DNA from: Candidatus Methylacidiphilales bacterium
GTDB lineage: Bacteria > Verrucomicrobiota > Verrucomicrobiia > Methylacidiphilales > JAAUTS01
Assembly: GCA_028713655.1 (NCBI GenBank)
Contig: JAQTNW010000015.1
Span: 2,360-66,359, forward strand
Reading direction: 5' to 3'
DNA length: 64,000 nucleotides
The notes under the pieces are model-generated. The model searched no databases and was not told the origin of the DNA. It saw nothing but the letters and a program-made list of their open reading frames with translations. Shown in pieces: positions 1 to 64,000 of the stretch. Numbering within the stretch: position 1 is the first letter of the stretch; every line of letters begins with the position of its first letter. A program made the position numbers and the translations under genes.

Positions 1-570
1 CCGATGCGCATCCTTGCGTGAAGCGGGCGAACTGATCCAGCGGCCTTTGCTTTCCCCCCTAACCTTTGGAAGTGCGAGCTTTCCGTCAAGGGTCAGGGCC
101 GCCTTTGCCAGAACCCAGGGTTTCCCGGTTCTGATCCAGTGATTGAAGGCGCGGTTCAGATGCAGGCATTCTGTTTTTAGAATGCCGTGTTCGACCTGGA
201 TGTCCGCCTTGCGCAGGATGCGAAACGCCCGCCCGGCGTGCGCGGGATTCGGATCGGTGGCGCCAACTACGACGCGCTTGAATTTTTCGCGGATCAAGGC
301 TTCGGTGCAGGGCGGGGTGCGTCCGTGCGTGCAGCAGGGTTCCAACGTGACGTACAGCGTTGAGCCTTGGACGCGGTGGCCGTGGCGCCGGGCATCGCGG
401 ATGGCTTCGATTTCCGCGTGAGCTTTCCCGGCCTGTTTGTGCCAGCCCTGGCCCAGCAGCTTCCCATTTTTGACAATGACCGCGCCGACACAGGGGTTCG
501 GGCTCGTCCGGCCCAGACCCTTGCGCGCCAGATCCAGCGCGAGGCGCATCCATTTTTCGTCAGGATTCAT
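1..570 (-). CDS. ribD: Riboflavin biosynthesis protein RibD (pyrimidine deaminase/reductase); N-terminal 190 aa, runs off the left edge
   Basis: Hand translation of the minus strand from ATG 570..568: MNPDEKWMRLALDLARKGLGRTSPNPCVGAVIVKNGKLLGQGWHKQAGKAHAEIEAI...TLYVTLEPCCTHGRTPPC. These are the zinc deaminase motifs HAE and PCxxC. Absent from the ORF track because it is edge-truncated. Confidence 0.85.
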   Translation of the reverse strand, partial: MNPDEKWMRLALDLARKGLGRTSPNPCVGAVIVKNGKLLGQGWHKQAGKAHAEIEAIRDARRHGHRVQGSTLYVTLEPCCTHGRTPPCTEALIREKFKRVVVGATDPNPAHAGRAFRILRKADIQVEHGILKTECLHLNRAFNHWIRTGKPWVLAKAALTLDGKLALPKVRGESKGRWISSPASRKDAHR

Positions 571-774
571 CTTCGGATATCAAAGCTAGAGTTTGGCCGC
601 GAAAAGGCGCAAAACACGCAAAAATTGAACAGAAGGCTTTTCACAAAGAGATCACGGAGTTTGTTTGAGGTTTTAAACCCCTTCTGAACCTCTGCGTTCT
701 CTGTGTGAAAATGTGCTCCTTTCTTCTGGTGACGAGCCATCAGTATCGTTATACAAGCACAAAGGAACCGCACC

Positions 775-1317
775 ATGACAATCTCCAAATCGAAGATCAA
801 ACGCCTCTCACCCGCCGAAGCCAAACGCCAGCAGCGTACAGCCCTCCTGCTTGATGTCCGCACGCCTGCGGAATTCGAGGAGGTTCATATTCCCGGATCG
901 GTTTTGCACCCGCTCGGCAATCTCAACCCGGACGAGGTAAAAAAACTCGCCGCGGGCAAGAAGGCCTGCATCGTGATTTGCAAGTCCGGCATGCGATCGG
1001 GCCAGGCGGCCGAGAAATTGAAAAAGAGCGCCTTGCGCGGCTTGATGGTGCTTGAAGGCGGAGTGACCGCATGGGAAGCGGCCGGCCTGCCGCTGAATCG
1101 CGGACGGAAAACCATCTCGCTCGAACGCCAGGTGCGCATCGCGGCGGGGGCCTTGGTGCTCGCGGGCGCATTGCTCGGTTATTTCGTGAATCCGCTCTGG
1201 ATCGCGCTTCCCGGTTTTGTCGGCGCGGGCCTCATTTTTGCGGGCATCACCGATACCTGCGGGATGGGAATGCTCCTCGCGCGGATGCCGTGGAATAACG
1301 GCTGCTGTTGCCGATGA
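775..1317 (+). CDS. Rhodanese-domain sulfurtransferase fused to a YgaP/DUF2892-like C-terminal membrane segment
   Basis: 180 aa. Rhodanese fold pattern (LLDVRTPAEFEEVHIPGS) and active-site loop CKSGMRSGQAA. Two hydrophobic C-terminal helices with GITDTCGMG. Confidence 0.8.
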   Translation: MTISKSKIKRLSPAEAKRQQRTALLLDVRTPAEFEEVHIPGSVLHPLGNLNPDEVKKLAAGKKACIVICKSGMRSGQAAEKLKKSALRGLMVLEGGVTAWEAAGLPLNRGRKTISLERQVRIAAGALVLAGALLGYFVNPLWIALPGFVGAGLIFAGITDTCGMGMLLARMPWNNGCCCR

Positions 1318-1434
1318 AGCATTTTATCCTGGATATCCGTTTCGCGCCGCCAAGTGGTTGCTTGTTTTAACTAAAGAATGCGTTTTTGGTTTTGTTTTGC
1401 GTCCATGGCGTGCTTTGCGCGAGGAATGCGCTAT

Positions 1435-2289
1435 TCATGATGTGGGCTGGGCAAAAAAGCGCGACACGTAAGCCTTCGGGTCAAATTCCCGGAAATCATC
1501 CAGGCCTTCGCCGGACCCGATAAAAACCGGGTCGATCTTGTGCTCGGCCTTGATGGCGGCAATGGCCCCGCCCTTGGATGAGCTGTCGAGCTTGGTCACG
1601 ATCAATCCGGTCAAATTCAGGAAGCTGTGAAACTGCCGGGCCTGTTCGACGGCGTTGTTGCCATTGGTTCCGTCCAGGACGAGCAGGATCTCATGCGGGG
1701 CGTCCGGGATCAGTTTTTGGATGACGCGTTTCACCTTTTCCAGTTCACGCATCAGGTTTTCCTTGTTATGCAACCGGCCCGCGGTGTCGATCAGAACCAG
1801 ATCGGCGTTTTCGCGCTTGGCATTTTCCAGCCCCTGATACGCCGCCGCCGCAGGGTCGCCGTTTTCCTTCCCGGCGAAAAATCCAGAACCGGTGCGGTCG
1901 GCCCAAACCTTCAGTTGATCGATGGCAGCGGCGCGGAAAGTGTCGGCGGCGATGAGGTGAACCTTCTTTCCAGTCTTTTGGTAGTGATGGGCCAGCTTGG
2001 CGATCGAGGTGGTTTTGCCGGTCCCGTTCACGCCGACAATCAGCCACACGGACATCTTGCCGGGCTGGACGAAGAGTTGGCGGGGAGGTGTTGGCCAAAG
2101 GCCCAAAATGGACTGCGCGGCGGCTTCGGAAACGGTTTCGCGGGAAAGCGGGCTTTCTTTCAGGCTTTTTAAAATGGAGTGGGTGAGAGGCAGACCGAGG
2201 TCGGATTGAATGAGGACCGCTTCAAGGTCGTCCCACTCGATTTTTCCGCCCTTGGCCTGGGCGATCCATTTTTTAAAAACGCTGAGCAT
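1435..2289 (-). CDS. ftsY: Signal recognition particle receptor FtsY (short form, NG domain only)
   Basis: 284 aa. GVNGTGKTTSIAKLA P-loop, DTAGRLHNK and TKLDSSSKGG motifs of SRP GTPases. Confidence 0.92.
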   Translation of the reverse strand: MLSVFKKWIAQAKGGKIEWDDLEAVLIQSDLGLPLTHSILKSLKESPLSRETVSEAAAQSILGLWPTPPRQLFVQPGKMSVWLIVGVNGTGKTTSIAKLAHHYQKTGKKVHLIAADTFRAAAIDQLKVWADRTGSGFFAGKENGDPAAAAYQGLENAKRENADLVLIDTAGRLHNKENLMRELEKVKRVIQKLIPDAPHEILLVLDGTNGNNAVEQARQFHSFLNLTGLIVTKLDSSSKGGAIAAIKAEHKIDPVFIGSGEGLDDFREFDPKAYVSRFFAQPTS

Positions 2290-2295
2290 CTCGTT

Positions 2296-2326
2296 AGTTT
2301 TAAGTCTTAAGTTTGTAAGTTTTAAG
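2296..2326 (-). repeat. 31-nt AT-rich word array, exact copy of 62274-62304, 6 nt upstream of the ftsY ATG
   Basis: See the partner entry. A related array (cttaaaac ttaacac ttaacac) sits at 2921-2948 upstream of nusB and overlaps the ribH 3-prime end. Confidence 0.95.
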
Positions 2327-2433
2327 CGAAGTCACGAAGATTTTATCCGCAGATTAAAAGGATTCACACAGATTCAAATTTTTAAGGTTTATTCCGTGTT
2401 CTCTGTGGCTTTGTGAGAATTTTTCTTTCGCGC

Positions 2434-2916
2434 CTAGCGTCTCGCGCCCCGCTGCTCGCGACGTATGGCGGAGTTTGCGTTAATGATTTGCGTCGGCCCG
2501 CGGGCCGGGCGGTCCAGATCCTTGCAGGCCCGGTCGAGAATGCCGTTCACGAAACGCCCGGATTCATCGGTGCTGATCTGTTTGGCGATTTCAATGGCTT
2601 CGTTGATGGAAACCACCGGCGGGACTTCGGGGCAGTGATGCATTTCGTACAGGGCCAGCCGCAGAATGCTCCGGTCCACGGCCGCCATTCGGTTTAAATT
2701 CCAGTTTTGCGCGTATTTTTTGATCAACTCATCGAGTTGCTCATAATGTTCCAGCACGCCGCGGATGGAGGGCAGGGCGAGCTTTTGCAACGCAGGCGCG
2801 GCTTCGGTCAGCTCCCAGAAATCGGACAGGCTTTGTTCCAAGTCCTGTTGGGCCCCGACTTCACGCTGGTATAAAAATTGCACGGTCAGGAGCCGTGCGT
2901 CGCGACGTTTGCCCAT
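2434..2916 (-). CDS. nusB: Transcription antitermination factor NusB
   Basis: 160 aa. NusB-type sequence (RDARLLTVQFLYQ...RLALYEM...INEAIEIAK). Classical position after ribH. Confidence 0.9.
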   Translation of the reverse strand: MGKRRDARLLTVQFLYQREVGAQQDLEQSLSDFWELTEAAPALQKLALPSIRGVLEHYEQLDELIKKYAQNWNLNRMAAVDRSILRLALYEMHHCPEVPPVVSINEAIEIAKQISTDESGRFVNGILDRACKDLDRPARGPTQIINANSAIRREQRGARR

Positions 2917-2925
2917 AGGAAAGTG

Positions 2926-3363
2926 TTAAGTGTTAAGTTTTAAGCAAGACAACGCGGCACGGGCGGCTTCTGTGCCGCGATTCAGTTTTTTGCCAAAGCA
3001 GCGTTCGCGCGCCTGTTTTTCGTTTTGCACACTAAGAACCTGGTGGATGACGGGCTTTTCAAATTCCAGCGAGAGATTCATCAGGGCGCGGGACACTTCC
3101 TGGCCGATCAGTCCCGCATGGGCTGTTTTGCCCTGCCAGATCAGGCCCAGTGCGATCACCGCGCTGATTTTTTTGTTTTTCAACAGGCTTTTGGCGGCCA
3201 GGGGGATTTCAAATGATCCCGGAACGCGCAGCACGGTGATGGAACAGCCCTTCAGTCCGTTGATGCAGTTTTGCAGCAAGGCGTCCACGAATTCGCCGTT
3301 GAAGCGGCTGGCGACGATCCCGATATGCAAATTCTTTTTCATTGGGCGTTTCCAAAAAGCCAT
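2926..3363 (-). CDS. ribH: 6,7-dimethyl-8-ribityllumazine synthase
   Basis: 145 aa. IGIVASRFN...VPGSFEIP...AVIALG pattern of lumazine synthase. Abuts the ribBA stop. Confidence 0.9.
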   Translation of the reverse strand: MAFWKRPMKKNLHIGIVASRFNGEFVDALLQNCINGLKGCSITVLRVPGSFEIPLAAKSLLKNKKISAVIALGLIWQGKTAHAGLIGQEVSRALMNLSLEFEKPVIHQVLSVQNEKQARERCFGKKLNRGTEAARAALSCLKLNT

Positions 3364-4596
3364 TTACAGGGAATGCCCCAGTTTCAGCTTCTTGGCCCGG
3401 AGATATTTTTTGTTGTGTTTGTTTGCCTTGACCCGGATCGGCACCCGGTCCACCAGCTCGAGCCCGTAACCGGAGAGGCCGACGACCTTTTTGGGGTTGT
3501 TGGTCAGGATGCGCATTTTGCGGACGCCGAGGTCGTAAAGAATCTGGGCGCCGAGGCCGTATTCGCGGAGGTCGGGGCCGAAGCCTAACTTCACATTGGC
3601 TTCAACTGTGTCGTAACCCTGTTCCTGCAGTTTGTAGGCGTGGATCTTGGCAGGCAGGCCGATGCCCCGGCCTTCCTGGCGCATGTACACAAGCACGCCG
3701 CTTCCCGCCCGCGAAATCAAAGTCAGGGCATCGTGAAGCTGGTTGCCGCAGTCACAGCGGCGGGAGCCAAAGACATCGCCCGTCAGACACTCGCTGTGGA
3801 CGCGCACCAGCGTGGGTTTTTTGGGGTTGATCCTGCCTTTCACCAGCGCGAGATGATGGGAGTTGTCGAGAATGGAGCGATAGAGATGGAGGTTGAATTT
3901 TCCGTAGTCGGTCGGCAGCTCGACGATTTCCTCGCAGGTGATAAGCCGTTCCGTGCGGCGGCGATATCCGATCAGGTCCTGGATGGTGGCGATCTTGAAT
4001 TTGTGTTCGCCCGCCAGTTTCAAAAGCTCGGGCACGCGCGCCATGGTGCCGTCTTCGTTCAGGATCTCGCAGATGACGGCGGAAGGGTCGAGCCCGGCCA
4101 GCTTGGCGAGATCCACCGCCGCTTCCGTGTGGCCCGCGCGCTGCAACACGCCGCCGCTCTTGGCCTGCAGGGGAAAAATATGGCCGGGCTGGACGAGGTC
4201 CCTGGGCTTGGATTTGGCGCTGGCCAGGATTTTGACGGCAGCCGCGCGGTCGTGGGCGCTGATGCCGGTGGCCACTCCATGGGCCGCATCCACCGAGACG
4301 GTGAAATCCGTTTTAAAGGTTTCGCGGTTTTCCAGCACCATGCGCTGGAGGCCGAGTTGGGCGGCGCGCTCATGGGTGATGGGGGCGCAGATCAGTCCGC
4401 GCGCGTGCTGGGCCATGAAATTGATGGAAGCGGGAGTGGCCTTTTGCGCGGCCATGATGAGGTCGCCCTCGTTTTCGCGGTCGGCGTCATCGGTCATGAT
4501 GACCATGCGTCCGTTTCGAATGTCGGCAATGACTTCTTCGATCGGATCGAACTTTGTTTTTGCGCTGGCAGCCTTGCTTTTCATGTCAGAGAACAA
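3364..4596 (-). CDS. ribBA: Bifunctional 3,4-dihydroxy-2-butanone-4-phosphate synthase / GTP cyclohydrolase II
   Basis: 410 aa. DHBP synthase N-half (DDADRENEGDL, HTEAAVDLAKLAG) and GCH-II C-half (HSECLTGDVFGSRRCDCG). Codon 4596 is TTG; ATG at 4584 (MKSK...) is an alternative start. Confidence 0.92.
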   Translation of the reverse strand: MFSDMKSKAASAKTKFDPIEEVIADIRNGRMVIMTDDADRENEGDLIMAAQKATPASINFMAQHARGLICAPITHERAAQLGLQRMVLENRETFKTDFTVSVDAAHGVATGISAHDRAAAVKILASAKSKPRDLVQPGHIFPLQAKSGGVLQRAGHTEAAVDLAKLAGLDPSAVICEILNEDGTMARVPELLKLAGEHKFKIATIQDLIGYRRRTERLITCEEIVELPTDYGKFNLHLYRSILDNSHHLALVKGRINPKKPTLVRVHSECLTGDVFGSRRCDCGNQLHDALTLISRAGSGVLVYMRQEGRGIGLPAKIHAYKLQEQGYDTVEANVKLGFGPDLREYGLGAQILYDLGVRKMRILTNNPKKVVGLSGYGLELVDRVPIRVKANKHNKKYLRAKKLKLGHSL

Positions 4597-4679
4597 ATCA
4601 GAGAACCGGAAACATTAAACCATGACCTGATTTGAATCCACAGGATTTTTTGAGGGTTTGCTGAGAACTGCGCCGGAAC

Positions 4680-5120
4680 CTATTTGGTGTGTTTGAGCAA
4701 GGGATTGCGCCACCTGAGGCCGGGAAAGCGGGCAAAATCTCCATCTGCGGAATAGAGTTCACAGCCATGTTCAATGGCCAAAGCGGCTAAGGCGGCATCG
4801 GCAATCAAATTCCCGGTGGCTTGAGTTTCGATTAGGAGACTTGTAAAAATCTGCCGATGAGCCGAAGTGGGTTGAAGCAATTGAACACAGGGTTGGGCCA
4901 GCCACGAGTCGATGATTTTCAGCGCATCAGCAAGCGACAAGTAGGCGGGTGACAAGCGGGGGTTGGTTGTAATGCGCAGGAAGGCGTGCAAGGTGGGCCA
5001 GGAAAGTGCCAGGGGAGAAATGCCACTCAACTGCAGGTCCCACCAAGTGCGGGATTTTTCATGATAGGGCGACTGCGAATCCACTGCATAAATCAGCAGG
5101 TTGGCATCGACGAGAATCAC
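4680..5120 (-). CDS. vapC: PIN-domain toxin, VapC family
   Basis: 146 aa. Starts MILVDANLLIYA (PIN acidic residue context), with a downstream D..A.AL.HG..L.S.D motif. 4-nt overlap with the upstream small gene. Confidence 0.8.
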   Translation of the reverse strand: MILVDANLLIYAVDSQSPYHEKSRTWWDLQLSGISPLALSWPTLHAFLRITTNPRLSPAYLSLADALKIIDSWLAQPCVQLLQPTSAHRQIFTSLLIETQATGNLIADAALAALAIEHGCELYSADGDFARFPGLRWRNPLLKHTK

Positions 5121-5356
5121 TTGTAGTCATCTCCTTCGGCGGCAGCGATCCAGTCAGCGACGCTATGGCCCTGGAGTTTGAATCCAAAAGCATGTGACTT
5201 TGTTTTATACGGTTTGGCTTGGATGGGTTGGGCCAGTTTTTCCAGGCCGATGCGGAGGGCTTCATTGACCACCGTTTTGGTGGGCTTTTTCAGCTTGGCG
5301 GTGCAGTTGGACAACTTGGCCGCCACGTCGGGCTCCAACGTCAAGGTGGTTCTCAT
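5117..5356 (-). CDS. VapB-type antitoxin (small DNA-binding partner of the PIN toxin)
   Basis: 79 aa. Begins MRTTLTLEPDVAAKL, typical of small antitoxins. Its stop overlaps the vapC start. Confidence 0.65.
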   Translation of the reverse strand: MRTTLTLEPDVAAKLSNCTAKLKKPTKTVVNEALRIGLEKLAQPIQAKPYKTKSHAFGFKLQGHSVADWIAAAEGDDYK

Positions 5357-5404
5357 GAAGACATCATGATGCTTTTATAATAAACGTCAAGATGTCTATA
5401 TTAA

Positions 5405-5572
5405 TCATGACCTCTTGCAGATAAAACGTCTTCCTGAAACTGCTGTTCGCCTCGCATGACATACACGATGTAAACCGTGTTGTGTGATCAAGACAGGTTC
5501 CTGATCGTTTGAAAGCCGGGAGATCACATCGGTGGCCTTCCGTTTGAGGGTAGTCACCAGTTCGGTTCGCAT
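5405..5572 (-). pseudogene. Frameshifted Phd/YefM-like antitoxin remnant with no toxin partner
   Basis: Hand translation gives MRTELVTTLKRKATDVISRLSNDQEPVLITQHG, then nonsense. The +1 frame continues TVYIVYVMRGEQQFQEDVL. No cognate toxin ORF follows. Confidence 0.3.
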
Positions 5573-5616
5573 GATGTGATACTAAAGTGGCACTGTGGGC
5601 AGGCCAAGCGTTTTGT

Positions 5617-5671
5617 ATCCCCTCTATAAAGAGGGGCGGAAAGGTCGCCGCAGTGACCGCTTCGGGGTGTG
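5617..5671 (+). repeat. 55-nt hairpin-containing element (CCCCTCT-loop-AGAGGGG ... CGCTTCGGGGTGTG); inverted copy at 14390-14444
   Basis: The ends are identical and the centre is variable (roughly three quarters identity by eye). Confidence 0.8.
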
Positions 5672-5756
5672 TTTCTTCTGGATTGCCGCGTCGTCAGGCA
5701 GGGCCGAATGTGGCGATCCATGTTTTGGGCTGAGACAAGGTCGTCTCTCCATCTCG

Positions 5757-8555
5757 TTAAAGCAGCGTTTTGACTTTTGCCAGCGCTGCAGAAATGTTTT
5801 CCGGCTGGGTGCCGCCGCCCTGGGCCAGGTCCGGTTTGCCGCCGCCCTTGCCGCCGACCAGCGGAGCGATTTCCTTGATGATGTTGCCCGCCTGGATTTT
5901 TGAAACCAGATCGGGCGAAACCGAGGCGATGAGCCCCACGCGCCCGCCGCTGTGGAAGGCCAGCACGGCCACGCCTTTCCAGGATTTTTTCAACTCGCCG
6001 ACAGCCAGCGGCAAAATCGCGGCGTCGGCTTCGCCGATGTCATGGGTGAGCAGGGAAATCCCGTTGATGGTTTCAGCCTTTGCAATCCATGCGGGAACCT
6101 CGGAAGAAAGCCGGCGTTGCAATCCCGCCTGCTTGTCCTTGGCCTGTTCCTTCTCGAACTCGCGAATTTCGGATTTGAGATTTTCGACGGCCGACTGGTT
6201 GTTAAGAAAATTTTTCCAGGATTCGATTGGATCTGAAGCCAAGCCAGCGAGTTTCAGGGTTTTGCCGGATTTTTGCAGAAGCGCGGCGAGTTCTTCGCTT
6301 TGTTTTGCAAAGGCAGGCTCCAGATAGTTGTGAATCGCCCCACCGGAAACAGCCTCGATGCGTCTCACGCCCGCGGCAATGGCGCCTTCGGACACAATGC
6401 GGAACGGGCCTATTTCGGCGGTATTGCGCACATGTGTGCCGCCGCAGAGTTCCATGGAATAACCGTCGAGTTTACCGGGTGTGCCGCCGATTTGCACCAC
6501 GCGCACAACTTCCCCGTATTTGTCGCCGAAGAATTGCATGATATCGTTGCGGCCCTTGATGTCGGCGTGCTTCACCTCGGTCCAGGAAACGGGTGCGTTT
6601 TCAAGGATGCGTTGGTTGACCAGTTCCTCGACCTTGCGGGTTTGTTCGGGCGTGAGCGCCGCGCTGTTGAAGTCGAAGGTGAGTTTTTCCCCGCTGACGA
6701 AGGAACCCTTTTGGGAAATGTCGCGGCTGACCACTTCGTGCAGCGCCCAGTGCAGCAGGTGCGTGACGCTGTGGTGCGATTGGATGGCCGCGCGGCGATT
6801 TTTATCAACAGTTAGTGTGACATTTAAGTCGCTACCCATGGGAAGAACCAGATTAGTTTCATCTTCAGAAGGATGATGTAAATAGATGCCAGCACCGACT
6901 TTTGTTGTGTTGGCAATTTTAACTATTTTCTGTGTGCCATCAGATTTAATGAAAGTTGCTGTGCCAGAATCACCAACTTGGCCGCCCATTTCGGCGTAAA
7001 ATGGGGTTTTTTTGAAAATAAAAAAACCATCACCTCCGCGAATTTTTCCAAGTTCTGTTTTAACCTCTAATATATCGTAGCCTACAAATTCAGTTGCACG
7101 CTCGTCCGCAAAATCAGCAACTGTGGAGATGATTGTTTTTTTTCGGGCTGCACGTGCGCGGTTGCGTTGCTGTTCCATTAAGTGATCGAAACCACATGCG
7201 TCAACTGTCACGCCACACTCACGGGCTTTAAGTTGAGTAAGATCTAAGGGGAATCCATAGGTATCGTGTAGCTTAAAGGCTAATTGTCCTGGAATTGGCC
7301 TTTCGTCTTTTCTGCTAATGGAAATAGCTTCGTTCAAAATAGACATGCCGCTTTCGAGATTTTTCAAAAATGCATGCTCTTCTGTTTCAATAATTTCAGC
7401 AATCCGATCTTGTTTAGCTGCTAGATTCGGGAAAGCGTTGCGGAACGCGCTAACTACAGTTGGGACTAGACGGTGTAAGATTGTTGTCGATCCTGCTTGT
7501 TCATAAACAAAAGCCATTGCTCGTCTAAGAATTTTTCGGATGACATAATTACGCTCGTCATTTCCTGGTAAAATGTCGTCAGATATAGCAAAAGTAAGTG
7601 TTCTAATGTGGTCTGCAATTACTCTATAAAAAACGTCAATCCTTTCTTGTTTCGTGTCACCAGTGGACCCGGCTCTGGGCAGGGTATTGCCGTATGTCCT
7701 GCCGGAGATCTTTTCCAATTCGCGGAAGATGGGTTCAAACACATCGGTCTCGTAATTGGAGATGCGGGCGTTTTTGAAGTCAGAAAAGTTTTTTGTGCCT
7801 TGGATGATGGAGCAAACACGCTCGAAACCCATGCCGGTATCGACATGTCGGGCGGGTAAAGGCGAGAACGTGCCGTCCGGGTTTGCGTTGAATTGGATGA
7901 AGACCAGGTTCCAAATTTCGATGCAACGCGCGTCGCCGGAGTTGACGAGGGAACCTTTGGTATCGCCGTCCGGTGTGAGATCGACATGCAGTTCCGAGCA
8001 GGGACCGCAGGGGCCGGTGTCGCCCATCATCCAGAAATTGTCTTTTTTGTTTCCGTTGACGATGTGGACCTTGGGATCGAGTCCCGCCTTCTTGAACAAC
8101 GCAGCCCAGATATCGTGCGCTTCCTGGTCGAATTCAGAGGGATCGCCCTTGGATTTATCCGGACTATAAACCGTTGCGTAGAGGCGGTTGGCTGGAAATT
8201 TCCAGCGTTCCACGACCAGTTCCCAAGCCCATTCGATGGCCTCCTTTTTGAAGTAATCGCCAAAGCTCCAGTTGCCGAGCATTTCAAAAAAGGTGTGGTG
8301 ATAAGTGTCGAGGCCGACGTCCTCGAGGTCGTTGTGTTTGCCTCCGGCGCGGATGCACTTCTGGGTGTCGGCGGCGCGGGCGGGTTTGTAGGGACAGGCT
8401 TTTTCAGCCAGAAAGATGGGCACGAACTGGTTCATGCCGGCGTTGGTGAAGAGCAAGTTGGGCGAGTCCGGCATCAGGCTGGATGACGGGACGATCGTGT
8501 GCTGCTTTTCCTTGAAAAAATCAAGAAAGCTTTGCCGGATTTCAGCGGAGGTCAT
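5757..8555 (-). CDS. alaS: Alanyl-tRNA synthetase
   Basis: 932 aa. Class II core (FTNAGMNQF, GGKHNDLE), editing-domain HSVTHLLHWAL and C-terminal DHHA1-like GGGKPDLAQGGG. Confidence 0.95.
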   Translation of the reverse strand: MTSAEIRQSFLDFFKEKQHTIVPSSSLMPDSPNLLFTNAGMNQFVPIFLAEKACPYKPARAADTQKCIRAGGKHNDLEDVGLDTYHHTFFEMLGNWSFGDYFKKEAIEWAWELVVERWKFPANRLYATVYSPDKSKGDPSEFDQEAHDIWAALFKKAGLDPKVHIVNGNKKDNFWMMGDTGPCGPCSELHVDLTPDGDTKGSLVNSGDARCIEIWNLVFIQFNANPDGTFSPLPARHVDTGMGFERVCSIIQGTKNFSDFKNARISNYETDVFEPIFRELEKISGRTYGNTLPRAGSTGDTKQERIDVFYRVIADHIRTLTFAISDDILPGNDERNYVIRKILRRAMAFVYEQAGSTTILHRLVPTVVSAFRNAFPNLAAKQDRIAEIIETEEHAFLKNLESGMSILNEAISISRKDERPIPGQLAFKLHDTYGFPLDLTQLKARECGVTVDACGFDHLMEQQRNRARAARKKTIISTVADFADERATEFVGYDILEVKTELGKIRGGDGFFIFKKTPFYAEMGGQVGDSGTATFIKSDGTQKIVKIANTTKVGAGIYLHHPSEDETNLVLPMGSDLNVTLTVDKNRRAAIQSHHSVTHLLHWALHEVVSRDISQKGSFVSGEKLTFDFNSAALTPEQTRKVEELVNQRILENAPVSWTEVKHADIKGRNDIMQFFGDKYGEVVRVVQIGGTPGKLDGYSMELCGGTHVRNTAEIGPFRIVSEGAIAAGVRRIEAVSGGAIHNYLEPAFAKQSEELAALLQKSGKTLKLAGLASDPIESWKNFLNNQSAVENLKSEIREFEKEQAKDKQAGLQRRLSSEVPAWIAKAETINGISLLTHDIGEADAAILPLAVGELKKSWKGVAVLAFHSGGRVGLIASVSPDLVSKIQAGNIIKEIAPLVGGKGGGKPDLAQGGGTQPENISAALAKVKTLL

Positions 8556-8623
8556 AAGGGAAAAACGGTAGGGAATCTGGGCGGGATGACAATCTCTGAA
8601 ACAGCGCGTAGAAGCAGATTTTT

Positions 8624-8651
8624 ACCGCAGAGGCGCAGAGAACGCAGAGGA
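8624..8651. repeat. Arm 1 of a perfect 28-nt inverted repeat (ACCGCAGAGGCGCAGAGAACGCAGAGGA); partner 8812-8839
   Basis: The exact reverse complement was verified base by base. The arms are 160 nt apart in the alaS/bufC intergenic region. Confidence 0.95.
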
Positions 8652-8811
8652 GAAGAAAAAAATCAAAATACATTCCTGGGGTTAAAACAAAACAAGTCAG
8701 TCTGTATATTAAGAAGATTCAGCAGATTTTTAGAACCCAAATATTTTGTTCAACTTTTGCTCCCTTTTGCTGCAAATCCTTTGTTCGTGATTTTCGTGGG
8801 GAAAACAGTTT

Positions 8812-8839
8812 TCCTCTGCGTTCTCTGCGCCTCTGCGGT
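8812..8839. repeat. Arm 2 of the perfect 28-nt inverted repeat; 8813-8842 also matches 30571-30600 at 28/30
   Basis: tcctctgcgttctctgcgcctctgcggt. Confidence 0.95.
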
Positions 8840-8853
8840 GAATAGCTGCTTGG

Positions 8854-9804
8854 TTATGGGGCTTGGCAAAACCAGCCAAGGGCGGACCAGTTCTGGAACC
8901 ATTCCTTGATTTTGCTTTGCCAATCGACTTGCGGGGAAGCGCCGCGCAACGCGCGCCTGCAGGCGGTTTCGAGGCTGGCGCCTTTGCGCAGGGAGTTGAG
9001 CAGGACAAAAGCTTCCGGTTCCAGGCGTTTGTAATACAGCGCATTTTCATGGCGATGAACAGCGACAAAGATTTTCTCCCGCTTGGGCAGCGGCACGTTG
9101 TTGAGCTTGGCTGCTTTCGGCGCCGAATCCATCGCGTTGCTGGCTTCACCACGCAAGGCTTCATGTTTTTTGACCGCGAGCACAAAGTTGTCGATGGGAT
9201 AATCAAGCGCCAGAAAGGTGATATAGGGCTGCAGACTGAGCTGAGCTTTGGCCGGATCGAGATCGAGCAGTTCGTCGGTGCCGAGAGGCGGCCTGGCTTC
9301 GCCGTCGAAGGCGACGACCTGCGCCCACTCGAAGCGCGCAATGTCCAGGGCCAAAGCCAGTTTCTTCCCGGCCCATTTCGGCTGTTCACGCAGGAATTTT
9401 TCCAGCCGCGAGCCGAGATTGCGAAGCGTGAACGATGCGGACGGATATTTTTTTAGATATGCCTCGGCGAGCCGCATAAAAGAACGCTCGCCCAGCGCCG
9501 CGCGCAAGCCGGGGTAGTCCTCGTAAAAACAATCCAGAATGCGGAACCAGTATTGGCGGTTGTAAATTTCAAGGCGGTCGAAGGAGCTGAGCCGGTCGTT
9601 GGGTTTGACAAATCCGGCGACGACGTCGGCCGTTTTTCGCCCGTCCATCCAGCGCGTTTGCATCCTGCTGTTCGCCGTCAGCGGACGGAACAACGCCGTC
9701 GCCATGAGCCGCTGGAACTTCAGCAACTGGGCGCGCGACTTGATCTCAGGCCGCGACGGGCGACGTGTGGTTTTTGAGGAATTGCGTGGCTTTGAGCGCT
9801 TCAT
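8854..9804 (-). CDS. bufC: DUF2063-family partner protein of the MNIO enzyme (BufC/HvfC-like)
   Basis: The ORF-track frame is 8854..9909. I prefer ATG 9804 (MKRSKPRN...) because the longer form overlaps DUF692 by 164 nt. LLKFQRLMATALFRPL... resembles the DUF2063 N-terminus. Sits immediately downstream of DUF692. Confidence 0.7.
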   Translation of the reverse strand: MKRSKPRNSSKTTRRPSRPEIKSRAQLLKFQRLMATALFRPLTANSRMQTRWMDGRKTADVVAGFVKPNDRLSSFDRLEIYNRQYWFRILDCFYEDYPGLRAALGERSFMRLAEAYLKKYPSASFTLRNLGSRLEKFLREQPKWAGKKLALALDIARFEWAQVVAFDGEARPPLGTDELLDLDPAKAQLSLQPYITFLALDYPIDNFVLAVKKHEALRGEASNAMDSAPKAAKLNNVPLPKREKIFVAVHRHENALYYKRLEPEAFVLLNSLRKGASLETACRRALRGASPQVDWQSKIKEWFQNWSALGWFCQAP

Positions 9805-10597
9805 GATGGACTTCTTCAAAGGATGGAATGCGGTCGTCCCATTCGAGCAGCGTGGCGGTGTGGCCGCAGAGTTGGATGGCGTGGGCGTAGAGTTTCCAGA
9901 CCGGATCAAGCACCGGATGATCGTGCGTATCCAGAATGTATTTCTCGAATTTCGAGTGGCCCGCGATGTGGATCTGGCCCACGCGATGATGCGGGACGTT
10001 GTTCAAATAATCGTAGGGGTTGAAGTTATGATTTTTGGACGAGACATAGATGTTGTTGACGTCGAGGAGAATGCCGCAGTCGGCGAGTTCACTGACCTCG
10101 GTCAAAAATTCCCATTCGGTCATTTCCGAGGCGTGAAATTCGGCATAGCTGCTGACATTCTCGACGCAAACGGGCACTTCCACAAAATCGCGGACCTGGC
10201 GGATTTTTTGCGCCGTATGTTTCGCGACGGCGTGTGTGTAAGGCATGGGAAGCAGGTCGTGCGTATAGCGTCCATCCACGCTGCCCCAGCAAAGGTGATC
10301 GGAAAGCCAGGGTGTTTTGGTGCGCTGGACCAGGGTCTTGAGTTTTTTGAGGTGCTCGCGGTTTAACTTTTCGGCGGAACCGAAATACATGGAAACGCCG
10401 TGCTGGACGACGCGGTATTGTTCCAAAATCTGGTCGAGCACTTCCAAGGGGCGGCCTCCGTCGCACATGAAGTTTTCGGAAATGATCTCGAACCAATCGA
10501 CCACCGGTTTTTTTTCGAGGATATGCCGGTAGTGCGGTACGCGCAGGCCGATCCCGATACCGTAGTCGGTAAAGTTGTTGAACGGATTCGCGGGCAT
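9746..10597 (-). CDS. bufB: DUF692 / multinuclear non-heme iron oxidase (MNIO, MbnB-like) RiPP-modifying enzyme
   Basis: 283 aa. GIGLRVPHYRHIL...VDWFEIISENFM...HGVSMYFGS...LSDHLCW...LLPMPYT...VENVSSY...LLDVNNIYVS..NH...IHIAGH...LDTHDH...TLLEWDD matches the UPF0276/DUF692 TIM-barrel signature along its full length. Confidence 0.88.
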   Translation of the reverse strand: MPANPFNNFTDYGIGIGLRVPHYRHILEKKPVVDWFEIISENFMCDGGRPLEVLDQILEQYRVVQHGVSMYFGSAEKLNREHLKKLKTLVQRTKTPWLSDHLCWGSVDGRYTHDLLPMPYTHAVAKHTAQKIRQVRDFVEVPVCVENVSSYAEFHASEMTEWEFLTEVSELADCGILLDVNNIYVSSKNHNFNPYDYLNNVPHHRVGQIHIAGHSKFEKYILDTHDHPVLDPVWKLYAHAIQLCGHTATLLEWDDRIPSFEEVHHEALKATQFLKNHTSPVAA

Positions 10598-10620
10598 AAG
10601 AAGTGAAGGGCTCGACAGTG

Positions 10621-10658
10621 AAGAGAGAGCCGGAGCATGGAAGCCCCGGCTCTCTCTT
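10621..10658 (-). promoter_or_regulatory. Intercistronic stem-loop between the precursor gene and the MNIO gene (possible attenuator or mRNA 3-prime stabiliser)
   Basis: Perfect 13-bp stem, AAGAGAGAGCCGG (10621-10633) pairing with CCGGCTCTCTCTT (10646-10658), and a 12-nt loop. It lies 18 nt after the precursor stop and 23 nt before the DUF692 ATG. No U-tract follows on the coding (minus) strand. Confidence 0.45.
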
Positions 10659-10676
10659 TATTGGGTGTCTTTTAAA

Positions 10677-10961
10677 TTATCCCTTGCTGCCGTCGGTGGC
10701 GCAGCCGCCTTTGCCTTTGCAGGAATTTTTGCCCTTGCAGCCGTTGTCGCCGGATTTGCATCCGCCCTGGCCTTTGCAGGTGTTTGCGCCCTTGCAGCCG
10801 TGCTTGCCTTTGTCGGAATCATCAGCCATTACGCCGGCTGTCATGTTGGAGCCGGAGCTGGTGTTGGTTTGAGCGGCATGCAGGCGGGCCGTGGTTCCGC
10901 CGAGCAAACCTGCAATGGCGGCGCCGGCGAGGAGGACTTTCGCGGTATTCTGGGTCTTCAT
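10677..10961 (-). CDS. bufA: Secreted Cys-rich RiPP precursor (bufferin-like, 6-Cys type)
   Basis: 94 aa. Sec-type signal MKTQNTAKVLLAGAAIAGLLGGTTARLHA. C-terminal core HGCKGANTCKGQGGCKSGDNGCKGKNSCKGKGGCATDG has two 3-Cys half-repeats, 6 Cys in total. Located directly upstream of DUF692/DUF2063. Confidence 0.75.
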   Translation of the reverse strand: MKTQNTAKVLLAGAAIAGLLGGTTARLHAAQTNTSSGSNMTAGVMADDSDKGKHGCKGANTCKGQGGCKSGDNGCKGKNSCKGKGGCATDGSKG

Positions 10962-10997
10962 GTGTTATTTATCCTTCTGTTTGGTTGTTGTGTTGTT

Positions 10998-11510
10998 TTA
11001 TTTTGACTGCGGGTCCGTGGTTGTTGAATTACAGGGCCCACAGGCAAAAAATTTCTTTAAAAGGCCGTCCACGGAGATTGGGCCGGGGCCAAAGAGGAAA
11101 ATGATGACGACGGTAAGCAGGAAGAGAAACGGTGTTGCGGCGGTGAATTTGTCCGGATCGCTGAAAATACTGCGCAGCGCCTCGTTTTCAGCGGTCAGGT
11201 AGGCGATGAGCATGGTGAAAATGAGGGGCAGGGTGGCGAGGCGCGAAGCGAAGCCGAGCAGGAGGAACAAACCGCAAAAACATTCCGCTGAGCCGGCGAG
11301 GTAAGCATTGAGCGTGGGCCACGGAATGCCGAGGTTGTGGAAAAAGCCCGCGACTTTGTCGATATCGCCGAGCTTGCCTTTGCCGGCCATGAAAAATTGC
11401 CAACCCCAGTAGAGACGGATGACGAGAAGGAAGATTGGCTGCAGGCTTGAGGCGGCGCAAATGAGGCGGCGGTAGCTATTGGTTGTGAGGTTGAGCAGGG
11501 ACTTGTTCAT
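10998..11510 (-). CDS. DoxX-family membrane protein
   Basis: 170 aa, four hydrophobic helices. LVIRLYWGWQFFMAGKGKL...AGSAECFCGLFLLLGF pattern of DoxX. First gene of the MNIO operon. Confidence 0.85.
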   Translation of the reverse strand: MNKSLLNLTTNSYRRLICAASSLQPIFLLVIRLYWGWQFFMAGKGKLGDIDKVAGFFHNLGIPWPTLNAYLAGSAECFCGLFLLLGFASRLATLPLIFTMLIAYLTAENEALRSIFSDPDKFTAATPFLFLLTVVIIFLFGPGPISVDGLLKKFFACGPCNSTTTDPQSK

Positions 11511-11729
11511 ATTCTGTTTTCTTGGGTGGTTTCGATAGATCAGAATGATTAGGCCGCCTTTTTATTCCATTAGAATTACAAATTAACTGCAAAAGAGGGG
11601 CTCACAAGCCGGGGCGGCTGTTTGTAACAGGATTGTTACCTGGGAATTAAAGCAGGTTCTTACAGGAAGATCGCGAAGGGGGAAGGTGAAGTTTAACTGC
11701 AGATAACACAAATTTACGCAGATGTTGAG

Positions 11730-12050
11730 ATGCCATGGACGCTAAAGGGTAGTCCGGCCCAGTGCATTGGAACACGCATTGCCAAGGTGGCCGGAAAACC
11801 TGATTTTGCCCATGTCTCAACCAGCTTTACGAGCGTCAGAATTTGACCATGCGCATGTCCATGCAGCGGTTCACACGTCTGACAAAAGCTTTTTCAAAGA
11901 GGGTTGAGAATTTGGAACATGCGGTTGCTGTCCATTCATGCGCTACAACTTTGCTGGATTCACCAGGTCTTGTGCGTTACCCCGGCGATGGAAGCTGGCA
12001 CTGCGGATCACGTTTGGAGCTTGAAGGAAATTATTGCTCTGTTAGATTGA
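11730..12050 (+). pseudogene. Degenerate C-terminal fragment of an IS1-like transposase, with at least two frameshifts
   Basis: Three frames stitched by hand: ...GKPDFAHVSTSF / ERQNLTMRMSMQRFTRLTKAFSKRVENLEHAVAVH / YNFA..HQVLCVTPAMEAGTADHVWSLKEIIALLD*. This is the conserved tail of IS1-type DDE transposases. No N-terminal part or inverted repeats were found. Confidence 0.5.
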
Positions 12051-12057
12051 TATGTGA

Positions 12058-12483
12058 ATGACAACCGCCAAAGAAACCGTAAAATCGCTGAAGACTACGG
12101 TACGAAATGCGAAGATGTGGTTTCTCCGCTCTACTGAGGCTAAATCACGATCCGATTTCCGCACAGCTAAAAAATTGGGTGATAATGGATCGGGGGCGGT
12201 ATATGTCTTTTTTTCTAAAGACAAGGCTCTCAAGGCTCTCAAGGCTCTATATGTAGGCCAATCCCGCAGACATTTCAAAAGAAGGCTGTATGACCAAACC
12301 TCACCGCATAAGAAGAAAAAGTGGTGGAGAAAATGGGATGAAGTGCGCTTTATGCAGGTCCAGCATCAAACGGATAGAATTGTATTGGAGTTGCTGCTAA
12401 TCTTGGCCTTACAACCAGAATTTAATTTGAACCCCGCAAAAAGGATGGTGAATAAAATGTTCGGAATCGAAGATTCAAGCTGA
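12058..12483 (+). CDS. Small GIY-YIG-like nuclease-domain protein (hypothetical)
   Basis: 141 aa. GAVYVFF...ALYVGQS...RRL...LELLLILALQPEFN fits GIY / YIG / R / E / N spacing. Low-GC islet. Contains a 9-bp x3 tandem repeat. Confidence 0.45.
   Translation: MTTAKETVKSLKTTVRNAKMWFLRSTEAKSRSDFRTAKKLGDNGSGAVYVFFSKDKALKALKALYVGQSRRHFKRRLYDQTSPHKKKKWWRKWDEVRFMQVQHQTDRIVLELLLILALQPEFNLNPAKRMVNKMFGIEDSS
12223..12249 (+). repeat. Perfect-to-near-perfect 9-bp tandem repeat x3 (aaggctctc aaggctctc aaggctcta), coding KALKALKAL
   Basis: Read directly from the sequence, inside ORF 12058..12483. Confidence 0.9.
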
Positions 12484-12684
12484 CCTACTACTTGCTGAAA
12501 GCGTGCATTTACAGTGACCTCAGTCATGATAAACTCAAGGCCCCAGCAAAGTCGAGATGGTCACTGAGAAGGCAGAGGACGGGTTGAAAGGCTAATGAAG
12601 AAACGCGCCCACTCAACATAAATGAGATTGATAACACCAAAAAGTTATGCTACGAGTTAAAACACAAAACAAGACAGGAAGCCA

Positions 12685-12828
12685 ATGAAAAAGCTTCTTA
12701 TTGATCTAATCTGGCGACTGATACGCACATACAGGTGTACGACCTGTGGAATGATAATCAGTATCGAGAACGGCTCCGGCGCCAATCCTAAATGTCCCAC
12801 CTGCGGTACCTACATGCAGCCTCGATGA
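12685..12828 (+). CDS. 47-aa zinc-ribbon miniprotein (hypothetical)
   Basis: Hand translation: MKKLLIDLIWRLIRTYRCTTCGMIISIENGSGANPKCPTCGTYMQPR, with CxxC...CxxC. AGGAAG lies 4 nt upstream of the ATG. Below the ORF-track size cutoff. Confidence 0.3.
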   Translation: MKKLLIDLIWRLIRTYRCTTCGMIISIENGSGANPKCPTCGTYMQPR

Positions 12829-12889
12829 AGCGTCGACATTTGGAGGATGCCATGTCGAAGCGTCTCTGCGGTTGATGTTCGTTTGGAAA

Positions 12890-13636
12890 TTACAAAAGCT
12901 TGCGCAGGTCGCTGACGTCGCCTGCGTGGAGCATGACGAAGGTGCTCTTGGCATCCGACCAGGTGGCGAAGGAAATTCCGTCCGACTGTTCAAAAACAGG
13001 TTTGCCGATGGGAGGCGGATCTTTCAGGCGGTTGCGGTCGATGACAAAATAGTGAACCACCTGGCCTCCCTCCAATCGGGTGCAAACGAGGGAAACTTTG
13101 TTTCCGTGGATGGAATAAACCTGGCAGCCCAGTCTGGACTTGCCTGCGAGACCGGGCGGAAATTCAAAGTCGTGGGGAGCATTCCGGACGGCCAGCCATT
13201 GGTTGAGTTTTCCGGAGTCCTCATTTGAGACGGCCACGGTAATCCGATCTTCGTTCGTCATGCGGACGATTTCACCCGTCAGGGAAGCCAGGGTCATGAG
13301 CTGGGATTTTTGCGGCAGCATCAAGCTGGCGGCGCCGAGCAAAGCCACGATGCAGGCGGCCAGCGCGAGCATTCCCGGTCTTGAAAGATGAAAGCGGGAA
13401 CGCCGGACGCGGATCGGTTTTGCCGCGAGAATGGATCCTTTTAAATGCGCCGGGGGCTGGACGCTTTGCAGGGCCTGGCGCATTTGGGTGTCGAGGGCCT
13501 GTTGCGCTGAAAACCAGCGGCCGAGTTCGGGGTCGATGCGCGCCTGTTCCAGAGCCTTGGCAAAATCAGGCTCCGCCATTTCCGCTCCACTGGGGCGGTA
13601 AGCGCTTAAAATGGCTTTGGCGTGTTCGCTATTCAT
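12890..13636 (-). CDS. Anti-sigma factor (single-pass membrane protein) paired with the upstream ECF sigma
   Basis: 248 aa. Short cytoplasmic N-terminus, one TM (MLALAACIVALLGAASLML) and a periplasmic C-domain. Starts 5 nt after the sigma stop. Confidence 0.7.
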   Translation of the reverse strand: MNSEHAKAILSAYRPSGAEMAEPDFAKALEQARIDPELGRWFSAQQALDTQMRQALQSVQPPAHLKGSILAAKPIRVRRSRFHLSRPGMLALAACIVALLGAASLMLPQKSQLMTLASLTGEIVRMTNEDRITVAVSNEDSGKLNQWLAVRNAPHDFEFPPGLAGKSRLGCQVYSIHGNKVSLVCTRLEGGQVVHYFVIDRNRLKDPPPIGKPVFEQSDGISFATWSDAKSTFVMLHAGDVSDLRKLL

Positions 13637-13640
13637 GATC

Positions 13641-14177
13641 CTATTTACTCTGATTGTGTGAGGAGTCTGGATCGGGTTTTATTCCACCGGTAGTCGCCTC
13701 TAATTTTTTCCGCAGCAGATCCTTGGCCCGGGAGAGCCGGGACATGGTTGTGCCGATGGGAATATCGAGGATTTCGGCGATTTCCTTGTACGAACATTGG
13801 TCCAGATAAAAGAGCGTAAGAATGGAACGGTGCGATTCATTCAAGGACTGCAACGCAGCCAGCAGCTCGGTGTGCTCAAATTCCCGTTCCGCCCTGGATT
13901 CGGTCGCTGTCTCCGGGATTTCCTCCAGTGTGTCCTCGCTGCTGACCATACGCTTGCCGCGTTCATGCTGGCGGAGGAAATCGCGGTAAAGCGTGGTGAA
14001 CAGCCAGCTTTTGATTTTTTCTTTTTCGCGGACCTGATGGCCTTTTTCGGCGTAGATGGCGAAGCATTGCTGGGTGAGGTCGCAGGCGTCGTCGGGGTTT
14101 TTGGCCAGGCTGTAGGCAAAGCGGTAGAGATCCCCGTAATAGAGGTTCACGATTGCTTCAAAGTCCGGGTTATCCAT
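13641..14177 (-). CDS. ECF-type RNA polymerase sigma-70 family factor
   Basis: 178 aa. Region 2 (DLYRFAYSLAKNPDDACDLTQQCF, SWLFTTLYRDFL) and region 4 (YKEIAEILDIPIGTTMSRLSRAK). Confidence 0.9.
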   Translation of the reverse strand: MDNPDFEAIVNLYYGDLYRFAYSLAKNPDDACDLTQQCFAIYAEKGHQVREKEKIKSWLFTTLYRDFLRQHERGKRMVSSEDTLEEIPETATESRAEREFEHTELLAALQSLNESHRSILTLFYLDQCSYKEIAEILDIPIGTTMSRLSRAKDLLRKKLEATTGGIKPDPDSSHNQSK

Positions 14178-14244
14178 GTGGCGGGTGTTGGGTCAGGTTC
14201 TAATTGAATCGCGGACAAATCACAAGTGTTACTGCGGGGCCAAA

Positions 14245-14279
14245 ATTTTACCACGGATGGCACGGATAAATTCGGATGG
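14245..14279 (+). repeat. Word-array repeat (ATTTTACC leader plus CACGGAT-type words x3)
   Basis: attttaccacggatggcacggataaattcggatgg. A second array lies at 14316-14357. Confidence 0.8.
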
Positions 14280-14389
14280 AGAACATTCGAACTGCGAACA
14301 GCATGAAAGAAACACATTTTGAACCGCGGATGCACGCTGATAAACACGGATAACAAGAGCAAAGGTTTAAAACAGCTTGCAGCCATCCA

Positions 14390-14444
14390 CACACCCCGAA
14401 GCGTTCGCCAGGCTCTCTTTCCGCCCCTCTTGAATAGAGGGGAT
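14390..14444 (-). repeat. Inverted copy of the 5617-5671 element
   Basis: cacaccccgaagcg...ccgcccctcttgaatagaggggat. Confidence 0.8.
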
Positions 14445-14448
14445 TGGC

Positions 14449-15525
14449 TCACAGCCTTGGCTGCTGCTGGGTGACGCAGTGGATCGAGCCGAGGCCGTTG
14501 ACGAGCGCGGTGCATTCGATGCCGATGACGTTGCGGTCCGGAAAGCATTTTTTCAGGATGTCGAGCGCCTCCTGGTCGTTAGGCGCGGAATAGATTGGAA
14601 CCAGTACAGTATTGTTGGCGATGTAGAAATTGGCGTAGCTGGCGGGCGAGCGCCCAAACGGCCCGTGGAGCATGCGTTCCGGCATGGGCAGTTCGATGAC
14701 GTCAAACGGCCTGCCGTCCAGGTCCCGGAACGTTGTGAGCTTTTCCAGATTGAGACGCAACGGCCCGTAGTTGGCGTCGTTTTTGTTGGCCTCGACCGCG
14801 GTGACAATGGTGCGGGAATTGACGAAGCGCGAGATGTCGTCCACATGGCCGTCGGTGTCGTCGCCGTCGATGCCTTCCTCCAGCCAGAGCACCTGTTGCA
14901 CGCCGAGATATTTTTTCAGGTTGTCCTCAATTTGTTTTTGGGTGAGGGCGGGATTGCGGTTCGGATTCAGCAGGCATTGCCGGGTGGTCAGAAGCGTTCC
15001 ATTGCCGTTCACATCGATGGAGCCGCCTTCCAGCACCATCGAATGTTTGACACAGGGAACCTGCAGCAGCGCGGCTGCGTGCTCGGGGATGAGGTCGTCC
15101 TGATCGTAGGGCCGGTATTTGTCGCCCCACATGTTGAAAATAAAATCGTGCGCCAGCAAGGGCGCTTTGCCGGGTTGCGTGGTTTTGACGAAGATGGGGC
15201 CGGCATCGCGCACCCATGAATCGTTCACCGGGATGTTGCAAATTTTGAGATTGGCCATGTTGGCCTTGGAAGCGGCGAGGCGTCCGCGGATTTCCTCCGC
15301 ATTCTCACAAGTGCCGATGAGCAGATAGACGCGCTCATGCGGTGTCAGCGCCTCGATCATTTGCACATAAACCTGCCGGGCTTCTTCCATGTGCTCCGGC
15401 CAGGTCTCGATGTTGACGGGCCAGACCAGCCAGGTGGCGTCATGGGGATGCCATTCCGCGGGCATGCTGTAGCCGGAAAAGTCGAAGCTGTCGGCCTGAT
15501 AAACGCCGGGAAGAGTGGTGCTCAT
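14449..15525 (-). CDS. aguA: Agmatine deiminase
   Basis: 358 aa. Agmatine/peptidyl-arginine deiminase family (WVRDAGPIF, EGGSIDVNG, DGHVDD, C-terminal GSIHCVTQQ catalytic Cys). Confidence 0.9.
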   Translation of the reverse strand: MSTTLPGVYQADSFDFSGYSMPAEWHPHDATWLVWPVNIETWPEHMEEARQVYVQMIEALTPHERVYLLIGTCENAEEIRGRLAASKANMANLKICNIPVNDSWVRDAGPIFVKTTQPGKAPLLAHDFIFNMWGDKYRPYDQDDLIPEHAAALLQVPCVKHSMVLEGGSIDVNGNGTLLTTRQCLLNPNRNPALTQKQIEDNLKKYLGVQQVLWLEEGIDGDDTDGHVDDISRFVNSRTIVTAVEANKNDANYGPLRLNLEKLTTFRDLDGRPFDVIELPMPERMLHGPFGRSPASYANFYIANNTVLVPIYSAPNDQEALDILKKCFPDRNVIGIECTALVNGLGSIHCVTQQQPRL

Positions 15526-15537
15526 GGATGGATATTG

Positions 15538-16413
15538 TCAGGTGTCGAGATAGCGTTGGGTGATGGGCTGGTAGGCGTCGATGCGGCGGTCGCGGATAAA
15601 CGGCCAGTGGCGGCGGGTGAGGTCCACTTCGTTGAGGTCGGCGGGGATGATGTGGATTTCCTCCTTGTCGTGCGAGGCGACCTTGAGGATTTCGCCGAAC
15701 GGGTCGCAGACAAAGGAGCCGCCCCAGAATTCCAGGCCGTTTTCGACGCCCACTCGGTTGACGCTGGCGACAAAGACGCCGTTGGCGATGGCATGGCTGC
15801 GCTGGATGGTTTGCCAGGCATCGTGCTGGCATATGCGGATATTGGGTTTTTCGCCCTGGGCCCAGCCGATGGCGGTTGGGTAGAATAAAATGTCAGCTCC
15901 CTGCAGGGCCGTGAGGCGGGCGCCTTCGGGATACCACTGGTCCCAGCAAATCAGTACGCCGATGCGCGCGTATTGGGTTGTGAAGGCCTTGAAGCCGAGG
16001 TCGCCGGGCGTGAAATAAAACTTTTCGTAAAAGGCCGGGTCGTCGGGGATGTGCATTTTCCGATAAATGCCGAGCAGTGTTCCGTCGGCATCGATTACGG
16101 CGGCGGTGTTGTGGTAGAGGCCCTGGGCGCGCTTTTCGAAGAGGCTGGCGATGATGACAACCTTGTGTTCCCGGGCGATTTCGGAAAGCGCCTCCGTGCT
16201 GGGGCCGGGAATGGGTTCCGCCAGGTCAAAGAGGTGGATATCTTCTTTTTGGCAGAAGTATTCTGTGCGGAACAGCTCCTGGAGGCAGATGATTTGCGCG
16301 CCGCGTTGTGCCGCGGCACGGGAGAGTTCGACCGCTTTCGCCAGGTTCGCAGCGGGGTCGTCGGAGCAGGCGAACTGCACCAGACCCAGGTTGACGATAT
16401 TTTTCTCAGCCAT
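15538..16413 (-). CDS. aguB: N-carbamoylputrescine amidase (CN-hydrolase family)
   Basis: 291 aa. Nitrilase-superfamily E-K-C triad context (ICLQELF, YRKMHIPDDP, ICWDQWYPE). Adjacent to aguA. Confidence 0.9.
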   Translation of the reverse strand: MAEKNIVNLGLVQFACSDDPAANLAKAVELSRAAAQRGAQIICLQELFRTEYFCQKEDIHLFDLAEPIPGPSTEALSEIAREHKVVIIASLFEKRAQGLYHNTAAVIDADGTLLGIYRKMHIPDDPAFYEKFYFTPGDLGFKAFTTQYARIGVLICWDQWYPEGARLTALQGADILFYPTAIGWAQGEKPNIRICQHDAWQTIQRSHAIANGVFVASVNRVGVENGLEFWGGSFVCDPFGEILKVASHDKEEIHIIPADLNEVDLTRRHWPFIRDRRIDAYQPITQRYLDT

Positions 16414-16490
16414 CGGGAAATGCTTGTCGCTTCAGGGCTTTTCGACAAGCCTCAAATGGCAGAGATGAGTGTAGATGGGGAAACAAAAGC

Positions 16491-16530
16491 ATTTAACGCA
16501 GAGGGCGCAAGACGCAAAGGCGCAAAAAGC
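16491..16530 (+). repeat. Word-array repeat (ATTTAAC leader plus CGCA[GA]AG-type words x4)
   Basis: atttaacgcagagggcgcaagacgcaaaggcgcaaaaagc. Confidence 0.8.
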
Positions 16531-16635
16531 GTCCACGTCCTTGAATATGCCGGATTGACCTTGGCCGGGGCATCCCGTAGGCTTGCATGGCGTTGCTGGC
16601 CTTTTAAAAATATTCACATCCACCGCTATCGACTT

Positions 16636-17706
16636 ATGAAATTAATGGCAAATCTTGCCGTATGCGCGGTGCTCCTGACGTCCGTTTTATCCGCGGAGGA
16701 TTTGTCTTCCTGGACGTATGATTTTGCCTCGCCAACGCCCGCCCCGGTGTGGGTCGGAGTGGTGTCTCAAACAATCGATTCAAACTTTTTCGGCAGGCAG
16801 GATTTTCAAATTACGCCCGTGGATGATTCGCGCGACCTTTTGCTGACTCTCTTTTTTCAGGAAGTGGACGGGGGTTTCCTGCGTGTCTATTGGGTCCCGG
16901 GGACATCCGGGAACTCGGGCGGGACTTCAGCTCCCGTTCTATTGAGCCAGAATTTGTATGAAGGCGTTGCCAAGGGACTAACCAATCGGAGAACCATTCT
17001 TCTTTCCGCGTCCTTGCTGAAAGGGGGCGGGGTTTTGTCGTTCCAAGCCGGCCAGCCGGATTTGAAGATTAGCCGCATCCGGTGGGACTGGTTGAAACCT
17101 CAGGCTGTTCCTGTTTCCATGGATTCGGGGATCCGGATCGGGGCTGTGGGAGCGACCGGTGAGGTTTTGGCGGTACAAGAGCTTACAGGGGACCCCATAC
17201 TTCCCGATTCGGACCAATGGAAGGGATCCATTATTTTGGCGCCGATAACGGAAAAGGTCGAATCGATTGGGGACGGTGTTGAATTTGGAGTTGAGCTGGA
17301 AGCGGTGCCTGCGCTGGCGCGGGTGGAAGCGCAATTGCTGGGAGTGCCTTTGGACCAGCGGATGGTACTTTGGGTGAATGGCAAAGTGGCCGGGTTGCTG
17401 TCGCTTCCGGTCCCTGATTTGACCGATCCGGGCTACCAAACATCACAGGACGGCAAGACCAGTTATATTGGCTGGCAAAAGGCCGCGATTCTTGTTCCGA
17501 ACGGGCTGCTGCAGGCTGGCAACAACCGATTGCAGTTTTCGTGGCAGGACGAGGGGTTGTCCAATATCCCGCTGACATTGAAAAATTTAAAGCTGCAACT
17601 GAAATATCCGACCGTGGCTGCTCCGCCGCCGCTTGTATCCGAAACAGCGCCGACAGGCGGCCAAACTCCTTCCATGGGCGGGGAACAGCCCGCTCCTATT
17701 CCTTGA
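16636..17706 (+). CDS. Secreted hypothetical protein leading the T2SS-like cluster
   Basis: ORF-track frame 15973..17706 trimmed to ATG 16636, because the upstream part is antisense to aguB. Signal peptide MKLMANLAVCAVLLTSVLSA. Pro/Thr-rich tail. No domain recognised. Confidence 0.6.
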   Translation: MKLMANLAVCAVLLTSVLSAEDLSSWTYDFASPTPAPVWVGVVSQTIDSNFFGRQDFQITPVDDSRDLLLTLFFQEVDGGFLRVYWVPGTSGNSGGTSAPVLLSQNLYEGVAKGLTNRRTILLSASLLKGGGVLSFQAGQPDLKISRIRWDWLKPQAVPVSMDSGIRIGAVGATGEVLAVQELTGDPILPDSDQWKGSIILAPITEKVESIGDGVEFGVELEAVPALARVEAQLLGVPLDQRMVLWVNGKVAGLLSLPVPDLTDPGYQTSQDGKTSYIGWQKAAILVPNGLLQAGNNRLQFSWQDEGLSNIPLTLKNLKLQLKYPTVAAPPPLVSETAPTGGQTPSMGGEQPAPIP

Positions 17707-17744
17707 AGTTTTGGCGTTTTGGGGCAAGCTTGATTTAACCTTCT

Positions 17745-18206
17745 ATGAAAACAATCTCCATGAAACTTTCCAGCAGCCGGATGAAATCTTACTTGAGGGG
17801 CCGGCGCGGGCGCCAGGCCTACACTCTGCTCGAAATCATGATTGTGCTGGGAATCATCGCCGTGCTGATGGGGTCCGCGATTTACTACTTAACAGGAGCC
17901 GTCGGTGGAGCTAAAATGCAGCGTGTGGACGGAGACATCAGCTCCATTACCTCCGCGTTGAAAATGTATGAGATCAACAACCGTTTTTTACCCACCACGG
18001 AGCAGGGATTAATGGCTCTTGTAAAAAAACCAGAATCGGAACCTGTGCCCAAGCGCTGGTCTCAGTTAATGAAGGATGTCCCACTTGATCCCTGGAGTCA
18101 CCCCTATCAATACGTTTACCCAGGCAAACATAACCCGGACGGGTTTGATTTGTATTCGCTGGGACCGGATGGTGTTGAAAGCAGCGACGACGTTGGCAAC
18201 TGGTAA
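17745..18206 (+). CDS. gspG: Type II secretion major pseudopilin GspG
   Basis: 153 aa. Prepilin-type hydrophobic N-terminus (YTLLEIMIVLGIIAVL) and GspG body (GLMALV...PLDPWSHPYQYVYPG...FDLYSLGPDG...DVGNW). Confidence 0.88.
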   Translation: MKTISMKLSSSRMKSYLRGRRGRQAYTLLEIMIVLGIIAVLMGSAIYYLTGAVGGAKMQRVDGDISSITSALKMYEINNRFLPTTEQGLMALVKKPESEPVPKRWSQLMKDVPLDPWSHPYQYVYPGKHNPDGFDLYSLGPDGVESSDDVGNW

Positions 18207-18238
18207 AGCCTGGCGTTGTCCCTTCGTATGGATTCCCG

Positions 18239-18823
18239 ATGAGATTCTCTCGCCAGCCGGGAACCCAGACATTTTATTCCACTCATTTCAAGATGAGGAG
18301 TTGTACGTCCCGTGTCATCGGGGGCTTCACCCTTATGGAACTGGTCATTGTCATGTTGATTGCGTCCTTGGTTCTTGCGATGGCGGCGGGTTTGGCGCGG
18401 GACGCCTTTAAGAATGAGGAACTCCAGAACGCCGGCCGCAAGCTGGCTCTTTTTGCCAAAACGGCGCGAAGGCAGGCAATGCAGGAAAATCGCGAGTACG
18501 AAATTATTTTGCAGTCGGACTCCATTCTGTTGCAGCCCGCGCAGCCGGAAGATGTGGTGGCAGGGGCGCAGCCGCCGGAAGATTCGGATGCAAGTGCGGG
18601 GAAGACACTGGAATACCGGTTTCCGGAGGGCGTCAAATTCCGGGTCAAGCTTTGGGGGGCGGATGAGTGGGATGAGCTGAAAGAGCAGCGGGTCTGGACA
18701 TTCCCGTCCACAGGATTGTGCGCGCCGCACAGGTTTCGATTCGAAAAGGACGAGGCGTGGCTGGAGGAAACTTTCAATCCTCTGACCGCCAACAAGCAGG
18801 ACGAAAGTTTTAATTTGCCATGA
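18239..18823 (+). CDS. Minor pseudopilin (GspH-like position)
   Basis: Prepilin N-terminus GFTLMELVIVMLIASLVLA. The likely true start is ATG 18293. ATGA overlap with the next gene. Confidence 0.65.
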   Translation: MRFSRQPGTQTFYSTHFKMRSCTSRVIGGFTLMELVIVMLIASLVLAMAAGLARDAFKNEELQNAGRKLALFAKTARRQAMQENREYEIILQSDSILLQPAQPEDVVAGAQPPEDSDASAGKTLEYRFPEGVKFRVKLWGADEWDELKEQRVWTFPSTGLCAPHRFRFEKDEAWLEETFNPLTANKQDESFNLP

Positions 18824-19215
18824 AAACACGGACCGCATCCGCGCGAAAACGGGCCTATATCCTGCTCGAGGTCATGCTTGCCGCGGGTATTTTTGCGATG
18901 GCCGGCGTCGGGCTTGTGGTGGCGCTGAACGACATGGCCCACTCGTTCACGCGTGCGCGCAAAGTCACGGCGGTTCGGATTGAGCTTGAGTCCAGGCTGT
19001 CGGGAATCCGGATCCGTCCGTTGGCTCCGGGCAAGAGCAAGGATGATCCGGACCCCAACGGTGTCGTGTATGAACAGGAAATCGCCCCTTTGGAATTGTC
19101 CAATGACGACAAAATTGCACTTGCGAATCTTTACCGGGTTACGTTGAAGGCGCACTGGAAAGAGGGAACGGTGGACCAGGAGGAGGAGGCTGAAATCTAT
19201 GTGTACCAGCCGTAG
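18820..19215 (+). CDS. Minor pseudopilin (GspI-like position)
   Basis: 131 aa. N-terminus AYILLEVMLAAGIFAMAGVGLVVAL. Confidence 0.6.
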   Translation: MKTRTASARKRAYILLEVMLAAGIFAMAGVGLVVALNDMAHSFTRARKVTAVRIELESRLSGIRIRPLAPGKSKDDPDPNGVVYEQEIAPLELSNDDKIALANLYRVTLKAHWKEGTVDQEEEAEIYVYQP

Positions 19216-19235
19216 AGACCGAAGGGGGAACATTC

Positions 19236-19269
19236 TTAACCACGGATAACACGGATGAGCACGGATAAG
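19236..19269 (+). repeat. Word-array repeat (TTAAC leader plus CACGGAT x3)
   Basis: ttaaccacggataacacggatgagcacggataag. A reverse-type array (cgcgcaaag/cgcgaag words) lies at 19354-19396. Both sit inside the pseudopilin operon gap. Confidence 0.8.
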
Positions 19270-19430
19270 AAAAATAGATTCAATGTAAAGATTGAAATCC
19301 CAACTCAAACAAAAGTGGAGGGATATAAACGGGACGACACAGAGGTCATCCCTCCATTTGTGTCCTTGGCGTCTTCGCGACTTTGCGCGAGAAATGCACC
19401 AGGCAATTTTTTGACCGCTCGTAAACGCAG

Positions 19431-20105
19431 ATGAAAAAAAATAGTTCCAAATCGGCCCGCGGCTTCACCTTGCTGGAGGTGACGGTTGCGATGGCCATTC
19501 TGGTCATCATTGCCGGCAGTATTTTCGCCGTGCTGCGCGGGACCATCGCAGAAGTTTCGGTTTTGAGCGAGGAACAGTCGCGCCAGCAGGAAATCGACGG
19601 CTTCATTGAATTATGCCGCAAGACCTTCCGGATGCTGCCGGCGCAGGCTTCCCTCGAGGGGCGTGTCAGGCAGGACTCGGGCGCGGTTCTGCCTGAGATT
19701 CTGATCCGCAAGGCGCCGGAATCGCTGGCTTGGGGCAAAGTCGAGGATTATGACACGATCAGCGTCATTGGGTTGAGGCCGCAAATCGGCGGCCGCTTTA
19801 GCCTGGGGCTCTTGCGCGTTTCGGCCCCGAAGAACCCTGCGGTGGATCCGGTTGTCGCAAGCAAGCCGGAGGATTGGCTGACCCTGATTCCGGACGTGTC
19901 TCAAATCGAATGGCGTTATTATGATGCAAGATCGGCCATGTGGATGGATATTTTACCGGTCGGGTCCGGGAGGCCGACTGCGATTGAAATGAAGCTGTTG
20001 TTGCCCGGGGATGAGGATCCCCTGGTTGTGGTGTTTTGGGTGGTCCCGATTGAAGCGCAGGCAATGGTCCCGCAAGCCTCCAACCCACCGACTCCGAACC
20101 CATGA
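19431..20105 (+). CDS. Minor pseudopilin (GspJ-like position)
   Basis: 224 aa. N-terminus GFTLLEVTVAMAILVIIAGSIFAVL. Confidence 0.6.
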   Translation: MKKNSSKSARGFTLLEVTVAMAILVIIAGSIFAVLRGTIAEVSVLSEEQSRQQEIDGFIELCRKTFRMLPAQASLEGRVRQDSGAVLPEILIRKAPESLAWGKVEDYDTISVIGLRPQIGGRFSLGLLRVSAPKNPAVDPVVASKPEDWLTLIPDVSQIEWRYYDARSAMWMDILPVGSGRPTAIEMKLLLPGDEDPLVVVFWVVPIEAQAMVPQASNPPTPNP

Positions 20106-21028
20106 AAGCGCGCCCCCCATTTTTTACCCGAAGAAAAGGCTCGGCCCTTTTGATTGTGCTTTGGGCCATCGCCATCATGTCCGCTGCCATTTTGGGTGTG
20201 GTGGAGTTTGTGAATATCGGGTTCGATGAAGCCGCAACGAAGGGAAAAGATTTCAGGGCGCTGCAGCTTGCGGAGTCCGGCATTGCGCTGGGGCTGCATC
20301 CAAAAGTCAGGAAGAGGGAAAGCGTTCTTCACCAGACTTTTGATGCCTCCGAATCGTTCGACGTAAAGCTCAGGAGCGAGGGGGCGCGGTTGAATATCAA
20401 CGTGGTTCTGCTGCGGGACCAGCGCGATGTGCTGTTGGATCTTTTTGACCAATGGGGGGTAAAAAGCCAGGATGCCATGCGCACAGTGGATTGTTTGATG
20501 GACTGGGTGGATGCGGATTCCCTCAAACGCCTGAATGGCGCCGAGCAGCCGGAATATGCAGCCATCGGACTGCCTGACCTGCCGCCCAACCGGCCGTTCC
20601 AGTCTGTCGATGAAATGGAGATGGTTTTGGGCATGGATGTGGTTGCCAAAGCAAAGCCGGACTGGAAGAATTACTTTACGGTCTGGGGCGACGGAAAGCT
20701 GGATTTGAATGAAGCGCCGGCGGATTTGATAGAAGCGGTTTGTAATGTGGGCGCCCGGCAGGCCGAAAATCTGGTCCAATACCGTCTGGGCCCGGATGGG
20801 GTGGTTGACACCGATGATGACGTTGAATTAAAGGATCTTTCACAGGTACAGTCGTCGTTGGGATTGACGAATGCCGCTTTCCAGGCCTTGCAAGACCGCA
20901 TTACATTGAAAAGTGACTACCGCCGCATCGAAAGCACAGGGATGGTTGGTTCTTATAAACGCACAATTATTGTCGTGACTCATCTGAATAGTAACCCGAT
21001 ACAGTATCTGTCATGGTTCGAGCAATAA
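20102..21028 (+). CDS. GspK-like pseudopilin / cap protein
   Basis: 308 aa. N-terminus GSALLIVLWAIAIMSAAILG without the conserved Glu. LNINVV and helix-hairpin-helix-like middle region as in GspK. ATGA overlap with the upstream gene. Confidence 0.6.
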   Translation: MKARPPFFTRRKGSALLIVLWAIAIMSAAILGVVEFVNIGFDEAATKGKDFRALQLAESGIALGLHPKVRKRESVLHQTFDASESFDVKLRSEGARLNINVVLLRDQRDVLLDLFDQWGVKSQDAMRTVDCLMDWVDADSLKRLNGAEQPEYAAIGLPDLPPNRPFQSVDEMEMVLGMDVVAKAKPDWKNYFTVWGDGKLDLNEAPADLIEAVCNVGARQAENLVQYRLGPDGVVDTDDDVELKDLSQVQSSLGLTNAAFQALQDRITLKSDYRRIESTGMVGSYKRTIIVVTHLNSNPIQYLSWFEQ

Positions 21029-22272
21029 GAGCACCCAAGACCGGCAAGGCGGAAGGCGCCCGGGTGCTGCTTCCGGGTGAGCAGTCGTGGGAAATTTGGG
21101 CGCTTGACTCTTCGTCCGCTTCATTGGCCGAAGGGAATTGCCCGCCCGGGCAGGCTGGATCACGGTTGCGCGCAAATTCCATTCTGGCCCTGCCCGTGCA
21201 GGAGGTGGTGGTGGTTCCGATTTGGCTGGCGACGGTGGATCGCTCTGTCATGGAAGACATGCTCTGGCTTCAACTCGAAAAACGCGGGCTGGTATCCCGC
21301 TCGCGTCCGGGAGAGCCGGTCGATTTTCATGTGATTGCCCGGCAGGACGAGCGGTCGCTGTTGGCGGTGACGGTGCTTCGGGGTGATTTTCCTGAAGAGC
21401 TCTGCGTGAACCGGCTTTCCGATTACCGCCTTTTGGCCGATTTTCTTCCGTTGTCCGGCAATCAATTGTTTTTGTGGAGGGAATTGGGGAGGTTTGTGAT
21501 GGCCTTTTCGAGGGACGGCGAACTTGTTTATGCGCAGTCGCTGCCTTCGGATTCCTTGTTTGGCCATGTGGTGCAGGAAGCGCTTTGCAGCATGCTGGCT
21601 TTGGAGGGCGACGGGACTTTGGCGGCCATTCAAGGCGTTACGGCGTGGGGAAGTTTTTCGCAGGCGGACTTGCGCGAACTGGGCCGTGTTTTCGGCTGTG
21701 AAACCGCGCAAGCCCCACGGCCGCAGCCCCGGCTTTTTGAAAAAAAGCGCAACTTGCTGCCGGCGTCAGTCAAGGCCGGCCATCAGCAAAATGAAGAAAA
21801 AAAGCGCAATCTGCGGATGCTGGCCGGAGCGGGTGTTTTATATTTGCTCTTGCTGGCGGCAGCGCTGGGACAGGTCAGCTGGCTGTTCTGGAAAAAACAC
21901 GGATTGGAGTCCGAATTGGCCCGGAACCGCGTGGAAGTTGAAACCATCCGGCAGGCCGCGCAGAGATGGGAGGCTTTGGAAGCCGCGATTATGCCCGCAG
22001 GCTATCCGGTGGAAATTCTTTACCGCAGCACCCGGCATTTGCCGGCAGAAGGGGTTCGGCTCGTCACTTTCAGCCAGGAGCCAAAACAGGCGCTTTTGGT
22101 GGGGGAGGCGAAGGATTCGGCGGCGGCCTACAAATTCCTTGATGATTTGAAAAAAGACCCCGAGTTGGGGGATTATGCGTGGGATATGCCGCCTCCGAAG
22201 CTTTTGACCAATGACACCGCCCAGTTCCGAATAGAAGGGAAATCAAAGTATGCGCCAAGTCACAAACCGTGA
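21013..22272 (+). CDS. Bitopic assembly protein in the GspL / PilM-N position (hypothetical)
   Basis: 419 aa. One central TM (LRMLAGAGVLYLLLLAAALGQVSWLFW). The call is positional only. Confidence 0.4.
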   Translation: MVRAIRAPKTGKAEGARVLLPGEQSWEIWALDSSSASLAEGNCPPGQAGSRLRANSILALPVQEVVVVPIWLATVDRSVMEDMLWLQLEKRGLVSRSRPGEPVDFHVIARQDERSLLAVTVLRGDFPEELCVNRLSDYRLLADFLPLSGNQLFLWRELGRFVMAFSRDGELVYAQSLPSDSLFGHVVQEALCSMLALEGDGTLAAIQGVTAWGSFSQADLRELGRVFGCETAQAPRPQPRLFEKKRNLLPASVKAGHQQNEEKKRNLRMLAGAGVLYLLLLAAALGQVSWLFWKKHGLESELARNRVEVETIRQAAQRWEALEAAIMPAGYPVEILYRSTRHLPAEGVRLVTFSQEPKQALLVGEAKDSAAAYKFLDDLKKDPELGDYAWDMPPPKLLTNDTAQFRIEGKSKYAPSHKP

Positions 22273-22777
22273 ACAGCGTCTGTTGCTGGTTTTTACAGTG
22301 CTTTTGTTTTTGGCGCTGAATCTGTTTGGGTTCAGCCTGCTGTCAAAAAACCGCCAGATATTGGAGAGAACCGTCCGCAAGTTGGATCTTGAACGGCGGG
22401 AGGCGCGGGTTTGGATGGGGCAGAAGGATTTGTGGCTCAAACGCAAGGAATGGATGGACCGCAACCAGCCCAAGCCGGATCCTTCGGGCCAGGACAGCGC
22501 CCGGTTGCTCGAATTTCTGCAACAAGGCGCCCGCCAGAATAAAATCACCATCACGGACCAAAAGCTCCTGGAGCCGAGAACGGAGGCCGAGTACCGTGAG
22601 GCGTCCGTCCGGATCGAAGTACGGGGTTCCCTGGAGCCTGTGGTCAGGTGGCTGGCGGGGTTGCAGGCTCCCGAACGCTTTCAAGCCATAACCAGTTTGA
22701 CTTTGAAAAGTGACGCGGAACCGCCTAAGGTCATATGTAATCTCACGATTGCCAGATGGTATGCCTTGAAACCATGA
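22250..22777 (+). CDS. Bitopic assembly protein in the GspM / PilO position (hypothetical)
   Basis: 175 aa. N-terminal TM (LLLVFTVLLFLALNLFGFSLL). Overlaps both neighbours. Confidence 0.4.
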   Translation: MRQVTNREQRLLLVFTVLLFLALNLFGFSLLSKNRQILERTVRKLDLERREARVWMGQKDLWLKRKEWMDRNQPKPDPSGQDSARLLEFLQQGARQNKITITDQKLLEPRTEAEYREASVRIEVRGSLEPVVRWLAGLQAPERFQAITSLTLKSDAEPPKVICNLTIARWYALKP

Positions 22778-23397
22778 AAAAAATAGCAATGCAGGCCGGG
22801 AAACAAACCGGCGGACGGCCTTTCATTTTTGGCCTTGTGCTGTTAGGCGGATACCTGGTTTCCTTTTCAGTTTGTGCCGGCGAAGTCGTGATTCCGGAAG
22901 CTTATCCCATTGAGCGGTATGAACCGGTCTGGAAAAAGTCCCCGTTTACCCTTTCTTCGGTGCCCGATGCGGGGCCGACAGGCGGGTTGTCGGACAAATT
23001 CAAGCTGACGGGGGTCTTGAAAATCGGCGACGAACCCTATGTTTCGATTTACGATACGGAAAACAAGGAACGGTTTTTGATTTCCAGGCAGGTGAATGCC
23101 CAGGGAGTCAAGCTCGATGCGTTGCAGACGTCCGACGATCTGAGCAAGGTGGTGGCCAACCTGAGCAAAAGCGGTGAAACTTTTTCTTTGCATTATGACA
23201 TGGACTATTTGAAGCAGGTGACGGGCCAGTCACCCATGAATGTGCCGGGCCAACCCATATTCAACAACCAGGGCCATCCGCCGCAGGTGCAGATCCCGAG
23301 CCCGGTGAATGTCCAGCCACAGTCAACCCCGCCGCCGCCGCCCCAGCGGTTCATACGCCGCCCTTTTACAGTTCCTTCGCAGTCGTCGGGGTCTTAG
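22774..23397 (+). CDS. Secreted hypothetical protein with a Pro-rich tail (GspC / PilP position)
   Basis: ATG 22774 forms an ATGA overlap with the previous stop. Signal/TM FIFGLVLLGGYLVSFSVCAG. C-terminal PPQVQIPSPVNVQPQSTPPPPPQ. Confidence 0.4.
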   Translation: MKKIAMQAGKQTGGRPFIFGLVLLGGYLVSFSVCAGEVVIPEAYPIERYEPVWKKSPFTLSSVPDAGPTGGLSDKFKLTGVLKIGDEPYVSIYDTENKERFLISRQVNAQGVKLDALQTSDDLSKVVANLSKSGETFSLHYDMDYLKQVTGQSPMNVPGQPIFNNQGHPPQVQIPSPVNVQPQSTPPPPPQRFIRRPFTVPSQSSGS

Positions 23398-23424
23398 AAC
23401 CCGTGGAAAAAATCAGGAAAATTC

Positions 23425-25764
23425 ATGTCAAACTCTAAATCATTGGTGTGCCTGGCGGTGTGGCTGTTGTGTTTTGCGGATGGTCAGGGCCAGACACCGT
23501 TGAAATCGCAAGCAGTGGCCCCAGCGCAGGCTCCGGCGCCTGCAAATCCGGGCGGGGAGGAACTGGTCAAAGTGCAGTATCCATCAGCGAAGCTTGACGA
23601 TATCCTGGATGCTTATGAAGCAACCTCCGGCAAAACATTGCTGCGCGACGCCAATATCCAGGGCATCTCGGGCCTGACGATTCATCTTGTCGTCCCGGGC
23701 ATGATTCCAAAAAGCCAGGCCTTGCGGTTGCTGGAGTCCGTCATGACACTCAATGGGCTCTCCCTTGTGCCCGGCGAGGACAACAGCGTCAAGGTCTTGA
23801 ACAGCACATCCGGCAAGATTCCGCGCAGTGAAGGCATTGCCATTTATGCCAATCTTCAAGACCTTCCAAAGGGAGACCAATTGGCCAGTTATTTCATGCC
23901 CTTTCGATACCTGGATGCCGCGTCAGCCCAGCAGATTTTCATGCAGCATCTCCAGCCGCATCCCTACGGCGTGATCGTTCCGGTGCCCAATGCCCAAGCC
24001 CTGGTCATTACCGAGAACGCTTCCGCCATCCGGCAACTGGCCAAGCTCAAAGAGCTGATTGACGTGCCGCCCGCCAAGGTGATCAGCCAGTTTGTGACCC
24101 TTCAACGCGCGGATGCCGAGAGGGTGGCTGACACGATCACCAAAATGATTGATGCGCGCAAAAGCAAGGCCCAAGGCGTCCCCGGCCAGACATTGTCCTC
24201 CTCCGAAATACCGGGTGAAAACCTGACGTTGAACGAGCGCACTTTTGTCTCCGGTGATGTTCAATTGACGCCGGATCCCAGAACCAACCGCATCCTGGTG
24301 GTGACCCGTCCGGTGAACTTTGACTACATCAAGGGATTGATCGAACAATTCGATGATGCGGTCACGCTGACCTCGCCGCTTGAAAGGCCGCTGAAGTATG
24401 TGATGGCCGCCGATGTTCTGCCTGTGTTGGAAACCCTGCTCACGGAAAGCAAGGATTCCCAACCGGTTTCAAGCAACACGAGTAATCCAGGCCAGCCAAA
24501 TCAGCAAAACCGCTTCAGTCAAAACAATACCTCGCGCAGTTCCAGTTCGAGCGGCAGCCGCAGCGGCCCGAACGTTTCCGCAGACCGCACGTTGCAGGAA
24601 AACCAGGACACGGCGCCCGAAGCGGTCATGGTTGGCAAAACGCGCCTCATTGCCGACAAGCAGGCCAACTCCATCATTGTCATCGGACCGCCCGAGAGCG
24701 TTGATAAGGTAAAATCCATCCTGGATCATCTCGATAAAAAACCCATGCAGGTTTATTTGGCCACCGTCATCGGCCAGTTGACGATCGGCAAGAATACGGA
24801 ATTTGCCGTGGACCTGCTCCAGAATTTTTCCAGCAGCGGAAATTTCGGCGTTGCGGCCAGTCAGCGCACGCGCAGTAGCGCCACGACGGACCTGACCCTG
24901 AATCCCAGGGGGTTGACCAGCGCCGCGGCATTTACCGCCCTGCCTGCGGGCCTTACGCTCTATGGGGCCATCGGTTCGGCTTTGAATTACTATGTCAAAG
25001 CGCTGGAGAGCACCTCTCATTTCCGCGTCCTTTCGCGCCCCGTTATTTATACTTCCAACAACAAAGGCGCCGTCATCGCCTCCGGGCAGAGGATTGCCGT
25101 GCCCACCTCGACCCTGAGCACGTTGAACGCCGCCACGACAACCGACAGCACCTCGGTGATTTCCAACATCGATTACACCGACGTGGTGCTGAAACTTGAA
25201 GTCGTCCCGCTGATCAATTCGGACAAGGAAGTGACCCTCAAGATCAAGCAGACCAATGACAGCGTGGTCGGCAGCCAGGTGATTTCAGGCAACAGCATCC
25301 CGACCATCGGCACCCAGTCGGTGGACACCACGATCATTGTGCCCAACAAAGCCACCGTTGTTCTGGGTGGGTTGATTACGGAAAGCAACACGGTCAACGT
25401 CACCGGCGTGCCCTTTTTTAAAGACATCCCCTTGCTTGGCTATTTGTTCAAGGGAACAACCAAGGACAAATCCCGCCAGGAGCTGATCATCATGATCCAG
25501 CCGAACGTCGTGAGCTCCGATGAGGAATTCAAGGCGGCCAGTTTGTCCGAGGAAAACAGAAACCAGGTTGGCGCCGAGGCCCACGCCTTTTCGGAAAACA
25601 CGCCCTTTGACGCCAAGAAACATGAAGCCGAAGTGAAAGCCGCCGCAGCTGCCGCGAAGCGCGGTACGACCACCAAGGGCGACCGTACCACAACAGAGCA
25701 AGCCCCACCGCCTCCGCCCCCAGCGGAAGAAACCCCCATTTCACCCACTCTTCCCGCGCCGTAA
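23425..25764 (+). CDS. gspD: Secretin (GspD / PilQ family outer-membrane channel)
   Basis: 779 aa. Signal peptide, N-domains and a C-terminal secretin core (VVLGGLITESNTVNVTGVPFFKDIPLLGYLFKGTTKDKSRQELIIMIQP). Confidence 0.9.
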   Translation: MSNSKSLVCLAVWLLCFADGQGQTPLKSQAVAPAQAPAPANPGGEELVKVQYPSAKLDDILDAYEATSGKTLLRDANIQGISGLTIHLVVPGMIPKSQALRLLESVMTLNGLSLVPGEDNSVKVLNSTSGKIPRSEGIAIYANLQDLPKGDQLASYFMPFRYLDAASAQQIFMQHLQPHPYGVIVPVPNAQALVITENASAIRQLAKLKELIDVPPAKVISQFVTLQRADAERVADTITKMIDARKSKAQGVPGQTLSSSEIPGENLTLNERTFVSGDVQLTPDPRTNRILVVTRPVNFDYIKGLIEQFDDAVTLTSPLERPLKYVMAADVLPVLETLLTESKDSQPVSSNTSNPGQPNQQNRFSQNNTSRSSSSSGSRSGPNVSADRTLQENQDTAPEAVMVGKTRLIADKQANSIIVIGPPESVDKVKSILDHLDKKPMQVYLATVIGQLTIGKNTEFAVDLLQNFSSSGNFGVAASQRTRSSATTDLTLNPRGLTSAAAFTALPAGLTLYGAIGSALNYYVKALESTSHFRVLSRPVIYTSNNKGAVIASGQRIAVPTSTLSTLNAATTTDSTSVISNIDYTDVVLKLEVVPLINSDKEVTLKIKQTNDSVVGSQVISGNSIPTIGTQSVDTTIIVPNKATVVLGGLITESNTVNVTGVPFFKDIPLLGYLFKGTTKDKSRQELIIMIQPNVVSSDEEFKAASLSEENRNQVGAEAHAFSENTPFDAKKHEAEVKAAAAAAKRGTTTKGDRTTTEQAPPPPPPAEETPISPTLPAP

Positions 25765-25770
25765 TTTTTA

Positions 25771-25786
25771 CGCAGACATGTCTGCG
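25771..25786 (+). terminator. Palindrome CGCAGACATGTCTGCG 7 nt after the secretin stop (weak terminator candidate; also a repeat-family member)
   Basis: Perfect 16-nt palindrome followed by ctttgtcgtttg. A near-copy GCGCAGACAGGTCTGCGC lies at 62886-62903. Confidence 0.3.
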
Positions 25787-26482
25787 CTTTGTCGTTTGTG
25801 CCATTTTCTCTGGATTGCCGCGTCGCTACGCTCCTCGTCCGCCGCGGCGGAACGCGGGTGCGTGGGGCAATGTGCAGACGAAGCATGCTGGCCCTGGCTA
25901 TTCGTCATCGCGAGAAACCAAACCTTTCAAAAAGCTGTTTTGAGCGGGAATGAACGTGAGCTGTAGCTTACCGCAACGCGGTTGCATCTTTCAGCCCAGG
26001 GTTGGCGCGAGTCAGCGAGAGCCTACCCTGGGTATCTGTCAAAAATGTTCCCAACTCTGAAGGAGTTCACTCGCGATGCCTATCGGAGTTGCAGCGGGGC
26101 AGCATGGGCGAGAGGAGGACGGAACCCATTCAGGGTTCGGGGTATTTTTTGATTTTACCCAGGGTAGCTCGTTCCTCGCAACCCTGGGCTGGAGGACGAA
26201 ACGCCGTTGGCGTTTTAGCTAACATCATATATCTCAACATCTTGTCACATCTGTTCATTAGGAGGCCCATCTGGAACACTCGCGACGCATGTCGGAGTTG
26301 GGCCGTGGCGATCCATCTCTGATGCGCAAGACTATGGCGGACAGGCAAGTTTTAAGATACCGATATTGCATCTGCGTGAATCTGTGTAATCAGAGGATAA
26401 AAATGGTTATTTTTCTCCCTCACGCCGCCGTTGACACCCGGCATTGAGGCTGGGAGAGTCGGAGCCGCGACAGGCGTTTCAG

Positions 26483-27430
26483 ATGATGAGAATAGTCTAT
26501 ATCGGCACGGGAGAAATCGGAGTGCCGTCTCTCAGGGCAATGATCGAGGATGGCTCGTGCCGGGTTGTGGGCGTGTTGACCCAGCCCGACCGCCCGTCCG
26601 GCCGCCAGATGAAACCTGCGCCATCGCCTGTCAAGCAGCTTGCATTTGAAGAGCATCTCAGCATTTACCAGCCGGAAAATATCAATTCGCCCGGGGCCCT
26701 CCAACAACTGGCGTATCTCAAGCCGGACCTGCTTGTCGTTTGCGCCTATGGACAAATTTTAAGGACCAGCGTGCTGGAACTCCCCAAACTGGGTTGTTTG
26801 AATATTCATGCCTCGCTCCTGCCGAAATACCGTGGATCGTCCTGCATCCAGGCCGCCATCCGAAGCGGAGACCGTAAAACAGGCCTGACAATCATGTGGA
26901 TGAACGCCGGCCTCGATACCGGCGATATTCTTTTGCAGGAACCGGTCCGCATCCGCAGCCGGGACACCGCCGGGACCTTGCACGACAAATTGGCGGAATT
27001 GGCGCCCAAGGCTTTGTTGGAAGCGCTGGCTCTGATCCGCGCCGGCAAAGCGCCCAGGATTCCGCAGAATCTGCAGGAGGCGACCTACGCGGGAAAATTG
27101 AAAAAGGAGGATGGGCATATCGATTGGAACCAGCCGCAAATCCAGATTCACCGGCATATTCGCGCCATGGATCCCTGGCCTTCCGCCTATTCATTTTTGG
27201 AAGAAAAGGATGGCGGGAAGAAGATGCTCAAGATTTATAAAACAATCATCTCAAGGCATGCCAAGGGCAGTCCTGGCGCCGTGTTGCGGATCGATGATCA
27301 CGGGGTGCTGGTGGCTGCCGCGAAAGGCGGGTTGCTTCTCCGGGAAGTACAATTGGAGGGACGCAAACGCATGCATGCAGCCGAATTTGCCCGCGGTTAC
27401 CGGTTGGAAACAGGTGCGATGCTCGGGTAA
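26483..27430 (+). CDS. fmt: Methionyl-tRNA formyltransferase
   Basis: Trimmed to MMRIVYIGTGEIGVPSL. HASLLPKYRGSSCIQAAI formyltransferase motif. Confidence 0.9.
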   Translation: MMRIVYIGTGEIGVPSLRAMIEDGSCRVVGVLTQPDRPSGRQMKPAPSPVKQLAFEEHLSIYQPENINSPGALQQLAYLKPDLLVVCAYGQILRTSVLELPKLGCLNIHASLLPKYRGSSCIQAAIRSGDRKTGLTIMWMNAGLDTGDILLQEPVRIRSRDTAGTLHDKLAELAPKALLEALALIRAGKAPRIPQNLQEATYAGKLKKEDGHIDWNQPQIQIHRHIRAMDPWPSAYSFLEEKDGGKKMLKIYKTIISRHAKGSPGAVLRIDDHGVLVAAAKGGLLLREVQLEGRKRMHAAEFARGYRLETGAMLG

Positions 27431-27473
27431 ATTTCGGTTTGTCGAATTCCCTCGGGTCGCGTAAGCATGCGGT

Positions 27474-27815
27474 ATGAATAAATCATTTTTCAGCTTGTTG
27501 TGTGCGGCTTGCTGCTCCGTTGCCTTTGGCTTTGCAGGCTGTGCCAATGGCGGATACAACGGCCCGGTCTATAATTGCTATCTGACCGAAGATGAGCCTC
27601 TGTTGGAAAAGGGTCCATCCCAACAAACACCAGCCGATACCACTTTGTCTTCGGGCACGCGGGTCCGTGTTGTGAGTGGCGGCGGAGCGTATATGCTGGT
27701 TGAAACCGTGAGCGGAAAACAGGGTTGGGTGCCAACCTCGGCGGTTAAAATGCAGGAGGACAGTTCACCCGACACTGCGCCAACAGGGGCTTTTGGTTCC
27801 CATTCCGGATGGTAG
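27474..27815 (+). CDS. Small lipoprotein with a bacterial SH3-like domain
   Basis: 113 aa. Lipobox FGFAGC. GTRVRVVSGGGAYMLVETVSGKQGWVPTSAV resembles SH3b. Confidence 0.55.
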   Translation: MNKSFFSLLCAACCSVAFGFAGCANGGYNGPVYNCYLTEDEPLLEKGPSQQTPADTTLSSGTRVRVVSGGGAYMLVETVSGKQGWVPTSAVKMQEDSSPDTAPTGAFGSHSGW

Positions 27816-27823
27816 CCCTTCTG

Positions 27824-27857
27824 ATTTACCGCAGAGACACAGAGGGCGCAGAGAGGG
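27824..27857 (+). repeat. Word-array repeat (ATTTACC leader plus C[GA]CAGAG words x3)
   Basis: atttaccgcagagacacagagggcgcagagaggg. A reverse-type array lies at 27870-27900. Confidence 0.8.
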
Positions 27858-28005
27858 AAAATCGTTCCTGGTTCTTTGTGTCTTTTGCGTTCATTCGCGG
27901 CCAATCCCATTCCGGTTTTAAGAATTCCACATTCTGCATTCTTCCTTTTCCCTCCGCGTTCTCCGCGAACTTTCTGTAAAATAGTTTCCCAGGTGTCTTG
28001 GTGGT

Positions 28006-28818
28006 TCAATTCAATCGAAAGAATTTTTCCGCGGTCTTTCCCGTCGTTTCAATGATCTGTTCGAACGCTTCGTTGCGCAGCTTGGCGATGGTTTCCGCGA
28101 CAATCCGCACATGGGCGGGCTCGCATCGTTTGCCCCGGTGTGGAACCGGGGCGAGGTAGGGGCAGTCCGTCTCAACCATGAACGATCCTTCCGGCAACGC
28201 GCGTATGCAGTCGCGCACCGGTTCTGCGTTTTTGAATGTCACAATGCCGGTAAACGAAACCAGGTGGCCGTTGTCGAGGAGGCGCCTGGCTTGCTCCGCG
28301 CTGCCGCCAAAGCAATGGAACACGGTCCGCAGCGAACCGTGATAGGGAACCAATAATTCCAGCAAATCGTCCCAACTCGCGCGTTGGTGGATGACCACGC
28401 CCAGCCCGTGTTTTTTTGCCAGATCGAGTTGCTGGATCAGAAAATGTTTCTGGCGTTCCTTCCAGGACGCAAGCCGTTTTTGGTAAGCGGAGCTTTCCTC
28501 GCCATCGGCCTGCGGCGGTGGCCGGTAATAATCCAATCCGCATTCGCCGAGCGCCGCCACCTTGGGATGGGACAGCAGCCGGTCCAATTCAACAGCAAAA
28601 TTTTCCGGTTCCTCCTCAACATTGCAGGGATGAATTCCAACAGCGGCAAAAATATTTTCATGCTTCTCAGCCAGGGCGACGGCGCGGCGGCTGGATTCGA
28701 GCCCGGTTCCGATGTTGATGATGCGTTCCACGTCGGCCTGGCGGGCCCGCAGGATGACATCATCGAGGTCGGAATCGAAATCGCTGAAATCCAAATGCGC
28801 GTGGGTGTCGATGAGCAT
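28006..28818 (-). CDS. tatD: TatD-family metal-dependent hydrolase
   Basis: 270 aa. MLIDTHAHLDF, GECGLDY, HCF and ETDCPYL motifs. Confidence 0.9.
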   Translation of the reverse strand: MLIDTHAHLDFSDFDSDLDDVILRARQADVERIINIGTGLESSRRAVALAEKHENIFAAVGIHPCNVEEEPENFAVELDRLLSHPKVAALGECGLDYYRPPPQADGEESSAYQKRLASWKERQKHFLIQQLDLAKKHGLGVVIHQRASWDDLLELLVPYHGSLRTVFHCFGGSAEQARRLLDNGHLVSFTGIVTFKNAEPVRDCIRALPEGSFMVETDCPYLAPVPHRGKRCEPAHVRIVAETIAKLRNEAFEQIIETTGKTAEKFFRLN

Positions 28819-28836
28819 GAGGGGGCGGAGAGGATC

Positions 28837-29250
28837 TCAGCCGGGCTGCAGGTGTCGGATCTGCGCGATGACCCAGGCGTGAAGTTCCGTGAACCTGAGC
28901 ATGAGCTTTTCCTCGGACGCGGAACAGGATTGCAATTTTTGGCGCCAGTCTTTGAGTTCGCCTGATTGGTTCGGCATGGTGGTTTGGCATTCCCCCAGAA
29001 ACAACAGGAGATTATCCAGAGCGCTGGAAAAATCCGTGGAACCGTGCTGAAGCGATCCGACCACGCTGATTTGGTTTTGAATCGAACGGAACGCGGCAAT
29101 GGGTTCAAGGTCAAGCGCCGAAACGGGAGCGACATTTGTTTTTTTCCCCGCCTTAAGCCTGCTGGCGGCCACCCATGCGAGCAGTCCCGAAATGGCGACT
29201 GCGATAACGAGGACAGTGGCGTAAACTTGGAATGGCGAAATCTGAGGCAT
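28837..29250 (-). CDS. Hypothetical single-pass membrane protein
   Basis: 137 aa. N-terminal TM VYATVLVIAVAISGLLAWVAA. Upstream of tatD on the same strand. Confidence 0.5.
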   Translation of the reverse strand: MPQISPFQVYATVLVIAVAISGLLAWVAASRLKAGKKTNVAPVSALDLEPIAAFRSIQNQISVVGSLQHGSTDFSSALDNLLLFLGECQTTMPNQSGELKDWRQKLQSCSASEEKLMLRFTELHAWVIAQIRHLQPG

Positions 29251-29359
29251 TGGCGTTACTATGCCTCAAAAATGCCGGAAGCACAAGCCTCAGTGTCCTG
29301 TTCCCCAGGACGCGAGCTCGATTCATTGACACAAGCGGAAGGGTTGCTAGTAAAAAAGC

Positions 29360-29752
29360 ATGGAATCAAAAAGCAAAATTTGGATCAAAAGTTCGAAAGC
29401 CCCCGCCGCGGTCGGGCCTTATTCACAGGGAACCCGGTACGGGGATTTGATTTTCACAGCAGGCCAGATTCCGCTGGATCCGGCCACGGGGGAATTGACC
29501 GGCAAAACCGTGGAGGAACAAACCCGGCTGGTTTTGAAAAATCTTCAGGCGGTGCTGGAGGAGGGCGGCGGTTCGTTCCAGACCGTATTGAAAGCCACGG
29601 TGTTCATGGTGAACCTGGGCGACTTCGCGGCCATGAACAAGGTTTTCACGGAATTTTTCGGAGACTCGCTTCCGGCGAGATCGACCATTCAGGTTGCGGC
29701 CCTGCCCAAAGGCGCACAGGTTGAGATCGAAGCCGTGGCATTCCGGAAATAG
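29360..29752 (+). CDS. ridA: RidA / YjgF-family reactive intermediate deaminase
   Basis: 130 aa. APAAVGPYSQG...GQIPLDP...ARSTIQVAALPKGAQVEIEA. Confidence 0.9.
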   Translation: MESKSKIWIKSSKAPAAVGPYSQGTRYGDLIFTAGQIPLDPATGELTGKTVEEQTRLVLKNLQAVLEEGGGSFQTVLKATVFMVNLGDFAAMNKVFTEFFGDSLPARSTIQVAALPKGAQVEIEAVAFRK

Positions 29753-29823
29753 GAAGATTTTTAACAGGAAGGCCGCGAGGGCCGGAAGAACAGCCTGGAA
29801 TTCAAATTTCAGGGTTTACTGAC

Positions 29824-30390
29824 ATGACATCCGAGGAATTGCTGGAAAAATTCAAGGAAACCGGCGCGTTGCTGGAAGGCCATTTCGTGCTGCGATCGGG
29901 GTTGCACAGCCGCCAGTTTTTTCAATGCGCCCATTTGCTGCAATATCCGGCGTTGTCCTCCAGGATTTGCGCCGCGCTGGCCGAAAAGGCGAAGGAAATC
30001 GAAGCCGATGAAGTGATCTCGCCGGCCATGGGCGGAATTTTGGTCGGGCACGATGTCGCCCGGCATTTGAATAAAAAACATATTTTTGCCGAGAAACACG
30101 AAGGCAGGCTGGCAGTCCGGCGCTTCGAAATCAAACCCGGGACCCGCTTTCTGGTTTGCGAAGACGTGGTGACAACCGGCAGCGCGGTGAATGAGGTTTG
30201 CCGGATTGTGCGCGGCGCCGGAGCGCAGGTGGCGGCGGTGCTGTGCATTGTGGACCGGAGCGGCGACCGGCAGCCGGATTTCGGCGCGCCCTTTGTTTCG
30301 TTGCTGAAGCTGCGGGTGGAAACATTCCCGGCGGAGCAACTGCCGCCCGATCTGAAAAAGATCCCCGCGTTCAAACCCGGGAGCAAATGA
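29824..30390 (+). CDS. pyrE: Orotate phosphoribosyltransferase
   Basis: 188 aa. GHFVLRSGLHS and the PRPP-binding loop VCEDVVTTGSA. Confidence 0.9.
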   Translation: MTSEELLEKFKETGALLEGHFVLRSGLHSRQFFQCAHLLQYPALSSRICAALAEKAKEIEADEVISPAMGGILVGHDVARHLNKKHIFAEKHEGRLAVRRFEIKPGTRFLVCEDVVTTGSAVNEVCRIVRGAGAQVAAVLCIVDRSGDRQPDFGAPFVSLLKLRVETFPAEQLPPDLKKIPAFKPGSK

Positions 30391-30395
30391 GCATT

Positions 30396-30514
30396 AACCG
30401 CGGACATGGAGTGCGGTGGCAAGCCGCTGTAACTGCGGGGTGCGACACCGCTTTGGGGCTCTTAAGCAAAGGTTGGCCGCAAAAGAGCGCAAAAGAGCGC
30501 AAAAAACGCAAAGG
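30396..30514 (+). repeat. Composite post-stop intergenic element (hairpin module ATGGAGTGCGGTGGCAAG...CGACACCGCTTTGG plus CGCAAAAG word array); homologous to 58431-58528
   Basis: Starts 6 nt after the pyrE stop. Shares block order and long identical strings with the 58431 copy. The array TTGGCCGCAAAAG..GCGCAAAAG..CGCAAA also occurs at 592-624. Confidence 0.8.
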
Positions 30515-30691
30515 AAATACATTTTTAACCGGATTGGCGCAGATAAAAAGTCAGGCCGTTTGCCTGGAAACCTCAGCGTTCTCGGCGCCTCTGCGGTGAA
30601 TTTTCAACAATAGCCTGCATATGCCCAGTACGTATCTTTCCGCTGTTACGTCCCGATGCTAACAGGTTGACCATTGAAATGAGTATGAAAT

Positions 30692-31060
30692 ATGCAGGCT
30701 AACATGAAAATCTACGAAGTCTGGGCCGGGCAGCGGCGGATGCTGGCGCGTTGCGAGTGCGGCGCCGGATTTGGGTTTCGTTCCAAAGGCCTGCTGGGAA
30801 GGAAGAGCCTGCCGGAAGACGAGGGCATCCTTCTCTTGCACTGCAACAGCATCCACATGTTCTTTATGAAGTTTCCAATCGATGCCGTCTTTCTGGACAA
30901 ACAAAACCGCGTGATCCGGATTGTTCACGGGATCAAGCCCTGGCGGATTTCATCCCTTATTTGGAAGGCGTCTTCCACACTCGAAACAGCGGCCGGCATT
31001 TGCTCCAAATTCGGCCTGAAAGAGGGCGATGTCCTGGAATTCAGAATGCTGCCAGCTTAA
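30692..31060 (+). CDS. DUF192-domain protein
   Basis: 122 aa. GLLGRKSLPEDEGILLLHCNSIHMFFMKFPIDAVFLD pattern of DUF192. Confidence 0.75.
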   Translation: MQANMKIYEVWAGQRRMLARCECGAGFGFRSKGLLGRKSLPEDEGILLLHCNSIHMFFMKFPIDAVFLDKQNRVIRIVHGIKPWRISSLIWKASSTLETAAGICSKFGLKEGDVLEFRMLPA

Positions 31061-31365
31061 AACATGAAAACTGGCGCAAGCTGCATTCATCCCCCTGAAA
31101 AGGGGGAAGACAAGGGGGTTTTCTGTCTTATTTCTGTAGCAACGACAAAAACGGTGTCGCGTCCGGCGGCTGCCGGACTTGCCACCGGACTCCATATCAC
31201 TTCATGTCGCACATTCGAGTTCGTCGGCAAAGTGTAGCGGCGGCGGTGCTTCTTATCCGTGGTAAAAACAATTTTAATGCGTAAGGTTGACCGATGCTGG
31301 ATCTGTCTCGACATCCGAAGGCTGCCGGGGGGAGGATGTGCATTTGTTTCCAATAATCAAAGCAG

Positions 31366-33156
31366 GTGAACGGTTTGAATGCGCCGCACGATAAAGACGG
31401 AAAAAATCCGTCGAAATTCTGGAGCCTGCTTGCTCCGTACCTGCGGCCTTATCGCAAATGGATTGTGTTGTCGATCGCATTGAATGCCTTCCACGGCATC
31501 GCAATTTCCTTCCAGTTCCTGTTCCCGAAATATCTGATTGATGACGTGCTTCCCGCCGGGCAGGTCCCCAACGGCCATCCTTATCACAAGCTGGCGCTAT
31601 TGCTCGCCGCTTATCTGGTTGCGTCGATCCTGTGCCGGATGCTGGCCTGGCACATTGGCTACCGTATTTTCACCTGGGTGCGCGAAAATGTGATCCTGAA
31701 AATCCGCGCGAATTTCTTCCGCCACATCAACGGCCTTTGCCTGCGCTTTCACGGAAAATACAACAGCGGCGAGCTGTTTAGCTACCTCTTCGGTTCTCCG
31801 CTGTCCCAGGTGCAGCAATATCTCCAGCAGATGGCGATGAACGGTCCCGGAGCGGTCCTGACGCTCGTTTCATCGATCATCTGGGTGTTTTTCTGGGATT
31901 GGATGATGACATTGGTACTGCTCGCATCCGTGGTCGCCGGGGTGTGGCTGATGTGGCGTACGCGAAAGCGCATGCAGAAATTGCACCGGGATTTTCAATT
32001 TGTGGAGAGCAACGTAAGCGGGCATGTGGCCGATCTCATTCGGGGATCGCGCGAGATCAAGCTCTATTCAATGGAGGCGCAGGTGATGGAGGATTTCCAG
32101 CTCCAGGCCGGCGTCATCAGCCGCAAAAGCGTGGAGCGCGACGTAAAATCGCACATGTATTACATGGAAACCGAAACCGCAACCTATCTTTTCTTTGCCT
32201 TGCTGTGCAGCGTCGGCGCCTGGCGTTATTTGAATGCCGGGTTGACCCTTGGCGAACTGCAGGCCTACCTGGGCGCCTTCATTGCGCTGCAAGGCCCCAT
32301 GCAACAGCTTTTGCAAATCAGCTCCCTGCGCGGCGGAGCGCAGGCCAGCCTGGAAAGATTGAATGCCGTTCTCAACACGGTCAGTACCACCCCCGATCCC
32401 GATGGGCATGACCGGCAGGCGCCGGAACGCGGCGACATTGTTTTGCGCGACGTTCATTTTTCCTACGATCAAATACCGACGCTGAACGCCCTGAATCTCC
32501 GGATTCCGTATGGCCAGCGCCTTGCCTTGGTCGGAGCGTCGGGATCGGGCAAGAGTACGTTCGCGCAACTTCTGCTCCGCTTTTATGATCCCAACTCTGG
32601 AAGCATCGAGATCGGAGGAGTGGATATCCGGCACTGCACCGGAGCGCATCTGCGCCGGCGCTTCGGGGTGGTTCCACAGGATCCCTATTTTTTCCAGACG
32701 AACCTGCGCGACAATCTGCGGGTTGTGCGGCCGGATGCGGATGATGAGAGAATCCGGCGAGCCTGCGAACAGGCAAGCGCATGGGAGTTTATTTCCGCGA
32801 TGCCGCGCGGACTGGATACTCCGGTTGGCGAGGGCGGCACAACACTCTCCGGCGGCCAGCGCCAGCGGCTGGCGATTGCGCGTGTCCTGCTGCTGGATCC
32901 GCCCTATTTCATTTTTGACGAGGCCACAAGCGCGCTGGATACCGTGAGCGAAAAGTTGATCCAGGAATCGCTCCATCGCGCCATGGCAGGACGCACGGTT
33001 ATCTTTATCGCCCACCGCCTGGCTACGGTTAAGAATTGCGACCGGATCATAGTCCTGAACAAGGGCATTATCGCGCAGGACGGAACTTATGCCGAACTCT
33101 CAACACAGCCCGGCCATTTCCGCAACATGGTTGAGAGCGATAGTTTGCGAAGCTGA
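31366..33156 (+). CDS. ABC exporter, fused permease/ATPase (MsbA-like)
   Basis: 596 aa. Six-TM N-half, Walker A GASGSGKST, signature LSGGQRQR, Walker B FIFDEATSALD. Confidence 0.9.
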   Translation: MNGLNAPHDKDGKNPSKFWSLLAPYLRPYRKWIVLSIALNAFHGIAISFQFLFPKYLIDDVLPAGQVPNGHPYHKLALLLAAYLVASILCRMLAWHIGYRIFTWVRENVILKIRANFFRHINGLCLRFHGKYNSGELFSYLFGSPLSQVQQYLQQMAMNGPGAVLTLVSSIIWVFFWDWMMTLVLLASVVAGVWLMWRTRKRMQKLHRDFQFVESNVSGHVADLIRGSREIKLYSMEAQVMEDFQLQAGVISRKSVERDVKSHMYYMETETATYLFFALLCSVGAWRYLNAGLTLGELQAYLGAFIALQGPMQQLLQISSLRGGAQASLERLNAVLNTVSTTPDPDGHDRQAPERGDIVLRDVHFSYDQIPTLNALNLRIPYGQRLALVGASGSGKSTFAQLLLRFYDPNSGSIEIGGVDIRHCTGAHLRRRFGVVPQDPYFFQTNLRDNLRVVRPDADDERIRRACEQASAWEFISAMPRGLDTPVGEGGTTLSGGQRQRLAIARVLLLDPPYFIFDEATSALDTVSEKLIQESLHRAMAGRTVIFIAHRLATVKNCDRIIVLNKGIIAQDGTYAELSTQPGHFRNMVESDSLRS

Positions 33157-33172
33157 AAAAGGATTTCGCGCC

Positions 33173-34234
33173 TTATAACTTCACAGGCTGATTGCGCTTG
33201 TTGGACTCGAAGCACGAATCGAGAATTTTCTGGATTTCAGCGCCACGGATGAAATCGGGCTGGCCCTGCTTGTTGGCCCGGATGCTTGCGATGAAGCGCT
33301 GGTACATGTTCGGGACACGCGGCGCTTTGACATCCTTCCACTTGCATTTGTCGAGGTTGGCGCCGGAGCAAAGCCGGAATGTGTTGTCGGAGATCTCCGA
33401 GTTGAATTCAACTCCGCCCTTGGCGCCGAATATTTTCAGGGTGAGATTGTTGGCATGGCCGCCGGCCCAGCGGGTGGTGTGGATTACGCCGAGCGCGCCG
33501 TTGCCGAATTCAACATTGATCGTGGCGGAATCGTTGGCATCGAGCGTGTATTCGCCGATGCGGTTGCGCGGCGCCTTGTGGAATGCCTTGAGCCGGCAAT
33601 AGACCTTCGAAATCGGGCCAACCGGGAATGTGGCGAAGTCGAGGATGTGTACACCGACATCGCCCAGAACGCCCTTGCTGCCGTGGCGGGACGAAAGCCG
33701 CCAGAGCAAGGCGGGAGTGTTATGCCAGTCACCCCAAACCTTGCTTGCGAGCCATGCTTGCAGGTAGCTGGCTTCGACATGGCGGATTTCACCGATCTCG
33801 CCGGATTGAATTACTTTGGCAATGCCGTGAATGGCGGGCCAGTTTCGATAGGAGAAGTTGACCATGTGGATGCGGCGCGCTTTGCGGGCGGCGGCAACCA
33901 TGCGGGACGCGTCGGCGTGGTTGAGGGCCAGCGGTTTTTCGCAAAGGACATGCTTGCCCGCGCGCAGGCATTCGATGGCCAGATTGGCGTGGAAGGGATC
34001 CGGAGTGACAATGCTGACGGCATCGACTTCCACATTCTTGAGCAGATCCCCGGCCCGGGTGAAGATGCGGGGTATGTCGTGTTTTTCGGCGAAGGCCTTG
34101 ACCCGCGCGGCATCGATGTCGGCGGCGGCGACAAGTTTGCAGCCGGGAATTTTGGCGAATTCGCCGGCATGGGTATTGGCCATGCCGCCGGTGCCGATGA
34201 TGGCGATGCGTATGGTGGAGCTGCGTTTATTCAT
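33173..34234 (-). CDS. Gfo/Idh/MocA-family NAD(P)-dependent oxidoreductase
   Basis: 353 aa. Rossmann N-terminus IRIAIIGTGGMANTHA and EKPLA motif. Confidence 0.88.
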   Translation of the reverse strand: MNKRSSTIRIAIIGTGGMANTHAGEFAKIPGCKLVAAADIDAARVKAFAEKHDIPRIFTRAGDLLKNVEVDAVSIVTPDPFHANLAIECLRAGKHVLCEKPLALNHADASRMVAAARKARRIHMVNFSYRNWPAIHGIAKVIQSGEIGEIRHVEASYLQAWLASKVWGDWHNTPALLWRLSSRHGSKGVLGDVGVHILDFATFPVGPISKVYCRLKAFHKAPRNRIGEYTLDANDSATINVEFGNGALGVIHTTRWAGGHANNLTLKIFGAKGGVEFNSEISDNTFRLCSGANLDKCKWKDVKAPRVPNMYQRFIASIRANKQGQPDFIRGAEIQKILDSCFESNKRNQPVKL

Positions 34235-34270
34235 AAGTCGTCGGGAGAAAGTGAGCGCAGGATTGGTTGG

Positions 34271-35011
34271 TTAGGCTTTCCGGGATGGGATCGGTTCCAG
34301 TGCCGGGCTGTTCGGACAAATATCCGGGATATTGACAGTGGGGCGCGCCCAACGGACGGCATTGCTGATGACCTTTTGCACCATGGGATTGTGATAGGTG
34401 GGATAGGTTTCGTGGCCGGGGCGGAAATAGAAGACCCGCCCGTTGCCGCGGTACCAGGTGGCGCCGCTGCGGAAGACTTCCCCGCCGGTAAACCAGGAAA
34501 TGAAAATGAGTTCGTCCGGGGCGGGGATGCCGAAAGGTTCGCCGTACATTTCCTCGGCTTCGAGTTCAAAGTGGTCGGGCACGCCTGCGGCAATCGGATG
34601 CTGGGGCAGGATGTTCCAGAACCGTTCCTTGTCGTTGTCTTCCCGCCATTTCAGCGAGCAGGTGGTTCCCATGAGCGCCTTGAAGATTTTGGCGTAGTGG
34701 CCGGAGTGGAGGACGATCAATCCCATGCCTTCGAGGACTCGGGTTTTTACCTTGGCGACAATGGCGTCCTGGACCTCTTGATGAGCCATGTGGCCCCACC
34801 AGATGAGGACGTCGGTTTCGGCCAGGACGGCGTCCGTCAGGCCGTGTTCGGGCTCGTCCAGAGTGGCGGTGCGGACGGAAACATCGGCATGAGGGCGCAG
34901 GAAAGCGGCGATGGTTTCGTGCATGCCTTTGGGGTAATGGGCGGCCACCTTTGGGTTTTTCTTTTCGTGGCGGTATTCGTTCCAGACAGTGATGCGGATG
35001 GGGGAGTTCAT
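34271..35011 (-). CDS. ThuA-domain (trehalose-utilisation-like) protein
   Basis: ORF-track frame trimmed to ATG 35011 ([18 protein letters not shown]...). WWGHMAH and LHSGH motifs of the ThuA family. Confidence 0.8.
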
Positions 35012-35203
35012 ATTACTTTTCTGTTGGGTTGATTTATGGGTTGGACGTGCGGGTTTTCCAGCGCCTCGTATTTTGTGAGCGTATTCCGCGAACTCAAGAA
35101 CCAAACTCCGAAGGCATACCGGACCGCGTTGTTGCGCAATGGGGGATAGCCCCCGGACCTTTTGCTTGCCGCTGTGCATGGCTCGAAGCAAAGTAAAGGC
35201 CTT

Positions 35204-35578
35204 ATGTTCGAGCATCGCCACCAGAAACTGATTTCGAAACAGGAGTTCGCGCTCCGCATTTTTAAAAATCTCGTCGTTGCGCTTGCCATGATGTTCGCGG
35301 CGCTGCTGGTCGGGGTGCTGGGGTACCATCATTTCGCGAAATTTTCATGGGTTGATGCGTTCCTGGACGCGTCGATGATTCTCGGAGGCATGGGGCCTGT
35401 CGGCGAATTGCACAGTGACTCGGCGAAATTATTCGCGTCGTTTTATGCGTTGTTCAGCGGCATCTTTTTCATCGGCATCGCGGCGGTGCTGCTGGCGCCG
35501 CTGGTGCATCGCTTCATGCACCGTTTCCACCTCGAGACCGAGGAGGAAGAAAAAGGCTGCCAGCCTTTGTCAAAATAG
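35204..35578 (+). CDS. Small two-TM membrane protein (ion-channel-like, hypothetical)
   Basis: Two hydrophobic helices flanking a short re-entrant-like segment ([11 protein letters not shown]). The start was chosen at ATG 35204. Confidence 0.45.
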
Positions 35579-35597
35579 GACTCCTGACCCCATCCCC
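35556..35597 (+). repeat. Left copy of a 42-bp direct repeat flanking the toxin-antitoxin cassette (partner 36180-36221, 37/42 identical)
   Basis: gctgccagcctttgtcaaaataggactcctgaccccatcccc. Includes the last 7 codons and the stop of gene 35204..35578. Confidence 0.85.
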
Positions 35598-35639
35598 CAA
35601 GACATCAACTCACGCCTGCGCTTCACAGCTTCATGCCCG

Positions 35640-35915
35640 TCACCGCTTGCTTCGACTGATTAATCCATTGTATTCCTCATGAGAACCGATCCATACCCAT
35701 TCCACACCACCGGATACTTCGCGCCCGATGGCCCGATGATGATTCCCTACTCTGACCGAAAATCTTTGCCCGGAACCATAAAGTTTCTTGAAGTCCAAGG
35801 AGGAATGCTGCGGGTTTTGCTGCCAAATCCTGTAATTTTTGAGAGCGAGGGTTTGAACATGCCTGGGCAGTTCATTGTGGCATTTCCAAAACCTGGCACT
35901 GGCTTTGGAGGTCAT
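35640..35915 (-). CDS. RelE/ParE-superfamily toxin
   Basis: 91 aa. ...NPQHSSLDFKKLYGSGQRFSVRVGNHHRAIGREVSGGVEWVWIGSHEEYN, the typical RelE/ParE C-terminal pattern. 4-nt overlap with the upstream small gene. Confidence 0.7.
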   Translation of the reverse strand: MTSKASARFWKCHNELPRHVQTLALKNYRIWQQNPQHSSLDFKKLYGSGQRFSVRVGNHHRAIGREVSGGVEWVWIGSHEEYNGLISRSKR

Positions 35916-36124
35916 TCCCGTTCCGGCCAGGGACGAAGAGCGCCCTTTTCCGCTTCTGCGTCGGCCTCAGTAAAGAGAAAATCCAGCTTGCCCGCCTTGG
36001 CATCGGCTTCAATCTGCCGGTCCCAGGCGTCTTCACGCCGATTAATCAGCCGATCCGTCAACTTCCAGAATTCAGATTCCGGCAATTCAGCTATCGCTTT
36101 TTCAATTTCTTCCACCGTGCTCAT
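35912..36124 (-). CDS. Cognate antitoxin (acidic, helical; family not assigned)
   Basis: 70 aa. MSTVEEIEKAIAELPESEFWKLTDRL..., positioned upstream of the toxin and overlapping it. Confidence 0.55.
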   Translation of the reverse strand: MSTVEEIEKAIAELPESEFWKLTDRLINRREDAWDRQIEADAKAGKLDFLFTEADAEAEKGALRPWPERE

Positions 36125-36179
36125 GGATAAACTCTATCCCGCTCCAAGAAAAAATCAAATCCAAGTAAACCCCCCGCAA

Positions 36180-36221
36180 GCTGCCAGACTTTGTCAAATT
36201 ATGGCTCCTGACTCCATCCCC
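36180..36221 (+). repeat. Right copy of the 42-bp direct repeat flanking the TA cassette
   Basis: gctgccagactttgtcaaattatggctcctgactccatcccc. Reads as a decayed duplicate of the neighbouring gene's 3-prime end (SCQTLSNYGS* versus GCQPLSK*). Confidence 0.85.
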
Positions 36222-36253
36222 TTGCATTGCATTATGGAGAGATGGACTTTTTC

Positions 36254-39200
36254 TCAGCGAAAATCTGTTAGGTTGGTTGGATCTATCACGTCCCCTCTGG
36301 GATGTTTGTCGCTCGGTGGATTCTCATGATCCATTGTTGTGTTTGATTGTGGCTTATCCGCTGTATGGGCTTTTAGGTAACCGTCGATGTCGCTGTAAGG
36401 GAGAAACCAAAAGCCGACGTTGAATGGTTCAATACACAGGCCGTCTTTTGTGCCGAAGAATTGAATGCCGTTGGAGGGATAAATGGTCGTGTCGGGATGC
36501 TCGAACTGTCCCGGAGCCCACAGGGCGGGGGCATCGCTGGGCTTGACGCACAAATCCGCGCGTGCCTGGTCGTTGAGGTGAAAGACGAGCGGGATATGGC
36601 GCGGCGTTCGCCCCTGACCGAGGCGATAACACAGCAGGTCGTAAACTCCTCCCTTGATCTTCGGTTTCTTGAGGGCGAACAGCGTGTCCTCGTGAAAGGC
36701 GAGTTCGGTGTGGTAAAGAACTTCGTTGGGAGTGGCGTCCCATGCCGCCTGCGCGAACCACGACGGTAATTCCTTGATAGGTTGTGATCCTGGTGTCGGC
36801 TGCTTACGAAAGATCGGCTGCACGGGCGTCATCAACGGCTTCGGCTCTGTGGATTGCGGATCGAGAAGGACAATCTCGCCGCGCTGGTTGGTGACAATGG
36901 TCTTGCCGCAGGCGGTCGCTATCTGCCCGCCAAACGAACTGTCGAAAACGGGTTGCCATGGTCCGGGAGTTTCCTGCATGTAGAACGTACCCTCCTTTGT
37001 GGTCATGCACGGCTTGCCGCCGAGTCCGAGGAAAATATGCGCATAATAGAGCCGAGTGTTGTCGTCGAATTGATTTTGCGCGGGCTTCCGTCGCGTGCTG
37101 GAGAGCAGCGTCGTCGAGTCATGGTCCCAGTCATAGCGCATGATGGCGTTCTCGTTGCTGGCGAACTTGAAACTGACGAACAAATAGAGCGCGTTGCCGG
37201 CTCCATAAAGATCACCGCTGAAAAAATCGGGCAACGCGTGCGCGGCCCACGTCGCCGTTTGCGGATCGTAGCGCGCAATCTGGTGTGCAGCGGGTCCGCC
37301 TTTGCCATCGTGGCCATTGGTTTCCCACGTCGTGTAGAGCGCATCTGACGTGCGGACGAAGGAATGCGGATTTCGATTGGCGGGGAGCGGAATCGATTGT
37401 GTCTTGAAATCGGGGAGGAACACCCGCATTAATTCATCTGGACCGCCCGGTTTATTGTGGGAGAGCCAGATGCTCTCATCATCCATGGTGAGGATGTTCT
37501 CATAATAATAGCCGGGTGCAACCGACGCATACCGCCATGGATACCAGTACCGCGTTACGGTGAGCGCGTCAGCCTCGGGCGAAGGCAGCGGAGTTTCCAC
37601 GGCGAGGTCGGGGAACTGGCGTTTGAAGGGAGCCTCGTAGTCGCGGCGGAATGTTCCCGAAACATTCCCCCCAGCTCGAGCTTTAAATGCTTGGTATTCC
37701 TTCCAAATCGAGGAGGCTTCGTCACGCGACCATCCCGCAGGTTTCCAGAGAATGGTTATCACGATTTCGTAAGGATGGAACGAATCACTATGGGCCAGGA
37801 CGTAGTGCAAAAGCGGGAGACCGACTGCGGCGTTTCGGCGTCTCACCTCGTCAGGCAACCCGCGCGCGCAAGAGAGATCGGGGGGATAGCCGTTCTCCTG
37901 CGCGATGGTCTCGCGCTGGTTCCACAACTCGCCGAGGTAATCTTTGTAAGCGGCGTCGGCCACGGCGGGATCGCCCGAGGCAGACTGGATGAGCAGCAAC
38001 CGCAAATGCGCGACGGGAGGGGTCTTGAGCGATTTGACGAACAGATCAAACTGCTTTTTCTGATCGTTCGTTGTTTTCAGGAAGCGCGGGCAAAAATCTT
38101 TGCCCTGTTCAAGCATCATACTGGGCAGCCAGTCGTTCGAGTTCGAGCAGACGACGCGCAGGGTCGCGAATTGCTCGTCCAGCGTGGCTGGCCATTCTTC
38201 GATGAAGAGGTTACGCATGGTGAGATGACCGAGCGAGTGATAGGGCCCCATCGACCCGTGTGCGGGGTCGAATTTCGTCAGCACGCGCAAGGCCTCGCGT
38301 ACGCGATCCGATTGCGCCGGGTCCTCGCGGTCGAGCAGGGCGAGGATGTACGACGCAACCGGTACAATAACCGGTCCGGGATCGGGCGATGTCACCGCTT
38401 TGACCACCTCCGGGTCCGGAACGTAGCCGGGTGTTTTGCTGGATTCGTAGAAACGAACGGCGTCCTGGATCGAGCGGATGATCATGGCCGCTCGTTGGTC
38501 GGCGTGTTGAGCCGACGGACCGTCCGGCAAAATGATCCTTTCGTTTTCGATCTTCAAATCGTTCCCGGAAATCGCTCCGCAGACCTCGCTCCTTACGGCA
38601 AAAAGCTGCTGCGCCCTTTCGCCCAGCAGGTCTGCGCTGTCGAGAGCCTCCAGCGCAGCGTCGCTAACCTTGTGCTGCCAGCCCCAAATGCCTTCCAGTA
38701 AATATTCCCGCGCTTCCTTTTGGGGCTGCCAAGGCTGGGAATTGGCAGTGGTGCCGGTGGCTTTCTGGATTTCAACGACCATCTGTTCTGTGAGTCCATG
38801 AAGATTATTCATGGGTCCGTGGATTTCCAGCGGGGTCTGTTGGTTGTTGGGCGAACGCAAACGGAGATGAATCGCAACATCGCCTGTGCCCTGTGTCGGA
38901 AGGCTCAAAGTTCCATCGATGACGCAGACTCCCTGCAAAAGAGGCTGGGGCGTGGGCGAAAGGGAGTGCTCAAAGCCAAGCGACCAAGCATGTCGCCTTT
39001 CTAAAACCACATAATCGGGCAATGACGCGAGTCTGCTTTCCAGCAGCAGGGTCAGTTTTCGTTCAAGGACGGCGGAATCGGTTGTGGCATAGTCGGCTCG
39101 AAGATTCAACACGGAGATGGGGATGGCTTTTGTTGGATCGAGTTTGAGCTTGGGCGCATAACCCGTAACACGGTGCGCGATTGATTTGGCAAGTTCGGGC

Positions 39201-39565
39201 AGGTTGTCCTTGGGTGGCGATGGATCGTCGAACAGTGCGTAGCCCAGACCCACCGCAGTAAACCGGACTTGAAGGCCATCCGGTGTTTTGCTGATAAAGA
39301 GCAGGCCATCCGCGCCGACAAGTTTGCCCAGAGCTACTGCATCCTTCCCAGCCATCTGTTGCAACTTGAGTTCGTCAGCAACTTTGGCCAGTTCATCGCG
39401 TTCCAACAGAAGGATATTTGGATTGCCGGAGAGTTCGGTTGTTAGCAGCGCCGACAGATTTTGCTCATCCGCATCGCTGATTATGGCGATTCGCACCGAC
39501 GCCGGATTGGCAGTGGCTGTTATCGCCAACACCATCAAGATCAGGACGCTTAAGATAACACGCAT
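36254..39565 (-). CDS. Large secreted paralog 1: two CsgG/LpoB-like modules, a helical region and a beta-propeller-like C-terminus (hypothetical)
   Basis: 1103 aa. Signal MRVILSVLILMVLAITATA. Paralogous to the next two genes (shared ERRHAWSLGFEHSL, EYL.E..W, RRKPAQNQFDD and GFWF.PY motifs). Confidence 0.85.
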   Translation of the reverse strand: MRVILSVLILMVLAITATANPASVRIAIISDADEQNLSALLTTELSGNPNILLLERDELAKVADELKLQQMAGKDAVALGKLVGADGLLFISKTPDGLQVRFTAVGLGYALFDDPSPPKDNLPELAKSIAHRVTGYAPKLKLDPTKAIPISVLNLRADYATTDSAVLERKLTLLLESRLASLPDYVVLERRHAWSLGFEHSLSPTPQPLLQGVCVIDGTLSLPTQGTGDVAIHLRLRSPNNQQTPLEIHGPMNNLHGLTEQMVVEIQKATGTTANSQPWQPQKEAREYLLEGIWGWQHKVSDAALEALDSADLLGERAQQLFAVRSEVCGAISGNDLKIENERIILPDGPSAQHADQRAAMIIRSIQDAVRFYESSKTPGYVPDPEVVKAVTSPDPGPVIVPVASYILALLDREDPAQSDRVREALRVLTKFDPAHGSMGPYHSLGHLTMRNLFIEEWPATLDEQFATLRVVCSNSNDWLPSMMLEQGKDFCPRFLKTTNDQKKQFDLFVKSLKTPPVAHLRLLLIQSASGDPAVADAAYKDYLGELWNQRETIAQENGYPPDLSCARGLPDEVRRRNAAVGLPLLHYVLAHSDSFHPYEIVITILWKPAGWSRDEASSIWKEYQAFKARAGGNVSGTFRRDYEAPFKRQFPDLAVETPLPSPEADALTVTRYWYPWRYASVAPGYYYENILTMDDESIWLSHNKPGGPDELMRVFLPDFKTQSIPLPANRNPHSFVRTSDALYTTWETNGHDGKGGPAAHQIARYDPQTATWAAHALPDFFSGDLYGAGNALYLFVSFKFASNENAIMRYDWDHDSTTLLSSTRRKPAQNQFDDNTRLYYAHIFLGLGGKPCMTTKEGTFYMQETPGPWQPVFDSSFGGQIATACGKTIVTNQRGEIVLLDPQSTEPKPLMTPVQPIFRKQPTPGSQPIKELPSWFAQAAWDATPNEVLYHTELAFHEDTLFALKKPKIKGGVYDLLCYRLGQGRTPRHIPLVFHLNDQARADLCVKPSDAPALWAPGQFEHPDTTIYPSNGIQFFGTKDGLCIEPFNVGFWFLPYSDIDGYLKAHTADKPQSNTTMDHENPPSDKHPRGDVIDPTNLTDFR
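39096..39405 (-). repeat. 310-bp tract 100% identical to 42464-42773 (gene-conversion tract between paralogs 1 and 2)
   Basis: Compared base by base. The ORF track also yields identical 71-aa off-frame peptides at 39106..39321 and 42474..42689. Confidence 0.95.
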
Positions 39566-39594
39566 ATAATTTCAGTTTGCCATGTGGACTTTTA

Positions 39595-42500
39595 TTAACG
39601 AAAACTAGTCAGATCTCCTGGATCGACATCATTGCCTACGGTAGGTTTTGCCATTATTTTGGGAGTATTAATTGGGATTGTCGTCGACGTTACACTATCT
39701 GATTGAACCTTGAGATGAGCTTTAAAGTAAGCTTCGATGTGGGTGTACGGAACAAACCAAAAACCCACCCAGGGGAGCACAAGACAAAGCCCCTGTTTCG
39801 TTGCCTTCAATTCTGGTTCATATAGACGGTTAGGCTGCTCAATATCATCAAGCGACCAGCCGTTCGGCGCACGGCCCGGGTGTAGCGACAACGCAGCCTT
39901 GGCTGAGGCAGTCAGTTGCATCTTCAGGGGAATGCGCACGGGCTTGCGACCTCGCGCCTTGTCGTAGCAGAGCAATTCATAGCGGTTTTCGAACGTACTT
40001 GGCTTGAAGAGAATGAAGAGCCTGCCGTCGTGAAAGGCGACCGTTCTTTCATCCATTTGCTTTCTCTTGCCGGGAGGACAATCCCAGATTGTTTGGCTTG
40101 CCCACGGCGTTGTAACGGGGCTTGTCTTGGCCTTGCGATAGATAGGTTCGTCGGCCGCCATCCATGGAATCGGCGAGGGCATCTTCGGATCGATGAACAT
40201 TGCTTCGCCTTCCCAGTTGAATACCAGGCTTTGGTCACCCACGGAGACCACATAATCATTGCACGCGCCATCGAAAACGGGTGGCCAGGTCCCAGGCGAT
40301 TCCTGAATAAAGTACGTGCCATCGCCCGTCGTCACACTCGGTTTGTTTCCCGGCCCGGCAAAGATCGAGATGACTCGATAGGTGCTTGTGTCATCAAATT
40401 GATTCTGCGCGGGTCGCCGACGGTTATCGGCGAGGAGGGTAACTTTATCCGCGTCCCAGTTGTACTTAACCAAGCCTGACTCTGCCCCTTGGCGCGAACC
40501 CGTAGGGAGATAGATATCACCGTTTACCCCGTATAGATACTGCGAAGAATACGAAACCGGGAGATCGCGCTTCGTCCAGCTTGAGGTCGAAAAATCATAA
40601 CGCGCGAGTTGTTGTCTGAGACCCTGCAGGGTCTCATCGCTTCCCATCGGCGCGTAAAGAGCCTGTGGGGTCCAAAGTAACCCCTGAATATACTTGCCGT
40701 CCATGGTATCAACGGTTTCTGTTTGCAGGTCCGGCAGGTGGATTTTGAAAATCCGCCCTTTTTCCAGGATATTAAGATAGCTGGCAACCCAGATTTGGTC
40801 GTTGGCCACGCTGGTGGCAGTAATGATGATATTATTATCGACTGGGGTGCTGGGTACCAGCCAGGGATGCCAAAACTGCGTGATGACAAGAGGCGGTGTG
40901 GAATTTGTGTCCGTCGCCGCATTCGCGTTAACTACGTTTGGGAACTTGCTTTTGAAGTAGTACATAATACTGTCCATCTCGGCGATAAAGGAGAGGTCGG
41001 GAAGGCCATGCTTTTGTATTACAACATCCGTACGCCGCTTTACGTAGTCCTGTTCTTCCTTCCAGATCGCCGAAGCGTCGGTCAAATCCGTTTCAGTGGG
41101 CTGCCATAGATTTTTCAATATGATAATGCCACTATTTCCGGGATGTTCCTCGTCCAGCACGGCATGAACGATGGGAAGCGACGCCTTGGCGTCCCGTCTC
41201 TTTACTTCGGAGGCAATATCCCAGACACTTTCCACAAGCGGCGAGTAGTCATTACATGTGGAAAGCTCTTGACGACTAGCTAGGAGATAGTTCAAGTATT
41301 CAAGGTAGGCGGCATCCGCTGTTGCCGCGTCTTTCACGTGCGTTTTCAAAACAAGATAAGTTCGTTTTGTATCAGGATTGTTTTTCAAGCTTTCCACAAA
41401 ATCGTCAAATGCCTTCTCACGCTCCTTGGGAGTCGTCAGGAGTCGCGCGCAAAAAGTTTGAGATGGATCCTTCAGACTGTCTTTCGGGAGCGCCTGCTGA
41501 TTGTCATTGCAAATCAGTCGAAGCCAGGCGATTTCTTCCTCGATAGTTTGCGCCCAATCGTCGGCGAAAATATAAGCCACGTTCTCACGAAGACTCACAT
41601 TACCGGGCTGTACCGCACCCGACTTGCCATTCTGTGGATCATATCCCGTGAGAGTGCGTAGGGTGTGACGGAGTTCGTTTGCGCGTGGAGATTGCGCCCG
41701 TTCCAGCAGTACCAGAATTTTTGACGCCTTATACGAGACGGTGGCAATGGTCTGGGAGGTTTCTGGACCGTTGGACGGAGCGAGCTTTTCAGGTTTCGCT
41801 TCCAGCTTTTGGTCGCGATAGCGTACCGTTTCCGAAAGCGCACGCAAAATGACTTCCGTTTTAGCTGCCAAGGTGTCCGAATCGAAAGTCGGTTTGCCGT
41901 TAAGCTCGGGAGGATGCCATTTCTCCATGCCTTGTTCGGAGATTAAGCAGAGAATTTGGATGCGCAATGGAACAATCTTTTCGGGCGCTGCGCCGAGCAA
42001 TTCGGCGCTATCGACTGCTTCCAACGCGGCAGCGGGAACATTCGCGCGTAAACCCCAGAGCGCCTCGCGCAAATATTCATTTGCCTCCGGGATCGCGGTC
42101 AGCCCGGAGTTCGAGAACGGTTGCCCCATATCTTTTTTGATTTCAGCAAGAATCTGGTCAACCAGCGCACCGAGATTTTTCGTGTCGCCCTGCAGCATTG
42201 TCTTCTTTTCATCTCCTCTTGGTTCTCGCAAACGTAACGCGACGGAGCAGGTGTCGCCCGGAGCGGCCATGCTGATCGTTCCATCGATGAGGTAGGCGCC
42301 CTTCAGCAGCGGCTTCGATGTGGCATTGAGCGAATGCTCGAAGCCCAGCGACCATGCATGCCTACGTTCAAGTACAACGTATTCAGGAACTGAAGTTAAT
42401 CGACTTTCCAATAGCAAGGTCAGATTTCGTTCAACTTGAAGAGATTGGGCGGTGCCGTAATCAGCTCGAAGATTCAACACGGAGATGGGGATGGCTTTTG

Positions 42501-42969
42501 TTGGATCGAGTTTGAGCTTGGGCGCATAACCCGTAACACGGTGCGCGATTGATTTGGCAAGTTCGGGCAGGTTGTCCTTGGGTGGCGATGGATCGTCGAA
42601 CAGTGCGTAGCCCAGACCCACCGCAGTAAACCGGACTTGAAGGCCATCCGGTGTTTTGCTGATAAAGAGCAGGCCATCCGCGCCGACAAGTTTGCCCAGA
42701 GCTACTGCATCCTTCCCAGCCATCTGTTGCAACTTGAGTTCGTCAGCAACTTTGGCCAGTTCATCGCGTTCCACCAAAAGGATATCTGGATTGCCGGAGA
42801 GTTCGGTTGTCAGGAGGGCGGCCAGATCTGCCGTTTCGGACGTGCTGATTACTGCAAGGCGACAGGATGCCGACGGAGCATGCGCTGTGATGGCGGGTTC
42901 TTCCGCCGCAATTACTAACTGTCCTTGACAAAAAATTATCGGGAACAACAGAAAAAGAAAATATTTCAT
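39595..42969 (-). CDS. Large secreted paralog 2 (same architecture)
   Basis: ORF-track frame 39595..43062 trimmed to ATG 42969 (MKYFLFLLFPIIFCQGQLVIA signal), which forms an ATGA overlap with the paralog 3 stop. Confidence 0.85.
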   Translation of the reverse strand: MKYFLFLLFPIIFCQGQLVIAAEEPAITAHAPSASCRLAVISTSETADLAALLTTELSGNPDILLVERDELAKVADELKLQQMAGKDAVALGKLVGADGLLFISKTPDGLQVRFTAVGLGYALFDDPSPPKDNLPELAKSIAHRVTGYAPKLKLDPTKAIPISVLNLRADYGTAQSLQVERNLTLLLESRLTSVPEYVVLERRHAWSLGFEHSLNATSKPLLKGAYLIDGTISMAAPGDTCSVALRLREPRGDEKKTMLQGDTKNLGALVDQILAEIKKDMGQPFSNSGLTAIPEANEYLREALWGLRANVPAAALEAVDSAELLGAAPEKIVPLRIQILCLISEQGMEKWHPPELNGKPTFDSDTLAAKTEVILRALSETVRYRDQKLEAKPEKLAPSNGPETSQTIATVSYKASKILVLLERAQSPRANELRHTLRTLTGYDPQNGKSGAVQPGNVSLRENVAYIFADDWAQTIEEEIAWLRLICNDNQQALPKDSLKDPSQTFCARLLTTPKEREKAFDDFVESLKNNPDTKRTYLVLKTHVKDAATADAAYLEYLNYLLASRQELSTCNDYSPLVESVWDIASEVKRRDAKASLPIVHAVLDEEHPGNSGIIILKNLWQPTETDLTDASAIWKEEQDYVKRRTDVVIQKHGLPDLSFIAEMDSIMYYFKSKFPNVVNANAATDTNSTPPLVITQFWHPWLVPSTPVDNNIIITATSVANDQIWVASYLNILEKGRIFKIHLPDLQTETVDTMDGKYIQGLLWTPQALYAPMGSDETLQGLRQQLARYDFSTSSWTKRDLPVSYSSQYLYGVNGDIYLPTGSRQGAESGLVKYNWDADKVTLLADNRRRPAQNQFDDTSTYRVISIFAGPGNKPSVTTGDGTYFIQESPGTWPPVFDGACNDYVVSVGDQSLVFNWEGEAMFIDPKMPSPIPWMAADEPIYRKAKTSPVTTPWASQTIWDCPPGKRKQMDERTVAFHDGRLFILFKPSTFENRYELLCYDKARGRKPVRIPLKMQLTASAKAALSLHPGRAPNGWSLDDIEQPNRLYEPELKATKQGLCLVLPWVGFWFVPYTHIEAYFKAHLKVQSDSVTSTTIPINTPKIMAKPTVGNDVDPGDLTSFR
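42464..42773 (-). repeat. Second copy of the 310-bp identical tract
   Basis: Offset of exactly 3368 bp from copy 1. Flanks diverge immediately (39095 g versus 42463 a; 39406 a versus 42774 c). Confidence 0.95.
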
Positions 42970-45900
42970 GGATTTTTTGTAATGCTCTCGCGCTTCCCGG
43001 CAAGCCAGTCTGCTTTTTTTGATTCCAGAGCCGCGTTCGGAATGAACCAAAATCCATGGCACGGAGTTTCCAAAAGCAGTCCATGTCTGCTGGCAATCAA
43101 TTTCAAGCTGTAAGAGGCTTTTTCCGGCGCTGCTATCGCATCCGCATTGAAAAGACTGCTGTTACCATTTTCAGAAATGGCTGCAATTGTTTTTCGTATA
43201 TCATCAGGCAACTGAAAGGCGACGGGGATGCTCAGGCCATCGGAAGGCCCTCCTTTCCAATACCACAGAAGCTCGTAGCTTTGGCCTTCCTTGCGGTTTA
43301 GAATAAACAAATCCTCCGGACGGAAAGCTAGCGCATTATTCATCAACCATTGCGATGTCCAGCCGGTAGGTTTCCTCCATCCCCACTCCCACTCTCCTGG
43401 ATTGGCGGCATCCAACCAGACTGTACTTCCTTCGGGGTTCACATGGATAACTATTCCATTTTTTCCAGCCAACAGGGCCTCGCCTTCACTCAAAATGCAA
43501 TGCGGAGAATCCATGTCCATGATTTCCTTCCAATTTCCATCTTCCTTCTGAAGGATGAAAACACGCGATAGTGGAGGGCCGGTCACCACCCAAATCTTGC
43601 TCTTCGGCCCGTCAAATACCCCCAAAATGCGGCCATTGACACTCTCATCCAATTGATTCAAAGGAGGTTTGCGCCGCGTGCTGGCCAGCAATTGTGATTC
43701 TTTGGTGGTCCAATCATATTCCAAAAGACCGTTCTCCTCACTCCGACTGGATGGATGCTTCCAGAGGCTGAAGTACAATTTCTTTCCTGCTGAATAAATT
43801 TCAGAGGCATCCTGAAATGAACGTTCCTCCCAGGTGCATAAGGCCGTGTCAAAGCGGCTAAGAAACATTTCCATCGGCCTGTTATTACCCGGATATTTAC
43901 CGTGTAAGACATATACTCCATCCGGAGTAATTGCCATTTTACCGCCTGTGCCGCTGAATCCCACGGGAAACTCTTTGTCCTGCAATTCCGGGAGTGAAAC
44001 CTTGATCAAACTTCCGCCGGGGCGTCCGTTCCAATTCCCGATCAGCCAAGCCGTATCTCCTGCGACCTTCAGACTGTTGTAGCCAAACTCGTAGGACTTT
44101 CCATCACTCTTCGCACACCAATAGTGGCTGACAAGCAGCGCTTCCTGTTCGTGCGCCGCCTCCGGCTGCTTTAGTACCGGATAATGCATCAAAAATTCTT
44201 TTTCATGCCAGTTAAAGGCTCTGGCAGTCTTGCTTTGTTCCGTTTCCGGCAGTGAATTCAATATCCGCTTCCGGTATTCATTGAAGTTTTTCCAAACAGC
44301 TTGTGCCAGCTCCGGATCAAAGGTGCCCCTGTCAAGATATTCAGACAGCAGGTCACCATCATATTTTTTCAAAACCTGAAAAAGCTGCGTTAAAAATTCC
44401 GCGCGCTCCTTTGCCATGTTGCTGTCAAAGCGTCCATTCAGCCAATCTGCGTTCAGATATTCATCCAGCTCGCCGTTTTTTTCCAGAGTCTCGGCGCGAT
44501 CCGCCATTAATTTCAGATATTGTCTGTAAGCCGCCGCCGACTCCTCCGTCGATCCATGCCTGCTCAGCAGCAATAAGCCGAAAAGCTCAGTGCCAGGTTG
44601 AGCCTTCCATTCCACAGCCAGGGCCACCAGATGTTTTCTGGCCTCCTCTTTGCTTAAAAAACGTTTTCCAAGTGCGATCTCAGGTTCACGCTTCAACCGT
44701 TTGAATACCCAAAAACGCTTGGGTTCGGATGACTCCACCCAAACCTTGTAAAAAGAAAGCAGATCTTCCAGGGAAGCCGCCCATAGCGGCGCATAATCCG
44801 CGGCATAAGCGAAATTGTAGGGACTATTTTTGCCAGTAGGATCAAATGGCGCCAACTCCCGCAACAAGACCCGGATGCGTTCCATGTCCAGTTCTGAATT
44901 CCCGTCTGTTTCAAGTTCCAACAGGAATTCGGAAGCGGCATTCAAAACCTCGGTTTTGGGAACGTCCTGTTTCTGGTTTTCCAGTTCCCGGCATAAAGCC
45001 AGCGCATTCAGAATCACATCATAACGGAATTGCGGTGAGGCGGGCACGGGTTCCAGAACTTTGCCGTTGTAAAAACGCTTTTCACCGTGAGCAAGCCTGG
45101 CATAGGTCTTGGCCAGAAGCTGTTGGAGCACGACTGATTTTTCTCCAAGAGCCACAGCCGCCTCGCCCGCCTCCAAGGCCATTTCATCCATGCCATGAGT
45201 CTCGGCCCACAAGGCTTCAGTCAGATATTCTTTCGTTTCCTTTGCCCCAAGAACTTCCTTTTTGTTTTGTTGTCCCGTAATAAAGGCTGTGGTTTCTTGC
45301 ATCAGCCTGTTTAGCTCTTCCGATTTGACTTTGAACTTGCCCTCTCTGGTTGCCTCTTTCCCACGAACCCGCAGGCTCAGGCTGATTTCCCCGTCGTTCA
45401 ACCCCACTTCGAATGATCCATCCACCAATAAAACACCCGATTGCAGCGACTCAGGGATTGCGGCGCCCAGGCCCCTCTCGAACTGTGCCTCGCCCAAGCG
45501 CCTTCTCTCCAATAGAACAACCCCCGGTTCCGCATCAAGCTGCATCTCCAGCAAGCGGGTCAACTTTATCTCCCATTCTACATTGGTGGGCGAAAAAGTT
45601 GCGGCACGCAGATTGATTACGGTTATGGGCAAGGCATTCGTGCTCGCCAATAAACATTTGGGAGCTTTTTCAGCCACGGCATCTGCCAGTTTATTGGCCA
45701 ATTCCTGCGGATTCTTTTCCGGAATTTCTGCACTCCACAAGCGGAGTCCGTTGTGTGTGGAAAAAAGCCGAAGCGTCAGAGGGCCACCCTGACCCGCCTT
45801 TTCCAAAACCAAAAGCCCGTCTGCCTTCAACAGGTCAAACGCATGGTTCAAACGATCCCCTGCGGCAAATTCCTGCAGTTGCTTTTCCGTAGCCAACCGA

Positions 45901-46124
45901 GACAACTCGGCGCGTTCCAACAGCACGATTCCGGGAAGCGAGCCAAGCCTGGCCGATAACAATGCAGCCAAATCCCCGGTTGCTTCCGTCCCTACCAGGG
46001 CCAACCTAACAGGAGTTGCGGAAGGCTTTGCGGGTTCTTCCGCCTTTGCCGGGGGGAATGTAATCAAGGAAAAACAAAAGATTACCAGGCTTGCCAATAC
46101 GTTGCCTTGTATCGTTGGCCGCAT
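42966..46124 (-). CDS. Large secreted paralog 3 (more divergent, same architecture)
   Basis: ORF-track frame trimmed to ATG 46124 (MRPTIQGNVLASLVIFCFSLITFPPAKA signal). Shares LLERRRLGEAQFERGL, KEYLTEALW, RRKPPLNQLDE and HGFWFIP with paralogs 1 and 2. Confidence 0.8.
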   Translation of the reverse strand: MRPTIQGNVLASLVIFCFSLITFPPAKAEEPAKPSATPVRLALVGTEATGDLAALLSARLGSLPGIVLLERAELSRLATEKQLQEFAAGDRLNHAFDLLKADGLLVLEKAGQGGPLTLRLFSTHNGLRLWSAEIPEKNPQELANKLADAVAEKAPKCLLASTNALPITVINLRAATFSPTNVEWEIKLTRLLEMQLDAEPGVVLLERRRLGEAQFERGLGAAIPESLQSGVLLVDGSFEVGLNDGEISLSLRVRGKEATREGKFKVKSEELNRLMQETTAFITGQQNKKEVLGAKETKEYLTEALWAETHGMDEMALEAGEAAVALGEKSVVLQQLLAKTYARLAHGEKRFYNGKVLEPVPASPQFRYDVILNALALCRELENQKQDVPKTEVLNAASEFLLELETDGNSELDMERIRVLLRELAPFDPTGKNSPYNFAYAADYAPLWAASLEDLLSFYKVWVESSEPKRFWVFKRLKREPEIALGKRFLSKEEARKHLVALAVEWKAQPGTELFGLLLLSRHGSTEESAAAYRQYLKLMADRAETLEKNGELDEYLNADWLNGRFDSNMAKERAEFLTQLFQVLKKYDGDLLSEYLDRGTFDPELAQAVWKNFNEYRKRILNSLPETEQSKTARAFNWHEKEFLMHYPVLKQPEAAHEQEALLVSHYWCAKSDGKSYEFGYNSLKVAGDTAWLIGNWNGRPGGSLIKVSLPELQDKEFPVGFSGTGGKMAITPDGVYVLHGKYPGNNRPMEMFLSRFDTALCTWEERSFQDASEIYSAGKKLYFSLWKHPSSRSEENGLLEYDWTTKESQLLASTRRKPPLNQLDESVNGRILGVFDGPKSKIWVVTGPPLSRVFILQKEDGNWKEIMDMDSPHCILSEGEALLAGKNGIVIHVNPEGSTVWLDAANPGEWEWGWRKPTGWTSQWLMNNALAFRPEDLFILNRKEGQSYELLWYWKGGPSDGLSIPVAFQLPDDIRKTIAAISENGNSSLFNADAIAAPEKASYSLKLIASRHGLLLETPCHGFWFIPNAALESKKADWLAGKRESITKNP

Positions 46125-46230
46125 GGCATGACGTGATCGCCCGGAAATTCCCATTATTTTTCTCTGGTGGTTGAAACAAGCGCCAAGGCAGTGCAAAAAG
46201 GAAGAATCATGACGGAATACGCAGTCGTGT

Positions 46231-47178
46231 TTACTTTGTTAGTTTTGGGAGCAATCGCTCGACCAGCCTTCCTGCAGCTTTTTCAAGCGCCTCTTTCCCG
46301 GCGGTGTGATTGCCAAGATCAACGGCCACCTGCGTTTCTCGGTCCGTCCAGAGGAGTTCGTGTGTCGATGCGCGGACAACTTTTATTTCGATTCGCCCGC
46401 GACTGGAGACCAAATTCCCATGACGGGCTCCCAGTTCGCTAAAAGCCTCGCCCGAAATGATGATATCGGGCTTTTTTTGGCTCTGATCGGGCTCAATGAT
46501 TTGAAATCCAAGTCCTTGCAACTGCATCGCAATTTCGGTTTGCGCCGCGGGATCAATGGTTGGTTGGCTGTAATCACGCTCGGTGATCGTTACCGCTACG
46601 GAGGGCAGAGAGCGTTGCCCAACAATGCCCCGCAAGCGTTGTAAGCGCTGGGCGGGGATTTCTTTCTGCGCCAACAAAACATCGCGATGTGAAGCTAGTA
46701 CTTCATCGATTTTTCCAGACAAATCCCGTGCGGCTTGCGGTAGGTTTCCAAGGTCGGCAACAGTTGTCGTTACACCATAGACGCGGCTGGTCTCGGTGCT
46801 GATGATCTTGGCTACTGCCATGTATTGGTTGCCCACGGCAAATAAACGTCCCGTTACCAGCACCTGAGCGCCGGTGAGGGAGCCAATCTTGGCGGCTGTC
46901 TCAGCCGACACTAATCCGGATTTGCCGAGTTCTTGTTCGTTCAGAATCTTGTCCACTTCCTGCCGCTCGACCATGAGGGTGTGCTTGCTTGTGGATAAAT
47001 CAGCCTCCAACAATATGGCGATCTCTGCGCCCTGTTTGTCCATCGATTCGTCCGAACTTTGAAAGTTAAATACAGCGGTGGCCAGCGGTTGGCTTGTATC
47101 GGCGGCAATTGAGGTTTGAGGAGAGAGAGGCATCATGACAAAACTGCCAAATAAAATCAGATGTAAGTAGTAGTTCAT
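46231..47178 (-). CDS. CsgG/LpoB-like two-module periplasmic protein
   Basis: 315 aa. Signal peptide. Module pattern ATAVFNF...GAEIAILLEADLS....LMVERQEVDKILNEQELGKSGLVS..TAAKIGSLTGAQVLVTGRL, as in the CsgG-family N-domain. A second related module follows (PSVAVTITERDYS...). Confidence 0.6.
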   Translation of the reverse strand: MNYYLHLILFGSFVMMPLSPQTSIAADTSQPLATAVFNFQSSDESMDKQGAEIAILLEADLSTSKHTLMVERQEVDKILNEQELGKSGLVSAETAAKIGSLTGAQVLVTGRLFAVGNQYMAVAKIISTETSRVYGVTTTVADLGNLPQAARDLSGKIDEVLASHRDVLLAQKEIPAQRLQRLRGIVGQRSLPSVAVTITERDYSQPTIDPAAQTEIAMQLQGLGFQIIEPDQSQKKPDIIISGEAFSELGARHGNLVSSRGRIEIKVVRASTHELLWTDRETQVAVDLGNHTAGKEALEKAAGRLVERLLPKLTK

Positions 47179-48044
47179 AAGTTTACTGCTCGATGCGCGG
47201 GTGGAATTTGACCGGAAAGAAGATGGATAATTTTAATGAGTCCAAGTTGTGCGCGAGGATCGTTGTTCATATTGTCGAGGACATGTGACGTAACATGAAC
47301 GAGGACGCGGGAATTCGAGTGATCTGCATATACCCCCACCGGCAACGATTCATCGGGCCAGAAAAGGGCCAAACACGCGCCGGCACTCCGATCCTGCGCT
47401 TGTTGAAATTGCTCGTCAGTGGCCAACTCTCCAAAATATAGGCGATTCGGATCGAATCGATCCGGTGTGCCGTTTCCGGCATTTTCAAAAGGGAGGCGCA
47501 AGCTGGCAAGAAAACGACGGAATTTGTCTCCGGGCCCGAAAACGACGACTTGCACGGAGCCATCGGGTTTGGGTTGGAGTAAATTCTTCAGCTCCTTTGT
47601 CACGCTGTCTGGAAAAACCTCGAACTTGAGAGATTCCAACAAAATGGGGTTTGCTTGCGGACCGCTTTGGACAAGTGCGAGACGGACGAGGACTTCCGCC
47701 CGCTGTTTTACACTTGGAAATTTCACAGAGATGCTCAGGCGCTTGGGCGATGTATTCGGAAAAGTGAGTCCTTCCTGTAAATGAATGTCCTTCGCCAACG
47801 GCATCGCCAAGGCGCCTGCGATTTGAAATAAATCGGCTCGCAAGGAAGCCGACTTTACGGCCACTCCACTAATCTCGATGTTGATTCTTTCCTCGCGATT
47901 CCCAAAAACCGCGGGTAATTGTGAGGCAGGCTGGATGTGGCTTTCCAAGCCGATAAGTTGAACAGATTCTGCGGAGAATACAGACACTGTCGCCCATAGG
48001 AGCAAGGTTCCGCAAACAAGCCAGAAGGATGGGCTCAGTCTCAT
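47175..48044 (-). CDS. Secreted hypothetical protein
   Basis: 289 aa. Signal MRLSPSFWLVCGTLLLWATVSVFSA. ATGA overlaps at both ends. No domain recognised. Confidence 0.6.
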   Translation of the reverse strand: MRLSPSFWLVCGTLLLWATVSVFSAESVQLIGLESHIQPASQLPAVFGNREERINIEISGVAVKSASLRADLFQIAGALAMPLAKDIHLQEGLTFPNTSPKRLSISVKFPSVKQRAEVLVRLALVQSGPQANPILLESLKFEVFPDSVTKELKNLLQPKPDGSVQVVVFGPGDKFRRFLASLRLPFENAGNGTPDRFDPNRLYFGELATDEQFQQAQDRSAGACLALFWPDESLPVGVYADHSNSRVLVHVTSHVLDNMNNDPRAQLGLIKIIHLLSGQIPPAHRAVNL

Positions 48045-48637
48045 AGTGTAGTCTCCAGCGTTTGAGCCCGCACGGAATAACCAGCCACTTTAGGATGTTC
48101 CGAGGCCAGCCAAACCTTATTCTCGCTTTCCAAAATGACGCTGCCTGTCGGGGTTACCAAAATTTCAAAGCAACTATGTGTTTTTCCCAACATTAAACAG
48201 ACGCGATGTCCGCTGTAGCTCAAAACGCGGATTGTATCGCTACCTCGTTTAAAAACAATTAACACCGGCTGGTTTGAGCCAATCACAGGAGACTGGGCAA
48301 TCGAAAGGTCAACTTTCCCGTTTTCCGTCACCACGGCATTGACTTGGCCGGGAAAGAGTTTCTCCACCTGCAGAAGGATTTGTTGGTCGCTGGCCAGGTT
48401 TTCCGAGATAGGATGGTGTTTGAAAAAGAGAAAAGGGAGAAGGCCAACGGCTAAAACCAGCGCAAAAGCGCCACACAAGCGGCCAATAACTCCTTTCCAT
48501 GCAGAATCATCCTGTTGCATGGAACTGTCTTGCTGGAAGGCAATGACTGCCCGGTGCCGCGCGCGGGCGCGGACCGATTCCGATACTTCCGGCACCTTTA
48601 ATTTCTGAAGATGCCGCCGGAGATCATCATCTTTCAT
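48041..48637 (-). CDS. Anti-sigma factor (single TM)
   Basis: Trimmed to ATG 48637 (MKDDDLRRHLQKL...), which forms an ATGA overlap with the sigma stop. TM CGAFALVLAVGLLPFLFF. Periplasmic C-domain. Confidence 0.65.
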   Translation of the reverse strand: MKDDDLRRHLQKLKVPEVSESVRARARHRAVIAFQQDSSMQQDDSAWKGVIGRLCGAFALVLAVGLLPFLFFKHHPISENLASDQQILLQVEKLFPGQVNAVVTENGKVDLSIAQSPVIGSNQPVLIVFKRGSDTIRVLSYSGHRVCLMLGKTHSCFEILVTPTGSVILESENKVWLASEHPKVAGYSVRAQTLETTL

Positions 48638-49215
48638 GAGGACTTTCCTTTCCCGGCCCTCAAGAGCTTCTTGAGTGCGTTTTTGGCGCGAAAAATCCGC
48701 CACGAAACGGTCGTCTCCGCACAACCCATTGAGCGAGCCGCTTCGCGGTGGTTCATTTCTTCAAAATAAACCAGGGCAACAGCCTCGCGCAGATCCGGGG
48801 ATAATTGTTTCAAGGCGAAATGCACATCGGCGTAATCTGGGGTACGCACCTGTGCCCAGGATTCCAGTTCGGCGGCAAATTGAACCTGCTTGTCCCTTTC
48901 ACGGGAGTTTTGCCGTCCCCAGTCGGCCAGCGCGTTGTGCGCGATGCGGTAAAGCCAGTTTTTAAACGAAGCTGTTCCATGATAAGAATTGATCCCCCGG
49001 GCCGCACGGATAAACGTTTCCTGTGTGATGTCATCAGCCTCGGTCGCAGTGAGGCAAACCCTGTAAGCAAAGGCGTGAATCATATCGTAGTAACGATCAA
49101 AGAGTGTCTCGAACGACTTGGTGTCGCCGGATTGTGCGCCGCTTATCAAGTGCGCTTCCGGCACGTCCTCGTTCTCGAGCCTCATTCGATCCTTGTAGGT
49201 AAAGACGGTATCCAA
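48634..49215 (-). CDS. ECF-type sigma-70 family factor (TTG start at 49215 in the ORF track)
   Basis: 193 aa. Region 2 (FETLFDRYYDMIHAFAYRV...DITQETF, NWLYRIAHN) and region 4 (HREAARSMGCAETTVSWRIFRAKNAL). Confidence 0.9.
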   Translation of the reverse strand: MDTVFTYKDRMRLENEDVPEAHLISGAQSGDTKSFETLFDRYYDMIHAFAYRVCLTATEADDITQETFIRAARGINSYHGTASFKNWLYRIAHNALADWGRQNSRERDKQVQFAAELESWAQVRTPDYADVHFALKQLSPDLREAVALVYFEEMNHREAARSMGCAETTVSWRIFRAKNALKKLLRAGKGKSS

Positions 49216-49324
49216 GGCGAAATCCTTGGATTTATTTACGGAATCATCACCCGGCTCTGGATTAAGCCAAGCCGATTCGGTCTCTATTAGGCGATCCTTC
49301 GGCGCTTCCTCATCAGGAAGATGC

Positions 49325-49777
49325 TCAAGCCAGGAGTTTGTTGACCAGGGTGCTGACTTGTTTGCCGTCTGCGCGGCCGGCGGCTTTTGCGAGCGCGGCT
49401 TTCATCACAAGCCCCATCTGCGCTTTGCCGGTGGCGCCGGTTTCGGCAATGGCCGCTTTGACGATTTGTTCCACTTCGGCCTCTGACAATGCGGCGGGCA
49501 GGAAAGTTTCGAGAAGCGTCTTTTCGATTTTTTCCTTGGCGGCAACATCGGGGCGTCCGGCCTTTTCAAAACTCTCAATGGCTTCGACGCGCTTTTTGAT
49601 TTCCTTGCGCGCGGCGGTCATGAGGTCTTCATCCGTCGGCTGGCTGTCGGCCCCGTATTTTTCGATGGCCATGTATTTGCCCGCGGATTTCAGGCTGCGC
49701 AGGACATTGGCCTTGTCGAGGTCTTTGGCGCGCATGGCGTCCTTGAGCTGGGAATCAATTTGTTCGAGAAGACTCAT
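49325..49777 (-). CDS. GatB/YqeY-domain protein
   Basis: Trimmed to MSLLEQIDSQLKDAMRAKD..., the typical YqeY N-terminus, with the C-terminal GKAQMGLVMKA motif. Confidence 0.85.
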   Translation of the reverse strand: MSLLEQIDSQLKDAMRAKDLDKANVLRSLKSAGKYMAIEKYGADSQPTDEDLMTAARKEIKKRVEAIESFEKAGRPDVAAKEKIEKTLLETFLPAALSEAEVEQIVKAAIAETGATGKAQMGLVMKAALAKAAGRADGKQVSTLVNKLLA

Positions 49778-49831
49778 GGGGGAGATGATGCGCGGAATCC
49801 CGCTGCGGGGCAAACGAATTTAGCTGGGGAA

Positions 49832-49907
49832 TTTTAACGCAAAGGCGCGAAGACGCAAAGGGTGAAAATTTTTTAACCACGAAAAACACTAAAGGCACGA
49901 AAAGAGC
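49832..49907 (+). repeat. Two consecutive word arrays (TTTTAAC + CGCAAAG-type words; TTTTTTAACC + CACGAAA x3)
   Basis: ttttaacgcaaaggcgcgaagacgcaaaggg and ttttttaaccacgaaaaacactaaaggcacgaaaagagc. A reverse partner at 49936-49953 (ttgttcgtgattttcgtg) is identical to 8781-8798. Confidence 0.8.
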
Positions 49908-50029
49908 AAATAGGAACTGACAACCAGCTTATTTCTTGTTCGTGATTTTCGTGTCTTTTGCGGTTTCACTGCCTCTTATCCTGTTAATCCTGTCCAAAAT
50001 GTGTTCCTTCGAGTCTTCGTGGTGAAATG

Positions 50030-50485
50030 TCATTTGTATGTGTTCAGGATCAGGATCAGGTTGCCGCTTTGATAATGCGGACCGCGGATGATGAGAGGCA
50101 CTCCGGGTTTGGGAATGTAGCGGCCTCTCAGCACCAGTTTGTCATCCCGCAACAAGGCAAAACTCAGGCGGTCGGCCTTCTTGGTGCAGGGCGCCAGGCG
50201 GATGGAAAAAAGAGTCGATGGCTTCAAATCGATTTCCTGCGTGCTGGTCAGGCTGCCCCTGGCTTCTCCCAGCTTGCGGTAATGGGTGTAGCCGAACAGT
50301 TTGACCAGATTGCCGCGCAGTTGCGGGTCATGCCCCAGTTCGTCCGGAATGCCTTCGTTCTGGCCTTGGAACAGATAAACCACGACAGCCGGAGTGCCTC
50401 CCGTGGTTTCCTTATGGGCGCAGCCGCTGACCATCAGGAGGCAGCCCATGAGGGCCGGCAGGAAGATGCGCGCCGGTTGGTTCAT
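50030..50485 (-). CDS. Hypothetical lipoprotein, last gene of the third ECF sigma operon
   Basis: 151 aa. Lipobox LMVSGC. ATGA overlap with the anti-sigma stop. Confidence 0.6.
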   Translation of the reverse strand: MNQPARIFLPALMGCLLMVSGCAHKETTGGTPAVVVYLFQGQNEGIPDELGHDPQLRGNLVKLFGYTHYRKLGEARGSLTSTQEIDLKPSTLFSIRLAPCTKKADRLSFALLRDDKLVLRGRYIPKPGVPLIIRGPHYQSGNLILILNTYK

Positions 50486-50892
50486 GGCAACGATCCGGCT
50501 GTCGAGTCATAGCCTTCGACCCAGAGGACATCCGCCGCTGCGTTTTTCATGTGGAAAGACGAGGCGTAAATATTGGAATCAAGCGGCGTCAGGTCGGAGC
50601 TGTCATCGCTGTTCATCCACCACAGGGTGAGGCCCAGGGCCGCCGCGCCCGCCGCCGGCAGCAGCCATTTCCACGTCAACCAGGGCCACATGGATGTTTG
50701 CGCGCGTTCCGGATTGTGGAGCTGTTCGCGGAGCCGGGTCCAGGCCCAGGCTTGATGCTGATCCGAGCGTGAGTCGGCGGATGCTGACTGGCGGAGTTTG
50801 GAGCGCAGGCCGGCCAGAGAATCGTTTGATTCCTCCTTGCCGGAAGCGGAGTCCAGCTTTTGCAATTCTTTTTCGAAGGATTCAAAGTTCAT
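50482..50892 (-). CDS. Anti-sigma factor (single TM, short)
   Basis: 136 aa. TM WKWLLPAAGAAALGLTLWW. Overlaps the sigma gene by 11 nt. Confidence 0.6.
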   Translation of the reverse strand: MNFESFEKELQKLDSASGKEESNDSLAGLRSKLRQSASADSRSDQHQAWAWTRLREQLHNPERAQTSMWPWLTWKWLLPAAGAAALGLTLWWMNSDDSSDLTPLDSNIYASSFHMKNAAADVLWVEGYDSTAGSLP

Positions 50893-51496
50893 GGCGGTAT
50901 TTTTCTAACACTTTTTTCAGGCGTTGGCAGCTGTAAAACAGGCGGGAAAGAACGGTCCCACGCCTGCACTTTAAAATTTGCGCGGTTTCATCGGTTGAAA
51001 ATCCCTGCACGAGTCGCAATTCCACCACTGCGCGATGTTCGGGCGCCAGTGTGGCCAGGGCTTTTGAGAGGGCGAGTTGGTGGTCGGCGCGCTCCACATC
51101 GTCGATGGGTGTGTGGGGGTCGATTGCCTCCAGCGGTACGGTTTCGTCTTCTTCCTGCACGGGGAAAAGGCCGAGATATTTGCTTCTCCGTTTGGTTTTG
51201 CGCAGGACGTCGTACGCCTGGTTGAGGGCGATGCGGTAAAGCCAGGTGCTGAAGCGGGAATGGCCTTCGAAGCGGCGGATTTGCCGGTACGCCTTTAAAA
51301 ACGCCTCCTGGACCACGTCCTCGGACAATGTTTCATCATGTAAAATCTGGTTCACGGCACTCCAAAGTCCTTTATAATAATGGCGGTGTATTTCCGCCCA
51401 AGCCTCCTCACGGCCCTCGCGAGCCCCCGGCAGCCAGGATTCGTCATGAGACCCCGCTCCTGTGTTTTGGACGTTGTTGGAGGGATCCGGATTCAT
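50882..51496 (-). CDS. ECF-type sigma-70 family factor
   Basis: 204 aa. Region 2 (EDVVQEAFLKAYR, STWLYRIALNQAYD) and region 4 (TDETAQILKCRRGTVLSRLFYSCQRLK). Confidence 0.9.
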   Translation of the reverse strand: MNPDPSNNVQNTGAGSHDESWLPGAREGREEAWAEIHRHYYKGLWSAVNQILHDETLSEDVVQEAFLKAYRQIRRFEGHSRFSTWLYRIALNQAYDVLRKTKRRSKYLGLFPVQEEDETVPLEAIDPHTPIDDVERADHQLALSKALATLAPEHRAVVELRLVQGFSTDETAQILKCRRGTVLSRLFYSCQRLKKVLEKYRHEL

Positions 51497-51611
51497 GCGA
51501 ATGGTGAAAAAATAATGGTGCTGTGCGGCTGCTTGCTAAATTGGAAGATAAACCCTATTTATTCCGAATCCCTATGGTTTGGCAACTAAAAGAGGCAGCC
51601 TCCAGGCTCAC

Positions 51612-52724
51612 GTGAAGATTCTTCATCGATATGTATTCAGGCAGGTTTTGATGGCGGCTTTTGCGGCCATCGGGGTCTTGACCAGCATTATCCTGCTTCT
51701 GGACGGGTCGAAACGGATCTTCGGCCTCTTGATGGACAATGACATTCCCTTTCTGATTATTTTGAAAATGCTGGCCCTGCTTTTGCCGCAGGCCCTGACC
51801 GTCACCATACCGCTGGGCCTGCTGGTGGCGGTGCTGCTGGTGTTCGGCAGGATGTCGCATGACCAGGAGATCCAGATCATCCGTTCGTCCGGCCTTGGGT
51901 TGATCCCGTTTATTGCGCCAGTGGTTTTGTTCAGCATCTTCATGAGCCTGGTCTGTTTTTACAACAATGCCATGCTGGCCCCGACCTGCATGACCACTTT
52001 CAAAACGATGCTGGTCGATATGGGCCGCAACAATCCCACCGTGTTGATCCGGGCCCAGGAGCCGATCACGAAATTCAACGGCTTTAATTTGTACGTGGAC
52101 AAGAAATACGGCAACACGGTTGAGGGCGTGTATATCTGGGAAATGGGGCCGAATGGGCTGCCCAAGCGCAGTATGAGGGCCGACCGCGGGATTTTGAACG
52201 CGGACTTGCAGGACATGACCCTGACCATCACGCTGTTCAACGCCCGGCAGGAGGAGCGTGGGGCGGATCCGACTGTGCTGAACCAGATCCAGTCCGGCAT
52301 GAGGGCGGCGCAATTGCCGATCCGGGTCCCGCTGGGTGACATGCTGGACACGTCCCGGGTGAAGACGGTCAATGTCATGACGTTCGGGGAGCTGCGGTAC
52401 CGGATATTTTCGTCGAACGCGACCGGGTTGAATTTTACGCCGCTGTTGACGGAATTGCAGAAACGGCTGGCATTTCCGATGGCCTGTTTCACATTTGTGC
52501 TGGTCGGCATACCGCTGGCGATAACAACCGGGCGCAAGGAGACGTCGATCGGTTTTGTCATGGGCATCGCGATTTTCATCTTTTATTACCTGATGGTGGT
52601 GGTGGCGATGGCGTTGAGGGAAACCGCCTCGGCCTGGCCCGAGTTGATTGTCTGGACGCCCAACCTGATTTTTCAGTCCGCCGGAATCTGGCTCTTGTGG
52701 CGCGTCAACCGGCATCCGCTTTAA
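51612..52724 (+). CDS. LptF/LptG-family LPS export permease
   Basis: GTG 51612 gives (M)KILHRYVFRQVLMAAF, the canonical YjgP/YjgQ N-terminus. Six TM with a large periplasmic loop. Confidence 0.85.
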   Translation: MKILHRYVFRQVLMAAFAAIGVLTSIILLLDGSKRIFGLLMDNDIPFLIILKMLALLLPQALTVTIPLGLLVAVLLVFGRMSHDQEIQIIRSSGLGLIPFIAPVVLFSIFMSLVCFYNNAMLAPTCMTTFKTMLVDMGRNNPTVLIRAQEPITKFNGFNLYVDKKYGNTVEGVYIWEMGPNGLPKRSMRADRGILNADLQDMTLTITLFNARQEERGADPTVLNQIQSGMRAAQLPIRVPLGDMLDTSRVKTVNVMTFGELRYRIFSSNATGLNFTPLLTELQKRLAFPMACFTFVLVGIPLAITTGRKETSIGFVMGIAIFIFYYLMVVVAMALRETASAWPELIVWTPNLIFQSAGIWLLWRVNRHPL

Positions 52725-52767
52725 CCTGCATGCCTCAAAGGATTTCTTATCTGCAACAGGAAAAATT

Positions 52768-53178
52768 GTGACAGCCCCGCAAGTTGGACAACGGCAGACA
52801 CGGCAGCGCGACAGTATTCTGCGCGTTTTGGAAAGCGCGGGCGGCCCGCTTTCGGTTCCGCAAATTCATGAGCGCTCGCAAAAAAAGGGGCTCAAGGTGG
52901 GGATAGCGACCGTGTATCGCACCGTGAACTTGTTGCAGGATGCGGGCTTGATTCTTCCGGTGGCCCTGCCTGGCGGGGAGACGCGTTATGAGCCTGCGAG
53001 CCGGGGGCATCATCACCATTTCCAATGCCGCAAATGTGGAAGGGTGGATGACTTGAGCGGTTGCCTGTTATCGTCCGCTGTGGAAAGGATGCTGCCCCGG
53101 GGATACAAGTTGGAAGGGCACGAAATCACGTTGTCCGGCCTCTGTCCGGCCTGCAATCGGAAGAAGCGCGCCGGATAA
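52768..53178 (+). CDS. zur: Fur-family metalloregulator, Zur-like
   Basis: 136 aa. Winged helix (RQRDSILRVLESAGGPLSVPQIH...ATVYRTVNLL) and HHHHFQCRKCG...C..C metal sites. Heads a metal-uptake locus. Confidence 0.75.
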   Translation: MTAPQVGQRQTRQRDSILRVLESAGGPLSVPQIHERSQKKGLKVGIATVYRTVNLLQDAGLILPVALPGGETRYEPASRGHHHHFQCRKCGRVDDLSGCLLSSAVERMLPRGYKLEGHEITLSGLCPACNRKKRAG

Positions 53179-53357
53179 AAATCTTACTCTTGCTCTTAAT
53201 CCTACTCTTACTCCATCTCAAACTCTTGAAAGCAAAGCGGGTCTCACACGAAGGCACGAAGGAGAAGGGTAAAGCATCCGAGCGCTGAAGGCGCGGATTG
53301 TGTTTCGGTATTGAACGGAAAATGCAGAGAATTGGAACGCCGTGCGGCGCATTTAAT

Positions 53358-53379
53358 TATTGATAATAATTTATCAATA
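53358..53379. promoter_or_regulatory. Fur/Zur-box-like palindrome upstream of znuA
   Basis: TATTGATAA-TAAT-TTATCAATA, perfect 9-4-9 inverted repeat, ending 17 nt before the znuA ATG (53397). AT-rich in a GC-rich genome. Confidence 0.6.
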
Positions 53380-53396
53380 TCATAGGATCAAAAACC

Positions 53397-54293
53397 ATGA
53401 ACTTGGCGCGTGCCTTGATTTTTATCTGTCTGTTTGCAGTCGCAGCCTGCGAGGCCGCCCCCGTGCAGATCGCCAGCTTTTCCACCATCACAACGGAAAT
53501 CGCCCGCGAAGTGGGCGGAGACCGGGTTCAGGTTGCAGGACTGGTCGGACCGGGGGTGGACCCGCATGCGTTCGAGCCGACGCCGGAAGATCTCAAGGTG
53601 GTTGCGCGCGCAGACCTGGTTCTGACCCTGGGCCGCCATTTGGAAAATTATGTCAGCAAGTTGCGGCAGAGTGCCGGGACCAAGGCCGTATTGCTCGAGG
53701 TTGGTAATTTGCTGCCCTCGCCGAAAGTACAGGATGAAGAAGCCGTCGAAGGCGGCACGGGAAAGCAGGAGGAAGATCCGCACTGGTGGCACAGCATTGA
53801 AAACATGAAGCAAGCCACGCGCGTGTTAGGGAGAGCGATGGAGGGACTCGATCCGAAAGGAAAAGCCGCTTACGAACACAATGCAGACCTTTATATTGCC
53901 CGATTGGACGCGCTTGAGAGTTGGGCCCGCAGGGGAATTGCATTGCTTCCGAGGGACCGGCGCAAACTGGTAACCTCGCATGACGCGTTCCACTATTTCG
54001 CAGCGGAATACGGATTTGCAATTTACCCGATCCAAGGCCTCAGCACGGAAGATGAGCCGTCCTCCCAAAAAGTGGCCCGGATCATCGAGATGATCAAACG
54101 GGAACATGTCAAAGCCGTGTTTTTCGAGAGTATTGAAAATCCCAAGGTGATCACTGAGATCACCAGGGAAAGCGGAGCGGTGCCGGGCGGTAAATTGTAT
54201 GCGGACGGCCTGGGTGCAGAGAACGGGGACGCCGCGACCTACGAGGGAATGTTCAAACACAATGTCCTGACCCTTGTGAATGCATTGAAATAA
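53397..54293 (+). CDS. znuA: Metal ABC transporter substrate-binding protein (ZnuA/TroA cluster 9)
   Basis: 298 aa. Signal peptide and DPHAFEP, DPHWWHS, HDAFHYF metal-ligand motifs. No long His-rich loop, so Zn versus Mn specificity is uncertain. Confidence 0.8.
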   Translation: MNLARALIFICLFAVAACEAAPVQIASFSTITTEIAREVGGDRVQVAGLVGPGVDPHAFEPTPEDLKVVARADLVLTLGRHLENYVSKLRQSAGTKAVLLEVGNLLPSPKVQDEEAVEGGTGKQEEDPHWWHSIENMKQATRVLGRAMEGLDPKGKAAYEHNADLYIARLDALESWARRGIALLPRDRRKLVTSHDAFHYFAAEYGFAIYPIQGLSTEDEPSSQKVARIIEMIKREHVKAVFFESIENPKVITEITRESGAVPGGKLYADGLGAENGDAATYEGMFKHNVLTLVNALK

Positions 54294-54298
54294 ATCCT

Positions 54299-54727
54299 GT
54301 GCGCGGCTCTCCTTTAATCCGGACTTGTGTGGTGCTTGCCCTGCTGTTGCTGGCGGCTCTGCCCTTGTGGCGATTGACCCGCAGTCATGGCGCTCCGGTT
54401 GCAACTGTGGCGCCCGAAATAGCGGCAAATGAACCCGCTAAAAAATTGTCAGTCCACCTGAAATTTGTCCATGCCCCCCGCAGTTTCCGGTTGTTGTATT
54501 TGGGAAAAACCTTGTGGAACCCTTCTGTGAACGGGGCCGAGTCGTTCAAAACAGAGCTCGGCATTCCATTCCCGAAGGAAGGGATTGACTTGGAATTGAA
54601 AGCGCAGTGGCCTGAAGGAACGCCGGAAACGGCAGTACGTCTGGATGTGCAAACACCGGAAGGGGCAAGCCTGCATAAAACCGTTTGGGGTAAAGGCGCG
54701 ATCGATGAAATTCTAACTTTCCCCTAA
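54299..54727 (+). CDS. Hypothetical exported protein inserted between znuA and znuC
   Basis: 142 aa. N-terminal hydrophobic segment VVLALLLLAALPLW. No domain recognised. Non-ATG start in the ORF track. Confidence 0.45.
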   Translation: MRGSPLIRTCVVLALLLLAALPLWRLTRSHGAPVATVAPEIAANEPAKKLSVHLKFVHAPRSFRLLYLGKTLWNPSVNGAESFKTELGIPFPKEGIDLELKAQWPEGTPETAVRLDVQTPEGASLHKTVWGKGAIDEILTFP

Positions 54728-54732
54728 CCCGG

Positions 54733-55494
54733 ATGAAACCTGACAATAAAATGGAAACACACCGGCTGGAGATCCAGGACCTGACCGTGGCGTACAACCG
54801 CGTGCCGGCGGTGCATCACATCAGCTTGTCCATTCCCTGCGGGCACAGCGTGGCCCTGTTGGGACCCAACGGTGGCGGCAAAACCACGCTGCTGAAGGCC
54901 CTCGCCGGATTGTTGCCGCTGGAGACAGGCGTGGTTCGTTTCCACGGCCACAGGATGCGCGGCGCCGGGTGCGAGATTGCCTACCTGCCGCAACGCGAGA
55001 ATGTGGATTGGGACTTTCCGGTGACGGTGCGCGGTTTGGTGGAGATGGGCTGTTACAAGCGGTTGGGTTGGTGGCGCAAGTTTGGCGATGAGGAACAGAA
55101 AAATGTCAGCACGGCGTTGGCGGCGATGGAGCTGGATGACCTGGCTGAGCGCCAGATCAATGCCCTTTCCGGCGGCCAGCAACAGCGGGTGTTCCTGGCC
55201 CGGTCTCTGGCTCAGCAGGCGCATGTCTTTTTGTTGGATGAACCGTTTGCCGGTCTGGACCGTCCCTCGCAGGAAACACTGGCCCGTACGCTGCGTGAAC
55301 TGGCCGCCGCGGGCAACCTTGTTGTTGCCTCATCCCACGATCTTCAAAACGCGCCCTACCTTTTCGACAAAATACTCCTGCTCAACGGTGAACTGGTGGC
55401 TTTTGGCGAAACCGCTGCCGTCTTCAACAAGGAAAATTTGCAGAAGACTTTTGAAACCCGGGTTTTTTCAGGCCACGAAAAGGTGGAGTCATGA
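54733..55494 (+). CDS. znuC: Metal ABC transporter ATPase
   Basis: 253 aa. GPNGGGKTT, LSGGQQQR and LLDEPFAGLD. Confidence 0.88.
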   Translation: MKPDNKMETHRLEIQDLTVAYNRVPAVHHISLSIPCGHSVALLGPNGGGKTTLLKALAGLLPLETGVVRFHGHRMRGAGCEIAYLPQRENVDWDFPVTVRGLVEMGCYKRLGWWRKFGDEEQKNVSTALAAMELDDLAERQINALSGGQQQRVFLARSLAQQAHVFLLDEPFAGLDRPSQETLARTLRELAAAGNLVVASSHDLQNAPYLFDKILLLNGELVAFGETAAVFNKENLQKTFETRVFSGHEKVES

Positions 55495-56396
55495 ACTGGC
55501 TGTTCGAACCTTTCCAGCATGAATTCATGCAGCGCGCATTGTTAGGTTGCGCTCTGGTTGGGTTTACCAACGGATTTCTGAGCGCATTCATCGTGTTGCG
55601 CCGCATGGCGCTGATGGCGGACGCGTTGTCGCACTCGCTGCTGCCCGGCCTGGCCGTGGGGGTGATGTTGTTCGGTCTTGCCTCGTCGGCGAGCCTGTTC
55701 TGCGGGGCCTTGGTGGCGGCGTTGCTCGTGGCTTTGGGTTCGCAATTGATCGCCCGATCCTCCCGCGTGAAGGAGGAGACGGCCCTGGCCGTGCTGTTCA
55801 CGCTGGCGTTTGCCGCCGGTATTGTGTTGTTGAAATTTGCCAGGGTCCAGGTTGAGCTGAACCACTATCTCTTCGGCAATATTCTAGGCTTGTCCAATTC
55901 AGATCTTTGGACGACGTATGGCATCAGTTTCGTGACCCTGCCGCTGCTGGTGTTGTTGCAGCGACCGCTGTTTTTGATGCTGTTCGAACCGTCGGTGGCG
56001 CGGACCCAGGGGGTACCGGTCGCGTTCCTGAATTACCTGCTCGTGACGCTGTTGGTGCTGGCCATGATTTCGTCCCTGCAGGCCGTGGGCGTGATCCTGG
56101 CTCTGGGGCTTTTGGTGGCCCCGGCCGCCACGGTGTATTTGTTCAGCGATTCCTGTGCCGCGTTGTTTTGGGGCGGCGGACTCGTGGGGCTTTTCGGGTC
56201 CTGCACCGGTCTGCTGGTCTCGTATTGGCTGAACCTGCCCGCCGGAGCCTGCATTGTTTTGCTGCTGGGTTTGATGTTTTTTGCGGCTTACCTGTTCAGC
56301 CCCAAGTACGGTGTGCTGCACCGTTTTATACATGGGCGCCATCTGCATGGAGAATCCCTGGCGCGATGGCAGGATTCGCAGGGCCATCACCATTGA
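55491..56396 (+). CDS. znuB: Metal ABC transporter permease
   Basis: 301 aa. ABC-3 family multi-TM pattern (MADALSHSLLPG). 4-nt overlap with znuC. Confidence 0.85.
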   Translation: MNWLFEPFQHEFMQRALLGCALVGFTNGFLSAFIVLRRMALMADALSHSLLPGLAVGVMLFGLASSASLFCGALVAALLVALGSQLIARSSRVKEETALAVLFTLAFAAGIVLLKFARVQVELNHYLFGNILGLSNSDLWTTYGISFVTLPLLVLLQRPLFLMLFEPSVARTQGVPVAFLNYLLVTLLVLAMISSLQAVGVILALGLLVAPAATVYLFSDSCAALFWGGGLVGLFGSCTGLLVSYWLNLPAGACIVLLLGLMFFAAYLFSPKYGVLHRFIHGRHLHGESLARWQDSQGHHH

Positions 56397-56418
56397 CGGA
56401 ACGGGCAAGCGTGCTTGA

Positions 56419-57426
56419 TTGGTTTTGGAAGAAAGGCAGGTTTGCGTGCCGTGGTTTGAATTCAGCCTGAATGATTTTTCGATCTCGTTCCTGAGCATTT
56501 TGCTCGAAGGCGTGCCGTTCATGTTTATCGGCACGTTGTTGAGCGGGTTGGTGGACAGCTTTGTCTCCGCCGACAGCCTGCAAAAACATCTGCCCCGCAA
56601 TCACGTTTTAGCCATCGGCATGAGCGGAGTGCTGGGCGTATTTTTCCCGATGTGCGAATGTGGCATAGTTCCCGTGATACGGCGCATGATCGGCAAAGGA
56701 TATCCGGTGCCGGCGGCGTTGACCTATCTGCTGGCCGCGCCGATCGTCAACCCGATTGTGGCGGCGAGCACCTATGCCGCGTTCCGGGGCCAGCATCCGA
56801 TGGGGGTGATGTTGTTTCGCTTGGTGCTGGGTTTTGTGGTGGCGGTCGGTGTTGGATTGCTGGTCTCGCGGCTTCCACTGGAGCGGATGTTGAACAGCGC
56901 AACATTGGCGCGTGTGCCGAAGCTGGCAGGAGAAACAGACAAGGACGGAGATCCTGCCTGCGATGATGAGCGTTGCTGCGAGCACGAGCCTCATGATGGG
57001 AAAAGCCGGAAGACTTTTTTTGGAAAACTGCTGGCCGCCATGCGTTGTGCCACCACTGACTTTCTGGACGTGGCCTTTTACCTTGTGATTGGAGCGGCCC
57101 TGGCCAGCGTGTTCAACACCGCGGTGAACAAGAGTTTCATCGCGCCGCTGGCAAATAATCCGTTGGCGGCAACGCCCGGCATGATGTTGCTGGCCATGGC
57201 GCTGTCGCTTTGCAGCACTTCGGACGCCTTTATCGCCGCCAATTTTACGTTGTTTCCGCTGGCGTCCAAGCTGGCCTTCATCGTGCTGGGGCCGATGATG
57301 GACATCAAATTGCTGTTCATGTACGGCCTGGTGTTCAAGAAGCGGTTCACGCTGCAACTGCTGGTGTTTTTATTTGTGACGATTGGAATCCTGTGCCTTG
57401 CGGCCACCCGGATTTTCCGATTATGA
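56419..57426 (+). CDS. DUF318-type permease (large subunit of a two-component membrane permease pair)
   Basis: 335 aa, multi-TM. N-terminus FLSILLEGVPFMFIGTLLSG, and a Cys/His/Asp-rich loop DPACDDERCCEHEPHDG. The start codon is uncertain (TTG 56419 or GTG 56446). Confidence 0.75.
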   Translation: MVLEERQVCVPWFEFSLNDFSISFLSILLEGVPFMFIGTLLSGLVDSFVSADSLQKHLPRNHVLAIGMSGVLGVFFPMCECGIVPVIRRMIGKGYPVPAALTYLLAAPIVNPIVAASTYAAFRGQHPMGVMLFRLVLGFVVAVGVGLLVSRLPLERMLNSATLARVPKLAGETDKDGDPACDDERCCEHEPHDGKSRKTFFGKLLAAMRCATTDFLDVAFYLVIGAALASVFNTAVNKSFIAPLANNPLAATPGMMLLAMALSLCSTSDAFIAANFTLFPLASKLAFIVLGPMMDIKLLFMYGLVFKKRFTLQLLVFLFVTIGILCLAATRIFRL

Positions 57427-58421
57427 AAATCAAAACCCGCGAACTCTTGTCGGCGCTGGTCCTCATCGAATGGGGCGGGGTGATGATTTATCTGAAAGCC
57501 AGCGGACGGCTGTCATCGTTTTTGCATCCCAATTTCCACATGCTGGTTCTGGTGACCGGGGTGCTGTTGTTGCTGGCCGCGGGTTGCATGCTGCTGTTGC
57601 CGGGCGAATGCGACTCGGTTGTGCATGGCGGGCATGAAGAGCATTCCCATGACGACTGCGGACACGAGGGCGTGATGAATATCCGGGCCTGGTTTGTTTT
57701 TCTGATTTTGCTGCTGCCCTTTGGCCTTGCAGCCTGGATTGCGCCCAATGGCTATGGCGCGGTCAAAGTGCGCAATTCCGAGCAGATTCAAAACGTTGCT
57801 TCCATCCCTTCCAGAAGCGTGGCCCGCCAAGTACCCGATGATGGTTTTAGCGAGCCTTTGCCGAAGAAAGGCGTGCCTCCGGCTTCAGAAGAGCAAATAC
57901 CCGCCGACAGTACTACCTCCATGTCGAACACAGGCCTGACAACAGTTGATATTCTGGCCATTCACCAGAATGAAGTGGCGATCCAGCAGAATGTGGCGAA
58001 CAATCAAACAGACATGCAACCGGGTGAAGATCAGACCCTGCAGCCTGATAAAAACGGGAATATACCCGCCACGGTGCTGGATTTGTTCTGTGCCGCGTAT
58101 GATTCGACCGGCCAGAAGGACTATATTGGCAAATCGATTGTTTTGATTGGGCAATATATGCCCTTGCTGCCGGGAGAAGCGGGCGATTCACGTTTCAATT
58201 TAACGCGTCTGCTCATGGTCTGTTGTGCGGCTGACGCGCGGCCTGTCAATGTGCAGGTGGATGTAAAAAGACTGCCAGACTTTACAAAGCCGAAGGAAAT
58301 GGAATGGCTGGAGGTTGTTGGGAAGGTGGCGTTTGAAAAACACGGCGACAACATGATTGCCGTGGTTACAGCAGACAAGGCGGCGCGAACGAAGGCGCCT
58401 GAGGAAACGTTTTTATATTGA
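57423..58421 (+). CDS. TIGR03943 / DUF1980-family partner of the DUF318 permease
   Basis: Trimmed to ATG 57423 (ATGA overlap). Two N-terminal TMs, His/Cys cluster ECDSVVHGGHEEHSHDDCGHEG (57606-57668) and a C-terminal LLMVCCAADARPV motif. Confidence 0.75.
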   Translation: MKIKTRELLSALVLIEWGGVMIYLKASGRLSSFLHPNFHMLVLVTGVLLLLAAGCMLLLPGECDSVVHGGHEEHSHDDCGHEGVMNIRAWFVFLILLLPFGLAAWIAPNGYGAVKVRNSEQIQNVASIPSRSVARQVPDDGFSEPLPKKGVPPASEEQIPADSTTSMSNTGLTTVDILAIHQNEVAIQQNVANNQTDMQPGEDQTLQPDKNGNIPATVLDLFCAAYDSTGQKDYIGKSIVLIGQYMPLLPGEAGDSRFNLTRLLMVCCAADARPVNVQVDVKRLPDFTKPKEMEWLEVVGKVAFEKHGDNMIAVVTADKAARTKAPEETFLY

Positions 58422-58430
58422 AACCATTTG

Positions 58431-58528
58431 AACCACGGATATGGAGTGCGGTGGCAAGTGCAGCGCGACACCGCTTTGGATATCAAGCAAACGATTTGGC
58501 CGCAAAAAAGCGCAAAAGACGCAAAAAA
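58431..58528 (+). repeat. Composite post-stop intergenic element, homologous to 30396-30514
   Basis: aaccacggatATGGAGTGCGGTGGCAAG..CGACACCGCTTTGG..TTTGGCCGCAAAAAAGCGCAAAAGACGCAAAAAA. Starts 10 nt after the upstream stop. Confidence 0.8.
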
Positions 58529-58658
58529 TAGCTTTCACAACGAATAACAGGATGGGGAAGTAGAGACTTGAAACTGAAAACTTCAAAGCTGAAACTTTGG
58601 TTATTCCCTTGTACTTTTCGGGCTTGCGAAGAAACAACGTTCCGTATATGCAGCATCC

Positions 58659-59057
58659 ATGCTGCGCCGCTTGGGATGCCTTCTCAGTCTCTGGCTCTGC
58701 CTGTATCTGGCGGGCGGGCACTGGGCTGTGCTGCAAACCGTTGCCTGGACCGGCATGGTACTGGATTACTCCCGCATTCACGGCTTGCAGAAGGGCGTGG
58801 AGGAAACGTTTGATGGAAGGCACCCATGCCCCATGTGCAAAAAAGTTGCCGCGGGTCTGCACAAGGAATCCACGCAGCCGGACAAACAACAGCAGCAGGC
58901 ATCCAAAACCGATAAAAAATCGGCGACCTGTATCGCGCAAACTACCGCATCATCCCCGCGTGGAATTCCCACACGGCCTCTGTTACCCTGGGATTTGATT
59001 GGCTTTCACACCCGTTCTGAAACTCCGCCGGTTCCACCGCCCAAGCGGATCTCCTGA
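58659..59057 (+). CDS. Small membrane protein with an HPCPMC motif (hypothetical)
   Basis: 132 aa. N-terminal TM plus amphipathic GGHWAVLQTVAWTGMVLDY, then TFDGRHPCPMCKK (CPxC at 58827-58838), and a Gln/Lys/Pro-rich tail. Confidence 0.55.
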   Translation: MLRRLGCLLSLWLCLYLAGGHWAVLQTVAWTGMVLDYSRIHGLQKGVEETFDGRHPCPMCKKVAAGLHKESTQPDKQQQQASKTDKKSATCIAQTTASSPRGIPTRPLLPWDLIGFHTRSETPPVPPPKRIS

Positions 59058-59166
59058 TCCATCCGCGGCCATGCGGCCGTGTCTTGTAAATTAAGTGAGC
59101 CATCTGTTGCTTCGCGGCAGGCCGGTTCATGAATTGCAGTTAATACAAAATTATCAGGAGTTTGCT

Positions 59167-60102
59167 ATGAGAGTGATTCATTATTTTTCGATCTTGTTCC
59201 TTAGTACGATGTTGGCGGGCAAGGCATGGTGCTGCGCCTGTGGTTGTGATGTTCTTGAGATGGGCAATGTTTCCATGTTCCCGTCGGGTGCGGGAGGCTT
59301 GTTGTACGTGGACTATGCCTATCAAAATCAAAATACCGATTATAGCGGCGATTCCAGGGCGCCTGCGGAAAACAACAACGATAAAAAAATCCAGACCCAG
59401 TTCATCACGCTGGGCCTGCAGTACATGTTCAGCGCCAGTTGGGGCATCCGTGCCGAAATCCCGCATGCGTTTCGGAATTTCAGCACCACCGGCGGAGCCG
59501 GCGGCAGCGACCCGGTTTCGGTCAACTGGAACGACATCGGCGATCTCCGGATCGAGGGCATCTACAGCGGCTTTGCCCCTGACATGTCCACCGGAATCAC
59601 GTTCGGATTCAAGTTGCCCAGCGGCGATTATTCGCACAATGATGCCTATGGGGACGTGGATCGGGACACCCAGATTGGAACCGGCAGCACAGACCTGCTC
59701 TTTGGCGCCTATCATGTACAAAGACTTACAAGCGACAATCTATGGAGCTGTTTTATGCAGGCTCATCTGGATTTGCCTGTTCTTGAGCAGGAAGGCTATT
59801 GGCCCGGCACAGAAATTGATACGGCTACCGGCATCCAATACAACGGGCTGGCCATTGGGAAACTGAAAATCAAGCCGCTGGCGCAGATCATCGGTTCCTA
59901 CAGAACCAGCGATAGTGGCCCCAATGCTGCAAATCCGGTTGCGTCCGGCTTTGAACGCGTCTTGCTGTCGCCTGGTCTGGAATTTGACCTGCACCCGGTC
60001 ATGCTGCATGCCGCCGCTGAATTTACGGCGTATGACTATGTGAGGGGGAGCCAACTGGTCGCCCCGGTATTTTTTAAACTCGGCCTGAGCGTGGCTTTTT
60101 AA
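59167..60102 (+). CDS. Outer-membrane beta-barrel protein (MetA-pathway/'transporter'-like OMP family)
   Basis: ORF-track frame trimmed to MRVIHYFSILFLSTMLAGKA signal. Alternating beta-strand pattern, DTQIGTGSTDL motif and a terminal ...LGLSVAF. A CCACGC cluster follows the signal directly (59230-59247). Confidence 0.65.
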   Translation: MRVIHYFSILFLSTMLAGKAWCCACGCDVLEMGNVSMFPSGAGGLLYVDYAYQNQNTDYSGDSRAPAENNNDKKIQTQFITLGLQYMFSASWGIRAEIPHAFRNFSTTGGAGGSDPVSVNWNDIGDLRIEGIYSGFAPDMSTGITFGFKLPSGDYSHNDAYGDVDRDTQIGTGSTDLLFGAYHVQRLTSDNLWSCFMQAHLDLPVLEQEGYWPGTEIDTATGIQYNGLAIGKLKIKPLAQIIGSYRTSDSGPNAANPVASGFERVLLSPGLEFDLHPVMLHAAAEFTAYDYVRGSQLVAPVFFKLGLSVAF

Positions 60103-60147
60103 AACTCATGAAATAACAATCTTGTTTGGCGGCAGCGGGATTGGCTT

Positions 60148-61087
60148 ATGCCATCCGGCCCGTCTAAAGGCAGCCTTGAGTTTGCGGATACAGCCAGGAT
60201 GCGAGTCCAAGTAATAATCAATCGGAACCGAAACCCACCAATTCAAAGCAGCCTGCCATTTCATGTCACTAACCTCAGCCATGACACCGCATTTCACGCG
60301 GGATATGCGAGCTATTTTACGCCGCCACCGCTTGAAAATGCGCCTGTCGGTGCGGTCAGCCAATTCGCCGGCACCAGCAACGCCGCGACGGCAGGATTGC
60401 CCAACGGTCCGGTCATGTCGGAGCGTTCCCACTATTTTGACGCAGGCATGACGTATAAGTTCACGCCCGAATACCAGATTGGTCTTGATGGTTATTACAA
60501 GATTGCGCAAAATCTGCTGGACGACGGCCAGTTCGGGACCGCCCCGATTCTGAGCGCCTTCAATTACCGTCACGGTGAAATCCATGGGCTGGAACTCAGC
60601 AACAATTATGTGAAGAACGGATTTACCGCGTATGGAAACATGGCGTATGAGCATGGCACCGGCACGGGTGTGAATTCGTGCCCAAGCCGTCCTGGTTAAT
60701 ATGGCAGATTATAACTATATCAACTCGCACAGCGTCTATCCCGACCACGATCAGGAGTTCACCGCATCGGCGGGGCTCTCCTGGCAGTTGAATGAAACCA
60801 GTCCTTATGTGGAGGTGATTGTTGGCAGCGGATTGCGTGCCGATGCGACTGCGGACGACGGTTCGAACATTCCGAACGGGGCCAGCCTGCCCGTTTATGA
60901 CAATGTGAACATCGGGTTTGAGCAAACATTCAAATTTGCCGACTTGGACCATTTCAAAGCCCGTTTTGATATCATCAATCTCTTTGATCAGATTTGGCAA
61001 TTACGGGACGGCTCCGGCATCGGTGTGGGCGCACCTCAATATGGTGCGCGGCGCGGATTTTATGGCGGGTTAACATGGGAGTTTTAA
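60148..61087 (+). pseudogene. TonB-dependent receptor remnant: only about the C-terminal 310 aa of the barrel, with a +1 frameshift near 60679
   Basis: The two ORF-track pieces (60148..60699, 60701..61087) join as ...AFHAGYASYFTPPPLE...GTGVNS / AQAVLVNMADYNYINSH...DHDQEF...GFYGGLTWEF*, with a terminal Phe. The plug and N-terminal barrel are absent. Confidence 0.7.
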
Positions 61088-61110
61088 GAAATACAAAATA
61101 AGGAATAACT

Positions 61111-61731
61111 ATGATGCAACTGTTCATAAAAGGTGGTCCGATCATGTGGCCGATTCTGATTCTCTCGATCGTGACAATCGGTGTTGTGTTTGAACGAATA
61201 TTTTTTTTACTCATCGAGGCCCGAAGGCGGGACCCGGCGGCTGTTCAGCGGATCTTCGGTTTGGTTGAACACGGCAAGCTGGCTGAGGCCGCCGAATCCG
61301 GCGAAAGGGCCAGGGATGTAATCGCCAGTATTTTGACGGAGGGGCTCAAACACCGTGAAACCTCGCTTTCCGAGGCGATGTTGGAAGCAGCCAGTGCCGA
61401 GCTGGACCATTACAACCGCGGTTTGGTCGTGTTGGATACAGCCGTTACACTCGGGCCTTTGCTTGGATTGTTAGGCACGGTTCTGGGAATGATCCATGCC
61501 TTCGGAGTGGTCGGCACCGGTGAGGTAGCTACAAAACAGGAAGTGATTACGGGCGGTATTTCGCAATGTCTGATTGCGGTTTCGTTCGGACTGGCGGTGG
61601 CCATTGTAGCCATCATACCCTTGAATTACCTCAACGCGCGGATGGAACGGGCCCGGCGCCAATTGGAATCGGCCATGACGCGACTGGAACTTTTGGTGGC
61701 CAAACGCCGCTCAATTTCCACAGGAGCTTGA
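61111..61731 (+). CDS. exbB: MotA/TolQ/ExbB proton-channel protein
   Basis: 206 aa. Three TMs and the LGLLGTVLGMI motif. Confidence 0.88.
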   Translation: MMQLFIKGGPIMWPILILSIVTIGVVFERIFFLLIEARRRDPAAVQRIFGLVEHGKLAEAAESGERARDVIASILTEGLKHRETSLSEAMLEAASAELDHYNRGLVVLDTAVTLGPLLGLLGTVLGMIHAFGVVGTGEVATKQEVITGGISQCLIAVSFGLAVAIVAIIPLNYLNARMERARRQLESAMTRLELLVAKRRSISTGA

Positions 61732-61734
61732 TCT

Positions 61735-62160
61735 ATGGCACAACTTGCATCACCCCGTTCCAAGCGCCGTCCGCGGATCGAAATCATTCCGTTCATCGAT
61801 GTCATGTTTTTCCTGCTGGCGACATTCATGATGGTGTCACTGTCGATGATTCATAACCAGGGCATCGAATTAAAATTGCCGGCTTCCAATTCGGCCAGGC
61901 CGATTGCGGACAGACCGCAGCAAGTGACACTCTCGATCACCAAAGACGGCCACATCTATGCCGATCAACAAGTGCTTTCGATGGAGCAGCTCGGAGCCCG
62001 TCTGGCCGATTTGAAACGAGTTGCGCCGGAGACTGTCATTATTGTGCAGGGCGATTACGGCTGCGTTTTTGGAAAAGTGGTCGAAGTCTTCGACCAAGCC
62101 CGCAACCATGGGTTGACGAAGCTGATTATCCGCACGCAAAAGCAATTGAACCACGGATAG
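61735..62160 (+). CDS. exbD: Biopolymer transport protein ExbD/TolR
   Basis: 141 aa. EIIPFIDVMFFLLATFMM N-terminal TM motif. Confidence 0.88.
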   Translation: MAQLASPRSKRRPRIEIIPFIDVMFFLLATFMMVSLSMIHNQGIELKLPASNSARPIADRPQQVTLSITKDGHIYADQQVLSMEQLGARLADLKRVAPETVIIVQGDYGCVFGKVVEVFDQARNHGLTKLIIRTQKQLNHG

Positions 62161-62163
62161 GAA

Positions 62164-62208
62164 ATTTAACGCAAAGACGCAATGCGGCTGAGGCGCACGC
62201 AAAGAAGC
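62164..62208 (+). repeat. Word-array repeat (ATTTAAC leader plus CGCAAAG-type words)
   Basis: atttaacgcaaagacgcaatgcggctgaggcgcacgcaaagaagc. Starts 4 nt after the exbD stop. Confidence 0.8.
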
Positions 62209-62273
62209 ATCATTTTTTGGATTCAGAAGCATAACTGAAGACCGAACGCTGAAAGCTGAGAGCCAACAGGAAA

Positions 62274-62304
62274 CTTAAAACTTACAAACTTAAGACTTAA
62301 AACT
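62274..62304 (+). repeat. 31-nt AT-rich word array (CTTAAAAC TTACAAAC TTAAGAC TTAAAAC T) 7 nt upstream of the tonB ATG; exact inverted copy at 2296-2326
   Basis: Base-by-base match to the reverse complement of 2296..2326, which lies 6 nt upstream of the ftsY ATG in the same sense orientation. Confidence 0.95.
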
Positions 62305-62311
62305 GGAATAT

Positions 62312-62851
62312 ATGAATAAATTTTGGGATTTGGATAAGGCCGGTTGGCTGGGGCAGGGCGCGTCGCTGGTTCTGCATCTGGCGGTTTTGTTTGCGGGCGG
62401 TTTTTTGATCCACAGTGCCAAGCTCGACCTGGGCCTTGGTGCGGGCGTTTCGGTTCCGCAGGATATGGTGATTCAGGCCCAGGTGGAGCTGGAAGAACCC
62501 CAAGTCGATCAACCGGCCGTTCAAAAAATGGAAATCCAGAAGCAAACCAGCACGGAACCTGTTGGCGTACGCGTGAATGCGAAACCCAATACGCTTCACA
62601 ACCAGCCGCCTTTGTACCCGGACGAAGCCCGAGGAAATCATCAGGAAGGCGTCGTGCAACTTCTTGTGAAAATCAGTGGAGATGGGAATGTTGAAAGTTT
62701 GGAAATTGAAAAGAGCAGCGGCTATCCTTTGTTGGATCAATCGGCCTGCAAGGCGGTGAAAAATTGGAAATTCATACCTGCGACACTTGGCGGGGCGAAG
62801 ATCGAAAGCGAAGCCGTTATCCCCGTGCGGTTTCAATTGAGCGGTGAATGA
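62312..62851 (+). CDS. tonB: TonB-family energy transducer
   Basis: 179 aa. N-terminal TM. C-terminal domain YPDEARGNHQEGVVQLLVKISGDGNV..LEIEKSSGYPLLDQSACKAVKNWKFIPA. Confidence 0.85.
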   Translation: MNKFWDLDKAGWLGQGASLVLHLAVLFAGGFLIHSAKLDLGLGAGVSVPQDMVIQAQVELEEPQVDQPAVQKMEIQKQTSTEPVGVRVNAKPNTLHNQPPLYPDEARGNHQEGVVQLLVKISGDGNVESLEIEKSSGYPLLDQSACKAVKNWKFIPATLGGAKIESEAVIPVRFQLSGE

Positions 62852-62861
62852 TATGGAATGC

Positions 62862-62881
62862 GTCCGCCACGGCGGACTTTT
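62862..62881 (+). terminator. Intrinsic terminator candidate after tonB
   Basis: GTCCGCC-AC-GGCGGAC followed by TTTT, starting 11 nt after the tonB stop. Confidence 0.5.
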
Positions 62882-63149
62882 GAGTGCGCAGACAGGTCTG
62901 CGCTTTGAAACGGGCGACATGTCGCCCGTAGGGAAAGCGGCGTCGTGCCGCCGCAGTCCAAATTTGTCACATGGCGATCCACCTCCGCGTCTGCGCGAGA
63001 TCATGTGTTAGAGCACCATACAGGTCTAGGGGTATGCCGTAAAATCACCGTGTGTCCGGCAGGATGCCGGACACTGAAGGCGAGACGCCCGCGCTCTCGT
63101 CGAACAAACAAAACCGCGTCTTTGCGGCTTACGCCCTTCGCGTTAAATT

Positions 63150-64000
63150 TTATTTCTTGGTCAGGGTAGCGGCGCGGGCGAGGCCGTCTTCGCGCGTTGA
63201 AAATTTGCCTTCCAACTGCTCATCCATCAGTTGCGTGAGCAGGCGACCGAGTTCCTTGCCCGGACGGACGCCCAGCTTCAGAAGGTCGTTGCCGTTGACC
63301 AGCGGTTTGGGTTTGATTTCTTCCTTTGAAAACTTTTCACGCTGCTCGCACAGGAATTTGTAAATGTCCAGCAGGGCATGGCTCGACAGGCAGTCGATGC
63401 GGTGCAGTTCGAGCTCGATGTCGAACCAGGGCCGGGCGAGAAAACGTTTCAAGGTACTGAGCCGCATCTGCGGCGCGTCTTTGAACGCCATGTGGTTGGC
63501 AACGCAGGCTTTGACAGCCTCGATGGTGTCATTGGAAAAACGCAGGCGTTGCAGGATATTTTCGGCCTTAACCGCTCCCACCGATTCGTGCCCGTTGAAA
63601 CGGATTCGCCCGGTCTTGTCCACGGTGAAGGTGTCAGGCTTGGCGATGTCGTGCAGCAAAACCGAAAGCGCCAGGATGGGGTCCGGATTTTTCAGTTGGC
63701 CGATCATCAGCCGGACATGGGTGAAGACATCGCCTTCGGGATGGAATTGGGGTGGTTGTTCCACGCCCTTCATTTTGTCAATCTCCGGAATCCAGACACG
63801 GAACAATCCGCTGCGGTCGAGCAGGTCGAAGGCTTTGAGCGGGTGGGAGCCGGCAAGGGACTTGATGATTTCATCCCGGACGCGTTCGGGCGCAAGGCTG
63901 CGGGCCTGCTCCGCCAGGGCGCAAAGGGCTTTCCAGGTTTCTTTTTCGATTTCAAAATCCAGTTCCGAGGCAAAACGAATGGCCCGGAAAAGCCGGAGAT
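63150..64000 (-). CDS. cca: CCA-adding enzyme / poly(A) polymerase family tRNA nucleotidyltransferase; C-terminal part with HD domain, runs off the right edge
   Basis: The ORF-track piece 63150..63806 continues open to the edge in the same frame (LRLFRAIRFASELDFEIE...). HD motif LLHDIAKP. Confidence 0.8.
   Translation of the reverse strand, partial: LRLFRAIRFASELDFEIEKETWKALCALAEQARSLAPERVRDEIIKSLAGSHPLKAFDLLDRSGLFRVWIPEIDKMKGVEQPPQFHPEGDVFTHVRLMIGQLKNPDPILALSVLLHDIAKPDTFTVDKTGRIRFNGHESVGAVKAENILQRLRFSNDTIEAVKACVANHMAFKDAPQMRLSTLKRFLARPWFDIELELHRIDCLSSHALLDIYKFLCEQREKFSKEEIKPKPLVNGNDLLKLGVRPGKELGRLLTQLMDEQLEGKFSTREDGLARAATLTKK

Follow-up and report, generated by a model that had tools for sequence, protein, structure and literature searches.

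The window, a stretch of 64,000 nucleotides sampled from a landfill metagenome, belongs to an uncultured Verrucomicrobia-like bacterium, and its nearest relatives are Verrucomicrobiota MAGs, in line with the origin proposed in a preliminary description of this DNA. That description had placed four ORFs on the minus strand, encoding a DoxX protein, a small precursor peptide, a DUF692 enzyme (MNIO), and a DUF2063 protein. All four are found where they had been placed, and Pfam analysis agrees with the three family assignments. A hairpin, a candidate promoter, and a pair of genes encoding a sigma factor and an anti-sigma factor complete the locus (Table 1). A search of sequencing runs for the organism returned DNA metagenomes only (landfill and soil) and no RNA.

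Table 1. Features of the operon and of its upstream region in the window.
Feature	Position	Strand	Basis
DoxX-family membrane protein (BufD/HvfX-like), 170 aa; first in operon	10998..11510	-	Pfam DoxX
Precursor peptide (BufA2-like, Cys-Lys class), 94 aa	10677..10961	-	NCBIfam BufA2 match, homologs
MNIO (DUF692) enzyme, BufB-type, 283 aa	9746..10597	-	PF05114, NCBIfam MNIO_BufB
DUF2063 partner (BufC/PME1 type), 316 aa counted from ATG	8854..9804	-	PF09836
RNA hairpin between precursor and MNIO genes	10621..10658	-	Folding energy, conservation
Candidate ECF-type promoter (putative function)	11539..11568	-	Motif conservation
ECF sigma factor, probable regulator	13641..14177	-	Sigma70_r2 and r4_2, TIGR02937
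Single-pass anti-sigma factor	12890..13636	-	Weak DUF3379 and weak anti-sigmaE matches

The precursor, the enzyme, and their partners

The precursor contains six Cys (residues 56, 62, 68, 75, 81, and 87) arranged in the two half-repeats recognized earlier, CKGANTCKGQGGC and CKGKNSCKGKGGC, and five of these Cys are followed by Lys-Gly. A Sec-like signal peptide, likewise proposed before and judged here by inspection, is predicted to cover residues 1-29 (coordinates 10875-10961). K2 and K8 fall within its n-region, residues 9-19 form its hydrophobic core (Kyte-Doolittle values up to 2.4), and a cleavage-like LHA/A site follows this core. The predicted core peptide of 65 residues comprises 16 Gly, 10 Lys, and 6 Cys. 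In an alignment of 40 relatives, all six Cys are invariant and the layout of the signal peptide is kept, R26 and A29 being invariant as well, while exactly six Cys are present in 60 out of 81 locus-derived precursors. With 4,999 homologs of the precursor at E ≤ 1e-3, and the gene arrangement repeated in almost all 80 related loci, the small ORF is far beyond chance.

Pfam analysis of the precursor did not return any family at E ≤ 0.1, DUF2282 included, and its sole NCBIfam hit is BufA2 (NF050166 equivalog, E 7e-10). The earlier assignment to the 6/12-Cys bufferin class rather than to the DUF2282 class holds in that BufA2 is the only one of the two to match, but the score of 38.9 bits stays under the BufA2 cut-off of 60. 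All 40 close relatives match the same model, the best with an E-value of 2e-11, and all fall under the cut-off. The NCBIfam BufA2 model thus appears not to cover this verrucomicrobial/acidobacterial precursor clade, which is therefore a divergent branch, known here from sequence alone. The AlphaFold2 model of the precursor, computed from the 40-sequence alignment, is not confident (pLDDT 48.5, pTM 0.18). A tblastn search of the precursor against plasmids gave no match, the low-complexity filter being the probable cause, and a full-text literature search for the core motif CKGKGGC and its variants found no paper.

The MNIO gene starts 80 nt past the precursor stop codon. Its product matches PF05114 with 353 bits (E 1e-105), which bears out the DUF692 assignment, and exceeds the curated cut-off of the NCBIfam MNIO_BufB equivalog (344.9 bits, cut-off 310). 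It remains under the cut-offs of the HvfB (248 bits, cut-off 360), ApyH, ChrH, and MbnB models (TIGR04159; 39.1 bits, cut-off 325). The iron ligands, on which the assignment had been said to depend, are all nine retained: H66, H101, E146, D179, N182, H210, D223, H225, and E252, mapped by motif and spacing, are the equivalents of the MbnB ligands His54, His90, Glu133, Asp163, Asn166, His192, Asp208, His210, and Glu239 (PMC9060507). The same positions are invariant in 81 homolog hits, and also align with 3BWW, the closest solved structure identified by sequence search (E 8e-47). The last ligand opens the motif E252-W253-D254-D255, in which D254 is found in 82 out of 82 sequences and D255 in 77 out of 82. 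An Asp following the catalytic Asp has been described as the signature of Cys-Lys-type MNIOs, as for Asp251 of BufB2, in contrast to a Phe (PMC13097082); 3BWW, a Lys-Cys-type structure, has ERDF in the corresponding motif. The Asp-Asp motif of the window MNIO supports its assignment, at the sequence level, to the enzymes acting on Cys-Lys (BufA2-type) substrates. As a separate observation, MNIO identity amounts to about 80-88% between two phyla, which suggests strong constraint or horizontal transfer.

The DUF2063 gene directly follows the MNIO gene, and the partner claimed for the enzyme is supported by the match of its product with PF09836 (49.6 bits, cut-off 27.2; E 4.8e-13). With the NCBIfam HvfC equivalog it scores too low (38.7 bits, cut-off 142), no BufC-specific model was matched, and a sequence search against PDB chains returned nothing. 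In contrast to the precursor, this protein yields a confident AlphaFold2 model (pLDDT 81.8, pTM 0.75), for which the top fold-search matches are 3DEE (NGO1945; TM 0.74 normalised to target) and TglI in 8HCI/8HI7; according to this model, the DUF2063 partner would fold like both. The sole uncertainty in the gene coordinates concerns its start. The ATG at 9804 creates an overlap of 59 nt with the MNIO gene, and one gene caller picks an alternative ATG at 9705. We favour 9804: the source annotation calls a 316-aa gene (P0121), residues 23-33 (SRAQLLKFQRL), beyond the overlap, are conserved, the Pfam domain begins at residue 30, and residues 24-38 form the predicted first helix.

The DoxX protein is assigned to its Pfam family with an E-value of 2.1e-20 and scores 71.2 bits with the NCBIfam HvfX family, under the cut-off of 80. 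Its gene comes first in the operon, as had been noticed. Among the 80 loci retained from Verrucomicrobiota and Acidobacteriota, the MNIO gene is present in all, and almost all keep the precursor, MNIO, and DUF2063 genes adjoining in that order. Most related loci have the DoxX gene behind the DUF2063 gene; the DoxX-first order is rare, L010 and L012 being its only two clear cases among the 80. The statement that the Caulobacter bufferin operons carry a DoxX gene applies to buf1 but not to buf2, which is devoid of it (PMC11626156). In Caulobacter, DoxX is dispensable for modification and for copper protection (PMC11626156).

Promoter motif, sigma/anti-sigma pair, and hairpin

A bipartite ECF-type motif, GGAATA(A/T)-N16-CTCynAT, is located upstream of many verrucomicrobial clusters. 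Among the 74 upstream regions of related precursor genes, 24 contain its strict form, as compared with 0.35 expected from the motif density over 2.3 Mb of locus sequence. The window copy reads GGAATAA-N17-TTCTGAT, its -35-like GGAATA starting 58 nt before the ATG of DoxX, and in the DoxX-first locus L010 the motif likewise lies upstream of DoxX. Judging from this motif, transcription of the operon apparently depends on an ECF promoter of the stress type. A second strict match in the window, at 48074(+), falls within ORFs of the minus strand and was taken as chance, and scans for the sigma-70 consensus and for intrinsic terminators returned nothing over shuffled background.

The sigma/anti-sigma pair is encoded 1.4 kb upstream of the operon, with an IS remnant and an ORF on the opposite strand lying between the sigma gene and the operon. 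The sigma gene product comprises Sigma70_r2 and r4_2 domains and passes the TIGR02937 sigma70-ECF model (84.5 bits, cut-off 42.9). Sigma homologs (44-52% identity) are encoded beside or within the cluster in L024, L025, and L053, and others lie within about 6 kb of it in L050 and L074. In three of these loci, L024, L025, and L050, the motif immediately precedes the linked ECF sigma gene. A search for it ahead of the window sigma gene was negative, and autoregulation is therefore supported in the relatives only. The anti-sigma gene is translationally adjacent to the sigma gene, and the C-terminal domain of its product, predicted to be periplasmic, contains two Cys that are invariant in comparison with five locus homologs.

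The hairpin following the precursor gene possesses a stem of 16 bp and a loop of 6 nt, and is devoid of any U-tract. The 101-nt stretch that contains it has an MFE of -39 kcal/mol (z = -5.0 versus shuffles). A comparable hairpin, defined by an energy of -15 kcal/mol or lower and a run of 8 or more consecutive pairs, occupies the same intergenic position in 71 out of 77 loci, 19 of which display a T-rich tail.

We see an even chance that a dedicated ECF sigma factor, recognizing GGAATA(A/T)-N16-CTCynAT, has the verrucomicrobial Buf2-type operons as its regulon and is kept in check by a single-pass anti-sigma factor bearing a two-Cys candidate metal/redox sensor, the conserved hairpin setting the stoichiometry between precursor and enzyme. 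A published survey reports sigma/anti-sigma genes in Buf1 clusters and none in Buf2; the regulon, if true, would therefore represent a regulatory module so far unreported, and would offer a promoter and a sensor with which to ask which signal, copper or other, induces these peptides in uncultured soil bacteria.

Proposed pathway and alternative readings

The operon is a complete, ordinary member of the bufferin/captophorin family, encoding a predicted exported, Cys-modified, copper-binding peptide. We assign a probability of about 0.85 to its being a bufferin-2-type (BUF_6/12Cys, 'Cys-Lys captophorin') RiPP operon, transcribed as doxX-bufA-bufB-bufC. If we assume that it resembles the characterized systems, the 94-aa precursor would be synthesized in the cytoplasm and presented, bound to the DUF2063 partner, to the multinuclear iron oxidase, which, with O2, would oxidize Cys in the C-K-G motifs to 5-thiooxazoles. 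The analogy with Caulobacter Buf2 predicts a product with four thiooxazoles, at Cys62, Cys68, Cys75, and Cys81 (-4 Da each), and one disulfide between Cys56 and Cys87, for a total of -18 Da. The modified precursor would then be exported by Sec and lose its 29-residue signal peptide, leaving in the periplasm a Lys/Gly-rich product of about 65 residues whose thiooxazoles would chelate excess copper, the specificity expected from the same analogy. Transcription would most likely start from the ECF-type promoter upstream of doxX under the control of the sigma/anti-sigma pair, and the hairpin after bufA may keep the precursor mRNA more abundant than the enzyme mRNA. The experimental basis of the chemistry and function comes from Caulobacter Buf1/Buf2 (PMC11626156) and from fontiphorin/oxazolin (PMC13097082). 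For the window, the data establish the gene identities, the catalytic residues, the fold of the partner, and the conservation of precursor pattern, promoter, and hairpin; we infer the chemistry, the identity of the modified Cys, the metal bound, the regulator, and what the hairpin does.

The same biosynthesis might serve another target than copper, either a different thiophilic metal (Hg, Cd, Zn, Au, or Ag) or a role as periplasmic redox buffer. Mercury-detoxification clusters contain some Buf1/Buf2 domains fused to MerC, and the authors of the survey propose that other metals may be involved (PMC12452194), a landfill makes mixed metal stress plausible, the precursor core is unusually Lys-rich (10 out of 65 residues), and the operon flanks harbour no adjoining metal transporter or cuproenzyme gene. 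However, all the experimentally tested members (Buf1, Buf2, oxazolin, and fontiphorin) are linked to copper and the window holds no pointer to a non-copper metal; we consider a non-copper target unlikely. It is very improbable that the MNIO of this divergent clade performs another oxidation, such as beta-carbon excision or oxazolone/thioamide formation, and that its product is not a thiooxazole peptide. MNIO reactions are indeed varied, the product assignments of close homologs have been disputed, and the clade, identified from its sequences, has precursors under the BufA2 cut-off. Yet the MNIO exceeds the BufB equivalog cut-off and shares the catalytic base and the ligand set, and recent work unifies PME1-dependent MNIOs as 5-thiooxazole formers (PMC13097082).

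An affiliation with the HvfABC/oxazolin/fontiphorin branch (Lys-Cys, EGKCG-repeat) rather than with the Buf2 branch would account for the strong match of the MNIO to HvfB, for the HvfB-like 3BWW being its closest solved structure, and for the sole NCBIfam matches of the DoxX and DUF2063 proteins, which are HvfX and HvfC, respectively. It is hardly credible and was rejected, being contradicted by an HvfB score under its cut-off when the BufB score passes its own, by the lack of an EGKCG repeat in a precursor where Lys follows Cys instead of preceding it, and by an Asp, not a Phe, at the MNIO specificity position.

As a bufferin-2-type cluster, the window operon is one among thousands in a family for which detailed surveys exist (PMC12452194, PMC13097082). 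Bufferins/captophorins being the largest recognized MNIO-dependent RiPP family, one more cluster changes little. The present analysis adds the rarity of the DoxX-first order, the post-precursor hairpin, the ECF-type promoter, and the motif preceding linked sigma genes. The conserved promoter and hairpin, together with the occasionally linked sigma/anti-sigma pair, provide testable handles on regulation outside Proteobacteria. Where named, the precursors of the clade are annotated at source as 'hypothetical protein', and they score under the BufA2 cut-off; the family is therefore under-counted in soil and landfill bacteria.

Comparison with known systems

The methanobactin system MbnABC shares with the window operon the enzyme superfamily, the iron-ligand set, and Cys-derived copper ligands. 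In contrast, the window is devoid of MbnC and of the leader-peptide logic, its precursor being predicted to be Sec-exported; the methanobactin class was rejected on the MbnB score and on a partner that is DUF2063, not MbnC. The H. influenzae HvfABC(X) oxazolin and the Fontimonas fontiphorin systems also combine an MNIO, a PME1 protein, and DoxX with a Sec-exported Cys-rich precursor, and the window operon would share with them the 5-thiooxazole chemistry and the link to copper. The H. influenzae product was itself reassigned from oxazolone/thioamide to 5-thiooxazole (PMC13097082). However, their precursors exhibit EGKCG repeats with Lys before Cys, whereas Cys comes before Lys in the window, their MNIO specificity residue is a Phe where the window MNIO has an Asp, and the window proteins fall short of the HvfB, HvfC, and HvfX equivalog cut-offs.

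The bufferin 1 systems of Caulobacter and Cupriavidus (gig-like, bufA1B1C1D1) comprise the same families of precursor, MNIO, DUF2063, and DoxX, with sigma/anti-sigma genes nearby, and their product is a periplasmic copper chelator, as would be that of the window. The Buf1 precursor is a DUF2282 protein with four Cys, while the window precursor has six Cys and no DUF2282 match, for which the bufferin 1 class was rejected; furthermore, in bufferin 1 DoxX comes last and the anti-sigma factor is NrsF. The nearest likeness is with bufferin 2 of Caulobacter vibrioides (bufA2B2C2, CCNA_03001-02999), in which a six-Cys Cys-Lys precursor with a Sec signal is followed by the MNIO and then by DUF2063, the MNIO has Asp-Asp after the last iron ligand, and, as in the window, expression seems to be governed by an ECF sigma factor (SigF in Caulobacter). 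The window operon differs from buf2 by its additional DoxX gene in first position, by a precursor under the NCBI BufA2 cut-off, and by a linked sigma/anti-sigma pair whose anti-sigma factor is single-pass, bears two Cys in the C-terminal domain, and is not NrsF. The hosts also differ, bufferin 2 belonging to Alphaproteobacteria and the window operon to Verrucomicrobiota.

The four-gene operon and its neighbours

The genes of the operon, as read from the six-frame ORF list of the window, are co-directional on the minus strand, and their coordinates coincide exactly with the set reported in the preliminary description. The genes around them have housekeeping or unrelated functions, with alaS lying downstream and agmatine-deiminase-like and CN-hydrolase genes at a greater distance upstream, so the unit consists of the four genes and the regulatory elements associated with them. 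The source of the window is a landfill metagenome, and a second, independent 3.4-kb assembly of its locus is known. The region separating the DUF2063 stop from the alaS start is largely filled by a 43-nt inverted repeat (arms 91% complementary, 154 nt apart), of which a third related copy, with 3 mismatches over 25 nt, lies 22 kb off; the repeat may represent a MITE/REP-like element or form a large terminator structure. The window also carries a VapBC-like toxin-antitoxin pair.

Features of the operon and its surroundings, in window coordinates
Feature	Position	Strand	Remarks
ECF sigma factor	13641-14177	-	1.4 kb upstream of operon, same strand
Single-pass anti-sigma factor	12890-13636	-	1.4 kb upstream of operon, with sigma gene
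141-aa ORF	12058-12483	+	UvrC GIY-YIG N-terminus, weak likeness (TIGR00194, E 1.4e-3)
IS1-family transposase remnant	~11790-12048	+	decayed C-terminal fragment, at least two frameshifts
DoxX gene	10998-11510	-	Pfam DoxX, E 2e-20
94-aa precursor ORF	10677-10961	-	no Pfam match
283-aa MNIO ORF	9746-10597	-	MbnB_TglH_ChrH/PF05114, E 1e-105, nearly full length
DUF2063 ORF	end 8854, ATG 9804	-	Pfam DUF2063, E 5e-13
43-nt inverted repeat, arms	8612-8654 and 8809-8851
43-nt repeat, third copy	30570-30594	-
VapBC-like pair	4680-5356	-
PIN-domain protein of the pair	4680-5120	-	Pfam PIN, E 8e-12
79-aa ORF upstream in the pair	5117-5356	-	4-nt overlap with PIN-domain gene

Enzyme, partner and precursor

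The proposed DUF692 assignment of the MNIO is borne out by its PF05114 match. Among NCBIfam profiles, the enzyme scores above the curated cut-off of the BufB equivalog (344.9 versus 310 bits) and below those of HvfB (248 versus 360 bits), ApyH, ChrH, and MbnB. Among solved structures, 3BWW, a diiron DUF692 protein, is closest to it (E 8e-47), and the motifs HG, SDHL, VEN, LDVNN, IHIAG, DTHD, and LEWD align between MNIO, 3BWW, and MbnB. The iron ligands of MbnB (His54, His90, Glu133, Asp163, Asn166, His192, Asp208, His210, and Glu239; PMC9060507) correspond in the alignment to H66, H101, E146, D179, N182, H210, D223, H225, and E252, a complete set of nine positions that are invariant across 81 homolog hits. 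MNIOs acting on Lys-Cys (EGKCG) substrates possess a Phe after the catalytic Asp, while those acting on Cys-Lys substrates, such as BufB2, possess an Asp (PMC13097082). The window MNIO reads E252-W-D254-D255, with D255 kept in 77/82 relatives, whereas 3BWW exhibits ERDF instead of EWDD at the same specificity stretch. Because an Asp (D255) follows the catalytic Asp, the window enzyme belongs to the Cys-Lys class, which fits its substrate.

The DUF2063 partner has 5,664 homologs at E <= 1e-10. Its AlphaFold2 model, built from a 41-sequence alignment, is confident (pLDDT 81.8, pTM 0.75). In the fold search it is best matched by NGO1945 (3DEE), the founding structure of DUF2063/PME1, and by TglI (8HCI, 8HI7), the partner of the MNIO TglH, with no significant match beyond these two. 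The start codon is ambiguous (9804 versus 9705), and we favour 9804 since the source's own gene call uses it, the SRAQLLKFQRL stretch is conserved outside the overlap with the MNIO gene, the Pfam domain begins at residue 30, and the first helix is predicted over residues 24-38 in the model.

The precursor does start with a predicted signal peptide, as described previously: its n-region is positively charged, residues 9-19 are hydrophobic, and an LHA|A site follows. The predicted core of 65 residues contains the six Cys (56, 62, 68, 75, 81, and 87) in the two half-repeats as first written, CKGANTCKGQGGC and CKGKNSCKGKGGC. HMM searching reports NCBIfam BufA2 as the sole family match (E 7e-10), with 38.9 bits, below the cut-off of 60. 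All 40 close relatives likewise fall below it, apparently reflecting a shortcoming of the model for this clade rather than an oddity of the window gene. The peptide family is large, with 4,999 homolog hits. The pattern H-x-C-K-G-x-N-x-C-K-G-x-G-G-C-K-x-x-D-N-G-C-K-G-K-N-S-C-K-G-K-G-G-C is nearly invariant in Verrucomicrobiota and Acidobacteriota precursors. This class is referred to as BUF_6/12Cys or Buf2 (PMC11626156, PMC12452194), and also as the 'Cys-Lys' captophorin group (PMC13097082). Caulobacter Buf2 shows a total change of -18 Da, each of its four central Cys losing 4 Da while a disulfide probably joins the outermost two (PMC11626156); by analogy only, the window peptide might be modified similarly. 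Structure prediction for the precursor is uninformative.

Gene order among related loci

Scanned at one genome per species, the MNIO has relatives in at least 596 loci; the best 80 all come from Verrucomicrobiota or Acidobacteriota MAGs (MNIO identity 78-88%). Mapping the window proteins onto these 80 gives precursor-MNIO-DUF2063-DoxX as the usual order. Only L010 and L012 begin with DoxX, L006 being irregular, so the window shows an uncommon permutation of the standard genes. Partner, DoxX, and precursor in these loci are only about 40-68% identical to those of the window, versus 78-88% for the MNIO across the two phyla, which points to unusually strong constraint or inter-phylum horizontal transfer of the enzyme. 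Some relatives harbour two precursor genes (L024, 5794-6027 and 7690-7923; L056; L068); those of L024 flank its sigma/anti-sigma pair, and L068 comprises two complete clusters, divergent and back to back.

Candidate regulatory elements and comparison with known clusters

The region separating the precursor gene from the MNIO gene contains a hairpin (16-bp stem, MFE -39 kcal/mol, z-score -5.0). An equivalent occurs in the same intergenic region of 71/77 loci (T-rich tail in 19), its sequence itself not being conserved. Most simply, it would cause partial termination or stabilise the 3' end, either of which would leave precursor transcript in excess of enzyme transcript.

Of 75 regions examined, 38 contain GGAATA in the 300 nt preceding the precursor gene, mostly as part of GGAATA(A/T)-N16-CTCynAT; a strict regular expression of this bipartite motif matches 24/74 upstream regions, versus 0.35 expected from its overall density. 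It resembles an ECF promoter when compared with E. coli sigma-E sites. In the window it reads GGAATAA-N17-TTCTGAT and is found 58 nt ahead of the DoxX ATG, and in L010, also DoxX-first, the motif again precedes DoxX; the transcript thus appears to begin with DoxX. Eight acidobacterial clusters (L044, L046, L048, L051, L055, L058, L062, and L069) are devoid of GGAATAA upstream of the precursor gene and contain other ECF-like bipartite motifs, e.g. GGAAATCC-N16-CGCACGT and TGTAACCAAT-N14-GAATC, suggesting that another sigma factor governs these clusters in Acidobacteriota.

In L024 and L025, pairs homologous to the window's sigma and anti-sigma genes directly precede the precursor gene; L053 has its pair at the operon end, and in L050 and L074 the pair is about 3.7 kb and 6 kb, respectively, from the precursor gene. 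The GGAATA(A/T)-N16-CTCynAT motif directly precedes the sigma gene in L024, L025, and L050, the usual sign of ECF autoregulation. Two Cys of the anti-sigma C-terminal domain, in GC(Q/R/K)V and an S(L/M/V)xC stretch, are invariant in 6/6 sequences (the window and these five loci) and possibly form a metal or redox sensing site. Upstream of the window's own sigma gene the motif is absent, and between that gene and the operon lie the remnant of an IS1-family transposase and a small ORF on the opposite strand, so the link between pair and operon in this genome is plausible but unproven. A stitched read-through of the remnant matches PF03400 at E 3.4e-4, just below the cut-off. The position of the remnant suggests past insertion or rearrangement between operon and pair; the 141-aa ORF is also called in the 3.4-kb assembly.

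The preliminary finding is real and its interpretation right; product structure, metal specificity, and regulation of the operon are inferred. The hairpin, the bipartite motif, and the sigma linkage are additions of the present analysis. A published survey places sigma/anti-sigma (NrsF) genes in Buf1 and not in Buf2 clusters (PMC12452194), a picture that the linkage in 5/80 loci and the window extends slightly. The window retains the bufABC core order, which the bufferin literature describes as strictly conserved, and the operon is an additional member of this well-surveyed family rather than a new system.
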